From positions 1-49,764 of the forward strand of contig CALAJL010000120.1 of NCBI GenBank assembly GCA_937922735.1: 49,764 nt of DNA. The letters run 5' to 3'. The notes below the pieces were generated by a model, which saw nothing but the letters and a program-made list of their open reading frames with translations, did no database searches and had not been told where the DNA came from. The stretch comes from an uncultured Gammaproteobacteria bacterium. Lineage in GTDB: Bacteria > Pseudomonadota > Gammaproteobacteria > UBA4575. Below, in pieces: positions 1 through 49,764 of the stretch (position 1 is the stretch's first letter; each line of letters starts with the position of its first letter). The translations under genes and the position numbers were made by a program.

Positions 1-79
1 GTCTGAATGAGTTAGCTCTTGATGCCGTTTTATTAGTTTTTCTGGTTCTTTGTTTTGCATGAAAAATTAATGACTTCGA

Positions 80-520
80 TTACGTTCGGATCAAGTGTGT
101 TTTTGAAAACGTGTCATGCCAAGTACGGTGTTGCTTGTCCCATATACTCCAGAAGAATCCGAGTCCTAAGGCTAACCAAGATACTATGGCCATTGCAAAA
201 CGTAATAATGAAGTTTTCCAGGTAACTAAAGAACCGTCTTCATTTACTAGTTTAATTTTCCAGGTGCGCATACCCAATGTTTGCCCGCCATGTGTCCAAA
301 ACCAAGCAAAGAAAAGATATGCAGTAAAGAAGATATACGCTTGAAATAAAAAGAAATATGGGTCTTCAGGTTTGATGCCAGTAGGTATTACGATAATAAA
401 TGAAGCTACGAAAATTACTGTAAGTAATAAAAAGAAATCATAGAGCATTGCGCCAAAACGTCTTCTTAATGAAACATGCTGGTTGTTATTTTGTTGGTTA
501 TCTTTTTTTTGGGTTTGCAT
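80..520 (-). CDS. RDD-family integral membrane protein
   Basis: 146-aa ORF with hydrophobic helices. N-terminal RRRFGAMLYDFFLLL and GQTLGMRTWKIKL segments resemble RDD-domain proteins. Called from motif recollection only. Confidence 0.6.
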   Translation of the reverse strand: MQTQKKDNQQNNNQHVSLRRRFGAMLYDFFLLLTVIFVASFIIVIPTGIKPEDPYFFLFQAYIFFTAYLFFAWFWTHGGQTLGMRTWKIKLVNEDGSLVTWKTSLLRFAMAIVSWLALGLGFFWSIWDKQHRTWHDTFSKTHLIRT

Positions 521-787
521 ATAGAAAGGGTAAAAGCTTGCAAAAGTTGATTTTATTATGTGAAATTCATAGACTAAGGTCTTGCAGGTTAAGTATAGCT
601 ATTTAATCGCTAAAAGATTGAAAATAATTAGAAACGGATTTTGCAGAAGTGAGTTGGTAAGAATTAGCCCAATAGAGTATAGGAGCTACCTTGCGAGTAT
701 ATAAAATTAATATTGCATATTTTTTTCGCAACTGTTTACCCATCCCGATAACATTACTTCAGGTTGCGCGTAAGAAGTTGCATTCTT

Positions 788-1702
788 ATGAGTGATACTT
801 CATACATGCCACCTGATCAGCCTGTTATTGAGGCTTTTCTAGATACATTGTGGGTTGAGCATGGTTTAAGTGAAAATACTTTATCTGCATATCGAAATGA
901 TCTAATTGGTTTGTCTAAGTGGTTATCTAAGGCAACCGTTAATATCACCGAAGCACGTCGAGATCATTTGTTAGATTACTTGTCTTATCGTGTGCAGCAG
1001 GGCAGCATGCCGCGAACATCAGCAAGGCTTTTATCCAGTATTCGACGTTTTTATCGTTATCTTGTGCGCCAAGGGGCCGTTCAAAAAGACCCGTCTTCGC
1101 AAATTGAATTCCCTAAACTCGGTAAACCACTTCCTGAAACTTTATCTGAGGAAGAAGTAGAACGTTTGCTAGCAGCGCCTAATGTTAATAAAGCTCATGG
1201 TGTGCGAGATCGAGCAATGTTGGAAGTGCTTTATGCGTGTGGCTTACGAGTGAGTGAATTAATTGGTTTAACGTTAAGTCAGGTGAACTTAAATCATGGC
1301 GTGATCCGCGTAACCGGTAAAGGTAACAAAGAACGTTTAATTCCATTTGGCGAGCAGGCAAACGAGTGGATTTCACGTTTCATTAATGAAGCGCGTGCTG
1401 ATCTTCTGAAGAATAATCGTCAGAGTGATTCATTATTTGTTTCGAATCGTGGTACAGCAATGACACGCCAAGCGTTTTGGCATTTAATTAAAAAGCATTC
1501 GAAAAATGTGGGTATCACTAAACATCTATCACCGCATACACTTAGGCATGCATTTGCGACTCATTTACTCAATCATGGGGCTGACTTGCGAGTTGTTCAA
1601 ATGTTGCTTGGTCATAGTGATTTGTCTACCACGCAGATCTATACTCATGTTGCCCAGGCGAGATTGCAGGAGTTGCATCAAAAACATCACCCTAGAGGCT
1701 AA
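788..1702 (+). CDS. xerD: Site-specific tyrosine recombinase XerD
   Basis: C-terminal HTLRHAFATHLL...LLGHSDLSTTQIYTHV catalytic box and N-terminal SAM-like domain (LSENTLSAYRNDL). dsbC lies downstream as in E. coli. Start moved from the TTG at 764 to the in-frame ATG at 788 (MSDTSYM...). Confidence 0.9.
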   Translation: MSDTSYMPPDQPVIEAFLDTLWVEHGLSENTLSAYRNDLIGLSKWLSKATVNITEARRDHLLDYLSYRVQQGSMPRTSARLLSSIRRFYRYLVRQGAVQKDPSSQIEFPKLGKPLPETLSEEEVERLLAAPNVNKAHGVRDRAMLEVLYACGLRVSELIGLTLSQVNLNHGVIRVTGKGNKERLIPFGEQANEWISRFINEARADLLKNNRQSDSLFVSNRGTAMTRQAFWHLIKKHSKNVGITKHLSPHTLRHAFATHLLNHGADLRVVQMLLGHSDLSTTQIYTHVAQARLQELHQKHHPRG

Positions 1703-1868
1703 GCCAGTCCTAGTCAGATAATTTGCTTCAGGGCTAGCTCAGCGGGTAATTACTCCACTCCAAAGGATGAAATTATTCTCCAAGATTCGGGTCTTATATA
1801 GTAAGGTTTATATAAGATCATCTATCCAATTCAAATTTACCAATTCAAATATAAATAGGGAAATTTCC

Positions 1869-2597
1869 ATGTATAAGTTAATTGTATCTTTCATTGTCGC
1901 CATATTCTGTGTGCAAGTTGCATCGGCAGGTGAGGCAGAAGATATTGCCAATATCATTGAACGCTTAGAAAAAGTAGCGCCTCAGGATAAGCCAGAATCT
2001 ATAAAACCAACGGCTATTAAAGGATTGTATGAAGTAGTGTTTGGCTCTGACATTTTTTATACCTCTGGTGATGGTCGTTATGTAATACAGGGGGCTTTGG
2101 TTGATTTGGATACCAATGAAAATCTAACAGAAACCACACGTACTGATATTCGTAAAAGTTTAATGGGTAAGCTAAATGAGTCAGAAATGATTGTATTTTC
2201 TCCCGAGAAGACGCGTCATACATTGACCGTATTTACAGATATTGATTGCGGATATTGCCGGAAACTACATGCTGAAATGGAAGAGCTAAATAGCTACGGT
2301 GTAGAAGTGCGTTATATGATGTTTCCACGTAGTGGTCCAAACACCCCGTCATTTCAAAAAGCGGTAAACGTATGGTGTGCAAAAGATCAGCAAATTTCGA
2401 TGACGAAGGCTAAGGCTGGTGAAAGTTTGCCAGAAGCTAATTGTGACAATCCAATTGGTTCGCAATTTAATGTTGGTCAACAGTTGGGGGTAACAGGTAC
2501 TCCTGCATTGCTTTTAGATGATGGCACGCTAATTCCTGGCTATCGCCCAGCAAAAGACTTGGCAGCAATGCTAGACGAGCAAGCAAAAGCAAAATAA
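1869..2597 (+). CDS. dsbC: Thiol:disulfide interchange protein DsbC
   Basis: CGYC thioredoxin-fold active site (DIDCGYCRKLH). There is a signal peptide MYKLIVSFIVAIFCVQVASA if translation starts at the ATG at 1869. The track start at 1767 would add 34 non-signal residues. Confidence 0.85.
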   Translation: MYKLIVSFIVAIFCVQVASAGEAEDIANIIERLEKVAPQDKPESIKPTAIKGLYEVVFGSDIFYTSGDGRYVIQGALVDLDTNENLTETTRTDIRKSLMGKLNESEMIVFSPEKTRHTLTVFTDIDCGYCRKLHAEMEELNSYGVEVRYMMFPRSGPNTPSFQKAVNVWCAKDQQISMTKAKAGESLPEANCDNPIGSQFNVGQQLGVTGTPALLLDDGTLIPGYRPAKDLAAMLDEQAKAK

Positions 2598-2653
2598 GTT
2601 ACTCGAACTACCATTTGCATACTCAATTGATTTGGAAAAATTACTCCAGCACT

Positions 2654-5600
2654 TTATAACGTAAAGTCATAGAGTGCTGGAATGGCTGTAAACAATATTG
2701 ATGCACGGATTGTTTTCTCTGGGTACAGCTTTTTTACGGCATAAATGTATGTGTCGATCTGATGTTGATACTGTTGTGCAGCCTCATGCATAGTATCGGC
2801 GCCCACCTCTCTAGTGGTTTTGTAATCAATTATCCATGCTTGGTTTTTGTCTATTATCAGGTGGTCAATAATTCTATATAAGACTTTTCCATTTTTGATA
2901 AAGCTGATGGGTACTTCTTTTAAAACTTCTTGACCGTTTTTTGAATTAAATATTTGATCAAGACCAGTAGATTCTAAGCAATTCTTAACTTCTAGTACTG
3001 CACTTTCAAATTCCTGCTTTAATAGCTTTATTCCAAGAAAAGATTCTACTTTACTCTTTAGACTTTCAAGTTCTTCTAAGCTTTCTGGCTTTATTAGCTC
3101 AAATATTTTGTGAACTAACGTTCCATAATTCGCATATTCCACGTCTTTCGGGGTGTCTTCATTCTCAGTTGCTTCTTGTACAGGCAATGGTTTGCTTAAG
3201 TCACAGGTGGTTGATGGCTGGTAGGCAGGTTGAGTGGATTCTTTGATTTCAATCGAAGGCAGCGATCCATAACTAGAATTCCATACTGTTAGTTCATTAT
3301 TTTTGAATTCTTCGTTAAGTGCATTACTCATCATGTAGTGCCATGAGTTTTTTGCTGATTGTTTCGAAGCTGTTCCACTGATGTATAAATATTGCTTAGC
3401 GCGTGTAAGCGCAACATATAGTAAGTTTAATTCTTCTTTAGCATGAGTATCTATTTCATTATCAATGATAGATTGTGAAGTTTTATCAATGCTATCTTTT
3501 CTTCCCAATAAGAAGAATTGTTCGGGTCTTCGTGCATGTGACGGCCAAGAGATAATTGACTGATAAGTATGGGGCTGTGGTTTCTTAGGGCCAGTATCGA
3601 CAAGAAATACGACTGGAGACTCAAGTCCCTTGGCTGAATGAATCGTCATTATTTGCACAGCATTTTGGTCTTGCTGAAGTTGCCCGGTGCTTGAGTGAAC
3701 GGTGGGGGGGTTGGTTTGCATGGCGGTTAAGAATGATTGAATGCTGGAATAGCGTCCTGCGTCTAAGTCAAGGCTCAGTTGCAAAAGGGCGATTAAGTTA
3801 TCGATAACTTGAGTGTTTAATCCATCAATATCTTCTTGAGGTAAGCTGCTTGTGTAACGCGACAATAAGTTCGTTTCAAAATAGATGTGATCTAGCAAGT
3901 CATGCACAGGCAATGTGTTTGACATGTCGCGCCAGTTTTGAAGTTGAGCATGGGCATGTTTGGCTACTTCGTTGTTTGAAGTATCGCTATAAGATTTTAG
4001 TTTTTCATGCCAAGAGTCTTCGGGTCGGCTAGCAATTTCCATCATGTCTTGATCGTTCATTGCGTATAAGGGTGAACGAAGTACTTGTGCTAAGGCTAAA
4101 TCATTATGTGATTGGGTCAGATAAGTGAGCAATGAAAGAATATCTTGCACTTCCAGTCTATTTATAAATTCACCATCATATGTGCTGCTGAAAGGGATTT
4201 TTTGTTCACTTAGTGCAAGCTCAAGCTGTGCGAGATGAGTTCGATTTCTGGCAAGGATAAGAATATCTTTATAATTAATCGCCCTTGGGGTTTGCTTGTC
4301 CAATATTGGCGTGGCATTAGAAATTAATTCACTAATATTTTCAGCAACGAGTTGTCCTTCAAGTTGGTGGCTATTGTCTTCAATATTAACTCTAGCTTCT
4401 TGTAATGGGTCACGAAAACCTTGTTGAATTGGTTCTTCGGCATCCTCATGTTCGGCTTGTGTGAGTGCGTGTACTTGTACTTGTCCCCATAGTTCGGATT
4501 GAATAGCTTGATGAGTGTTAAAGTGGTTTAAATCTATATCTTGTTGGGAAAAAACCTTGTTTACAAAATTTATAATTGCGGGAGATGAGCGATATGAATC
4601 ATCTGTTTCCAAAAGTTGCGCATTGAGATTTTCTTTTGCCCACTCAGCAGCAGCAAACTGCAATTCTGAATTCGCGCGTCGAAAACCATAAATGGATTGT
4701 TTCGCGTCCCCAACAAAAAATAAGCTTCGGTGATTGTCATGTGAATCGATAGCAAGTTCGGTCAGCAATGGAAATAGTAAGTTCCACTGAGTAGGGTTTG
4801 TGTCCTGGAATTCATCAATTAAAATATGTTGAATACGTTGGTCTAGCTTGTACTGAATCCAAGCAGCGCTTTCATGTTGATTGAGAAGAAGGTAGGTGTA
4901 CCATTCCAGGTCATCAAAATCTAAAGCATGTTGGCTAAATTTTATTTTTTGATATTCCACTAAGAGCAGATGACCCGCATGAAACCAAGCTTGATTAAAT
5001 TCAAGCAATGACTCTTTTTTGAGCACATCTAAATGGCCTGAAATTCTTTCACATAGAGATGTATGTAAAGAAATAAAAGCTTGTACTTTCTCTGTTCCTA
5101 AGCTTTTTTCAAGGGTCTTACTGGCTTTTATTTCACGCTTCTCCATTTTGCTAGTGAAGAAAATTGTAGTAATTCTATTTACATGGGCATTCTTGATTGG
5201 GCCTTGTTCTAAAACAGATGACAAAATTCCGCTATAAGATATATAGGTCTTCGTTTTGTGGGCAGAAAGATAAGTTAAGTATTCTTCTAATGCGGGGATG
5301 AGCGAGTTTATATCGCTGTCCGTATCATGTTGATTGGGAAAGATGAGTTGTTTTAGGCGGTTGTATGCATACCGATCGGGTTGTTCTTGGTTTTCAGTAA
5401 AACTTCTCCAGTCACTTCTTGAATTAATAAAGGTATCAAGCACTTCATTGACATTATTTACTGTGTTGCAGTGTCGTAACAGTGTAAATAGAGACTTGCT
5501 TAATTCTTGATCGCCTTGCTCTGCGTTTCTAAATAACTTCTTTCGTGCTTCCTGTTTCGTCTCGTCATTATTTTCAATTACGTGAAAGCCAGCGGGTACG

Positions 5601-6016
5601 CCAGCATGTATAGCAAATCGTTTTAGAATGTCCTGACAAAATGCATGAAATGTGGTGATACGTATTTCATACTCAGAAAATAATAATTCCTCATATAATC
5701 TCCTAGCTTTTGCTATGCTTGCGCCATCATGTGGGTGAGATAGGCTTTGCAGAATGGTTTTAACTTGTGAATCTTCTGCTGTCGCCCAATCCGCGAGTAC
5801 TTTCATTAAGCGTTCCTGCATCTCCGTTGCAGCTTTACGAGTGAAAGTGATCGCGAGTATATGAGAGGGTTCTATTCCACTAAGTAATAGTTTAAGTATT
5901 CGATGAACAAGGAGATGAGTTTTACCACTGCCGGCCGATGCAAATACTGCGATATTCTCCTGTGGGTTGATAGCCAGAGCGGTCTTGTCAACGATGGTCT
6001 TGCTAGGATTGACCAT
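2654..6016 (-). CDS. UvrD/Rep-superfamily helicase fused to a PD-(D/E)XK nuclease (AddA/RecB-like)
   Basis: 1120 aa. Walker A is ASAGSGKTHLL and motif II is LIDEFQDTNPTQW. Also present: VGDAKQSIYGFRRA, TIHSAKGLESPVVFL and LLYVALTRAKQYLYI. C-terminal RecB-type nuclease motif AWIIDYKTT. Confidence 0.8.
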   Translation of the reverse strand: MVNPSKTIVDKTALAINPQENIAVFASAGSGKTHLLVHRILKLLLSGIEPSHILAITFTRKAATEMQERLMKVLADWATAEDSQVKTILQSLSHPHDGASIAKARRLYEELLFSEYEIRITTFHAFCQDILKRFAIHAGVPAGFHVIENNDETKQEARKKLFRNAEQGDQELSKSLFTLLRHCNTVNNVNEVLDTFINSRSDWRSFTENQEQPDRYAYNRLKQLIFPNQHDTDSDINSLIPALEEYLTYLSAHKTKTYISYSGILSSVLEQGPIKNAHVNRITTIFFTSKMEKREIKASKTLEKSLGTEKVQAFISLHTSLCERISGHLDVLKKESLLEFNQAWFHAGHLLLVEYQKIKFSQHALDFDDLEWYTYLLLNQHESAAWIQYKLDQRIQHILIDEFQDTNPTQWNLLFPLLTELAIDSHDNHRSLFFVGDAKQSIYGFRRANSELQFAAAEWAKENLNAQLLETDDSYRSSPAIINFVNKVFSQQDIDLNHFNTHQAIQSELWGQVQVHALTQAEHEDAEEPIQQGFRDPLQEARVNIEDNSHQLEGQLVAENISELISNATPILDKQTPRAINYKDILILARNRTHLAQLELALSEQKIPFSSTYDGEFINRLEVQDILSLLTYLTQSHNDLALAQVLRSPLYAMNDQDMMEIASRPEDSWHEKLKSYSDTSNNEVAKHAHAQLQNWRDMSNTLPVHDLLDHIYFETNLLSRYTSSLPQEDIDGLNTQVIDNLIALLQLSLDLDAGRYSSIQSFLTAMQTNPPTVHSSTGQLQQDQNAVQIMTIHSAKGLESPVVFLVDTGPKKPQPHTYQSIISWPSHARRPEQFFLLGRKDSIDKTSQSIIDNEIDTHAKEELNLLYVALTRAKQYLYISGTASKQSAKNSWHYMMSNALNEEFKNNELTVWNSSYGSLPSIEIKESTQPAYQPSTTCDLSKPLPVQEATENEDTPKDVEYANYGTLVHKIFELIKPESLEELESLKSKVESFLGIKLLKQEFESAVLEVKNCLESTGLDQIFNSKNGQEVLKEVPISFIKNGKVLYRIIDHLIIDKNQAWIIDYKTTREVGADTMHEAAQQYQHQIDTYIYAVKKLYPEKTIRASILFTAIPALYDFTL

Positions 6017-6148
6017 ATTAGAATTTTGCTGAATTAAATGTAAGATTTACCATCCGGTTAGCATACTGTTGTAGTTTCATTCCTACAATTACTAAGCACA
6101 TAAACAATACAGTAATTAAATATTAGATTTTTAACTTTGGATAATTAA

Positions 6149-8035
6149 ATGGCAGGGAAATATAACGCTTCAGATATTGAAGTATTGAGTGGATTGGACC
6201 CAGTTCGTAAACGGCCTGGAATGTATACCGATACAACCCGACCCAATCACTTGGCGCACGAGATTATCGATAATAGTGTAGACGAGGCGATATCGGGGTT
6301 TGCAAAGTCTATTGAGATCAAATTGTATAAGGATGGCTCGCTTGAGGTGGCGGATGATGGACGCGGTATGCCGGTTGATAAACATCCAAAGCTTAAACTG
6401 CCAGGTGTAGAGGTTATTCTTAGTACGTTGCATTCGGGAGGTAAGTTTTCAAATAAAAACTACTCATTCTCAGGTGGATTGCACGGCGTAGGCGTTTCAG
6501 TGGTGAATGCTTTGTCAAAGAATCTAGAAATCTGGGTACGTCGTGGCGGCAAAGAATACAACATGGCTTTTAAAGGTGGTAAGAAAAGCTCAAAACTTGA
6601 AGTAGTTGGTTCGGTTGGGCAAAGAACTACTGGAACTACAATTCGCTTTTGGCCAGATGCAAAGTATTTTGAAAGCGATAAGTTTTCTGTTTCTAAGTTA
6701 CTACACACCATGCGTGCTAAGGCGATTCTTTGTCCAGGATTAAAAATTAGTTTCGATGATGAAGTTAACAAGAAGAAACATGAATGGTTTTATGAAGATG
6801 GTCTGAAAGATTATCTGTTGGAATCCATTGAAGGGCTAGAGCGTATACCGCCAGATGCTTTTTGTGAGCATTTTGAAGGTGAGGAAGAGTCCGTTGAATG
6901 GGCGGTTAGTTGGTTATTAGAAGATGGCGAAGGCTTAAAAGAAAGTTATGTAAATCTTGTACCAACTGCACAAGGAGGTACACACGTTTCAGGTTTGCGA
7001 ACAGGATTAACCGAAGCCTTGCGTGAGTTCTGTGAATTTAGAAAATTGTTGCCACGTGGTGTAAAGCTTACGCCTGAAGATGTGTGGGAAAAGCTGTGCT
7101 ATGTATTGTCGGTTAAAATTAAAGAGCCTCAATTTGCGGGTCAAACCAAAGAGCGATTAAGTTCTCGTGAGACCGCTGTATTTGTAGCCGGTGTAGCTAA
7201 AGACTCTTTTGGACATTGGTTAAATCAAAATGCTGAATCTGGTGAATTAATTGCACAACTAGCAATTAGTAATGCTGAGTCTCGTTTACGTAAAAGTAAA
7301 AAAGTTGTTCGCAAGAAAATAGCTAGCGGACCTGCGTTACCAGGCAAGCTTGCAGATTGCACATCAGAAGATCTATCTCGTACTGAATTATTTTTAGTAG
7401 AAGGTGATTCTGCAGGTGGTTCAGCTAAACAAGCACGTGACAGGGTGTATCAAGCTATTATGCCGTTGCGTGGGAAAATACTAAATACATGGGAAGTTTC
7501 TTCTGACCAGGTGTTAGCCTCTCAGGAAGTGCATGATATTTCGGTAGCGATTGGAATTGAACCGGGTAGTTCAGACTTATCTGGTCTACGTTATGGAAAA
7601 ATTTGCGTGCTCGCGGATGCTGATTCGGATGGTTTACACATTGCTACACTTTTATGTGCATTGTTCTTGCAACACTTTCAGACTTTAGTGGAAGCGGGAC
7701 ATGTTTATATGGCGATGCCACCGCTGTATAGAATTGATGTCGGCAAAGAAGTGTTTTACGTGCTGGATGATGAAGAGCAAAAAGGCGTGCTTGACCGCAT
7801 TAAAGCTGAAAAGAAAACGGGCAAAGTTACTATCACACGTTTTAAAGGTTTGGGTGAAATGAATCCCATGCAATTAAGGGAATCAACTATGGCAGTAGAT
7901 ACACGTCGTCTTGTGCAGCTTTCGTTAACCAATGTAAAAGAAACCTTTCAACTAATTGATATGTTGCTAGCCAAGAAGCGCTCAGCTGATAGACGTTCAT
8001 GGCTACAAACGAAAGGTAATTTGGTAGAAATTTAG
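6149..8035 (+). CDS. parE: DNA topoisomerase IV subunit B
   Basis: 628 aa. GHKL ATPase N-terminus ([24 protein letters not shown]), Toprim [15 protein letters not shown] and PLRGKILN motifs. Its length and the parC gene immediately downstream favour ParE over GyrB. Confidence 0.9.
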
Positions 8036-8054
8036 AATATTTGATGAATATATT

Positions 8055-10325
8055 ATGAGCGATAACATAGAACTGGATTTTGATCCTTCAGACAAACTGC
8101 CTATTCATGAGTTTGCAGAAAAAGCGTACTTAGAATATTCCATGTATGTAATTCTTGATCGTGCTTTGCCTAATATAGGTGATGGTTTGAAGCCGGTTCA
8201 ACGTAGAATTATCTATGCGATGTCTGAGCTTGGTTTGTCAGCCGTATCGAAACACAAAAAATCAGCTCGAACGGTAGGTGATGTGCTGGGTAAGTATCAT
8301 CCACATGGCGATAGTGCATGCTATGAAGCAATGGTGTTAATGGCGCAATCTTTTTCTTATCGTTATCCACTTATTGATGGTCAAGGAAATTGGGGCTCAA
8401 CAGATGATCCAAAGTCTTTTGCAGCGATGCGTTACACAGAATCACGATTAACACGATACGCGAAAGCTTTGTTGCAAGAGTTAGATCAAGGTACTACGGA
8501 GTGGGTGCCAAATTTTGACGGCACAATGCAAGAGCCACTTGTTTTGCCAGCACGATTACCTAACGTGTTATTAAATGGCGGCATGGGTATTGCAGTGGGA
8601 ATGTCCACTGATATCCCTCCACATAATATCAAAGAGGTGGTAGGAGCTTGCGTACATTTGTTAGATAACCCCAAGGCAACGGTTAAAGAACTTTGTAAAT
8701 TTGTTAAAGGTCCAGACTATCCTACCGATGCTGAAATTATTTCAGACCCGAAAGACATTAAAGAAATTTATGAAACCGGTAATGGTTCAGTACGAATGCG
8801 CGCAGTCTACGTTAAAGAAGGCTCCGATATCATAGTGACTGCTTTGCCACACCAGGTTTCTGGCGCTAAAGTGCTTGAGCAAATCGCACAGCAAATGCAA
8901 GCGAAGAAACTACCAATGGTTCAAGACTTGCGAGATGAGTCTGATCATGAAAATCCTATTCGAATTGTAATCACACCTAAAAGCAACCGTATCAATGTAG
9001 ATGATTTAATGTCTCATCTATTTGCTACGACTGATTTTGAACGTAACTATCGTGCCAATTTAAATATGATTGGTATTGATGGTCGACCCCAAGTTAAAAA
9101 TCTTCGCGATATTCTTAAAGAATGGTTAGTGTTTCGAACAGAAACCGTAAAGCGAAGATTGCAATGGCGTTTAGATAAAGTAGCTAAGCGACTTCATGAA
9201 TTAGAAGGCTTATTGGTTGCGTATCTGAATATTGATGCGGTCATTAAAATTATTCGCACCGAAGATGATCCAAAAGCTAAATTAATTGCTAAGTTCAAAC
9301 TCAGCGATGAGCAGGCTGAATTCATACTGAATTTAAAATTGCGTAATTTGGCAAAGATAGAAGAAATAAAGATTAAAGCCGAGCAAAAAGAATTAAATGC
9401 TGAGCGTAAATCGCTCGAGCAAACGCTAGGCTCTAATGCAAGATTGAAAACATTGGTTAAAAAAGAACTCATTCATGATGCCGAAGAATTTGGGGATGAT
9501 CGTAGATCAAAACTAGTTAAGCGTGATGCAGCTACTGCAATTGATGAGTCTGAGTTAGTTGCATCCGATCCGATAACAGTCGTGTTGTCTCAAAAAGGCT
9601 GGGTGCGTGCTGCGAAAGGCCATGAAGTGAATGCGCGAGAGCTTAACTATAAGTCTGGCGATGCATATCAATCACATGCTTATGGAAAATCAAACCAAAA
9701 TGCCATGTTTTTTGATTCAAGAGGTCGTTGCTATTCGCTACTCGCACATACGTTACCTTCGGCACGTGGACAAGGTGAGCCATTAAGCGGAAAGTTAAAA
9801 CCTGCTGATGGTGCAGTATTTGTAGGGGTGATGATGGGTGATCCTTCTGATTTATATTTGCTCTCAAGCAGTGCTGGTTATGGTTTTGTAGGTAAGCTTG
9901 AAGATATGTTTACGCGAAATCGCGCAGGGAAAGCAGTACTATCAGTTCCAAAGGGTGCTCATGCTATGCCGCCAGTACGTGTGCGGGATATGGAAGAAGA
10001 CTGGGTGATATCCATAGGTTCTGAGGGGAATATGCTAGTGATTCCGATCGGTGATGTGCCATTATTACCAAAAGGTAAGGGTAACAAGATTATAAATATA
10101 CCAAGCAAAAAAGTGGCAGCTGGTGAAGAATCTATGCGTGCCATTGCGCTTGTTCAAGATGGTGAGGCGATTACTTTGTACTCAGGTAAGCGTACTAAGA
10201 AGATGAAAGGTGAAGAAGTTGACACTTTTGAAGGTGAGCGTGGTCAAAGAGGGTTGAAGCTATCTCAAGGATATCGAAGTATTGATGCGGTTGAGGTGCA
10301 CTTCAGAGATGAGGAGCAAGAATAA
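8055..10325 (+). CDS. parC: DNA topoisomerase IV subunit A
   Basis: 756 aa. Has [30 protein letters not shown] and the catalytic [10 protein letters not shown] motif. Lies 19 nt after parE. Confidence 0.9.
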
Positions 10326-10416
10326 GTTGGGTTAGACTAGTAATAGTAAAGTCTAGACTTAAATATGAGTCAGGTTTTATATGAAGCATTTTCTATAGTT
10401 TTATGAGGATTTACTG

Positions 10417-11301
10417 ATGGGTACACGAATATTTTTATTGATCGCTACAAACTTTGCTGTAGTGGTGGTATTGGGAATTGCGGCACAAGTGTTTGGGTTA
10501 GACAAGATTCTTGCTCAAAATGGTATGTCGGGTCAGTTAACAGGATTATTCATTATGTCTCTATTGATTGGTTTTGGTGGCTCATTTATTTCCTTAGCCA
10601 TCTCAAAGTGGATGGCCAAGCGATCTATGGGGGTGCACATAATCGAACAACCTTCTAATGAATCAGAACAATGGTTAATGGATACCGTTCAACGTCAAGC
10701 TGAACAAGCAAATATCGGTATGCCAGAAGTTGGGATTTTTGACACTCCAGAAGTTAACGCTTTTGCAACAGGAATGAGACGTAATAATGCGTTGGTTGCG
10801 GTAAGTACAGGTTTGTTAAATGCGATGAGTCGAGATGAGGCAGAGGCCGTAATGGCGCATGAGATCAGTCATGTTGCAAATGGAGATATGATTACTATGG
10901 GACTAATACAAGGTGTGTTAAATACCTTTGTAATATTCTTGTCTAGAATTGTAGGAATGCTAGTTGATAAAGCGATCTTTAAATCAAGAAGTGGTTTTGG
11001 TCCTGGTTATTATATTTCCAGTATCATCGCGCAAGTTATATTGGGTGTTTTAGCTTCTATCATTGCAAGCTGGTATTCACGCAGGCGTGAATTTCGTGCT
11101 GATGCAGGTGGTGCCGATTTAGCCGGTAGGGAAAAAATGGCAGCAGCACTAGAGCGATTAAAGGCACAGCATCAACCCGAAGAATTACCAGGTCAGCTTG
11201 CTGCATTTGGAATATCAGGTGGAATGAAAGAAGGATTTAGAAAATTATTCAGCACACATCCGCCTTTAGAAGAGCGTATTGCTGCGCTAAGAAATCATTA
11301 G
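10417..11301 (+). CDS. htpX: Membrane zinc metalloprotease HtpX
   Basis: 294 aa. N-terminal TM helices, HEISHVANGDM (HExxH) motif and C-terminal STHPPLEERI, as in M48 HtpX. Confidence 0.9.
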   Translation: MGTRIFLLIATNFAVVVVLGIAAQVFGLDKILAQNGMSGQLTGLFIMSLLIGFGGSFISLAISKWMAKRSMGVHIIEQPSNESEQWLMDTVQRQAEQANIGMPEVGIFDTPEVNAFATGMRRNNALVAVSTGLLNAMSRDEAEAVMAHEISHVANGDMITMGLIQGVLNTFVIFLSRIVGMLVDKAIFKSRSGFGPGYYISSIIAQVILGVLASIIASWYSRRREFRADAGGADLAGREKMAAALERLKAQHQPEELPGQLAAFGISGGMKEGFRKLFSTHPPLEERIAALRNH

Positions 11302-11383
11302 ATGAAAAAGGCTATAGGGAATTACTTGTAGAAATCACGCTGAAAGTAATTTATAACTAATTAGCGACCAATTAGTAACTGGC

Positions 11384-13459
11384 TTATAGCGAGAAATCGT
11401 AGTTTGGATGTTCACTAGGCGGCTGTAGGAAATTTCCTTGCGTGTAATTGATGCCGAGACTCCATAGTATGGAAAGCGTATCTGCATCTTCGATAAACTG
11501 AGCGATAACCTTTGTTCCCATCGGTTTTAATGCTTCAGCGATTTCTCGGATAGCATTTTGGTTTTCCTGATTTTCACTCACTTGAGACATTAAGCTATGG
11601 CAAATCTTCACGTAATTCGCTGGTATAGCTTTTAGAATTTTAGATGGATTGTCGCCTGCTCCAAAAGCATCAATCGCTATTTCAGACTTCAGTTCTTGTA
11701 GTGCGCTTACCAGTATTTTTGATTCTTTGAAGTTAGAAATTAAAACTTGCTCTTTTATTTCAAAACAAACAAAGCTTGGTGAAATATTATTTGTCTTAAA
11801 TTGAGCCTCTAGCCAATTTGGAAGATCCTTGTCGAGGATAGAGTTAGAGCTCAGTTTAATGAATAAGCGCATATCAGCGCCTTTGGTGCGTAGCTCAGAT
11901 AATTTCTTTAATGCATTTAGGATGATCCAGCGATCAAGCATTTTGCCAAAACCTGTGCGTTCAATACGCATTACAAACTCACTGGCAGGGACAAGCTCAT
12001 TATCTTTATTATGGAGAGCGGTGTAGATTTGATAACGTTCCCCAGGCTCACCATGTAAACTAATGATTGGTTGATATAGTAGAGCAAGTCTATTTTCCTT
12101 TACTGCTTCACGTAGTTGTAGCGTCCATCGTTCGTCTTTTTCTTGCTCACCCATTTGAGCGTCATCTGGTGTATAGATGACAATTTCATTTTTGTCATTT
12201 TCCCAGGCTTCATCACAACAGTTTTTAGCTTTATTTAGAATATCTGGGACATCAGTTGTGAATTGATCGATAGTAACGGCACCCACTGCTGGCTTAATAG
12301 AAATATAATCACTACCAGAAGTAGTCATTAATTCACCTAATTGTTTGATGACGTTCGCACCAAAAGCATTGAGGAACTTACGGTCAATATTTGAAGTAAG
12401 AACACCAAATGATTCTTCTGTTAATTTTGATAGCGTTTCATTTTCTGTACAGCATTCGCGCAATGCATTTGCGACATTGCTACTAACTTTATCAATTGCA
12501 GCAATACCAAATTTATCTTTTATGTCATTGAAGTTTGCAATGTCGATCTGAATAAAGGCTTGAGATATTTTGCCTTGTTTAGCTGCATTTGCAGCAGCAT
12601 CTAGCTGATCCATGATAGATCTACGATGATAGAATCCTGTGTGAACATCGCGTTCACTAAGATAACTAAGTTGATCCTCTAGTTCTTTAGTGTCTCCACC
12701 ACCTTCGCCAGGACTTTGAATAACAATTTGAATGCATTCTTCGCTAGCAACTGTTACTGCATTAAAACTAAATTTAGCCGTGAAAGTTTCTTCATTTTCT
12801 TTTTTGAAGGTTAATGTGGTTTCGCCAGCTTCTTTTGATTTTGAAAACTTCTTCAACAAGTCTTTCATTTTTGACTGATCATCAGGAGATATAAGATCCA
12901 TGATGGATAGTCCATAGAGTTCTTCGCTATTGCTGTGCCCAAATTTTTCTAAGTATTTGCTATTTGCATAGGTATGCATTCCTTCATGCAGGTAACATAT
13001 CGCATCGCGAGAACTTTCCATGAGTTTTTGGCAACGAGTTTCAAGTTCACCACAATTTTCTGCAACTTCTTTTAGTTGCTGGATATGGAATTGAGTCTTA
13101 GCTGCACCATTCACAACAAGTTGTAAATGTTCAGTATTGCTTTTGTTGACTAAAGTCGTAGCGCCTTGTTGCATATACGCAACAGGATCAATTTCTGATG
13201 AGTTGGTTAGAGCAATAATAGGTATTTCAGGCGCACGACCATTAATGGTTGATACTGTCTGTTCTAATGTTACTTCGTTGTCTTCAATTGCATGTAGGAC
13301 AATATGTGGCTGTGCTTCAGCAAGAAGGGTGGTTAAGTCATCCGCGTCTTGTGCTATTCGCGAGCGTACAGCAATCCCTGATGTTTTAATGGAACTGACC
13401 ATCTGTTCAACATCATTAGGACTGCTGTCAACGAATATGAGTTGCAGCGGGTGATTCAT
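11384..13459 (-). CDS. FimX-like REC-PAS-GGDEF-EAL protein with degenerate catalytic motifs
   Basis: 691 aa. N-terminal receiver-like fold has HIVLHA where the phospho-acceptor Asp is expected. A PAS-like region follows. The GGDEF position reads TEESF (KLTEESFGVL). The EAL position reads TAL (ERYQIYTALHN), with DAFG for DDFG and IKLS for INLS. Confidence 0.75.
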   Translation of the reverse strand: MNHPLQLIFVDSSPNDVEQMVSSIKTSGIAVRSRIAQDADDLTTLLAEAQPHIVLHAIEDNEVTLEQTVSTINGRAPEIPIIALTNSSEIDPVAYMQQGATTLVNKSNTEHLQLVVNGAAKTQFHIQQLKEVAENCGELETRCQKLMESSRDAICYLHEGMHTYANSKYLEKFGHSNSEELYGLSIMDLISPDDQSKMKDLLKKFSKSKEAGETTLTFKKENEETFTAKFSFNAVTVASEECIQIVIQSPGEGGGDTKELEDQLSYLSERDVHTGFYHRRSIMDQLDAAANAAKQGKISQAFIQIDIANFNDIKDKFGIAAIDKVSSNVANALRECCTENETLSKLTEESFGVLTSNIDRKFLNAFGANVIKQLGELMTTSGSDYISIKPAVGAVTIDQFTTDVPDILNKAKNCCDEAWENDKNEIVIYTPDDAQMGEQEKDERWTLQLREAVKENRLALLYQPIISLHGEPGERYQIYTALHNKDNELVPASEFVMRIERTGFGKMLDRWIILNALKKLSELRTKGADMRLFIKLSSNSILDKDLPNWLEAQFKTNNISPSFVCFEIKEQVLISNFKESKILVSALQELKSEIAIDAFGAGDNPSKILKAIPANYVKICHSLMSQVSENQENQNAIREIAEALKPMGTKVIAQFIEDADTLSILWSLGINYTQGNFLQPPSEHPNYDFSL

Positions 13460-13646
13460 AATTTCTCTAGTATTCCGTACTTTATATGGTTTTCGACTTC
13501 AAAGGACATTTTGGCAACTGGGTCAGGCTATGCAATAGGTAGGCGACAATGCCTTTATTTACACTTCTAAACGGTATGCGGCACGAGTGAAATGAGTAAA
13601 TTACCTGATAATTCAGATACTTCAAGAAATTAATCATATAATAAAC

Positions 13647-15422
13647 TTATTCTCCGCTTGGCATTGCCGGCATTTCACTATAGGAAAATCTAGCAAAGGA
13701 AATGGTTTGCTCTAACATATGTTGAAAGACGATATTCTGTGTTTTCCTATCTGATTGCAGAACTAAATGATCACCATTTTCAGCAGCATTAGGTGGTGTG
13801 ATGATTGTTTTGTTGACTCCGCTTGATGTGCTTTCAGTCAATTGTAAAATATATTCTAACTCGATTGTTTTGTCTGAGTTTCGATGAGAGTCTATTACTT
13901 CCATGAGTTCAACTTTTCCGTGTAAAACTTCGACACCCATTTTTACGCCTTGTTCAGTTAAAGATTGCATCCAACGGATTACACCTAATCGCCATTCGTC
14001 ATTGGGTTTATCTTCTAATCTAATTAAGATGATGTCACCGACTTGAGATTGATAATCAGATGTATTATTTGAGTTCAAGCAGTACCCGCCTTTGCTGGCA
14101 TTGCTAATATCCCATGTTTGAATGCTTGGGCTAAGAGTGATAGTGCTGTCATTGTCAGAAGCGTTATTTTCTAATTGTTGTTCATGTTTTTCTGCAACAA
14201 CATTGCCACGACTTATCCAATCCCAGGCGTTGGAGCTAGATACAAGATAATTATTTTCTTCTTCGTTATGGTCGTCATTAAAAAAAGTTGAAACTCGAGA
14301 ATTATCAATGGGCATTAATTCTAAGTTTGATTGGTTATTTATAGCGCCTGTTTCTTTAATTGTTTCTTTGTGGTTAGGATGCAGAATATCTATAGCATTA
14401 CGCATACCCATTACAAGATGTAATCTTCCTTTTGCTGGAACTGCTCTTTTAGAAGAGCGAATTGGTTTGCTGGTTAATTTTTTAAATAATCGTCTGCTTA
14501 ATGATTTACTTAAAAGGTCTGCTGACAGTGCCAGCTCAGCAATGTCTTTTTGATCAGTATGAGAAATTTCTTTTAACTCATTGATCAACGGAGTAGCGTT
14601 GATGTAACGATTTTTTGAAGAGATAGGTATTTCATCATTAGGAAGCAGGCGGACGGGCTGATGTAATGACAGATTGATATAAAATGTATGTTCGCAATCT
14701 GCAGGAACAATGTCGGATAGTTCTGAAAGTTGGCTAACCTTTCCAAGATACGCAGCAATTTTTCCGGCTTCACCATGTCCATAGGTATGTAAATTCGACA
14801 ATGATAAAAGGCAAGCATGTGTAAATAAACTTTTAGGTGAAGATTTGAGATTGGTATTATCTATTTCATTTTTAGTCTGGAGATCAGTCAGCTCAAAATG
14901 CTCTGCAATACTATAGAGTTGGCAGAGGTCTTGCCAAAAGCTTTGCGGTGGTTCCGAATATACTTGGGCTAGTGTTATATACTGTTCTAACTGATAGTAC
15001 ATAGCATGATGTACACAGGTTATTAACTTTTTACTGCTGAGTCGGTTGTCTCGGTTCACCGTTTCTTGAATGATCACCTTGTATGCAACGGCTAGCTCAT
15101 TGAGAATATTTTGCTGTAGCTTTAGTGCTTCATTTGCTTTTTTTGACAAAGGGAATGGTTGTGAGAGCAAGTATTTTCTTTGATTTTTCAGAAAATCATG
15201 AGCAACTGGGCGCATCAATTCAATTGCTGCAAGCCTTTGTTTAGTAGGATGTGCCTGACGGTTTGAACGTTTTAATCCGTTGTAGAATTGTTGTACAGCA
15301 AGATCTAGGTCAACATAAGGTAAGTTCTTAAGCCACTTGCGTAATTCTCGCGGTATTAGTGAAAATTTATTCTCAGCCAATGGATCTTGGCTAGGCATTG
15401 AGATTTGGGTATCGAGAAGCAT
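13647..15422 (-). CDS. Uncharacterised 591-aa protein with atypical PilZ-like C-terminal domain
   Basis: Long clean ORF directly upstream of, and co-oriented with, the FimX-like gene. The C-terminus has an NxSxxG-like motif (NASKGGYCL) and beta-rich GDIILIRLEDKPNDEWRLGVIRWMQ...GVEVL. No canonical RxxxR lies upstream. Confidence 0.5.
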   Translation of the reverse strand: MLLDTQISMPSQDPLAENKFSLIPRELRKWLKNLPYVDLDLAVQQFYNGLKRSNRQAHPTKQRLAAIELMRPVAHDFLKNQRKYLLSQPFPLSKKANEALKLQQNILNELAVAYKVIIQETVNRDNRLSSKKLITCVHHAMYYQLEQYITLAQVYSEPPQSFWQDLCQLYSIAEHFELTDLQTKNEIDNTNLKSSPKSLFTHACLLSLSNLHTYGHGEAGKIAAYLGKVSQLSELSDIVPADCEHTFYINLSLHQPVRLLPNDEIPISSKNRYINATPLINELKEISHTDQKDIAELALSADLLSKSLSRRLFKKLTSKPIRSSKRAVPAKGRLHLVMGMRNAIDILHPNHKETIKETGAINNQSNLELMPIDNSRVSTFFNDDHNEEENNYLVSSSNAWDWISRGNVVAEKHEQQLENNASDNDSTITLSPSIQTWDISNASKGGYCLNSNNTSDYQSQVGDIILIRLEDKPNDEWRLGVIRWMQSLTEQGVKMGVEVLHGKVELMEVIDSHRNSDKTIELEYILQLTESTSSGVNKTIITPPNAAENGDHLVLQSDRKTQNIVFQHMLEQTISFARFSYSEMPAMPSGE

Positions 15423-15646
15423 AATTCCTTACATAAACAAAGATTTAGCAAGTGCTAAATTAATTAAATTATTTCTGTATTTAAGTGTATAGATTAATAA
15501 GCTAGAACAGTGTGATTTCTACTGCGATTTGTCTATAAATACTGTGTGTTTATCTGGAAGAAGTGACGTTTAGAGATGAAGTGGAATTAAAGTGTGATCA
15601 TATTCTCAAATATTCCAGGATTAGGTCTTTTCAATGTGCTCATCAG

Positions 15647-16735
15647 TTAGTAGCTAATCAAGCTCTTGGATTGCTCGCTTGCAATCTCCCTAACTAATTT
15701 AGGAACTAAATAACCTGGTAAGTGATTGCTAATTTCACGCATTAGTGATCGTGCACTGTCTTCACTTACGTCGAAGTGAGCTGCGCCATCTACTTTGTCT
15801 AGTAGATGTAGATAATAAGGTAGTACTCCTGCACTAAATAATGTTTCGCTTAAATCTATTAAGGCGGATGACTGATCATTAATATTTTTTAATAACACGC
15901 TTTGATTTAATAGTGTGCAATTAATGTCTTTAAGTTTATGAAATAATTTATGCATTTCGATATTAATTTCATTAGCATGGTTTATATGTAATACCATAAT
16001 GACTTGTAATCTAGTGCTGTTCATCCAACGTAAAAGTTCATCATTAATACGGTTTGGTATGACTACAGGTAAACGGGTGTGTATACGCAATCTTTTTATA
16101 TGTGCGATGGATTCAAGTTTTCTAATAAGCTTTGTTAATTCAGAGTCGTCGAGTACCAGAGGGTCGCCACCGCTTAAGATGACTTCCGAAATACTTTGGT
16201 CTAGTTGTAATTCTTGGATGGCCTTGTTCCAACCTTCATTGCGTGGGTTTTGAGTTGAATAAGGGAAATGCCTTCGGAAACAATATCTGCAATGAATTGC
16301 GCAACGACTCGTTGCAAGTACTAACGCACGTCCATTATATTTTTGTAGTAATCCAGGAGATTTAATACTTTGTAAGTCACCTACCGGGTCTTTAATGTAT
16401 CCATCAATGTGTTTCTCTTCATGACTTGTTGGTAAAACTTGTAAAAGTAATGGGTCGTTGGGATTCCCATATTGCATTCGTTTAACATAGCTTTGTGGAA
16501 CTCTTAATGGGAATTGTTTATTCGCTTGGCAGCTGATTGGTAGTTGTCTAATTTCTAGCCCTAATGTTTGGCAAAGGTGCTCAATATTAGTAATTGAGGT
16601 TTTGTATTCTAATTGCCAGCTGGAGACTAATGGATTGATAGCGTTTGGATTTATTTCAACATTGGCGACTAGTTGATCTTTAGTATGAGAGCTTGAACGA
16701 TCTCGTGCTAGACTTGGTGTATTCGATGAACTCAT
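15647..16735 (-). CDS. epmB: EF-P beta-lysylation protein EpmB (lysine 2,3-aminomutase family, radical SAM)
   Basis: [11 protein letters not shown] radical-SAM CxxxCxxC box. Divergent from efp, as yjeK is in E. coli. Confidence 0.85.
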
Positions 16736-16756
16736 ATAATTTCGTATTATTTAATT

Positions 16757-17326
16757 ATGGCAAACTACAATAGTAATGAATTTCGGGCAGGCTTGAAGCT
16801 TATTTTAGATGGCGACCCTTATAATATAATTGAAAATGAATTTGTTAAGCCAGGCAAAGGCCAAGCTTTTAACCGCGTAAAGCTTCGCAATCTTAAGTCG
16901 GGCCGTGTGGTTGATCGTACTTTTAAGTCTGGAGAGACCGTTGAAGCTGCAGATGTAATGGATACAGATATGCAGTACCTCTATAACGATGGTGAGGAAT
17001 GGCATTTTATGGAGCCAAAATCATTTGAGCAATTTGCAATGTCCAAGGATGCGGTAGGTGATGCAGCGCAATGGTTGAAAGGGCAAGAGGATTGTGTTGT
17101 AACCTTGTTGGATGGTATGCCTTTATCTGTGGCAGTGCCTAATTTTGTTGAATTACAAATTACCCAAACTGACCCTGGATTGAAGGGTGATACAGCGCAA
17201 GGTGGTACCAAGCCAGCAACTCTAGAAACTGGTGCAATTGTAAAAGTACCTTTATTTGTTGGAGAGGGAGAGGTTTTGCGCATCGATACAAGAAACGGTG
17301 AATATGTCTCGCGTGTGAAAGAATAA
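16757..17326 (+). CDS. efp: Translation elongation factor P
   Basis: 189 aa. Contains [18 protein letters not shown] with the modifiable Lys in the PGKG loop. Confidence 0.95.
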
Positions 17327-17454
17327 GGAAGAATTAATAGAGTTGAGACAAATATATTGATACAAAGAATAAGGCTAGGATTAAGATTTGAAGGTTAATT
17401 TTGTGTGGATTAAGTATTAGTAATATGATTTTACCTAAGTCATTTCAAACATAA

Positions 17455-18387
17455 ATGTCTTGGGAGCCGAGTGCAACATTGAATGCTGTGCAGTTGCGCG
17501 CCAAAGTAAATGCACAAATTCGAACATTTTTTCATTCGAGAAATGTTCTGGAGGTGGAGACCCCTCTATTAAATCAATACGCAGTGACTGACTTTCAGAT
17601 CGAGAGTATTGCTACAGATAACGTTAAGTATCTTCATACCTCGCCAGAGTATGCGATGAAAAGATTGTTGGCTTCACATCAGTGCGATATCTACCAATTA
17701 TGTAAAGCTTTTCGAGCCAATGAAAGTGGGCATTTTCATAACGATGAATTCACAATGCTCGAATGGTATCGTGTTGGCTGGACCTATAAAGCGTTAATGA
17801 ATGAAGTGTCTGAGCTAATTACAGTATTGGTAAGCGATGTTGACAAGCCACTTAGCACTAAATATTTTAGTTATATTGAAGTTTTTGAAAAATATACAGA
17901 ACTTGATATTCGAACTGCAGGTCAAGATGATTATTTGCGAGTATGTGAAGATCACTCGGTGAACTTAAATTCTGCATTAAAGATTGATCAATATCATAAT
18001 CTTATTCTTGATCAAATTATTGTGCCAAAGTTTGATAAACATGCTCTGACCTATGTATATGATTTTCCAGCAGAACAAGCAGCGTTAGCTAAACTAAATA
18101 AACAAGGATTTGCGCAACGCTTTGAATTGTATTTCGATGGGATAGAGTTAGCGAATGGTTTTCAAGAGTTAACCGATGCAAAAGAACAAATGCTTCGTTT
18201 TGAGGAAGATAATCGAAAACGATTGTTAGAAAATAAAAAAGCGATAGAAATTGATGTTGAATTTATTAGTGCGCTTGAGGCCGGGTTGCCAGAAAGTGCT
18301 GGTGTTGCATTGGGGGTTGATCGATTGTTGATGAGCATATTGAATGCTAAGCATATCAATGAAGTCTTAACTTTTGCGGTAACTTAG
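17455..18387 (+). CDS. epmA: EF-P-lysine lysyltransferase EpmA (PoxA/GenX)
   Basis: 310 aa truncated class-II LysRS-like protein (LEVETPLL, TSPEYAMKRLLA, FTMLEWY, ELANGFQEL, GVALGVDRLLM). Located next to efp. Confidence 0.85.
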   Translation: MSWEPSATLNAVQLRAKVNAQIRTFFHSRNVLEVETPLLNQYAVTDFQIESIATDNVKYLHTSPEYAMKRLLASHQCDIYQLCKAFRANESGHFHNDEFTMLEWYRVGWTYKALMNEVSELITVLVSDVDKPLSTKYFSYIEVFEKYTELDIRTAGQDDYLRVCEDHSVNLNSALKIDQYHNLILDQIIVPKFDKHALTYVYDFPAEQAALAKLNKQGFAQRFELYFDGIELANGFQELTDAKEQMLRFEEDNRKRLLENKKAIEIDVEFISALEAGLPESAGVALGVDRLLMSILNAKHINEVLTFAVT

Positions 18388-18461
18388 AAGTTGTTTGTTA
18401 TTTGTTTTAGTTGAGCTTTGACTTTGGTATAAATTATCCAGTTATTTGTCTATTCAATTGT

Positions 18462-19307
18462 CTAGCCAATTACTTGCCCAATAGATTGACCCATTTTAAC
18501 AGTTTGTTGAATTTCTAAGCTGCTATTCCAATCAATCTTGTTTGTTTCAAAAGCAATGATTGCAGTGGATCCCATGTTAAATACTCCAAGCTCGTCACCT
18601 TTGTTTAAATGTATATTGCTATATGTTTTTCTAACAATATTTTTACCATGCGGTGGGGTAACTAAGCCTGCCCATGCCATTTCAATTGCTGCAACATTGA
18701 CGGCGCCCACCATTACTACAGCCATATACCCAAGTCTTGTTTTGAAGATGGATACTACTCGCTCATTTCTACTAAATAAGCCCTTAATGACTTCTGTAGC
18801 ATAAGGTGCAACGCTAAATAATCTGCCAGGGACATAAATCATTTCGACTAATTCGCCGTCAAAAGGCATGTGCACACGATGATAGTTTTTTGGTGACAAA
18901 TATACAGTTGCAAAATTACCGCTTTGGCAAAGTGTCCCATAGTTATTCGCACCACCCAAAAGCTGGGTTATTGAAAAATATTGACCTTTGGCTTGAATGG
19001 CCTGGTCATTTTCATAGTGGCTAATCTGGCTAATGCGCCCATCTGCGGGGCATGCAATAGAGTTTTTATTAGCATCAATAGGACGAGAGCCTGCAATTAA
19101 TTTCCGTGTGAAAAATTGATTGAAGCTAGCATAGTTTTCAGCATGCGCATGTTCGGATTCGCTCATGTCTACATCGAAGGCACGAATGAAAATTTTAATG
19201 GCAGGGTTTTTTAAAGGTGTTTGTAAACGTGTTAACCAAAAGGTAAAGCGTGAAACTAGATGATGTGGGAATAAATGAAATAACAACCCCTTGGTTTGTT
19301 TCCACAT
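18462..19307 (-). CDS. psd: Phosphatidylserine decarboxylase proenzyme
   Basis: 281 aa. Has the FNMGSTAI self-cleavage (G-S) motif near the C-terminus and the YHRVHMP motif. Confidence 0.9.
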   Translation of the reverse strand: MWKQTKGLLFHLFPHHLVSRFTFWLTRLQTPLKNPAIKIFIRAFDVDMSESEHAHAENYASFNQFFTRKLIAGSRPIDANKNSIACPADGRISQISHYENDQAIQAKGQYFSITQLLGGANNYGTLCQSGNFATVYLSPKNYHRVHMPFDGELVEMIYVPGRLFSVAPYATEVIKGLFSRNERVVSIFKTRLGYMAVVMVGAVNVAAIEMAWAGLVTPPHGKNIVRKTYSNIHLNKGDELGVFNMGSTAIIAFETNKIDWNSSLEIQQTVKMGQSIGQVIG

Positions 19308-19312
19308 AAGTT

Positions 19313-19981
19313 TTAGCTTTTGTTTTTTTCGTAGAGTTCACTAATGATTTTAAAATCATTAGCAATAATTTTTGCATCATGAGGTGTGCTGAATAGCGCT
19401 ACCATTTTGCCATTAGGTGCAGTAACAAAGATGTGTGCACTATGATCAACTAAATAGTTTTCTTCAGATTCATCACCAATTGCATAAATGGCGCCAACGG
19501 ATTGTGTGAGGTTATCAATTTGTTCTTTGCTACCCATTAGTCCAATCATGTCTTGATCGAAATGTTCAACATAATTTTTTAAATTATCAGGTTGATCACG
19601 TTTAGGGTCTACCGAGATAAAAATACTACGAGGTATAGTGCCAAAGCCCTCAAGCTCACTTGCGACTTGATCAAGGGTATTCAAGGTTAGTGGACACACG
19701 TCTGGGCAGTTGGTGAAGCCAAAAAAAATCATATTCCACGAGCCAATTAAATCCTGGTTATTGAAGGATTTATTTAAATGGTTGGTTAGTGAAAAACTCG
19801 GAAGTTCTCGGGGGTTGCTTTGAAGGCTGGTCGCTTTTTGTAAGCTTTCAGCAGTAATAGATTGCGAATCTTGGTAGCTATAAAAGAGTATACCAATTGC
19901 AAAAGCTGCAACTGCCGCAAGTAAAATATTTAAGCTGCGCCCATATTGGTGTGAGCCATTGAACGTCATGTTTTGATTCAT
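19313..19981 (-). CDS. SCO1/SenC family copper chaperone / thiol-disulfide protein
   Basis: 222 aa. N-terminal TM anchor and FFGFTNCPDVCP (CxxxC) motif, with a conserved His in DHSAHIF. Confidence 0.85.
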   Translation of the reverse strand: MNQNMTFNGSHQYGRSLNILLAAVAAFAIGILFYSYQDSQSITAESLQKATSLQSNPRELPSFSLTNHLNKSFNNQDLIGSWNMIFFGFTNCPDVCPLTLNTLDQVASELEGFGTIPRSIFISVDPKRDQPDNLKNYVEHFDQDMIGLMGSKEQIDNLTQSVGAIYAIGDESEENYLVDHSAHIFVTAPNGKMVALFSTPHDAKIIANDFKIISELYEKNKS

Positions 19982-20083
19982 ATATGCATTATTTCATAGC
20001 CAAGATTCGTGTATATCAAGCAAAATAGATAGTTGTATACAAACACGCTGCTATTCCTAACACCGATAAGCTACAATCTTGCA

Positions 20084-21181
20084 ATGTCTGGAAATTCAAT
20101 TGGTAAATTATTCACCGTAAGCTCATTTGGCGAAAGCCATGGTAAAGCCATAGGCTGTATTGTAGATGGTTGTCCTCCGGGCTTGGCGTTAAGTGAGGAA
20201 GATCTGCAAAATGACTTGGAGCGACGCAGGCCAGGTAAGTCACGCCATACCACGCAAAGGCGTGAGCCCGATCAAGTAGAGATTCTTTCCGGCACGTTTG
20301 AAGGCAAGACGACTGGCGCGCCAATAGGGTTAATTATCTATAACCAAGACGCGCGCTCGAAAGACTATTCTGAAATTATGGATAAGTTTCGACCGGGGCA
20401 TGCAGATTATACTTATTTGAAAAAGTATGGGTTGCGTGATTATCGTGGAGGGGGGCGCTCATCGGCAAGAGAAACGGCGATGAGAGTTGCAGCAGGTGGC
20501 ATTGCCCGTAAATATTTACAAGTGAATTACGGCATTAAGATTCAAGCTTATTTGTCACAGCTCGGTGAGCTAGAAATTGAGCATAAGGATTGGTCGGTTG
20601 TCGAAGATAATCCATTTTTCTGTCCAGATGAAAGTAAAGTGGCAGAATTAGAAACTTATATGGATGACTTGCGCAAACAAGGTGATTCGGTTGGTGCTCG
20701 AGTAAATGTTGTCGCGAGTGGAATGCCTGTAGGGTTGGGTGAGCCGATTTTTGATCGCTTAGATTCAGATATTGCGCATGCCATGATGAGTATCAATGCG
20801 GTAAAAGGAATTGAGATTGGTGCCGGCTTCGCTTGTGTTGCACAAAAAGGATCCCAACACCGTGATGAAATAATGCCGCAAGGTTTTGTTACCAACCACG
20901 CTGGTGGAACCTTAGGTGGTATATCTTCGGGTCAGGATATTCTCGCAAGTGTTGCGTTTAAACCAACTTCCAGTATTCGTATTCCAGGTAAAACCATTGA
21001 TAAAGATGGTAATCAAACTGAAATTATCACTAAAGGTAGGCATGATCCTTGTGTAGGAATTCGTGGTGTGCCAATAGTTGAAGCAATGCTTGCATTAGTG
21101 TTGATGGATCACGTGTTACGTGATCGTGCACAAAACGCAAATGTAACGTGTTCTACGCCTGATATTCCTGCGTCAATTTAA
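20084..21181 (+). CDS. aroC: Chorismate synthase
   Basis: [21 protein letters not shown]-terminus, plus [24 protein letters not shown] and KGRHDPCV motifs. Start moved from the TTG at 20033 to the ATG at 20084. Confidence 0.92.
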
Positions 21182-21207
21182 CGCTGTCGTTTTAACGTTT
21201 CCTACCT

Positions 21208-22374
21208 ATGGCTGTTAAGCAGAAGGCTTCTGCAGAGCATCAATCGCTTGCGGGTTTTTATTTTTTTTACTTCGCTAGCATTGGTGCATTTCTTCCATAT
21301 TGGAATTTGTATTTAAAGCATCTCGAATTCTCAGCACGGCAAATTGGTGAATTATCAGCGGTTCTATTAGCAACTAAAATTTTTGCTCCTTATATGTGGG
21401 GTTGGGTTGCTGATCACACAGGTAAGCGCTTGTCTGCAATTCGTATCGCATCTTTTATTGGCATGATGATTTTTGCTGCAACGTTATTCTCTCAAAGCTA
21501 TTGGTCATTACTAATCGTTTTAGCGGGCTATAGTTTTTTTTGGAATGCTACCTTGCCTCAATTTGAAGCAGCTACAATGAATAACTTGGGTGATAGTAAA
21601 CATTTGTATAGCCGAATCCGTTTATGGGGTTCGGTAGGTTTTATTGTCACGGCTTCGTTACTTGCTCCCGCATTAGAAAAGTTTGGGATCCAACATTTAC
21701 CATGGATCATATTGATTATCTTATTACTTACTTGGTTAAATACATTATTGGTCAATGAGTCTCCACCCAGCTTAAAAAAGATCGCCTCCTCTTCCATGCT
21801 GAAGACGTGTATGCAGCCACAGGTGTTTGCATTGTTGTTAGCATGTTTTCTCATTCAAGCTAGCCACGGGCCGTATTACACCTTCTTTAGTATATATGCT
21901 GAAGATAATGGTTATTCTCGGTCATTAGTAGGTCAGCTATGGTCGTTAGGCGTATTGGCGGAGGTTGGGGTGTTTTATTACATGTACCGCTGGCTGCCTT
22001 TATTTGGGGCTAAACGCTTATTGGTAATCGCGATGTTACTTACGGTGGTCCGCTGGTGGTTAACTGCCTACTATGTGGAGTATTTATCTATACTACTATT
22101 TGCGCAATTATTACATGCTGCTTCATATGGGCTTTTTCATGCCTCGGCTATCCACCTTATCGATAAATATTTTTCGGGTAGTATCCAGGGCCGTGGGCAA
22201 GCGTTATTTGCAAGTATAAGTTTTGGTCTCGGTGGTTCGCTTGGTAGCTTAATGAGCGGGTATACTTGGAATACTATTGGGCCGGCTTATGTATATTTGT
22301 TGGCGATGGCAATAGCGATAGTCGCCTTAGTTCAGTACTTATGGATCGTTAAGCCAAGTTTAAGGGAAATTTAG
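21208..22374 (+). CDS. MFS transporter (HcaT/PPP-family-like, 12 TM)
   Basis: 388 aa, highly hydrophobic, with an N-terminal FYFFYFASIGAFLPYWNLYL motif typical of the MFS_1-like group. Substrate unknown. Confidence 0.65.
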   Translation: MAVKQKASAEHQSLAGFYFFYFASIGAFLPYWNLYLKHLEFSARQIGELSAVLLATKIFAPYMWGWVADHTGKRLSAIRIASFIGMMIFAATLFSQSYWSLLIVLAGYSFFWNATLPQFEAATMNNLGDSKHLYSRIRLWGSVGFIVTASLLAPALEKFGIQHLPWIILIILLLTWLNTLLVNESPPSLKKIASSSMLKTCMQPQVFALLLACFLIQASHGPYYTFFSIYAEDNGYSRSLVGQLWSLGVLAEVGVFYYMYRWLPLFGAKRLLVIAMLLTVVRWWLTAYYVEYLSILLFAQLLHAASYGLFHASAIHLIDKYFSGSIQGRGQALFASISFGLGGSLGSLMSGYTWNTIGPAYVYLLAMAIAIVALVQYLWIVKPSLREI

Positions 22375-22429
22375 CTAAAGATATCCAAGGATATGAAAAT
22401 TGGTTTTGAATAAATATTGTTGAAGAATT

Positions 22430-23815
22430 ATGCAAAATAAAACACTTTACGACAAAGTTTGGCAGAACCATGTGGTGCATGAGCGTGACGATGGAATGAG
22501 CTTAATTTATATTGATCGTCATTTAGTTCATGAAGTAACTTCACCTCAAGCATTTGAGGGTTTGCGTTTAGCAAAACGTGATTTATGGAGAAAGGATTCT
22601 ATTCTAGCAACAGTTGATCACAATATTCCTACAACAGATCGTAGTGCCGGCATTGATGATGTGATCTCAAAAACGCAGGTCGATACGTTAGATCAAAACT
22701 GCAAAGATTATTCTCTAACGCAATTTTCAATGCTCGATGCTCGACAAGGCATAGTCCATGTTATTGGTCCTGAGCAAGGTGCATCATTGCCTGGCATGAC
22801 GATTGTATGTGGAGATTCGCATACCTCTACACATGGTGCGTTAGGGGCACTTGCATTTGGTATTGGTACTTCTGAAGTTGAGCATGTTTTAGCGACACAA
22901 TGTTTGTTGATGAAAAAATCTAAAAATATGTTGGTTAAAATAAATGGCCAATGTCAATCAGGGGTTACAGCAAAAGATATTGTTTTAGCAATAATTGGAA
23001 AGTTAGGTACAGCTGGAGCGAATGGGCATACGATTGAATTTGCGGGAAGTGCTATTCGTGCCTTATCTGTAGAGGGGCGAATGACAGTCTGTAATATGTC
23101 GATTGAAGCAGGAGGACGTGCAGGAATGATTGCAGTTGATGATGCAACGATCGAATACATTGCTGGCAGACCTTTTTCTCCAAAAAATGAACACTGGGAA
23201 TTAGCCGTAAAACAATGGCGCATGTTGAACAGTGATGAAGGTGCACACTTTGATTCTGAGATAGACATTAACGCTGACGAATTACAACCACAAGTGACCT
23301 GGGGGACTTCTCCTGAAATGGTTGCAGATGTTAATGGTTCAGTTCCAGATAATGTAAGTGATGACCAGCGACGAGCATTGCAATATATGGATTTGCAGCC
23401 TGGAACATCAATAAGTGATATCAAAGTCGATAAGGTATTTATTGGTTCGTGTACAAATTCTAGAATTGAAGACTTGCGCGAAGCTGCAAATATTATTCAG
23501 GATAGGAAATTAGCGAGTAATATCAAACTCGCTATGGTGGTTCCCGGGTCTGGTTTAATTAAACAGCAGGCCGAGCAAGAAGGCTTAGATATAGTTTTTA
23601 AAGCTGCAGGTTTTGAATGGCGCGAACCGGGTTGCTCGATGTGTTTAGGAATGAATGCAGATCAGTTAGAGCCTGGTGAACGTTGTGCATCAACGTCTAA
23701 CCGAAACTTTGAAGGCCGTCAGGGTAAGGGTGGCCGAACACACTTAGTAAGCCCAGTTATGGCAGCTGCAGCGGCGGTGCATGGGCATTTTGTAGATGTC
23801 AGAAGGTATCTTTAA
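22430..23815 (+). CDS. leuC: 3-isopropylmalate dehydratase large subunit
   Basis: 461 aa. [22 protein letters not shown] and [12 protein letters not shown] aconitase-family motifs. leuD follows 2 nt later. Confidence 0.95.
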
Positions 23816-23817
23816 AT

Positions 23818-24462
23818 ATGAAATCATTTGCAGAAATTACATCTACTTTGCTACCACTAGACCGTAGCAATGTTGATACGGATGCGATAATTCCGCAACA
23901 GTATTTAAAATCAGTAAAGCGGACCGGTTTTGGAGTAAATTTATTTGATAATTGGCGTTACCAAGACCCAGGTTTGCTTGGGCAGGATCATAGTCAGCGT
24001 CGTTTGCATGAAGATTTTGTGTTGAATCAAGAAAAACATCAAGACGCTAAAATTTTATTAGCACGAGAAAATTTCGGCTGTGGTTCTTCGCGCGAGCATG
24101 CGGTTTGGTCTATATTGGATTATGGTTTTGAAGTAGTTATTGCACCAAGTTTTGCCGATATTTTTTGCAGCAACTGTTACAAGAATGGATTATTACCAAT
24201 AACTTTAAATGACGGCGATGTTGATTATTTATTTGAGCAAGTAAAGGCAGATGCAAGCTATCAATGCTATGTAAATTTAGACTCGCAAATTGTAAAAGAT
24301 GAAAACGATAAATCTTTTTCCTTTCAGATTGATGAGTTTAGAAAATACTGTTTATTGAATGGATATGATGAGATTGATCTTACATTGCAGCATGAGTCTA
24401 AAATCAAAGAGTATGAAGAAAAATTAAAATTGACCAGTCCTTGGTTATTTGCAGCGAACTAG
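23818..24462 (+). CDS. leuD: 3-isopropylmalate dehydratase small subunit
   Basis: 214 aa. NVDTDAIIPQQYLK and NFGCGSSREHAVW motifs. Confidence 0.93.
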   Translation: MKSFAEITSTLLPLDRSNVDTDAIIPQQYLKSVKRTGFGVNLFDNWRYQDPGLLGQDHSQRRLHEDFVLNQEKHQDAKILLARENFGCGSSREHAVWSILDYGFEVVIAPSFADIFCSNCYKNGLLPITLNDGDVDYLFEQVKADASYQCYVNLDSQIVKDENDKSFSFQIDEFRKYCLLNGYDEIDLTLQHESKIKEYEEKLKLTSPWLFAAN

Positions 24463-24481
24463 AAAAACGAACTAAAAATAG

Positions 24482-25555
24482 ATGAATAACGTTTTATTAC
24501 TACCTGGTGATGGTATTGGTCCGGAAGTTATTGCAGAGGCAAAAAAAGTATTATTGCATTTGCAAAGTGAGTATGGATTAAATATTGAACTTGAAGAAGC
24601 TTTGATTGGAGGCAGTGCATATGATGATGCTAAAGATCCATTGCCTGATGCAACACTTGAATTAGCAAAACAATCTGATGCAATTTTATTAGGTGCAGTT
24701 GGTGGCCCAAAGTATGATGCAGTGGAGCGTGAACTGCGTCCAGAAAAAGGTTTGTTACGTATACGGGCAGAGTTAGACCTATTTGCAAATCTGCGTCCTG
24801 CTATTTTATACAAATCATTAGCTGGAGCGTCTTCGCTAAAACCAGAGCTGGTTGCAGATCTAGATATAATGATTGTGCGAGAGTTAACTGGCGGAATATA
24901 TTTTGGCCAGCCGCGTGGCATTCGCACACTTGATAATGGAGTGCGTCAAGGGTTTAACACATTGGTTTATGATGAGAATGAAGTGTCCCGCATCGCGCAT
25001 GTTGCTTTTCGAATCGCTCAAAAACGTAACGCTAAACTTTGTTCGGTAGACAAAGCAAATGTGTTAGAGGTTTCAGAACTTTGGCGTGAAGTGGTTGAGT
25101 CCGTGCATTCTGGGTATAGCGATGTAGCATTAAGTCATATGTATGTAGATAATGCTGCAATGCAATTGGTGCGGGAGCCAAATCAATTTGATGTTGTGTT
25201 AACAGGAAATATGTTTGGCGATATTCTTTCTGATGCAGCAGCAATGTTAACGGGTTCAATTGGGATGTTGCCTTCTGCATCGTTGGATAAAAATGATAAA
25301 GGAATGTATGAGCCTATCCATGGTTCTGCACCAGACATTGCCGGTAAGAATATTGCAAATCCTCTTGCCACTATCCTCTCCATCGCAATGATGTTGCGCT
25401 ATAGCTTGGATAAAAAAGACCTTGCCGATAGAGTTGAAGTAGCCGTGCAACAAGTTATTGCCAATGGTCTCCGTACTGCAGATATTGCAGACAATCATTC
25501 TGCAATTGGAACCAGTCAAATGGGTGATGCAGTTATTGAAGCCTTAAGTCAATAA
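24482..25555 (+). CDS. leuB: 3-isopropylmalate dehydrogenase
   Basis: 357 aa. [21 protein letters not shown] and NMFGDILSD motifs. Confidence 0.95.
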
Positions 25556-25604
25556 GCAGTCATAAAGATTACGGGTTAAAACTTAATTAAAACTTAAAAA
25601 AGAA

Positions 25605-26624
25605 ATGAAAAAATATAATGTTGCAGTAGTGGGTGCTACTGGTGCGGTAGGTGAGCAGATGCTTGCGATACTCGCGCAAAGAAATTTTCCTATTAACAAT
25701 GTTTATGCTTTAGCCAGTTCTCGTTCCGCTGGTAAAAAGATTGCCTTTGGTGATATTGAATTAGAAGTACAGGATTTAGCTGAATTTGATTTCTCTAACA
25801 CTCAGATAGGTTTGTTTTCACCTGGTGCAAGCATCTCAAAAGAATATGCGCCTAAAGCAGCGGCTCAAGGTTGTGTGGTGGTTGATAACACTTCGCAATT
25901 TCGTTACGACGATGATATCCCCTTGGTTATTCCTGAGGTGAATGCACATCAAATTGCAAACTATAAAGTGCGAGGAATTATTGCTAATCCAAACTGCTCA
26001 ACGATACAAATGTTGGTTGCGCTAAAACCTTTATATGATGCAGTGGGGATTGAACGTATAAATGTTGCAACTTATCAAGCCGTTTCTGGAACCGGTGCAG
26101 ATGCGATTGAAGAGCTGAGTCAGCAGAGTCGAGCTATTCTTGATAATAAACCGATTAATTGCGACGTTTATCCGAAACAGATTGCCTTCAATGCCTTGCC
26201 CCATATAGATAAGTTCATGGATAACGGTTACACCAAAGAAGAAATGAAAATGGTCTGGGAAACCCAGAAAATCATGGAAGATGACTCGATATTAGTGAAT
26301 CCAACAACAGTAAGGATTCCGGTTAAATATGGTCACTCTGAAGCGGTGCATATCGAGTTAAAAGAGAAATTATCTGTTCAAAAAGCACGCGATTTACTGG
26401 CTGCAGCCCCTGGGGTTGTTGTGATAGACGAGCATAAAGAGGGTGGTTATCCAACTGCGGTTACGGAAGGTGAGGGCACGGATCCTGTATATGTAGGGCG
26501 TATTCGTGAGGATATCTCACATCCTAGAGGGCTGAATATGTGGGTGGTCAGTGACAACCTCAGGAAGGGTGCAGCATTAAACAGTATTCAGATCGCTGAA
26601 GTTTTGATAAACAACCATATTTAA
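25605..26624 (+). CDS. asd: Aspartate-semialdehyde dehydrogenase
   Basis: 339 aa. VVGATGAVG Rossmann motif and NPNCSTIQM active-site Cys. Confidence 0.93.
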   Translation: MKKYNVAVVGATGAVGEQMLAILAQRNFPINNVYALASSRSAGKKIAFGDIELEVQDLAEFDFSNTQIGLFSPGASISKEYAPKAAAQGCVVVDNTSQFRYDDDIPLVIPEVNAHQIANYKVRGIIANPNCSTIQMLVALKPLYDAVGIERINVATYQAVSGTGADAIEELSQQSRAILDNKPINCDVYPKQIAFNALPHIDKFMDNGYTKEEMKMVWETQKIMEDDSILVNPTTVRIPVKYGHSEAVHIELKEKLSVQKARDLLAAAPGVVVIDEHKEGGYPTAVTEGEGTDPVYVGRIREDISHPRGLNMWVVSDNLRKGAALNSIQIAEVLINNHI

Positions 26625-26747
26625 TTTATAGTTGCCACGTGAATTAATTCGATAACTCAAAGATATTCTTAGAGTTTTTGGTTTCATTGATGAATAAAAA
26701 ACAAACAATCTTTCAAGAACACAACGCAATCAAGGTGGAGCACAAAA

Positions 26748-29700
26748 ATGGTGCGTAAATCATCTGTACATATACTTCTTATTTCTCTCTTATTGTTTTT
26801 GCCGGGACAATTGTTATCTCTTGGTTTAGGTGAAATCGAAGTTGACTCAGCACTGAATCAACCACTGAATGCACAAATCGGTTTAATATCTGCACGTGCG
26901 GATGAGTTGGAAGAGATGCGGGTTGAGTTAGCCCCTGCAAATGTTTTTGATCGTGTAGGTGTGCCTCGCCCATATTTTTTAACACAGCTTAAATTTACCC
27001 CGGTTTCATTGCCGGGGGGTGGTACAGCCATTCGAGTAACCTCTAAGGATCCAGTGCGCGAACCGTTTTTAACTTTCTTGGTAGAAGTTACTTGGCCAAA
27101 AGGTAGATTGTTAAGAGAATATACCGTACTGCTTGATCCACCAGAATTTGCACAACAACAAGCGCCGCAAATTGCAACGCCCGTTACTGCGCCCGTTATT
27201 CAAGAGCAAGTAGTAGAAGCGGAGCCTGTTGCTACACCACAAGTCGTCACGCCAACCGAAGTCATAACCGAATCTACAAATGATGATGTTGAAAGGCTTC
27301 GTGAGCAAATGGATCGTGAATTAGGAATTGACGATGATGCAACGATAGCAGTTACCGATGTGGCAGATGAAGTTGCAGAGGAAGCGGTAACAATTGAACC
27401 AACTGTAGCGGATTCGATTGAAGTCGAATCGGCAGTAGAGGAAGTTGAAGATGCTGTGGTAGAGACGGTAGCTGAATCTCAGCCCGTAATGGAAGTGGCT
27501 GATGATGTAATTATTCCAGAAGATATCCCAGGCAGTGAAGAAATCATTACGAGTGCGCCGGTTGAGACGGTTAATGCTGAGGAAATAGAGGCAGAAGTTA
27601 TTGCTGAATCAGAAGTATATACAGAGGCGTCTGTTGCAGGTGAACATCTAGTACAAAGTGGAGATACGTTATATAAAATTGCAAAAAATGCTAAGCAATC
27701 TAGTGCTGTTTCAATAAATCAGATGATGATTGCAATTCAACAAGCGAATCCAAATGCTTTTGCACGTAATAATGTAAACCTACTTAAGAAAGGTGCGGTG
27801 CTTCGAATTCCAAATATAGAAGAAGCACAGTCTGCCTCCTCAGCAGAAGCACGAAAAATGATTTCACAACAAAATGCATTATGGCGTGAGTATAGGAGTA
27901 ATGTTTCACAGGTTGCGGCTAAGAATATTGATGCTCCTGAGTTGGTAGATGATAAGAGTACTGTGGTTAGCGAAGCTAAACAGGCACTTAAAGAGACGAC
28001 TAAAAAATCTGAAGCTGTTAAACAAGATCTAAATATTCTTGCAGCTGAAGATGGCAAGCAGTCTGATAGTAAGATGCAAGTAGCAGGTGGAGAAGAGCTT
28101 AAGAAGTTGCAGAATGAGGTAACGTTAACTAAGGAACTTGCGGAATCGAAGAGTAAAGAAGCTGAAGAATTAAAGAGTCGGGTTGAAGCGCTTGAGTCCA
28201 TGTTGGAGAAGAAAGAGAAAATTCTTAATATCCAAAATCAACAGCTAAAAGATTTGCAAGAACAGTTAGGTACTGAAGCGGATAAAGCAGCAGCAGCTGA
28301 AAAAATGCTGAAAGAAAAGGCCGCGCAAGAAGCGACAAAACCAGAGGTGAAGTCAGAAGCTAAACCCGAAGCAAAGCCTATTGCTAAGCCAATAGAAAAA
28401 ACAATTGTTGAAGAGGTTAAAAAGCCCGTAGTCGAGCCATTGCCCGAATTTACTGAGCCAGTTGTAGCTGAGCAACCTATTTCAAAACCAAAACTACAAC
28501 CGCTTCCAGATTGGGAATCTTTGCCAGAGATTGAACCCGTTAAGGAAGGAGTAGTAGCTGAAGCAACTCCTACAGAAAAGCCCACCGAAGTAAAACCAGA
28601 AGAAGTAAAACCCCTAGAAAAACCAGCTGAAGTGAAGCAGGTTGAGGCGCCTAAACTTCCAGATAATGCATCTGAAGCAACATCTGGCGTTATGGGTTTC
28701 GCTACCTCAATTATCGAGCGCTTCAAGAATGTTTTATTGCCATTAGTGGGTGGCGCTTTGTTGTTGTTGGGTGGTTTATGGTTCTGGCGAAAGAAAAGTG
28801 TCAAAACAGTGGAGCTTTCTGGCCTTGGTGAAATGCCAATGGAGCTCGGTGAAGATGACGATCATTTTGACGATATTCTAGATGAGACAATTGTGACTCC
28901 ACAAACCAATGCTGATGCAGAAATGAATGATGATGTAGGCAGTATGGATGATCTTGGTTTGGATGATGAAGATATGGGGTTCTCACCAACTTCGGATGCT
29001 AATGATGCTGAGCTCGGTGAAGATGTACTGGATGAAGCTGATGTGTATATATCCTATGGATTGCATCAACAAGCACAAGACCTGTTAACGGATGCGATAA
29101 CTAAAGAACCTAATAATAATGACTACAAGGCTAAGTTGGCAGAGGTTTATTATAGTCAAAAAGACTCACAAGCTTTTGAAGAGTATGCGGAAAAAATTAA
29201 AGGTGAAGTGGGTGAGTCAAGCAGTCAATGGCAAAACATTATTTCAATGGGTAAAGAGTTAGCTCCAACTAGTGCGTTATTTGCTGGAGCTGCAGCATTA
29301 GGTGTAGCGGCTAAATCCGCAATTGATAAACCGGATCAAGCTGATGTAGATATTGGCCTGCAAACGGTTATCGATAATCCTTTGTCTGATGCTAATTTGG
29401 AAGATACTTTTCTTGATAATGATGCGGGTAACGAAAATGAAGATGGCTTAGATTTCAATATCGATGATCCCATGGCAGATGAACTTGAGGATGACCCTGT
29501 CGCAAGTAAAATAATGGAAGCTAATGAAACTTCGGATATATTAAATTTTGAAGTAGATGATTTGTCTGACGATATTCTTGATGATGAAGACGCAGACGCA
29601 GACGCAGACGCAGATACGGTGATGGATGCAATGGCAACCGGTTTGCATGAAACGGCCAGTATGGATGATCTCACTCAAGAGCTCGAACAGATTGGTATGC

Positions 29701-30158
29701 AGACCACAATGAATGATCTGAAACCTTTAGATCTGGATGAAAGTGCAATGGATGATGTGGCTGCTTCTCTAGATGATACGGTAGCCATGCAAGCAGATGA
29801 ATTTGATATTGATACAGCACTTACCTCTCCAGACCCGGAAGAAACGGCTGCCTATAAGCCAAGTTCGCTAGAAGGTGATTTGGGTGGTGATGATACTGAG
29901 CAATTTGATGTTTCGAATATGGATACTGAGTTCCTTGATCCTGCTGAACAAACTGTGGCTCAAACGCATACTGACTTACAAGAACTAGGGCCACCATCGC
30001 TGATAGAAGAGGTGGGTACTAAGCTTGACTTGGCAAAAGCGTTTGTAGATATGGGTGATTCAGATGCTGCTAAAGAAACGTTGCTTGAAGTCATTAATGA
30101 AGGTGATGAATCGCAAATCAAGGCTGCAAAAGACTTGATGGATAAGCTGGGTAATTAA
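26748..30158 (+). CDS. fimV: FimV/HubP-type pilus-assembly and polar-organising protein
   Basis: 1136 aa. Signal peptide plus LGLGEIEVDSALNQPLNAQIGL N-terminal FimV motif. LysM domain (HLVQSGDTLYKIAKNA...GAVLRIP) and a coiled-coil, PEK-rich linker. One TM helix (LLPLVGGALLLLGGLWFW) and a highly acidic cytoplasmic part. C-terminal FimV motif LDLAKAFVDMGDSDAAKETLLEVI. The asd-fimV-truA context fits. Confidence 0.88.
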   Translation: MVRKSSVHILLISLLLFLPGQLLSLGLGEIEVDSALNQPLNAQIGLISARADELEEMRVELAPANVFDRVGVPRPYFLTQLKFTPVSLPGGGTAIRVTSKDPVREPFLTFLVEVTWPKGRLLREYTVLLDPPEFAQQQAPQIATPVTAPVIQEQVVEAEPVATPQVVTPTEVITESTNDDVERLREQMDRELGIDDDATIAVTDVADEVAEEAVTIEPTVADSIEVESAVEEVEDAVVETVAESQPVMEVADDVIIPEDIPGSEEIITSAPVETVNAEEIEAEVIAESEVYTEASVAGEHLVQSGDTLYKIAKNAKQSSAVSINQMMIAIQQANPNAFARNNVNLLKKGAVLRIPNIEEAQSASSAEARKMISQQNALWREYRSNVSQVAAKNIDAPELVDDKSTVVSEAKQALKETTKKSEAVKQDLNILAAEDGKQSDSKMQVAGGEELKKLQNEVTLTKELAESKSKEAEELKSRVEALESMLEKKEKILNIQNQQLKDLQEQLGTEADKAAAAEKMLKEKAAQEATKPEVKSEAKPEAKPIAKPIEKTIVEEVKKPVVEPLPEFTEPVVAEQPISKPKLQPLPDWESLPEIEPVKEGVVAEATPTEKPTEVKPEEVKPLEKPAEVKQVEAPKLPDNASEATSGVMGFATSIIERFKNVLLPLVGGALLLLGGLWFWRKKSVKTVELSGLGEMPMELGEDDDHFDDILDETIVTPQTNADAEMNDDVGSMDDLGLDDEDMGFSPTSDANDAELGEDVLDEADVYISYGLHQQAQDLLTDAITKEPNNNDYKAKLAEVYYSQKDSQAFEEYAEKIKGEVGESSSQWQNIISMGKELAPTSALFAGAAALGVAAKSAIDKPDQADVDIGLQTVIDNPLSDANLEDTFLDNDAGNENEDGLDFNIDDPMADELEDDPVASKIMEANETSDILNFEVDDLSDDILDDEDADADADADTVMDAMATGLHETASMDDLTQELEQIGMQTTMNDLKPLDLDESAMDDVAASLDDTVAMQADEFDIDTALTSPDPEETAAYKPSSLEGDLGGDDTEQFDVSNMDTEFLDPAEQTVAQTHTDLQELGPPSLIEEVGTKLDLAKAFVDMGDSDAAKETLLEVINEGDESQIKAAKDLMDKLGN
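29589..29612. repeat. In-frame hexanucleotide tandem repeat (GACGCA)x4 inside fimV
   Basis: Read directly: gacgca gacgca gacgca gacgca, followed by gat. It encodes the DADADADAD stretch in the acidic cytoplasmic region. Confidence 0.9.
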
Positions 30159-30306
30159 TTTGTTATAACTGTGGGATTTTATATTTTTAGTTATAAATAT
30201 TTCCTGCAGTTTTTATCATCCTGGTAAATTATCTGGCTCGTGTACTGCTTTATATATTTGTAGCACATCTGTCTACAAATCCTTACATTGATTACACCAT
30301 TACATC

Positions 30307-31092
30307 ATGCGTATTGCTTTAGGGGTTGAGTACAATGGCAGTCATTTTTATGGTTGGCAACGTCAGCTCAATCCAAATACTGTGCAACAGAATTTAGAAC
30401 AAGCCATTTCGAAAGTTGCAGATTCTCCAATACAACTTATTGCTGCAGGCAGAACAGATACTGGCGTGCATGCAACAGAACAAGTCGTGCATTTTGATTG
30501 TAAAAATGCAAGAGAGTTAAAAGCTTGGGTGCGTGGCGTCAATAGGTATCTGCCTAACTCTGTTTCAGTTATGTGGGCTAAACATGTTTCAGATGAATTT
30601 CACGCAAGGTATAGTGCACAATCAAGACGTTACCGTTACATTGTATACAATAGCGCTGCGCGACCCGCGTTACTGGATAATCTGGTAACTTGGGAATATG
30701 GTCATTTAGATCTGCATAAAATGCAGCATGCAGCAAATCACTTGCTGGGTATGAATGACTTTAGTTCTTATCGTGCTGTGGCGTGTCAGGCTAATAGTCC
30801 AATTCGGACAGTGCACGAAATAACACTTACGAAGCGTAATGAATATATTCTCATGGATATTCATGCAAATGCCTTTTTGCATCATATGGTAAGAAATATC
30901 ATGGGAGTTTTAATGACGATCGGTAGAGGTGAAAAGTCTCATGATTGGTCGTTAGAGGTTTTAAAAAAATGTGATCGTACCTGCGGTGGTATCACTGCAC
31001 CGGCTGCTGGACTATATTTGGTTAAAGTCACGTATGATGAATCGCATGGCTTAGATAAAAATATTAGATGGCCGGCTATAGTTAACGGTTAA
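30307..31092 (+). CDS. truA: tRNA pseudouridine(38-40) synthase TruA
   Basis: 261 aa. MRIALGVEYNGSHFYGWQRQ and AAGRTDTGVHA (catalytic Asp) motifs. Confidence 0.93.
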   Translation: MRIALGVEYNGSHFYGWQRQLNPNTVQQNLEQAISKVADSPIQLIAAGRTDTGVHATEQVVHFDCKNARELKAWVRGVNRYLPNSVSVMWAKHVSDEFHARYSAQSRRYRYIVYNSAARPALLDNLVTWEYGHLDLHKMQHAANHLLGMNDFSSYRAVACQANSPIRTVHEITLTKRNEYILMDIHANAFLHHMVRNIMGVLMTIGRGEKSHDWSLEVLKKCDRTCGGITAPAAGLYLVKVTYDESHGLDKNIRWPAIVNG

Positions 31093-31111
31093 TTAAAAAT
31101 TAAAATATATA

Positions 31112-31729
31112 ATGCAAACTAGAATTAAATTCTGTGGATTAACCAGGCAACAAGATGTAAAGGTTGCGATAAAGCTTGGTGTGGATGCGTTAGGTTTTGT
31201 ATTCGTTGATAAAAGTTCACGCAACGTTCAAATTAATACAGCTGTAGAATTAGTGAGCGAAATTCCACCATTTGTTATTAAGGTTGCCCTGTTTATGAAC
31301 CCTCAGATTACAGAGGTTGAAAATGTAATCAAACAAGTAAAGCCTAATTTACTGCAATTCCATGGTGATGAAGATGAAAATTTCTGTAACCAATTTGATA
31401 GGCCATATATAAAGGCGGTACCTATGGCTAGTACCGTGTCATTAGAAGCGTTTTGTGGGCAATATCCAACGGCTACAAGTTTTATTTTGGATGGTCATGC
31501 AGCAGGGCAAATGGGGGGTGGTGGGGAAAAATTTATGTGGGCAAAGTTACCAAAAAGCCTTAAAAAACCTATTATATTGGCTGGAGGATTAACTGTATCT
31601 AACGTGGCAGAGGCGATACGTGTTGTACGTCCCTATGCAGTTGATGTCAGTAGTGGGATTGAGGCTGGTAAAGGCATCAAAGACCCCGCTAAAATGGAAC
31701 AATTCATTAAGGAAGTACATCGTGACTAG
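31112..31729 (+). CDS. trpF: N-(5'-phosphoribosyl)anthranilate isomerase
   Basis: 205 aa. [13 protein letters not shown]-terminus, LQFHGDE and GGL...VDVSSGIE motifs. Followed by trpBA. Confidence 0.88.
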
Positions 31730-32966
31730 GATTGCAAATAATATAGACCCTACGACAGCGGATAGTCGAAACTCAGATGTAATGCCAAACGCACACGGCA
31801 TGTTTGGTGAGTATGGTGGCCGCTATGTTGCAGAAACGTTAATTGAACCATTAGCAGAACTCGAACAAGCGTACTCTCACTATAAGGATGATCCAGAGTT
31901 TATTGCAGAATTTGATACTGATCTCGCACATTATGTAGGTCGGCCAAGTCCGCTCTATCATGCGCAACGTCTAAGTCAAAAATATGCTGGCGCACAAATA
32001 TATCTAAAGCGTGAGGATTTAAATCACACCGGCGCACATAAGATAAACAATACAATTGGCCAAGCATTATTAGCTAAACGCATGGGTAAGCCACGAATCA
32101 TTGCCGAAACGGGTGCAGGGCAACATGGCGTTGCTAGTGCTACGGTAGCTGCTCGACTTGGCCTTGAATGTGTGGTGTACATGGGTGAGCAAGATATACA
32201 TCGTCAAGCACCTAATGTTTATCGAATGAAGTTATTAGGGGCGAAAGTTGTACCAGTTACTTCAGGGTCAAAAACATTAAAGGATGCATTGAATGAAGCA
32301 TTACGAGATTGGGTAACCAATGTTGATAATACGTTTTATATAATCGGTACAGTAGCAGGGCCACATCCTTACCCTTTGCTAGTAAGAGACTTTCAATCCA
32401 TTATTGGAAGAGAAGCTAGGGAGCAAATGCAGCAGCAAACGGGAAGTTTGCCTGATGCACTAGTTGCATGTGTGGGAGGAGGTTCCAATGCAATTGGCTT
32501 ATTTCATCCATTTATTAATGACGAAAGTGTAAATATGTTTGGCGTAGAAGCTGGGGGATATGGGCTGGAAACAGGGAAACATTCGGCTCCCTTAAATTCG
32601 GGTCGTCCAGGAGTGCTGCATGGTAATCGTACGTATTTAATGGAAGATGATAATGGGCAAATTATTGAGACACATTCAATTTCTGCAGGCCTGGATTATC
32701 CTGGTGTAGGTCCCGAGCATGCATGGTTAAAAGATATCGGAAGAGTTCAGTATGATTCTGTTACTGATGATGAAGCACTTGCCGCATTTCATGAGTTAAC
32801 AAGAGTGGAAGGAATCATACCCGCACTGGAAAGTAGTCATGCCATTGCATATGCAACGAAACTCGCCAGTACCATGAGTAGTGATAAAAAAATTCTTGTA
32901 AATTTATCAGGGCGTGGTGATAAAGATATTAATACTGTTGCAGAAATTGAAGGTATTACAATATGA
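31722..32966 (+). CDS. trpB: Tryptophan synthase beta chain
   Basis: [22 protein letters not shown] (PLP Lys) and GGGSNAIG motifs. The track start at 31620 lies deep inside trpF. The preferred start is the GTG at 31722, which overlaps the trpF stop (GTGACTAG). The ATG at 31782 is an alternative. Confidence 0.85.
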
Positions 32967-33802
32967 GTCGTTTGCAAGCAACATTTGAGAATTTAGCCAA
33001 GGATGGTCGCACAGCACTTATTGCTTATGTAACGGCTGGAGATCCTCACCCCGATTTGACTGTGCAAATTTTGCATACCTTGGTTGAAGCAGGTTGTGAT
33101 GTGATTGAACTTGGGATTCCATTTTCAGACCCAATGGCAGATGGGCCAGTGATTCAATCTGCTTGTGAGCGTGCATTAGCGCATGGAACAAGCTTGAAGC
33201 AAGTGCTCAATATGGTTGAAGAATTTCGAGAGCAAGATACTCAAACCCCTATCGTATTAATGGGGTATCAGAATCCAATAGAAGTAATGGGCATGAAGAA
33301 GTTCGCAAAACAGGCCCAACAAAAACAAGTTGATGGGATTCTAACTGTAGACATGCCGATAGAGCAGGCTGAAGAAGCAGTAAATGAATACAAAAAACAT
33401 GAACTTGATAATATATTCTTGATTGCACCTACAACTAGTTCTGAGCGAATCAAACATATTTGCGATCACTCATCAGGTTTTGTCTACTACGTTTCGTTAA
33501 AAGGCGTAACAGGTGCAGGTAATTTAGATACTGTAGAAGTTGCAAAAAATATTGAAGAGATTAAAAAATCGACTACTCTACCGGTAGGCGTAGGCTTTGG
33601 TATTAAAGATCCAGAAAGTGCAAGCAAAGTAGCTGCAATTGCTGATGCGGTAGTGGTGGGTAGTGCTATTATTAATGAAATTGAAGCACATGCGTCGGAT
33701 AATGATAAAATGCTAGGCAACATTAAAGCACTGATGTCTTCAATTCGATTAGCTATGGATAATTCGTCTACTAATCAACAACAAAATAAAGAAGTTGCTT
33801 AA
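32963..33802 (+). CDS. trpA: Tryptophan synthase alpha chain
   Basis: 279 aa. [20 protein letters not shown] motif and GFGI...VVVGSA. There is an ATGA start/stop overlap with trpB. Confidence 0.93.
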
Positions 33803-33834
33803 TAATACGGGAACACTTAAATGAGTATTCTGCT

Positions 33835-34698
33835 ATGAGTTGGTTAGAGAAGTTAATGCCTTCGCGAATTCGTACCGAAGGTACGAGTAAGCGAAAAGTG
33901 CCTGAAGGCTTATGGGATAAATGCCCGAGCTGTGGTGCAGTATTATATCGTTCTGATCTTGAGCGGAATTTACAAGTATGCCCTAAATGTAATCATCATA
34001 TGAGAATTGGTGCGCGTGAGCGACTACTAGCATTTCTTGATACTGATTCACAAGAAGAATTATCAGCCAACATAGAGTCTGTTGATTTTTTAAAGTTTAA
34101 AGACAGTAAAAAATATAAAGACCGCATTGTAGCCGCCCAAAAAGCAACTGGTGAAAAAGATGCCTTAGTGGTAATGAAAGGTGAGTTAAAAAAACTATCA
34201 ATAGTTGCTGTTGCTTTTGAGTTTAAATTTATCGGTGGTTCAATGGGGTCTGTGGTTGGAGAGAAATTTTTGCGAGCGGCAAAATATGCGCTGAGTGATG
34301 GTGTCCCATTGGTTTGTTTCTCAACTAGTGGTGGCGCACGAATGCAAGAGGCCTTGACGTCATTGTTTCAAATGAGCAAAACAAGTGCTGCGCTAGAGCG
34401 AATGCGTGAGCAAGGTATACCGTTTATTTCTGTGCTTACTGATCCAACCACTGGTGGTGTGTCTGCAAGTTTTGCAATGTTGGGTGATCTTAATATTGCT
34501 GAACCCAACGCGTTGATTGGTTTTGCAGGCCAAAGAGTGATTGAGCAAACGGTTCGTGAAACATTGCCAGAAGGTTTCCAAAGAAGCGAATTTTTACTTG
34601 AGCACGGTGCGCTCGATATGATTGTAGATAGAAAAGAAATGCGTGACAAATTGCATTCTATTCTTAGTATCCTTATGAATGTAAAAATAGAAAGCTAG
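33835..34698 (+). CDS. accD: Acetyl-CoA carboxylase carboxyltransferase beta subunit
   Basis: 287 aa. N-terminal Zn-ribbon CPSCGAVLY...CPKCNHH and [11 protein letters not shown] / SGGARMQE motifs. Confidence 0.93.
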
Positions 34699-34790
34699 AA
34701 AATCTATAAATATAATATTCATTCTTTAATTGAATGGATTAGCCGTAACTACTTTTTTACTAACAATTCTAATTTATTTCATCCCTTGTT

Positions 34791-36056
34791 ATGAGATTCG
34801 AACATCTAAATGAATGGCTGGATTGGCAAGAGACTTTGCACTCAAAAAAAATTGAGTTAGGTCTAGAACGCATTGCCGAAGTGGCAAATGTTATGGGGGT
34901 GGATAAACCTATATATAAAACCATTGTTGTGGCTGGAACAAATGGTAAAGGGTCTATCGTTAGCACATTAGAATCTATTTATCATCATGCAGGCTATCGA
35001 GTGGGTGCTTATACCTCTCCGCATTTACTTCAATATAATGAACGAATACGAGTAAATTGTAAGAATATTGATGATGAGTCTTTATGTAATGCATTTAACA
35101 AAGTTGATGAAGCACGTAATAATACAAGTCTTAGTTATTTTGAATTTGGCACGCTTGCAGCTATGGAAATATTCAATGCTGCAGAGTTAGATGTTGCAAT
35201 TTATGAAGTCGGTTTGGGTGGGCGACTTGATGCAGTGAATATATTGGATTCGGATGTTGCGATAGTTTCCAGTATTGGGATTGACCATGTTCAATGGTTA
35301 GGTGCAACAAGAGAGCTAATTGGCTTTGAGAAAGCCGGTGTATTTAGAGCTGGCCATTCCGCTATTTGTGGTGACACTGCCCCTCCTGATAGCTTAATCC
35401 AACATGCAAAAAAACTCGGTACAGATTTATTGCTGATCAATCAAGACTATTCTTTTGAAATTAACAATGATGAAATGTGGTCGTTTCACAGTGAGAATCT
35501 AGATTGGAATGAATTGCCAACTCCAAATTTACATGGAGAAGTCCAAATTGGTAATGCCGCAACAGCGTTAATGGCGTTGAGTCAAATAGATGAAAAGTTG
35601 CCGGTTACACGAGAATGTGTAGAACGTGGTTTGAAGAATATTAGTCTTCCTGGCCGTTTTCAGCGTATTCATAGTATGTGTGAAATCATTTTAGATGTCG
35701 CACATAACTTAGATAGTGCAAATGTGTTAGCAAAAAATCTGCGTAGCTTAACGCCTGCAACCAAAACCATAGCCGTATTTGCGGTGTTATCTGATAAAGA
35801 TGTATGTGGAATTATTGAATCTGTCGGCGGTTTATTTGATGAGTGGCATATTTCTCAATTAGAGTCTGAGAGAACACTAGATAAAGAAAGCTTGAAAAAG
35901 CAGCTTGATAATTGTTGTCATGATTGTGTTATATATACGCATTCCTCCATCGCTGAAGCTTATAATACTGCTAAAAATACGGCTAGCGAGTCAATGCGAA
36001 TTGTGGTTTTTGGATCATTTTTAACAGTGGCAGAAGTGCTAAGCCTAGAAGTATAA
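34791..36056 (+). CDS. folC: Bifunctional folylpolyglutamate synthase / dihydrofolate synthase
   Basis: 421 aa. VAGTNGKGS P-loop, YEVGLGGRLDAVN and the Mur-ligase architecture. The accD-folC context fits. Confidence 0.9.
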   Translation: MRFEHLNEWLDWQETLHSKKIELGLERIAEVANVMGVDKPIYKTIVVAGTNGKGSIVSTLESIYHHAGYRVGAYTSPHLLQYNERIRVNCKNIDDESLCNAFNKVDEARNNTSLSYFEFGTLAAMEIFNAAELDVAIYEVGLGGRLDAVNILDSDVAIVSSIGIDHVQWLGATRELIGFEKAGVFRAGHSAICGDTAPPDSLIQHAKKLGTDLLLINQDYSFEINNDEMWSFHSENLDWNELPTPNLHGEVQIGNAATALMALSQIDEKLPVTRECVERGLKNISLPGRFQRIHSMCEIILDVAHNLDSANVLAKNLRSLTPATKTIAVFAVLSDKDVCGIIESVGGLFDEWHISQLESERTLDKESLKKQLDNCCHDCVIYTHSSIAEAYNTAKNTASESMRIVVFGSFLTVAEVLSLEV

Positions 36057-36141
36057 TTCATCTATCTCGCGTCAGTTCGGTATAGAAACTGATTGATTAA
36101 TCAGAGGTCTAAAAGGCTTCAAAATCAAAAAAAATAGCACT

Positions 36142-36750
36142 ATGGAAACTACTTTAAAACAACGTTTAATCGGTGCTGCTGTTATTATTGCCCTAGCGGT
36201 CATCTTTGTGCCAATGATATTAGATGGTTCAGGTAGGCAAGAATCTGTAGCGTTAAATATGGAAGTGCCACCAGAGCCAACATTTACCTTCGAAAGCAAC
36301 TTGCCTGATCCTAAAGCTTTGGACGAATTGCCACCGATCTCAACGCCTGATTCTGAAAATACTGAATCCAAAATAGACAAAATTGAGGAAAAAGTAGAAG
36401 TTGAGATTGAAAAGAAAGCTATAGAGGTAAAAAAGAAAACCGAAGCAGCGCCCATACAGCAGGCAAAAGTTGTGGAAGCCACTGAAAATCATATTAAAAC
36501 AAACCCTGCTCTAAGTGCCTGGGCAGTACAAGTGGCGGCATTTGGCGAAAAAGGTAAAGCGTTAGCATTACAAGAGAAATTATTGGCTAGTAATTTATCA
36601 GCCTTTACAGAACGTTCCGGCAATGGTGATAAATCGGTCTTTCGAGTGAAGGTGGGTCCCGAGTTAAAGCGTGAAAATGCAGATAAATTGCGTGATAAAA
36701 TTGAAAAAGAGCATGGTTTAAAAGGAAGTTTTGTTACAAAGCATCCATAG
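36142..36750 (+). CDS. SPOR-domain cell-division protein (DedD-like)
   Basis: 202 aa. N-terminal LKQRLIGAAVIIALAVIFVPMIL anchor, a charged linker, and a C-terminal SPOR-like WAVQVAAFGEKGKALALQEKL...FRVKVGP. Confidence 0.8.
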   Translation: METTLKQRLIGAAVIIALAVIFVPMILDGSGRQESVALNMEVPPEPTFTFESNLPDPKALDELPPISTPDSENTESKIDKIEEKVEVEIEKKAIEVKKKTEAAPIQQAKVVEATENHIKTNPALSAWAVQVAAFGEKGKALALQEKLLASNLSAFTERSGNGDKSVFRVKVGPELKRENADKLRDKIEKEHGLKGSFVTKHP

Positions 36751-36820
36751 CATCAAGTTTTAGATGTGTTTCTTTTATAGTAAGGCTAAGTAAACTAGTT
36801 AATTTATTGTTACGGTATAT

Positions 36821-37387
36821 ATGGAATTATCTTGGATTGATATTGGCATCGTTTTCATCCTGTTGGTGTCTATTGCAGTTGCAATGTTTCGTGGGTTTGT
36901 GAAAGAAGCAATTTCACTTGCAAGCTGGATAGCTGCGATATGGCTTGCGATTACCTTCTCAAGTCAAGTGGCATTATTTTTGCCAGCTAGTATAGATGAC
37001 GCAACATTGAATATTTCACAAAGTGAAGTTGAAGTTAGTAAGCTACGTGTTGGCATAGCTTTTGTGCTGATAGTAATTGGAACCTTAATTGCAGGTTCGC
37101 TGCTCAATTACATACTTAGTCATATAACAAAAAACCGTGCGCTACGAGGCATAGATCGCTTGCTTGGTATATTTTTTGGGGCATTCCGTGGTACTGCGAT
37201 CATCGTGTTGCTTATCTTAGCGGCTTCCTATACAAATTTCCCATTATCAGAAACTTGGAAATCATCGCAAATTTTACCGCCGTTTGAGTTTGTAGCGAAA
37301 AGAGTGATTGAATTTATGCCGCCAGAATTTTCTAAATATTTTTCATTAGGCGGAGCAGACTTGCAAGCTTCAGCCTACCATCCCTAA
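36821..37387 (+). CDS. cvpA: Colicin V production membrane protein CvpA
   Basis: 188 aa with four TM segments. N-terminal WIDIGIVFILLVSIAVAMFRGFVKE. The conserved position upstream of purF fits. Confidence 0.85.
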   Translation: MELSWIDIGIVFILLVSIAVAMFRGFVKEAISLASWIAAIWLAITFSSQVALFLPASIDDATLNISQSEVEVSKLRVGIAFVLIVIGTLIAGSLLNYILSHITKNRALRGIDRLLGIFFGAFRGTAIIVLLILAASYTNFPLSETWKSSQILPPFEFVAKRVIEFMPPEFSKYFSLGGADLQASAYHP

Positions 37388-37405
37388 TTACGTAAGGCTT
37401 AACCC

Positions 37406-38911
37406 ATGTGTGGCATTGTAGGAATCGTTGCAAACAGCTCGGTTAATCAAGATTTATATAACGCGTTACTGATGTTGCAACATCGTGGCCAAGATGCTGC
37501 GGGTATTGTTACGTATAACAAAGGAAGACTTTTCCAGCGCAAGTCGATCGGTTTAGTTAGTGATGTGTTCCAAAGTCGCCATATGGAGCGTTTAAAAGGT
37601 ACGATGGGTATCGGGCATGTTCGATATCCAACCGCAGGTAGTTCGTCATCAGCTGAAGCTCAGCCCCTTTATGTGAATTCACCATTTGGGATTTCACTGG
37701 CACACAACGGAAACTTAGTGAATGCAAGCCAGCTCAAGAAGGAGCTATTTTTGGAAGATCGGCGTCACCTTAATACCGACTCTGATTCTGAAATATTATT
37801 AAACGTATTTGCGCATGAGTTAGCAAAACAAGATTCATTGCAATTGCGTGCAGAAGATGTTTTTGCTGCGGTGCGTGGCGTACATCGGCGATGCAAGGGT
37901 GCTTATGCTGTGGTAGCGATGCTCACGGGACGTGGCATCGTTGCATTTCGTGATCCAAATGGAATCCGTCCTCTAGTATATGGAGTGCGTGAATCTAAAC
38001 ACGGCATGGAATATATGGTGGCATCTGAAAGTGTTTCATTAGATCTGCTGGGTTATAGCTTAGTGCGTGATATATCACCCGGTGAAGCGATATTTATTAA
38101 TGAAGAAGGCAAGGTTAGTAGCGAGTTGTGTGTGGAGAATGCGGTGCATACACCTTGTATTTTCGAGTACGTATATTTTGCTAGACCCGACTCTGTAATT
38201 GAAGACGTTTTTGTGCAAAAAGCACGTATGCGTATGGGGCAATGTTTAGCAAAAAAAATTCTACACGAATGGAAAGAACATGATATTGATGTCGTTATGC
38301 CTATTCCAGATACTAGCCGGACAACGGCAATTGAAATTGCTTATTTGTTGGGTGTGAAGTATCGAGAAGGTTTTATAAAGAATCGATATATTGCACGAAC
38401 CTTTATCATGCCAGGGCAAAAGAAGCGTAAAAAATCAGTGCGACAGAAATTAAACCCTGTTGGTTTAGAATTTCGTGGAAAAAATGTTTTGCTCGTAGAT
38501 GATTCTATTGTGCGCGGCACGACTTCGCGTGAGATTGCGCAGATGGCTCGTGATGCGGGTGCTAAAAAAGTGTATTTTGCTTCAGCATCACCACCAGTTC
38601 GATACCAAAACATTTATGGTATTGATATGCCTGCGAGAAGCGAGTTGATCGCGTTCAATAGAGATGTTGATGGAATAACGAAAGAAATACAGGCTGATGG
38701 GCTAATCTATCAAGACTTAGATGATCTGATATGGTCAGTGCAACAGGGTAACTTACGTTTAGATAAGTTTGATAGTTCTGTATTTAATGGTGAATATATA
38801 ACCGGTGTTGAAGATGGTTATTTTGAAAACCTAGAAAATATGCGTAATGATAAATCCAAGCAAAAAGTTGAAAAAGAGTATGCAGGGATTGATTTGCATA
38901 ATAGTAATTAA
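37406..38911 (+). CDS. purF: Amidophosphoribosyltransferase
   Basis: 501 aa. MCGIVGI Ntn-Cys start, [11 protein letters not shown], and the PRPP-binding [14 protein letters not shown] motif. Confidence 0.95.
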
Positions 38912-38922
38912 TAATCAACTTT

Positions 38923-39495
38923 ATGCTAGCGTCTAAATCAGCTGAAGAGCTGTTACCTTTATTGCAGCAAGCATGTAAAAATTTCCCTCAGCATGCAAGC
39001 TTCCCAGCTGTGATTATTAATGCCAGTGAACAAGTCTTGTATTTATATATAAATGGCTCATTTTCATGTTCTTATCCAGTTTCTACCTCTAAGCATGGGA
39101 TTGGTCAAATTGAAGGCTCCAACCAAACCCCTGCTGGAGTTCATTATGTTAAAGAAAAAATAGGGGAAGAGGCCGAGTTTGCAGAAATATTTTTATCAAG
39201 AGAGAGAACTAACACTCAAGCTCAAATAGAAAGTGAAGCGGTTTGCACTGATATAGACTGTATAACTTCAAGAATACTTTGGTTAGCTGGTTTGGAAGAT
39301 GGTGTGAATAAAGAAAAGAATGCAAGTGGTCAAATTGTAGATAGTTATGAGCGTTATATTTACATTCATGGTACACATGAAGAAGGCTTAATTGGGCAAA
39401 CTGCATCCATCGGCTGCATTCGTATGAAAAATACCGATGTTATTGATCTTTTTGGCAAGCTCTTTATTTCATCATTAGTTATCATTAAAAATTAG
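38923..39495 (+). CDS. L,D-transpeptidase (YkuD) catalytic-domain protein, no obvious signal peptide
   Basis: 190 aa. IHGTHEEGLIGQTASIGCIRMKNTDV matches the HG...SxGC(I/V)R YkuD active site. The N-terminus MLASKSAEELLPLLQQACK is not signal-like. Confidence 0.7.
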   Translation: MLASKSAEELLPLLQQACKNFPQHASFPAVIINASEQVLYLYINGSFSCSYPVSTSKHGIGQIEGSNQTPAGVHYVKEKIGEEAEFAEIFLSRERTNTQAQIESEAVCTDIDCITSRILWLAGLEDGVNKEKNASGQIVDSYERYIYIHGTHEEGLIGQTASIGCIRMKNTDVIDLFGKLFISSLVIIKN

Positions 39496-39513
39496 TATCC
39501 CTAAATTTTCAAT

Positions 39514-40308
39514 ATGATTGCCGTTTACAAAAGCGCTCTTGAATGTTTGCTGGATAAAAATCCTCAAAGTAAATGCGAATTAGTTTTTGCATTACATGCA
39601 CGGTTTGAGAACGAGAGCCTTGATTTAACCAAGTCAGATAAAATTGAAACTATTGCTGTGCCAGGTAGACCAATTAAGCCAGATCTGGTTTCGCCACGTG
39701 AAGTGCCTAGGCGTAAATTGTCTACCGAAGAAGGGCGAATTGCATTAATACATGCGATAGCACACATCGAATTTAATGCGATCAATCTAGCTTTAGATGC
39801 AATCTATCGATTTCAAGATATGCCACTTGAATATTATAAAGATTGGATGCAAGTTGCATGTGAAGAGGCGCAGCATTTTACAATGTTAAATCAGCGACTG
39901 TTGGGCTTAGGTGCAGTATATGGTGATTTAGTTGCGCATAATGGTTTATGGGAAATGGCGTTAAAAACACAGCATTGTGTTGTTACTAGGATGGCATTAG
40001 TACCACGTGTTTTAGAAGCAAGAGGCTTGGATGTTACCCCAGGAATGATTAAACGTCTGCAAGGTTGTGGAGATACAGCGACGGTTGATATCTTAAAAAT
40101 TATTTTTGAGCAGGAAATTGGTCATGTGGCAATCGGCACAAGGTGGTTTAACTATGCATGTGAACAAGAGGATCTATCACCTGATAAAAAGTTTCAAAGT
40201 TTATTGGTGGAATATATGTCAGGAGAATTACGCGGCCCTTTCGAATTAGAGGCAAGACGCAAAGCGGGGTTTAGTTCTAAAGAGCTAGAAGTTTTACAGA
40301 ATATATAG
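39514..40308 (+). CDS. DUF455-type ferritin-like di-iron protein
   Basis: 264 aa. Two ExxH boxes (CEEAQHF, EQEIGHV) plus single Glu positions (AHIEFNA, VLEARGL) give the E / ExxH / E / ExxH di-iron carboxylate pattern typical of DUF455/MiaE-like proteins. Confidence 0.65.
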   Translation: MIAVYKSALECLLDKNPQSKCELVFALHARFENESLDLTKSDKIETIAVPGRPIKPDLVSPREVPRRKLSTEEGRIALIHAIAHIEFNAINLALDAIYRFQDMPLEYYKDWMQVACEEAQHFTMLNQRLLGLGAVYGDLVAHNGLWEMALKTQHCVVTRMALVPRVLEARGLDVTPGMIKRLQGCGDTATVDILKIIFEQEIGHVAIGTRWFNYACEQEDLSPDKKFQSLLVEYMSGELRGPFELEARRKAGFSSKELEVLQNI

Positions 40309-40343
40309 GATTTTGAGAATTTATTACTTTTGAATTGAATCTA

Positions 40344-40440
40344 GGAAGCAAGGACAGTGGAATTAAATAAATAGGGAATGGAGTTGGAGAAGGAGGGTTT
40401 CACTATTTGGTAATTCCGCTGTCTTAGAATACTTGCTTCC
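40344..40440. other. Long imperfect hairpin / inverted repeat in a convergent intergenic region (candidate sRNA, MITE-like element or terminator)
   Basis: ggaagcaag-gacagtggaatta (40344-40365) pairs with taattccgctgtc (40411-40423) and cttgcttcc (40432-40440). That gives 22 bp with one G-U and an 8-nt bulge. The loop is 45 nt. Confidence 0.5.
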
Positions 40441-40674
40441 TTAGACCGGTAATTTTGCGTCCCTATTTTTCAATAGGTTTGCCTTTTCAGTAGTACTGAC
40501 TCCTCAATTCATTATTAACAAGTCAAGTATAGGATGGACGTGGTTCAATGTGTTTGAAACAGATCACATTAGTTATTCTTATATTTTGTAACGTGTTAAA
40601 TGTTTATTGGGAAATACTTTATAATTTTTCAGGTTATTCTTATTAGCCTTTATTTTAATTCTAAAATAATTCAT

Positions 40675-41397
40675 TCAAGTAGAGATTATTTCTAACTTCA
40701 TTGAATCAGGTGTGCAGCGTAAAACACTCCCTTGTTCATACCAGTCTCCAAGCACAATTCTTTTGTATGTATGGCTACTTTGGATAAATTCATGTTCCGC
40801 AGGTCGGTGGGTATGGCCATGAATTAGATGTACCACATTATGTTTCTGCATAACTCGTTCAACAGTATATTGATTAACGTCCATGATATTTTCGGCCTTG
40901 TTTTGAGTAGCCGTTTTACTTTTTTTGCGCAATCCTTCTGCAATTTTTAATCGTTGTTTAACACTTAGCATTAGCAATGGTTTCTGAATCCATGGGCTGC
41001 GTGCTTTGGAGCGATATTTTTGATAAGCGATGTCATCGGTACATAATGTATCGCCATGCATGATAAGTGTAGGTGTGCCATATAGATCAATAACAGTTTC
41101 TTCAGGTAAGATTTTGCACTGAGTTTGTTTTGAAAATCGTTTGCCAATTAGAAAGTCACGATTACCATGAATAAAATAAACTGGCACGCCGCTATTGGTC
41201 AGATCTCGTATCGCTTGGATAGCGAGTTCTAATCCTTCTGCGGGATCATCGTCACCAATCCAGTATTCAAATAAATCACCTAATATATATAGCGCATCAG
41301 CAGAAGAGCACTCACCCAGAAAACGACAAAAGGCCGCAACAATGTGCGGCCTTTTTTGGTCGAGGTGTAAGTCGGAAACAAATAAAGTTTGAGACAT
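40675..41397 (-). CDS. lpxH: UDP-2,3-diacylglucosamine diphosphatase LpxH
   Basis: 240 aa. Calcineurin-like motifs LFVSDLHL, LGDLFEYWIGDD, GNRDF and HGHTHRP. A cyclophilin gene lies upstream as in E. coli (ppiB-lpxH). Confidence 0.9.
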   Translation of the reverse strand: MSQTLFVSDLHLDQKRPHIVAAFCRFLGECSSADALYILGDLFEYWIGDDDPAEGLELAIQAIRDLTNSGVPVYFIHGNRDFLIGKRFSKQTQCKILPEETVIDLYGTPTLIMHGDTLCTDDIAYQKYRSKARSPWIQKPLLMLSVKQRLKIAEGLRKKSKTATQNKAENIMDVNQYTVERVMQKHNVVHLIHGHTHRPAEHEFIQSSHTYKRIVLGDWYEQGSVLRCTPDSMKLEIIST

Positions 41398-41424
41398 TAC
41401 TCCGTAACTTTCGTAGAAAAAGAT

Positions 41425-42003
41425 TTACTCAACGATGGTGACCTTTTCAATCACGATCGCTTCAACGGGCACATCTTGATATGGGCCTTTTGTAGTAGTT
41501 TCTACAGCTTTGATTTTTTCTACGATATCCATACCCTCTGTAACCTTACCAAATACAGCGTAGCCCCATCCTTGAGGTGTTTCACTGCTGAAGTTTAAGA
41601 AATCATTATCTTTAACATTGATAAAGAATTGTGCAGTGGCAGAATGTGGGTCGCCTGTACGAGCCATCGCTATGGTGCCATTGTCGTTTTTAAGCCCATT
41701 ATTGGCTTCATTTTCAATTGGGTCATGAACAGTTTTTTGATTCATGTCTTCAGTAAACCCGCCGCCTTGAATCATGAAGTTCGATATTACACGGTGAAAT
41801 ATTGTGCCATCATAAAATCCTTCTTTTGCATACGTTAGAAAGTTTGCCACCGTGTTAGGAGCGTTATCTGCGTCGAGTTCGAGCATGATCGTTCCTTGAT
41901 TAGTATCCATTTTTACCATTGTAGTTTCTGCCTGAATGTTAGATGTGATTGAAAATAAAAGTATGAATACTATTAGAAATATTTGCTTTCGCAGTGTATT
42001 CAT
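41425..42003 (-). CDS. ppiA: Periplasmic peptidyl-prolyl cis-trans isomerase (cyclophilin type)
   Basis: 192 aa. Signal peptide [25 protein letters not shown], then [15 protein letters not shown] and [21 protein letters not shown] cyclophilin motifs. Confidence 0.88.
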
Positions 42004-42155
42004 TTCGCCTCCAGTACGTTTGTGAGTGTGAATAATTCCATATATTGGTCTTTAAAACCACCCAATAGTTCATAACAGTAAATTTAGGAATATCAATAAT
42101 ATAGCTGAATCTCAATCATACGGCTGATTAAGAAGTAGACTGTACTTTAGTGGCA

Positions 42156-42185
42156 TTGACCTAGTGAATCACTAGCACGTATGAT
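42156..42185 (+). promoter_or_regulatory. Candidate sigma-70 promoter for tRNA-Pro
   Basis: TTGACC (42156-42161), an 18-nt spacer, then TATGAT (42180-42185), about 47 nt upstream of the tRNA. The spacer contains the palindrome ctagtga-a-tcactag. Confidence 0.5.
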
Positions 42186-42232
42186 CCGCAGTCGGTAGGA
42201 CCTGTTCAATACCGGTCAAATCAAAAAAATGT

Positions 42233-42309
<77 letters not shown>

Positions 42310-42328
42310 ACAAATTCAAATACTTAGA

Positions 42329-42366
42329 GAGACTAAAATTTAGAAAACACGTTTTAGTCTCTTTTT
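42329..42366 (+). terminator. Rho-independent terminator after tRNA-Pro
   Basis: 10-bp stem gagactaaaa / ttttagtctc with a 13-nt loop, followed by TTTTT. Confidence 0.65.
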
Positions 42367-42442
42367 AGTCTCCTCTTTTTTAGCCTTTATTATTATTTTT
42401 AGTCGAAAGACTTGAAATAAAAACAACTGTCCCCATCTATTA

Positions 42443-42613
42443 ATGAATGTAAAGAACAATCACAGTGATTGGGCGATAACACTATTGAAAGAAACTGCCC
42501 AAACCTGCTGGCCTAAGTGTGATGGTGATTGCCCCAAGGGTCCTCGCACATTTCGTGAAAGGAATTGTAATGATTGCAATATACTTGATCGAAGTCAGTT
42601 GGTCGGACGATGA
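42443..42613 (+). CDS. Hypothetical 56-aa Cys-rich protein (not in the ORF track)
   Basis: Hand translation gives MNVKNNHSDWAITLLKETAQTCWPKCDGDCPKGPRTFRERNCNDCNILDRSQLVGR, then TGA. It has five Cys in CxxxCxxxC...CxxC spacing. It lies inside the phage remnant and is followed by a terminator. Coding status unproven. Confidence 0.35.
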   Translation: MNVKNNHSDWAITLLKETAQTCWPKCDGDCPKGPRTFRERNCNDCNILDRSQLVGR

Positions 42614-42702
42614 AGGTTATTTCGTTCAGGTCAGTTGTTGCGTAGCAACGATTGAAACTCTGGCTTGGATGTCTTTAACTTTTGTAGTTTGACCTTGAAA
42701 AA

Positions 42703-42728
42703 AACGTACCCCTTAATTGGGGTACGTT
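42703..42728. terminator. Bidirectional rho-independent terminator
   Basis: aacgtacccc-ttaatt-ggggtacgtt forms a perfect 10-bp stem. An A-run lies on the left and a T-rich run on the right. It sits between the convergent mini-ORF and the YopX gene. Confidence 0.75.
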
Positions 42729-42732
42729 AATT

Positions 42733-43038
42733 TTAATTAAGTAGTTCTGGGTTTTCGTAGATGTTGCCGATTACTTCAGATTTATTATGAAACCGAACAG
42801 AGGTGTACCGCGGTGGTTGGTATTCAACTACCAAAACATCCCTGTTGAACTTAATAATATCTCCTTCATAGATCTCTGCATCATTTCTATCCCTTAAGCC
42901 CGTGTACATTTGCAAAAGAATTTCTGGCTCATGGTCGTCTATACTTTCCGTGTAATGCCATCCTTCATTTTCCAGGTATACGTCAGGAACCCATTCTTTC
43001 TCACTTGGTCTCCAAGCTCTAAATTTTATTTCTCGCAT
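42733..43038 (-). CDS. YopX-domain phage protein
   Basis: 101 aa. MREIKFRAW..., YTGLRDRNDAEIYEGDII and VIGNIYENPELL are the hallmark YopX motifs. Confidence 0.85.
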   Translation of the reverse strand: MREIKFRAWRPSEKEWVPDVYLENEGWHYTESIDDHEPEILLQMYTGLRDRNDAEIYEGDIIKFNRDVLVVEYQPPRYTSVRFHNKSEVIGNIYENPELLN

Positions 43039-43242
43039 ATATCATTAAGCTATCACGAGACTAAAATCTGTCCAGTAATCACCTGTGGAAAAGTCTCATT
43101 TCTGGTCTCTTTTTGGTCTCCTAAGCAGATGCGCACTTTTTTGAAAAATAAATAGAATAGAAACAATCATCTAAGGTAGAATGACCTCCTGCTCTGGCAG
43201 CAGGTGCGCAAAATAAGTTGTTGTTTCTGTTAGGCGCGTGCC

Positions 43243-43289
43243 GCTTTGGGAGCAGGGGGTCCGAGGTTCGAATCCTCGTGTCCCGACCA
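43243..43289 (+). repeat. 47-bp direct repeat, copy 2 (partial pseudo-tRNA-Pro; attR-like)
   Basis: Identical to 42263-42309. The upstream ~15 nt (ttaggcgcgtgcc) still weakly resemble the tRNA D/anticodon region. No 5' acceptor arm is present, so it is not a functional tRNA. Confidence 0.9.
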
Positions 43290-43446
43290 TTTTGCATGTA
43301 GGTCTTCTCAAAAATACAACATCATAAGATGATCTCTATGATGCGGTGAGTACATCCAGCATAACCATAAATAATACCGTAGCCATTCCTAATAATTTTT
43401 TTCTGTAATAAAATTGCCTTACTTTAGGTTCTATTACTATAGAACG

Positions 43447-44754
43447 ATGTTTGCTAATAAATTACCCCCAGGTCCGACTGAAGCATTTAACCTAAATGCA
43501 AATGAAGAGTCATTCGCACTAATCCATAAATTGCTGTTGGAATACGGGGATATTGTCTCCTTGCCTAGTGTTGGAAATAAGCCAATACAAATTATTATTA
43601 ATCATCCCGATTACATAAAGAACGTATTTGTAACAGAACATCGAAATATGCAAAAGGGCACTGGCTTTGATCGTGTGAAGATATTACTCGGGAATGGGTT
43701 AATCGTTAGTGATGGAGAGTTCTGGCAACGTCAAAAGCGCATCATACAACCCATGTTTCATAAAAATGTATTACAAAAAACGCATAACATCATGTGCGAG
43801 TGTAATGTGCGCTTATTAGAAAAATGGAAGAGTAATGTCGATAGAGGAGAACCTATAAATGTTACTAAAGATACATGTTCTCTTGCACTTGAGATAATTT
43901 TACGTGCGTTATTTAGTGAAGATTATGAAAAAATTTCGAGCAAAGGAGAAAGCCCATTTTTTATTTTAATTGAGCATGTGGAGCGAGACTTAGATTTGGT
44001 GGTTAAATTCAATAGTTTAAGGAAATACGTTAAGCGCTTTATGCAAGACCGAGTAGAAAGTAATCGTTATCCTGATGATATATTGTCTATGTTGATGTTG
44101 ACTGAAGATAAAATAACTCAACAGAAAATGTCAGAAAAAGAAGTGCTAGATGAAGTGATGACTTTGATTGTCGCCGCACATGAAACGACTGCGGCTACCT
44201 TGCATTGGGTTTGGTATTTCTTATCTAAACATTCTAAAGCATTAGATAAAGTGCATGATGAAATAGATCACCTAAATGAGGATCTGCCTAGTTTTGAATC
44301 TGTGCAAAAACTAAGCTTTATACGGCAAATAATTGATGAGGCATTGCGTCTGTATCCGCCTGGCTGGTTATTAAGTCGTCAGGTGACTGAGCAAATTAAA
44401 TTGGGAGATTATATGCTAGAGGCAGGGTCAAATATTTTTATATCCCCCTATTTTGTTCATCGCCATCCAGCGTATTGGGAGCGAGCAGAGCAATTTGAAC
44501 CAGAACGTTTCAGTAATGAAAAGACTAAGAAAATAAATCGTTATAGTTACTTCCCATTTTCTATGGGACAAAGGCGGTGTCCGGGCGAATTATTTGCCAT
44601 AATTGAAATGCAAGTGCATATTGCATACATATGTAAACATCTAAAACCAAACGATATCAAGGATCAGCCAATCGCTTTAGAGCCACTGATTAATTTGCGT
44701 GCACAAGAAGACTTATATATGCAAGCGCAGCACCGGCATTCTGTTGCAAGCTAA
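43447..44754 (+). CDS. Cytochrome P450 monooxygenase
   Basis: Heme-Cys loop FSMGQRRCPGELFA, ExxR (IDEALRLYPP) and I-helix VAAHETTAATL. There is an N-terminal KLPPGP hinge. Start placed at the ATG at 43447 (MFANKLPPGP) rather than the TTG at 43414. Confidence 0.9.
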   Translation: MFANKLPPGPTEAFNLNANEESFALIHKLLLEYGDIVSLPSVGNKPIQIIINHPDYIKNVFVTEHRNMQKGTGFDRVKILLGNGLIVSDGEFWQRQKRIIQPMFHKNVLQKTHNIMCECNVRLLEKWKSNVDRGEPINVTKDTCSLALEIILRALFSEDYEKISSKGESPFFILIEHVERDLDLVVKFNSLRKYVKRFMQDRVESNRYPDDILSMLMLTEDKITQQKMSEKEVLDEVMTLIVAAHETTAATLHWVWYFLSKHSKALDKVHDEIDHLNEDLPSFESVQKLSFIRQIIDEALRLYPPGWLLSRQVTEQIKLGDYMLEAGSNIFISPYFVHRHPAYWERAEQFEPERFSNEKTKKINRYSYFPFSMGQRRCPGELFAIIEMQVHIAYICKHLKPNDIKDQPIALEPLINLRAQEDLYMQAQHRHSVAS

Positions 44755-44797
44755 ACTGATTCTGTTTAAACATTAAATTTACTTTCAAACAATATTT

Positions 44798-46786
44798 ATG
44801 CAATTTAAAACATTAATTGATGCATTCACGCATAACCGAAGTGAAGACCGCTTTGTAGGTTTCTTGAGCGGCCAAGATGAGGAAAAAATTACTACCTTCA
44901 ATGCTTTATATGATCGGGCTTTGGGTTTGTTGCATGTGTTGCAACAGAAAGGAATGCAACAAGGTGATTATCTCATATTGAATTTAAATGATAATGAGAA
45001 GATGGTGGATGTTTTTTGGGCCTGCCAACTGGGTGGTATTATACCCGTTCCTTTGGCAGTGGGGATAAGTGACCAGCATCGCCAAAAGATATTTAATGTT
45101 TATCAGCAATTAGTAACAACTCCTAAATCAAATAAGACTTCAAGTAGCGCCTATTTATATACAGATCGGAAAACGCTACTTAAGTTACAAAGTAGTGCAG
45201 AAAAAGCCTCTGATACTTCATCTTATGAATCTATAGCGAAGCATGTGTTATTAACAGATGAAGTAATTGATGTATCAAAGCCAGGTCAGAGGGTAGATGT
45301 GAAGCCTGAAGACATTTCATTTATTCAGTTTTCTTCAGGATCAACCGGTAGTCCTAAAGGTGTAGTGCTAAAACATCGCAATCTAATAGCTAATATTGAT
45401 GGCATCCAAAAAGCGGCTGAATTTACTGCAGATGATATAAGCTTGAGTTGGATGCCTTTGACACATGATATGGGGTTAATAGGGTTTCATTTAAATCCGA
45501 TTGTGTGTAATTACAATCATTACATTATGCGCACGGATCTTTTTATCCGTCGGCCGCTCTATTGGATGACCGCGGCTAGTGATAAGAAAGCAAATGTTCT
45601 ATGTTCCCCAAACTTTGGTTATAAACATTTTCTAAATGCCTTTGCTCGAAAAGGGTTGGAAGGTATCGATCTTTCGCATATGCGTTTAATTTTTAATGGA
45701 GCAGAACCCATTTCGGTGAATCTATGTGATCAGTTCACTCATGAAATGTCGAAGTTTGGTTTACCTAAGAACAGTATGTTTCCAGTGTATGGTTTAGCAG
45801 AAGCCAGTTTGGCGGTAAGTTTTCCAGTAGTTGGGTCCGATCTAAACGTTATTGATGTGCACCGAGAGTCTTTGGCTATTGGCGCTCAAGCAAAAATTAC
45901 ATCCAAGTCAGAAAAGACTTCAACCCTTGTGGGTGTTGGTGTGCCGATTCCACATTGCAAGGTAAGGATCAGTGATCAACAAGGTGAAGAATTGCCAACA
46001 GGCACGGTTGGGCATATTCATATTGGTGGCCAAAATGTAACGGAGGAGATAATTGGAGACAACGGGGCGATATTTTTTGCAAATGGTTGGGTAAACACAG
46101 GTGATTTAGGTTTTTCTTCTGATAATGGTATTTTTATTACAGGCCGATTCAAAGAAATACTTTTTGTCAATGGCCAAAACTATTATCCCCACGACATAGA
46201 AGAAGCATTGCAAACTATACCCGGGTTAGAGCTTGAATTAGAGCTCGGTAAAGCTGTGGTAACTGGAGTTTCTTCAGATAAAAGTGACCTTGAGCAAGTT
46301 ATTGTATTTGTTCTACATAAAGGCAAGTTGGATGAATTTATGGTTATTAGTTCGCAAGTTAAAGCAAGAATTAACGAGCAATTCGGTATTGAAGTGCATT
46401 ATGTATTGCCGATCAGAAAAGTGCCAAAGACTACGAGTGGTAAAGTACAGCGTTCTGCATTAGCTGATATGTATCTTAATGGTGAGTTTGAAGAGGTGTT
46501 AAGTGAATTGTCACCGATAAAAGAGTTGGCTAGCCAGATTGCTGACCTAGATAATGAGTCTGCAGATGATGAAATTATCAATGCGATTAAAAAAGTATGT
46601 ATGGATGCGTTACCTGACAAGACCTTTGGGGTTAATGATAGTTTGTTAGAACTAGGTGCAAGCTCACTATCATTAGTAGAAATTCATGCTGGCTTAGATG
46701 AGTTATATCCTGACAAAATAGAAATCACAGATTTAGTTGATCACCCAACAATTATCGCACTTGCAGAATTTCTAAAAACTAAATAA
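44798..46786 (+). CDS. Fatty-acyl-AMP ligase (FAAL) fused to a C-terminal acyl carrier domain
   Basis: 662 aa. FAAL-type adenylation motifs: FIQFSSGSTGSPKGVVLKHRNL, WMPLTHDMGLIGFHL, FNGAEPI, PVYGLAEASLAVS, TGDLGF, GRFKEILFVNGQNYYPHDIE and PKTTSGKVQR. The C-terminal ~80 aa carry a phosphopantetheine site (LLELGASSLSLVEI). Confidence 0.88.
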   Translation: MQFKTLIDAFTHNRSEDRFVGFLSGQDEEKITTFNALYDRALGLLHVLQQKGMQQGDYLILNLNDNEKMVDVFWACQLGGIIPVPLAVGISDQHRQKIFNVYQQLVTTPKSNKTSSSAYLYTDRKTLLKLQSSAEKASDTSSYESIAKHVLLTDEVIDVSKPGQRVDVKPEDISFIQFSSGSTGSPKGVVLKHRNLIANIDGIQKAAEFTADDISLSWMPLTHDMGLIGFHLNPIVCNYNHYIMRTDLFIRRPLYWMTAASDKKANVLCSPNFGYKHFLNAFARKGLEGIDLSHMRLIFNGAEPISVNLCDQFTHEMSKFGLPKNSMFPVYGLAEASLAVSFPVVGSDLNVIDVHRESLAIGAQAKITSKSEKTSTLVGVGVPIPHCKVRISDQQGEELPTGTVGHIHIGGQNVTEEIIGDNGAIFFANGWVNTGDLGFSSDNGIFITGRFKEILFVNGQNYYPHDIEEALQTIPGLELELELGKAVVTGVSSDKSDLEQVIVFVLHKGKLDEFMVISSQVKARINEQFGIEVHYVLPIRKVPKTTSGKVQRSALADMYLNGEFEEVLSELSPIKELASQIADLDNESADDEIINAIKKVCMDALPDKTFGVNDSLLELGASSLSLVEIHAGLDELYPDKIEITDLVDHPTIIALAEFLKTK

Positions 46787-46829
46787 TCGTTGCTTGATAA
46801 CTTTTTTCATATTTTAATGTTGTATTTAG

Positions 46830-47687
46830 TCAGTCGTATAAGGATTTTTTCTTTTTCCATCTCTTGTGTGTCCATAACCAATCCTCTGGTTGCTGTAAAA
46901 TTTGTTGTTCGACAGCTTGTACATATTGTTTTAAGACTATATTAGAATCTTTTTCATAAGGTGGAGAGCAGAGCATTTTTATACTTGCTTTGTATCGGCC
47001 GCGCGACATGCGTTCAAAATTCATAAAGAACACAGGGTACTTGAATAACGTTGCGATCTTTTCTAAGCCCAAATAAAAAGGGGTCTCCTGGTTTAAAAAA
47101 GTTGTCCAATAAGCTTCGTCTCGTCGTCTAGGGGCCTGGTCTGGGGCAATAGAGATAATGCGTGTTTGTTTTGCATGTTGAATGAGTTCTGTTATGCATG
47201 TTTTGGCAGGTGTTAGTGTGATATTGAATTTTTCACCTGAATCTAATGCTAATTCATTAGCCCACTTAATGTGTAACGGTTTATATATATTATTAAGTGG
47301 GAAGTTAAGTTTATGTTTCGCGGCTATGATAGCCCATTCCAGATTACTTTGATGAGCAAGGGTTAATAGAACTGTTTGGTTCTGTTGTAAATAGTTTTCA
47401 ATTTCTTCACTCGCTTCAAATTTGACGCATTCTAGAATTTCTTCTGGCTTCATGTTGAAGCTTTTAATAATTTCAACAAAAACTTCACTATAGTTCTTGT
47501 AATGTTTTTTAAGTAACGTCTTTTTTTCTATAGCACTTAGGTTTGGGAAAGAATTATCTATATTCTTTTTCGCAATACTGCGTTTAAAGCGAACAATGTA
47601 GAAAAGAAATAGATATAGCGGCCACGAAAAACCATATAAAACATGAAGTGGGAGGGCTGCTATGAATTTTATGATGAGCTTTTGCAA
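46830..47687 (-). CDS. LpxL/HtrB/MsbB-family (lipid A late) acyltransferase, paralog A
   Basis: 285 aa. N-terminal hydrophobic anchor, HYKN box, H(x)4E catalytic motif (LAHQSNLEWA) and C-terminal PEDWLWTHKRWK, typical of the lauroyl/myristoyl acyltransferase family. Confidence 0.8.
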   Translation of the reverse strand: MQKLIIKFIAALPLHVLYGFSWPLYLFLFYIVRFKRSIAKKNIDNSFPNLSAIEKKTLLKKHYKNYSEVFVEIIKSFNMKPEEILECVKFEASEEIENYLQQNQTVLLTLAHQSNLEWAIIAAKHKLNFPLNNIYKPLHIKWANELALDSGEKFNITLTPAKTCITELIQHAKQTRIISIAPDQAPRRRDEAYWTTFLNQETPFYLGLEKIATLFKYPVFFMNFERMSRGRYKASIKMLCSPPYEKDSNIVLKQYVQAVEQQILQQPEDWLWTHKRWKKKKSLYD

Positions 47688-47728
47688 AGATTTACTTTAG
47701 GTTTAAAGTGCGAGGGTAAGATTATAAT

Positions 47729-48586
47729 CTAGTCGCTAACAGGTTTTTTAAGTTTCCATCTTCTATAAGCCCATAGCCAGTCTTCTGGGCTGTCTAATAT
47801 TAATGCCTCAAGCTCGGCAATATATGCCTGCATTATTTGATTGGGTTCTTGTAGATAAGGTGGTTCAGCCAGTAATTTCAATGTTGCCTGATAGTACCCT
47901 TTACGGGTCCTTTTTAGTGACATGAAGATGATTGGATATTTAAATGCTCGAGTTATTTTTTCAGTGCCGGTGTGAAAAGCAGTATCGCGATTCAAAAACG
48001 TTTGCCAATAGGGATCATCATTCTTTTTAGGAGATTGATCGGCTGCCATCGCAAGCATGCGTGTAATCTTAGATCGTTTTAAAGATTCTGCTACACAAGT
48101 TTCCATGGGTAGGGGGGTAACATCAAATCTTGTGCGTAAATAATAAAATAATTTTTCTAGGGTTTCAGAGCGTTGAGTGCGGTAAACAGTATCCACTGGG
48201 TAATCTAAATGTTGTGCACATGCTAACAACGCCCACTCAAAATTACAAAAGTGTGCAGTAATAATAATGGCGGACTGATCTTGTTCTAAGTATTCTTCTA
48301 ATACATGTAGGTTGGTAAATTCGACGCGATTTTTGATTTCTTCTTTACTTAAACTAAGTGACTTAATACTTTCTGCGATTACCATGCATGTATTTTTGTA
48401 ATGCTTTTTAGCTAGGTTATTACACTCGTCATCAGTATAGTTTGGAAAAGATGCTTTAATATTTGCAAGCGCGAGTGTTTTCCTAACATTGAAGATATGA
48501 AATAAAAGAACATAACCACACCAAGAAGCTCCATGTAACACTCTTAAAGGTAATAGCGATAGAACTTTAAGAAAAGGTATTAACAT
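47729..48586 (-). CDS. LpxL/HtrB/MsbB-family (lipid A late) acyltransferase, paralog B
   Basis: 285 aa, collinear with paralog A (KKHYKN, TAHFCNFEWA = H(x)4E, FKYP, PEDWLWAYRRWK). It ends 41 nt upstream of paralog A on the same strand. Confidence 0.8.
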   Translation of the reverse strand: MLIPFLKVLSLLPLRVLHGASWCGYVLLFHIFNVRKTLALANIKASFPNYTDDECNNLAKKHYKNTCMVIAESIKSLSLSKEEIKNRVEFTNLHVLEEYLEQDQSAIIITAHFCNFEWALLACAQHLDYPVDTVYRTQRSETLEKLFYYLRTRFDVTPLPMETCVAESLKRSKITRMLAMAADQSPKKNDDPYWQTFLNRDTAFHTGTEKITRAFKYPIIFMSLKRTRKGYYQATLKLLAEPPYLQEPNQIMQAYIAELEALILDSPEDWLWAYRRWKLKKPVSD

Positions 48587-48872
48587 AATGAAGAGTATTT
48601 GAAATAAGGGAGGTCGCTATTGTTAAGCCTTGTAACTTTTGGTAGTTATTTATTGCCCATCTATAAGGTTGATGTTTCAAACTGCATGAAATTGCGCCAG
48701 AAATTCTTTGGATCTAGCGCTTTTATCAGGCACATTAAAGCAATCTTGACCAAAACTATCCAACTTGATTCTGCCATACTTGCATCTAGCTGATTGAGTC
48801 AAAATATATCTAGATCTTCATTCTAATAAGCATTCACTGCAACAGATAGCTAGTGATACACTAATGCTGTAT

Positions 48873-48949
48873 GCGCCCGTAGCTCAGCTGGATAGAGCAT
48901 CGGCCTTCTAAGCCGAGGGTCGCAGGTTCGAATCCTGCCGGGCGCACCA
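48873..48949 (+). tRNA. tRNA-Arg (anticodon UCU)
   Basis: 77 nt, folded by hand. Acceptor GCGCCCG/CGGGCGC. Anticodon stem TCGGC/GCCGA with loop CTTCTAA. T arm GCAGG-TTCGAAT-CCTGC. The CCA end is encoded. Confidence 0.93.
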
Positions 48950-49076
48950 TTACTTATACGCCCTCATGATACCCAGATATTACTGCTAAATTGTTGATCA
49001 TTAAGTGGTTTGTACTCTCTAATAAGTAACATAGTCAATTTATCCGGAAATACGTTAGTATGCGATTTCCAACTAT

Positions 49077-49153
49077 GGTGAGCGTAGCTCAGTTGGTAGA
49101 GCGCAGGATTGTGATTCCTGTGGTCGTGGGTTCGATCCCCATCGCTCACCCCA
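49077..49153 (+). tRNA. tRNA-His (anticodon GUG)
   Basis: 77 nt including the His-specific G-1 paired to C73. Anticodon stem CAGGA/TCCTG with loop TTGTGAT. T arm GTGGG-TTCGATC-CCCAT. The CCA end is encoded. Confidence 0.93.
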
Positions 49154-49385
49154 CTTGTTCTTGGTCATAGCAATATACATATAGACTTAATAATTTGTTT
49201 TTATATCGATGTAATTGCAATTAGTAATATTTGCAAATAAAAAAATGCAGTCTTACTATAGATTAACAGTATGAATACCAACGATTTCCTGAATCATTAG
49301 TAATGGCGACGATGACTAAATAACGCTCGTGCAAAATGTTTGGTGAATGACTAGTTTTAATATTAACTCTTGGAGCAACTTTTAA

Positions 49386-49764
49386 ATGAAAAACATTAAA
49401 TTAATTTGTCTGCTTGTGCTGATCGCAGTACTCGCAACGGGTTGTGCAACTCGTTCATGGGATAGTCGAGTAGCATGTGCTGCGGCAGGTGCTGTCGGTG
49501 GCACGATTATAGGCGGAGCTGCGGATAATACTGATGGAGCACTTGCGGGTGCTGCTATTGGTGGGATTTTAGGTTTCATAATTTGTCCTAATTCAGCTGA
49601 AGCGGCAGAACCCGCAATGGAAGCTCCTGGCGATGCTGATGGTGATGGTGTCACCGATGATAAAGATCGATGCCCAACGACTCCTGCAGGTGCAAAAGTG
49701 GATGCCAATGGCTGTGAGTTAGATAGCGATGGTGATGGTGTGGTGGATAGTAAAGATGCATGTC
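49386..49764 (+). CDS. Lipoprotein with glycine-zipper and thrombospondin type-3 (DxDxDG) repeats, probably an OmpA-family N-terminus; 3'-truncated by the window edge
   Basis: Hand translation gives MKNIKLICLLVLIAVLATGC (lipobox LATGC). It continues with AAAGAVGGTIIGGAAD...GAAIGGILGF, then DADGDGVTDDKDRCP and DSDGDGVVDSKDAC. It is absent from the ORF track because there is no stop codon within the window. Confidence 0.75.
   Translation, partial: MKNIKLICLLVLIAVLATGCATRSWDSRVACAAAGAVGGTIIGGAADNTDGALAGAAIGGILGFIICPNSAEAAEPAMEAPGDADGDGVTDDKDRCPTTPAGAKVDANGCELDSDGDGVVDSKDAC

Follow-up and report, generated by a model that had tools for sequence, protein, structure and literature searches.

A widely conserved FAAL-carrier and lipid A-type acyltransferase gene module, with an optional cytochrome P450, as a candidate system for envelope-lipid acylation

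AlmE, AlmF, and AlmG act on lipid A (PMC4278540; 2017 work cited in PMC11631085). As far as these accounts describe it, the Alm system shares with the locus analyzed here, which lies in a 49.8-kb stretch of DNA (the window), a predicted path from an adenylate-forming enzyme via a dedicated phosphopantetheinyl carrier to an LpxL-family membrane transferase acting on lipid A, with the genes together; however, AlmE is a DltA-type amino-acid ligase with glycine as its cargo whereas the window ligase is FAAL-type, the Alm carrier AlmF stands alone whereas the window carrier is fused, Alm includes no P450 whereas the window has a P450 and two transferases, and lipid A is a proven target in Alm but a predicted one at our locus. 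In rhizobial AcpXL/LpxXL, which carries out very-long-chain acylation of lipid A, a special non-AcpP carrier gives an oxygenated chain to a dedicated LpxL-family transferase, and this use of a special carrier as donor is the feature that our locus appears to share. AcpXL receives its chain from dedicated elongation enzymes of the FAS type (FabF and FabZ paralogs) and the (omega-1)-hydroxyl is not P450-made, whereas elongation genes are absent from the window and loading is predicted to be by a FAAL from free acid. By analogy, the module that we describe appears to follow the logic of AlmEFG and AcpXL/LpxXL.

More partial precedents exist for single steps. Escherichia coli Aas (acyl-ACP synthetase/2-acyl-GPE acyltransferase) and Myxococcus ElbD unite an adenylating domain, a carrier, and an acyltransferase to bring free fatty acids into membrane lipids; the coupling of adenylation, carrier, and acyl transfer is similar, but their acyltransferase domains are PlsC/AGPAT-type rather than PF03279/PF04028, they have no P450, and their acceptors are glycerolipids. 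The P450 BioI (CYP107H1), which oxidizes a carrier-tethered fatty acyl chain (acyl-ACP) and cleaves it for biotin synthesis, is a precedent for a P450 acting on an acyl-carrier, although it belongs to a different family from the window P450 (closest to CYP97, CYP170, and CYP102-type enzymes). Cyanobacterial natural-product clusters, including JamABC, functionalize C-H bonds of the carrier-tethered chain, and it is on the carrier that the halogenase acts. The FAAL/ACP/CylC-type halogenase gene architecture of cyanobacteria is expected to yield halogenated fatty-acid products (PMC8406957). These clusters resemble our module in FAAL activation, carrier tethering, and an adjacent oxidative tailoring enzyme, comparable to the P450 or to the flavin halogenase-family gene that replaces it in five loci; unlike the module, whose only conserved downstream enzymes are lipid acyltransferases, their carriers pass the chain to a PKS. 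In Helicobacter, Campylobacter, and Rickettsia, late acylation of lipid A is carried out by LpxJ proteins, which constitute the DUF374 family of lipid A 3'-secondary acyltransferases (PMC6148475). A DUF374 gene lies divergently beside the P450 and FAAL-carrier genes in most distant versions of the module, and LpxLb apparently occupies that slot in the window; characterized LpxJ proteins, in contrast, are housekeeping enzymes unlinked to FAAL, P450, or PPTase.

The locus and its surroundings comprise the following features:

40675-41397: lpxH (TIGR01854, 318 bits versus a cut-off of 190)
42233..42309, plus strand: tRNA-Pro(TGG) (ARAGORN), the upstream boundary and integration site; context outside the module
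42310..43289, no strand assigned: degraded phage remnant of 980 bp with a YopX fragment and a terminal 47-nt att repeat, separate from the four genes
42733-43038, minus strand: YopX fragment within the phage remnant (PF09643, 5e-17)
43447..44754, plus strand: cytochrome P450, 435 aa (PF00067, 1.3e-73), putative accessory tailoring enzyme of the module
44798..46786, plus strand: FAAL-carrier fusion, 662 aa (AMP-binding and PP-binding), predicted core acyl-activating and tethering enzyme
46571..46774, plus strand: carrier (phosphopantetheine-binding) domain, fusion residues 592-659 (PF00550, 1.1e-07)
46830..47687, minus strand: LpxL-family acyltransferase LpxLa, 285 aa (PF03279, 3.8e-33), conserved convergent partner of the FAAL-carrier gene
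47729..48586, minus strand: LpxL-family acyltransferase LpxLb, 285 aa (PF03279, 1.9e-35), lineage-specific duplicate of LpxLa
48873..49153, plus strand: tRNA-Arg(TCT) at 48873-48949 and tRNA-His(GTG) at 49078-49153 (ARAGORN), the downstream boundary, kept in relatives

The four protein-coding genes of the module are intact, fill the interval from the tRNA-Pro att repeat to tRNA-Arg/His, and have the extents given in the initial annotation; the P450 ATG is at 43447, with an in-frame TTG upstream at 43414. LpxLa and LpxLb form a minus-strand tandem that converges on the P450 and FAAL-carrier genes. Profile searches matched the P450, AMP-binding, PP-binding, and PF03279 families, and the absence of PKS, NRPS, thioesterase, and reductase genes noted in that annotation extends across the whole 49.8-kb window, which also contains neither a redox partner gene nor a PPTase gene nor a DUF374 gene.

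Both domains of the fusion score above Pfam cut-offs (AMP-binding 3.7e-48; PP-binding 1.1e-07, 32.4 bits versus a cut-off of 20.8), and among NCBIfam models the protein matches "fatty acyl-AMP ligase" best (PRK09192, 2.5e-100). The protein aligns end to end with the E. coli FAAL 3PBK (1.1e-65), with no gaps through the region after YGLAE, and S622, S623, and L624 of the GASSL carrier motif are invariant in 11 homologs. Its best solved relative is the McyG A-PCP didomain 4R0M (8.8e-77), to which it likewise aligns over its full length; McyG loads phenylpropanoids, and a non-fatty acid substrate is therefore possible for the FAAL-carrier. That the closest solved structures (McyG 4R0M and 6ULW) are PKS/NRPS loading didomains, and that NCBI pipelines annotate the homologs as "non-ribosomal peptide synthetase," would suit a FAAL-carrier that works on its own as the loading module of an assembly line located elsewhere (PKS, NRPS, or other secondary metabolism), with the P450 tailoring the product of that line. 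We consider this highly improbable given that KS, C, TE, and R domain genes are all missing from the window and that lipid acyltransferases are the only constant neighbors. No PKS or NRPS was found among the large ORFs sampled within 10 kb at other loci, which encode TonB receptors, an autotransporter, a methyltransferase-domain protein, a helicase/nuclease-domain protein, and IleRS; two sampled ORFs had no Pfam match, and six further large-ORF clusters lay outside the scan. The host genomes of the homologs are also small (contigs of 1.1-2.9 Mb).

More than 90 loci carry conserved members of the FAAL-carrier family, with 44-83% identity, and we compared the gene neighborhoods of about 95 loci that span many genomic contexts and 35-72% GC. 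An adjacent LpxL-type or upstream DUF374 gene is present in 66 of the 69 loci with enough flank, and 50 of 51 fully flanked loci contain an LpxL-type or DUF374/LpxJ-type gene, the latter family standing in for one transferase in other lineages. An Sfp-type PPTase gene belongs to the module in 30 of 69 loci, among the distant versions. Look-ups that started from LpxLa found a convergent FAAL-carrier gene in 5/5 loci, with a 12-nt overlap of the two 3' ends in four and a 2-nt gap in the fifth (L094). This comparison makes a functional link among the FAAL-carrier, LpxL, and P450 genes a well-supported prediction. It also strongly supports the initial proposal that a FAAL-carrier feeds LpxL-type transferases in a system to which the P450 belongs: the neighborhood recurs in distant genomes, and adjacency to the P450/FAAL genes is conserved in relatives; its arguments from a hot spot, P450 constancy, and an I-helix motif did not hold, as set out below.

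We favor, with moderate confidence, the interpretation that the P450/FAAL-carrier/LpxL locus represents one form of a conserved module for envelope-lipid acylation, supplying a private, optionally oxidized acyl donor for late lipid A acylation, with acceptor and chemistry predicted from family membership and gene linkage. The FAAL domain would adenylate a free fatty acid and link it as a thioester to the phosphopantetheine arm of the C-terminal carrier in the same protein, creating a private acyl-S-carrier pool apart from AcpP and FAS II. The P450, where present, would oxidize the chain, most likely by hydroxylation, on the carrier, as the free acid, or in the lipid product. The membrane-anchored LpxLa and LpxLb would then take the acyl-carrier as donor, a step suggested by strict gene linkage, and attach the chain to lipid A or a Kdo-lipid A precursor as a late (secondary) acyl group. 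Other lineages have a DUF374/LpxJ-type enzyme as the second transferase and encode a dedicated PPTase alongside; in the window lineage the LpxL duplicate appears to fill the slot of the second transferase.

Within the clade of the window the arrangement is part of conserved core synteny, which shared ancestry alone could explain, and the P450 has been gained or lost without effect on the other genes. LpxLa and LpxLb might accordingly be housekeeping late acyltransferases using acyl-AcpP, adjacent by inherited synteny to an unrelated P450/FAAL-carrier pathway (e.g., for a hydroxy-fatty-acid metabolite or signal). This is quite unlikely: lineages less than 50% identical and loci with unrelated flanks keep the FAAL-carrier and acyltransferase genes side by side, in many cases with their 3' ends overlapping; an LpxJ-type gene appears where the LpxL-type gene is missing; the FAAL-carrier gene accompanies every LpxLa-ascertained locus; and the carrier domain, for which the surrounding 10 kb offers no other consumer, requires a transferase.

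LpxLa has a conserved H112-x4-E117 dyad, LpxLb carries the same HX4E dyad, and the two are 40% identical; a neighbor-joining tree places their clades as sister groups within the FAAL-associated LpxL family. We conclude from the sequences that the pair is a duplication specific to this lineage. LpxLa has weak sequence similarity to Acinetobacter baumannii LpxM (5KNK), and both proteins score far under all NCBIfam LpxL/LpxM equivalog cut-offs (e.g., 107 vs 248 bits); they may therefore use an acceptor other than the one of canonical LpxL. Other acceptors are known in the LpxL family, as for PatA, a member of the same Pfam family as LpxLa and LpxLb that acylates phosphatidylinositol mannosides (PIMs), and so is the transfer of non-fatty groups, as by AlmG. 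NCBI names the transferase relatives only "lysophospholipid acyltransferase family protein." Furthermore, plasmid pDCB2 of a cultured Diaphorobacter strain carries a PPTase/P450/FAAL-carrier cassette without an LpxL or DUF374 gene, among genes for an Spt-like alpha-oxoamine synthase, a second FAAL and ACP, an epimerase-type SDR, a CDP-alcohol transferase, and LptF/G paralogs. The same donor logic could thus serve another envelope lipid, for example a lysophospholipid, aminolipid, sphingolipid-like lipid, or glycolipid, which we regard as the less likely case, though one to be taken seriously. Against it, the cassette is repeatedly accompanied by two different acyltransferase families, whose characterized Gram-negative members are in both cases late acyltransferases of lipid A; a GT9 heptosyltransferase gene is a neighbor in 10 of 69 loci; and the sphingolipid-type context is confined to the Diaphorobacter plasmid, 1 of about 92 loci.

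The P450 contains the heme-ligand sequence FSMGQRRCPG, the I-helix motif AAHETT, EALR (EXXR), and FEPERF (PERF). We rejected AAHETT as a mark of a fatty-acid hydroxylase, as which it had initially been read: the motif is non-specific, and the nearest solved P450s are CYP97 carotenoid hydroxylases (4e-53), followed by CYP170A1 and CYP102. In support of P450 membership in the system, 65 of 78 loci have a P450 ortholog as the immediate upstream neighbor of the FAAL-carrier gene, in the same orientation, with a median gap of 14 nt from stop to start (≤30 nt or overlapping in 55/66), and three of three P450 homolog look-ups show DUF374(-PPTase) divergent from P450-FAAL-carrier. What does not hold is the constancy of the P450: it is absent from many close relatives, among them the closest one, and from all five LpxL-ascertained loci. 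It is the minority state within the window's own clade, and the core of the module would therefore be FAAL-carrier plus LpxL, with the P450 as an optional tailoring add-on.

The four genes had also been framed as cargo at a tRNA hot spot, a label that is misleading. The tRNA genes on both sides, the exact repetition of the last 47 nt of tRNA-Pro at 43243-43289, the phage gene fragment just upstream of the module, and a related cassette next to a Tn3 transposase in an IncP plasmid would all fit recently acquired, mobile island DNA. However, the direct repeats (42263-42309 and 43243-43289, 100% identical) enclose only 42310-43242, a segment that has the YopX fragment alone and no integrase, and the four genes lie outside it. 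GC in 500-nt windows is 0.32-0.42 over the four genes versus 0.33-0.46 in the flanks, with no clear departure. Relatives whose proteins are 60-81% identical share the gene order ppiA, tRNA-Pro, [P450], FAAL-carrier, LpxL, LpxL, tRNA-Arg, tRNA-His, CHAP, Rce1, tig, clpP, clpX, and tRNA-Pro has the same position in the relatives L001, L002, L006, L007, and L009. We therefore give island cargo very little credence. The confirmed lpxH gene upstream, whose proximity had also been noted, is likewise near by ordinary synteny.

We found no published description of a FAAL-carrier/LpxL/P450 module in the searchable literature, in agreement with the initial annotation, and the widely conserved FAAL-carrier plus lipid A-type acyltransferase module is apparently undescribed. 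Its gene content suggests that it may represent an unrecognized route of outer-membrane lipid building.

The four genes reported in the initial annotation, which encode a cytochrome P450, a fatty acyl-AMP ligase fused to its own C-terminal phosphopantetheine carrier domain (FAAL-carrier), and two LpxL-family acyltransferases (LpxLa and LpxLb), are intact in the window and lie where that annotation had placed them, and its identification of lpxH is confirmed.

Features of the module and its setting in the window
40675-41397: lpxH
42233-42309: tRNA-Pro
42310-43289: degraded prophage remnant of 980 bp, without an integrase, with a YopX fragment at 42733-43038 on the minus strand
43447-44754, plus strand: cytochrome P450 (PF00067 at 1.3e-73, 248.9 bits, cut-off 22.8)
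44798-46786, plus strand: FAAL-carrier fusion, 662 aa (AMP-binding 3.7e-48; C-terminal PP-binding 1.1e-07, above cut-off)
46830-47687, minus strand: LpxLa, 285 aa, PF03279 (Lip_A_acyltrans), in tandem with LpxLb and convergent to the P450 and FAAL-carrier genes
47729-48586, minus strand: LpxLb, 285 aa, PF03279 (Lip_A_acyltrans), in tandem with LpxLa
48873-49153: tRNA-Arg and tRNA-His

The FAAL-carrier protein contains the core motifs of adenylate-forming enzymes (SSGSTGSPKG, YGLAEA, TGDLG, and PKTTSGK), and its top NCBIfam models are fatty acyl-AMP ligases (best 2.5e-100), yet the score is under the cut-off (336 versus 600). In FAALs, a characteristic insertion after YGLAE blocks CoA ligation. 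The protein aligns end to end with the Escherichia coli FAAL 3PBK with no gaps at residues about 340-385, the stretch past YGLAE where FAALs have this insertion, unlike McyG, which needs gaps at these residues. The A-PCP loading didomain of McyG aligns over the full length of the FAAL-carrier, carrier included. The carrier domain belongs to PF00550 (32.4 bits, cut-off 20.8) and has a GASSL motif with S622/S623 invariant in 11 homologues.

Membership of the P450 family was defined by a PF00067 score above the curated cut-off together with the motifs FxxGxRxCxG, (A/G)Gx(D/E)T(T/S), EXXR, and PERF, and the translation contains all of these signatures as FSMGQRRCPG (with the Cys heme ligand), AAHETT (I-helix), EALR, and FEPERF. 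The closest solved structures are those of CYP97 carotenoid hydroxylases (4e-53), ahead of CYP170A1 (3e-41), and then CYP102-type enzymes (5.5e-40) and CYP3A4; the CYP152 model scores 51.9 (cut-off 600). Assignment to a fatty-acid hydroxylase subfamily (CYP102, CYP4, CYP152, or CYP153) is not supported, the best solved relatives being the CYP97 enzymes instead, and the AAHETT I-helix, formerly read as a pointer to a fatty-acid substrate, lends no support to that reading when carotenoid hydroxylases are the best solved relatives. The substrate class of this P450 is unreadable from its sequence.

Both acyltransferases are members of PF03279 (115.4 bits for LpxLa and 122.9 bits for LpxLb, cut-off 22.3), are 40% identical to each other, and contain the HX4E dyad of LpxL/LpxM, of which H112 is invariant and E117 is conserved in at least 90% of 12 sequences. 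Acinetobacter baumannii LpxM (5KN7) aligns with LpxLb across residues 23-280. Classification as curated LpxL, LpxM, or LpxP equivalogs was rejected, with all scores far under the cut-offs: the best are 97.7 and 107.4 bits to PRK08419 (cut-off 248), followed by 86-90 to TIGR02207 (297.8) and 46-50 to TIGR02208 (336). Because all equivalog cut-offs are missed, we assign the two proteins to a distinct subfamily of PF03279. In a neighbor-joining tree without bootstrap, the LpxLa and LpxLb clades are sisters inside a FAAL-associated LpxL family; this topology indicates that the pair is a lineage-specific duplication, and the duplicate plausibly fills the slot held elsewhere by an LpxJ-type enzyme. 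The window is a complete contig of 49.8 kb; a word-indexed protein search with LpxLa returned only 116 proteins and missed most LpxLb orthologues, and such a search cannot expose a third paralogue on the large contigs of relatives.

The locus had initially been framed as a tRNA hot spot. The tRNA-Pro 3′ end is repeated exactly over 47 nt (42263-42309 and 43243-43289), and the two copies enclose 42310-43242 only; the four module genes fall outside this segment. The nearest integrase-like gene in the window is xerD-like and lies at 764-1702, not near the module, and the GC content of the four genes is within the range of their flanks. The relatives whose FAAL-carrier is 60-81% identical are MAGs that carry the label Thiotrichales or Gammaproteobacteria and have contigs of 1.1-2.9 Mb. 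Their gene order is also purF, YkuD, DUF455, lpxH, ppiA, tRNA-Pro, P450 (where present), FAAL-carrier, LpxL, LpxL, tRNA-Arg, tRNA-His, CHAP, Rce1, tig, clpP, clpX. Given the position of the repeats, the absence of an integrase near the module, the GC overlap, and the conserved synteny, we reject a tRNA-borne genomic island and conclude that the locus is core chromosomal DNA beside a tRNA gene that doubles as a phage attachment site. That the four genes nevertheless form a mobile island has little support and is highly improbable.

The same tRNA-Pro carries other small inserts in relatives. The remaining genes of the window are housekeeping genes (xerD, dsbC, parE/parC, efp/epmA/epmB, psd, aroC, leuCDB, asd, fimV, truA, trpFBA, accD, folC, cvpA, purF, lpxH, and ppiA). 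Consensus scans of 43000-49200 gave no signal for promoters (15 sites versus 20.4 expected) or terminators (4 sites versus 4.0 expected). An imperfect 21-nt inverted repeat (86% complementary, 43312-43332 and 46807-46827) exactly brackets the P450 and FAAL-carrier pair; it is probably due to chance, since 7.7 kb of AT-rich DNA contains 44 inverted-repeat pairs, this one included, and relatives without the P450 keep the FAAL-carrier. Elsewhere in the window, neither Pfam nor NCBIfam gives a match at E<=1e-5 for a 591-aa ORF (13647-15422, minus strand) flanked by a GGDEF-EAL gene and epmB. The contig end truncates a lipoprotein gene, the start of which (49386-49764, plus strand) encodes DGDGV (thrombospondin type 3-like) repeats and a glycine-zipper segment; in relatives, the corresponding gene encodes a Gly-zipper/TSP_3/OmpA protein, and a 108-aa minus-strand ORF (49382-49708) is the antisense shadow of the truncated gene.

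Gene neighborhoods were surveyed at 80 loci, one genome per species, gathered by an alignment search with the FAAL-carrier and supplemented by look-ups from FAAL-carrier, LpxLa, and P450 homologues. A P450 orthologue is encoded directly upstream of the FAAL-carrier on the same strand in 65 of the 78 loci with enough flank, and the two genes overlap or are separated by at most 30 nt in 55 of 66 loci. Downstream of the FAAL-carrier gene, a convergent LpxL-type gene is found within 1.2 kb in 30 of 76 loci and an LpxL-type gene in any position within 10 kb in 36 of 55. Neighbor-ORF clustering revealed that in distant lineages (Steroidobacteraceae, Granulosicoccus, Halioglobus, and others) genes encoding a DUF374 protein (PF04028) and an Sfp-type PPTase are divergent from the P450 gene, with a GT9 heptosyltransferase gene as an occasional neighbor of the module. 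In the 69 loci whose flanks extend at least 4 kb upstream and 1.2 kb downstream, the P450 is present in 54, DUF374 in 54, the Sfp-type PPTase in 30 (the window has none), and either an LpxL-type gene alongside or a DUF374 gene upstream in 66; among fully flanked loci, an LpxL-type or DUF374 family member is encoded in 50 of 51. When the look-up started from LpxLa, the FAAL-carrier gene was convergent in all five homologues, with the 3′ ends overlapping by 12 nt in four looked-up loci and separated by a 2-nt gap in L094; when it started from the P450, DUF374, with or without the PPTase, was divergent from the P450-FAAL-carrier pair in all three. Beyond the module, the flanks differ wholly from lineage to lineage, and GC content spans 35-72%; the conserved unit is the module, not its neighborhood.

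The initial proposal that the FAAL-carrier would feed LpxL-type transferases gains substantial support from gene neighborhoods across lineages. That the LpxL genes are instead housekeeping genes whose adjacency to the FAAL-carrier is without meaning is hard to square with conservation across orders, and we consider it quite unlikely. We did not identify a PKS or NRPS gene in the window or among the large ORFs that were sampled around the module at other loci; a role of the FAAL-carrier as the loader of a PKS or NRPS acting in trans has little support, and we give it very little credence. No true P450-FAAL fusion was found that could serve as Rosetta-stone evidence, and ORFs of 1,000-1,100 aa considered as such fusions were rejected as out-of-frame read-through in high-GC DNA. 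A mirror-tree comparison of P450 and FAAL identities is uninformative, its Pearson r of 0.95 arising from two point clusters (Spearman -0.17).

Several individual loci merit description. In Steroidobacteraceae-type loci (e.g., L003 12041-18077, L022, L033, and L045), a gene encoding a Fur-family regulator directly follows the FAAL-carrier, and the LpxL-type gene ends an MFP, RND-pump, LpxL arrangement 2-8 kb downstream of the FAAL-carrier; in L044 and L047 this block has the opposite orientation and directly adjoins the FAAL-carrier gene. An RND exporter gene co-oriented with a lipid acyltransferase gene is unusual. Locus L089 (GCA_975961635.1, labelled Kaarinaea lacus, with a Nostocales cyanobacterium name) contains the full DUF374, PPTase, P450, and FAAL-carrier module on a 116-kb contig, which may derive from an associated proteobacterium rather than a cyanobacterium, as suggested by neighboring genes for cytochrome c7 and DctP.

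Loci of the window clade encode neither DUF374 nor a PPTase and have two LpxL-type genes instead. Only a minority of this clade has the P450: it occurs in the window, L001, L002, and L007, and is absent without remnant from L004, the closest genome (FAAL-carrier 81% identical), and from L005, L006, L008, L009, L084, L086, L088, L093, and L094. The FAAL-carrier gene of L006 and L009 starts about 180 nt from tRNA-Pro. A count of 17 P450 clusters (at least 53% identity) versus about 75 FAAL-carrier clusters (at least 56%) agrees with this minority status. Because most loci in distant orders have the P450 next to the FAAL-carrier, loss of the P450 in parts of the window clade is more likely than gain. 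The comparative result revises the picture of this locus, which is core chromosome and not an island, and in which the P450, whose constancy had been implied, is optional. In five distant loci that lack the P450 (L037, L042, L050, L072, and L077), a gene encoding a flavoenzyme of the Trp_halogenase/FAD_binding_3 family adjoins the FAAL-carrier, with DUF374 upstream. The flavoenzyme in place of the P450 is a swap of tailoring enzymes, which fits chemistry on a tethered chain and hints at halogenated or flavin-hydroxylated acyl chains. A gene for a UPF0014 (PF03649) membrane protein lies between the two LpxL genes in L001 (12892-13611) and adjoins the single LpxL gene in L086 (7128-7847).

The domain content, the gene linkage, and the intactness of the motifs are direct observations. 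Beyond these, we posit that the FAAL domain would adenylate a free carboxylic acid, in all likelihood a fatty acid, and pass it to its own holo-carrier domain; that the P450, where present, would oxidize the chain while it is tethered, ahead of loading, or once it has been transferred; and that LpxLa and LpxLb, as enzymes of the inner membrane in which they are anchored, would use the acyl-carrier as donor in late O-acylation of lipid A or a Kdo-bearing precursor. We are rather confident of functional coupling from the FAAL-carrier to an acyltransferase, and we regard it as probable that the P450 and the module share one acyl chain as substrate. Lipid A is the acceptor that we favor, by a small degree, given that both recurrent acyltransferase families are families of lipid A late acyltransferases, that a heptosyltransferase gene is sometimes part of the module, and that all hosts are Proteobacteria. 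DUF374 corresponds to the LpxJ family, for which 3′-secondary acylation of lipid A has been shown experimentally in Helicobacter, Campylobacter, Wolinella, and Rickettsia (PMC6148475). The statement as a whole, that a private acyl donor, optionally oxidized by a P450, feeds the late acylation of lipid A, is in our judgment evenly poised.

The main rival is that the acceptor is another envelope lipid, a possibility we take seriously but do not favor. PF03279 enzymes are able to use acceptors other than lipid A, and the rival is consistent both with the divergent subfamily formed by LpxLa and LpxLb and with a cassette that resides in a lipid cluster without an LpxL or DUF374 gene. This cassette (PPTase, P450, and FAAL-carrier; P450 41% and FAAL-carrier 43% identical to the window proteins) is on the conjugative IncP plasmid pDCB2 (L092, NZ_CP065408.1 39938-59881) of the cultured Diaphorobacter sp. 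JS3051, beside a Tn3 transposase gene. Its neighbors encode two LptF/LptG paralogues, a CDP-alcohol phosphatidyltransferase, cytidylyltransferases, a second FAAL and a free ACP, an Spt-like alpha-oxoamine synthase, an epimerase-type SDR, and an ELM1/GtrOC1 glycosyltransferase. We did not find an LpxL or DUF374 gene in the cluster; three hypothetical proteins encoded there have no Pfam match, and the two tested against the LpxL profile (hhalign) scored below 1% probability. The cluster resembles a pathway, equipped with Lpt permeases of its own, for a sphingolipid-type or LPS-like glycolipid, and a context of this type is found in none of the 90 or so other loci. From this context, the cassette looks like a portable "oxidized acyl donor" able to serve several lipid pathways.

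The favored reading, delivery to lipid A, resembles known systems in part. Vibrio cholerae AlmEFG combines an adenylating enzyme, a dedicated carrier, and an LpxL-family transferase acting on lipid A (PMC4278540). As in that system, genes for a ligase, a carrier, and an LpxL-family transferase are grouped in the window and across loci; however, the Alm ligase is DltA-like and specific for an amino acid, its carrier is small and free-standing, and its cargo is glycine, whereas the module has a FAAL-type ligase with a fused carrier and its cargo is presumably a fatty acid. The module shares with AcpXL/LpxXL a special carrier for an oxygenated acyl chain of lipid A, but the AcpXL/LpxXL cluster includes FabF, FabZ, and dehydrogenase genes for elongation and the module is without FAS-type elongation genes; neither KS nor dehydratase genes were found in the window or among the recurrent neighbors of other loci. 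BioI is a P450 able to act on acyl-ACP. In cyanobacterial natural-product pathways, a FAAL, an ACP, and a halogenase gene are an established cluster architecture (PMC8406957). Unlike the proposed module, neither BioI nor these clusters pass their product to a lipid A-type transferase. Our literature search found no description of a module composed of a FAAL-carrier, a P450, and LpxL or DUF374, although subscription journals were thinly covered and this is absence of evidence only. Given this and the likeness to AlmEFG and AcpXL/LpxXL, we view the module as an extension of known logic, not as a new category.

A more far-reaching reading, which we consider doubtful, is that many environmental Gammaproteobacteria build their lipid A, or an LPS-like glycolipid, partly from an AcpP-independent acyl-carrier pool, by FAAL-carrier capture of free fatty acids, C-H functionalization, and two dedicated late acyltransferases. 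The functionalization, perhaps on the tethered chain, would be P450 hydroxylation here and the work of a flavin halogenase-family enzyme in the sister variant, and one transferase may esterify the P450-made hydroxyl to give a branched "tertiary" acyl chain. If true, this would amount to lipid A chemistry of a new class and would include the first P450 in lipid A biosynthesis.

Outer-membrane permeability, cationic-peptide resistance, and innate immune recognition are all governed by how lipid A is acylated in the late steps. To our knowledge, the well-studied late acyltransferases all draw on AcpP from FAS II, with AlmEFG (glycine) and AcpXL/LpxXL as the known exceptions. If the proposed donor function is true, free or exogenous fatty acids could be routed straight into lipid A, oxidized and possibly halogenated secondary chains could arise by an unsuspected route, and the "orphan" LpxL and DUF374 paralogues of many genomes might have private donors. 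For LPS biogenesis, a widespread AcpP-independent donor module, optionally tailored by a P450 and serving both LpxL- and LpxJ-type enzymes, would be unexpected and is readily testable.
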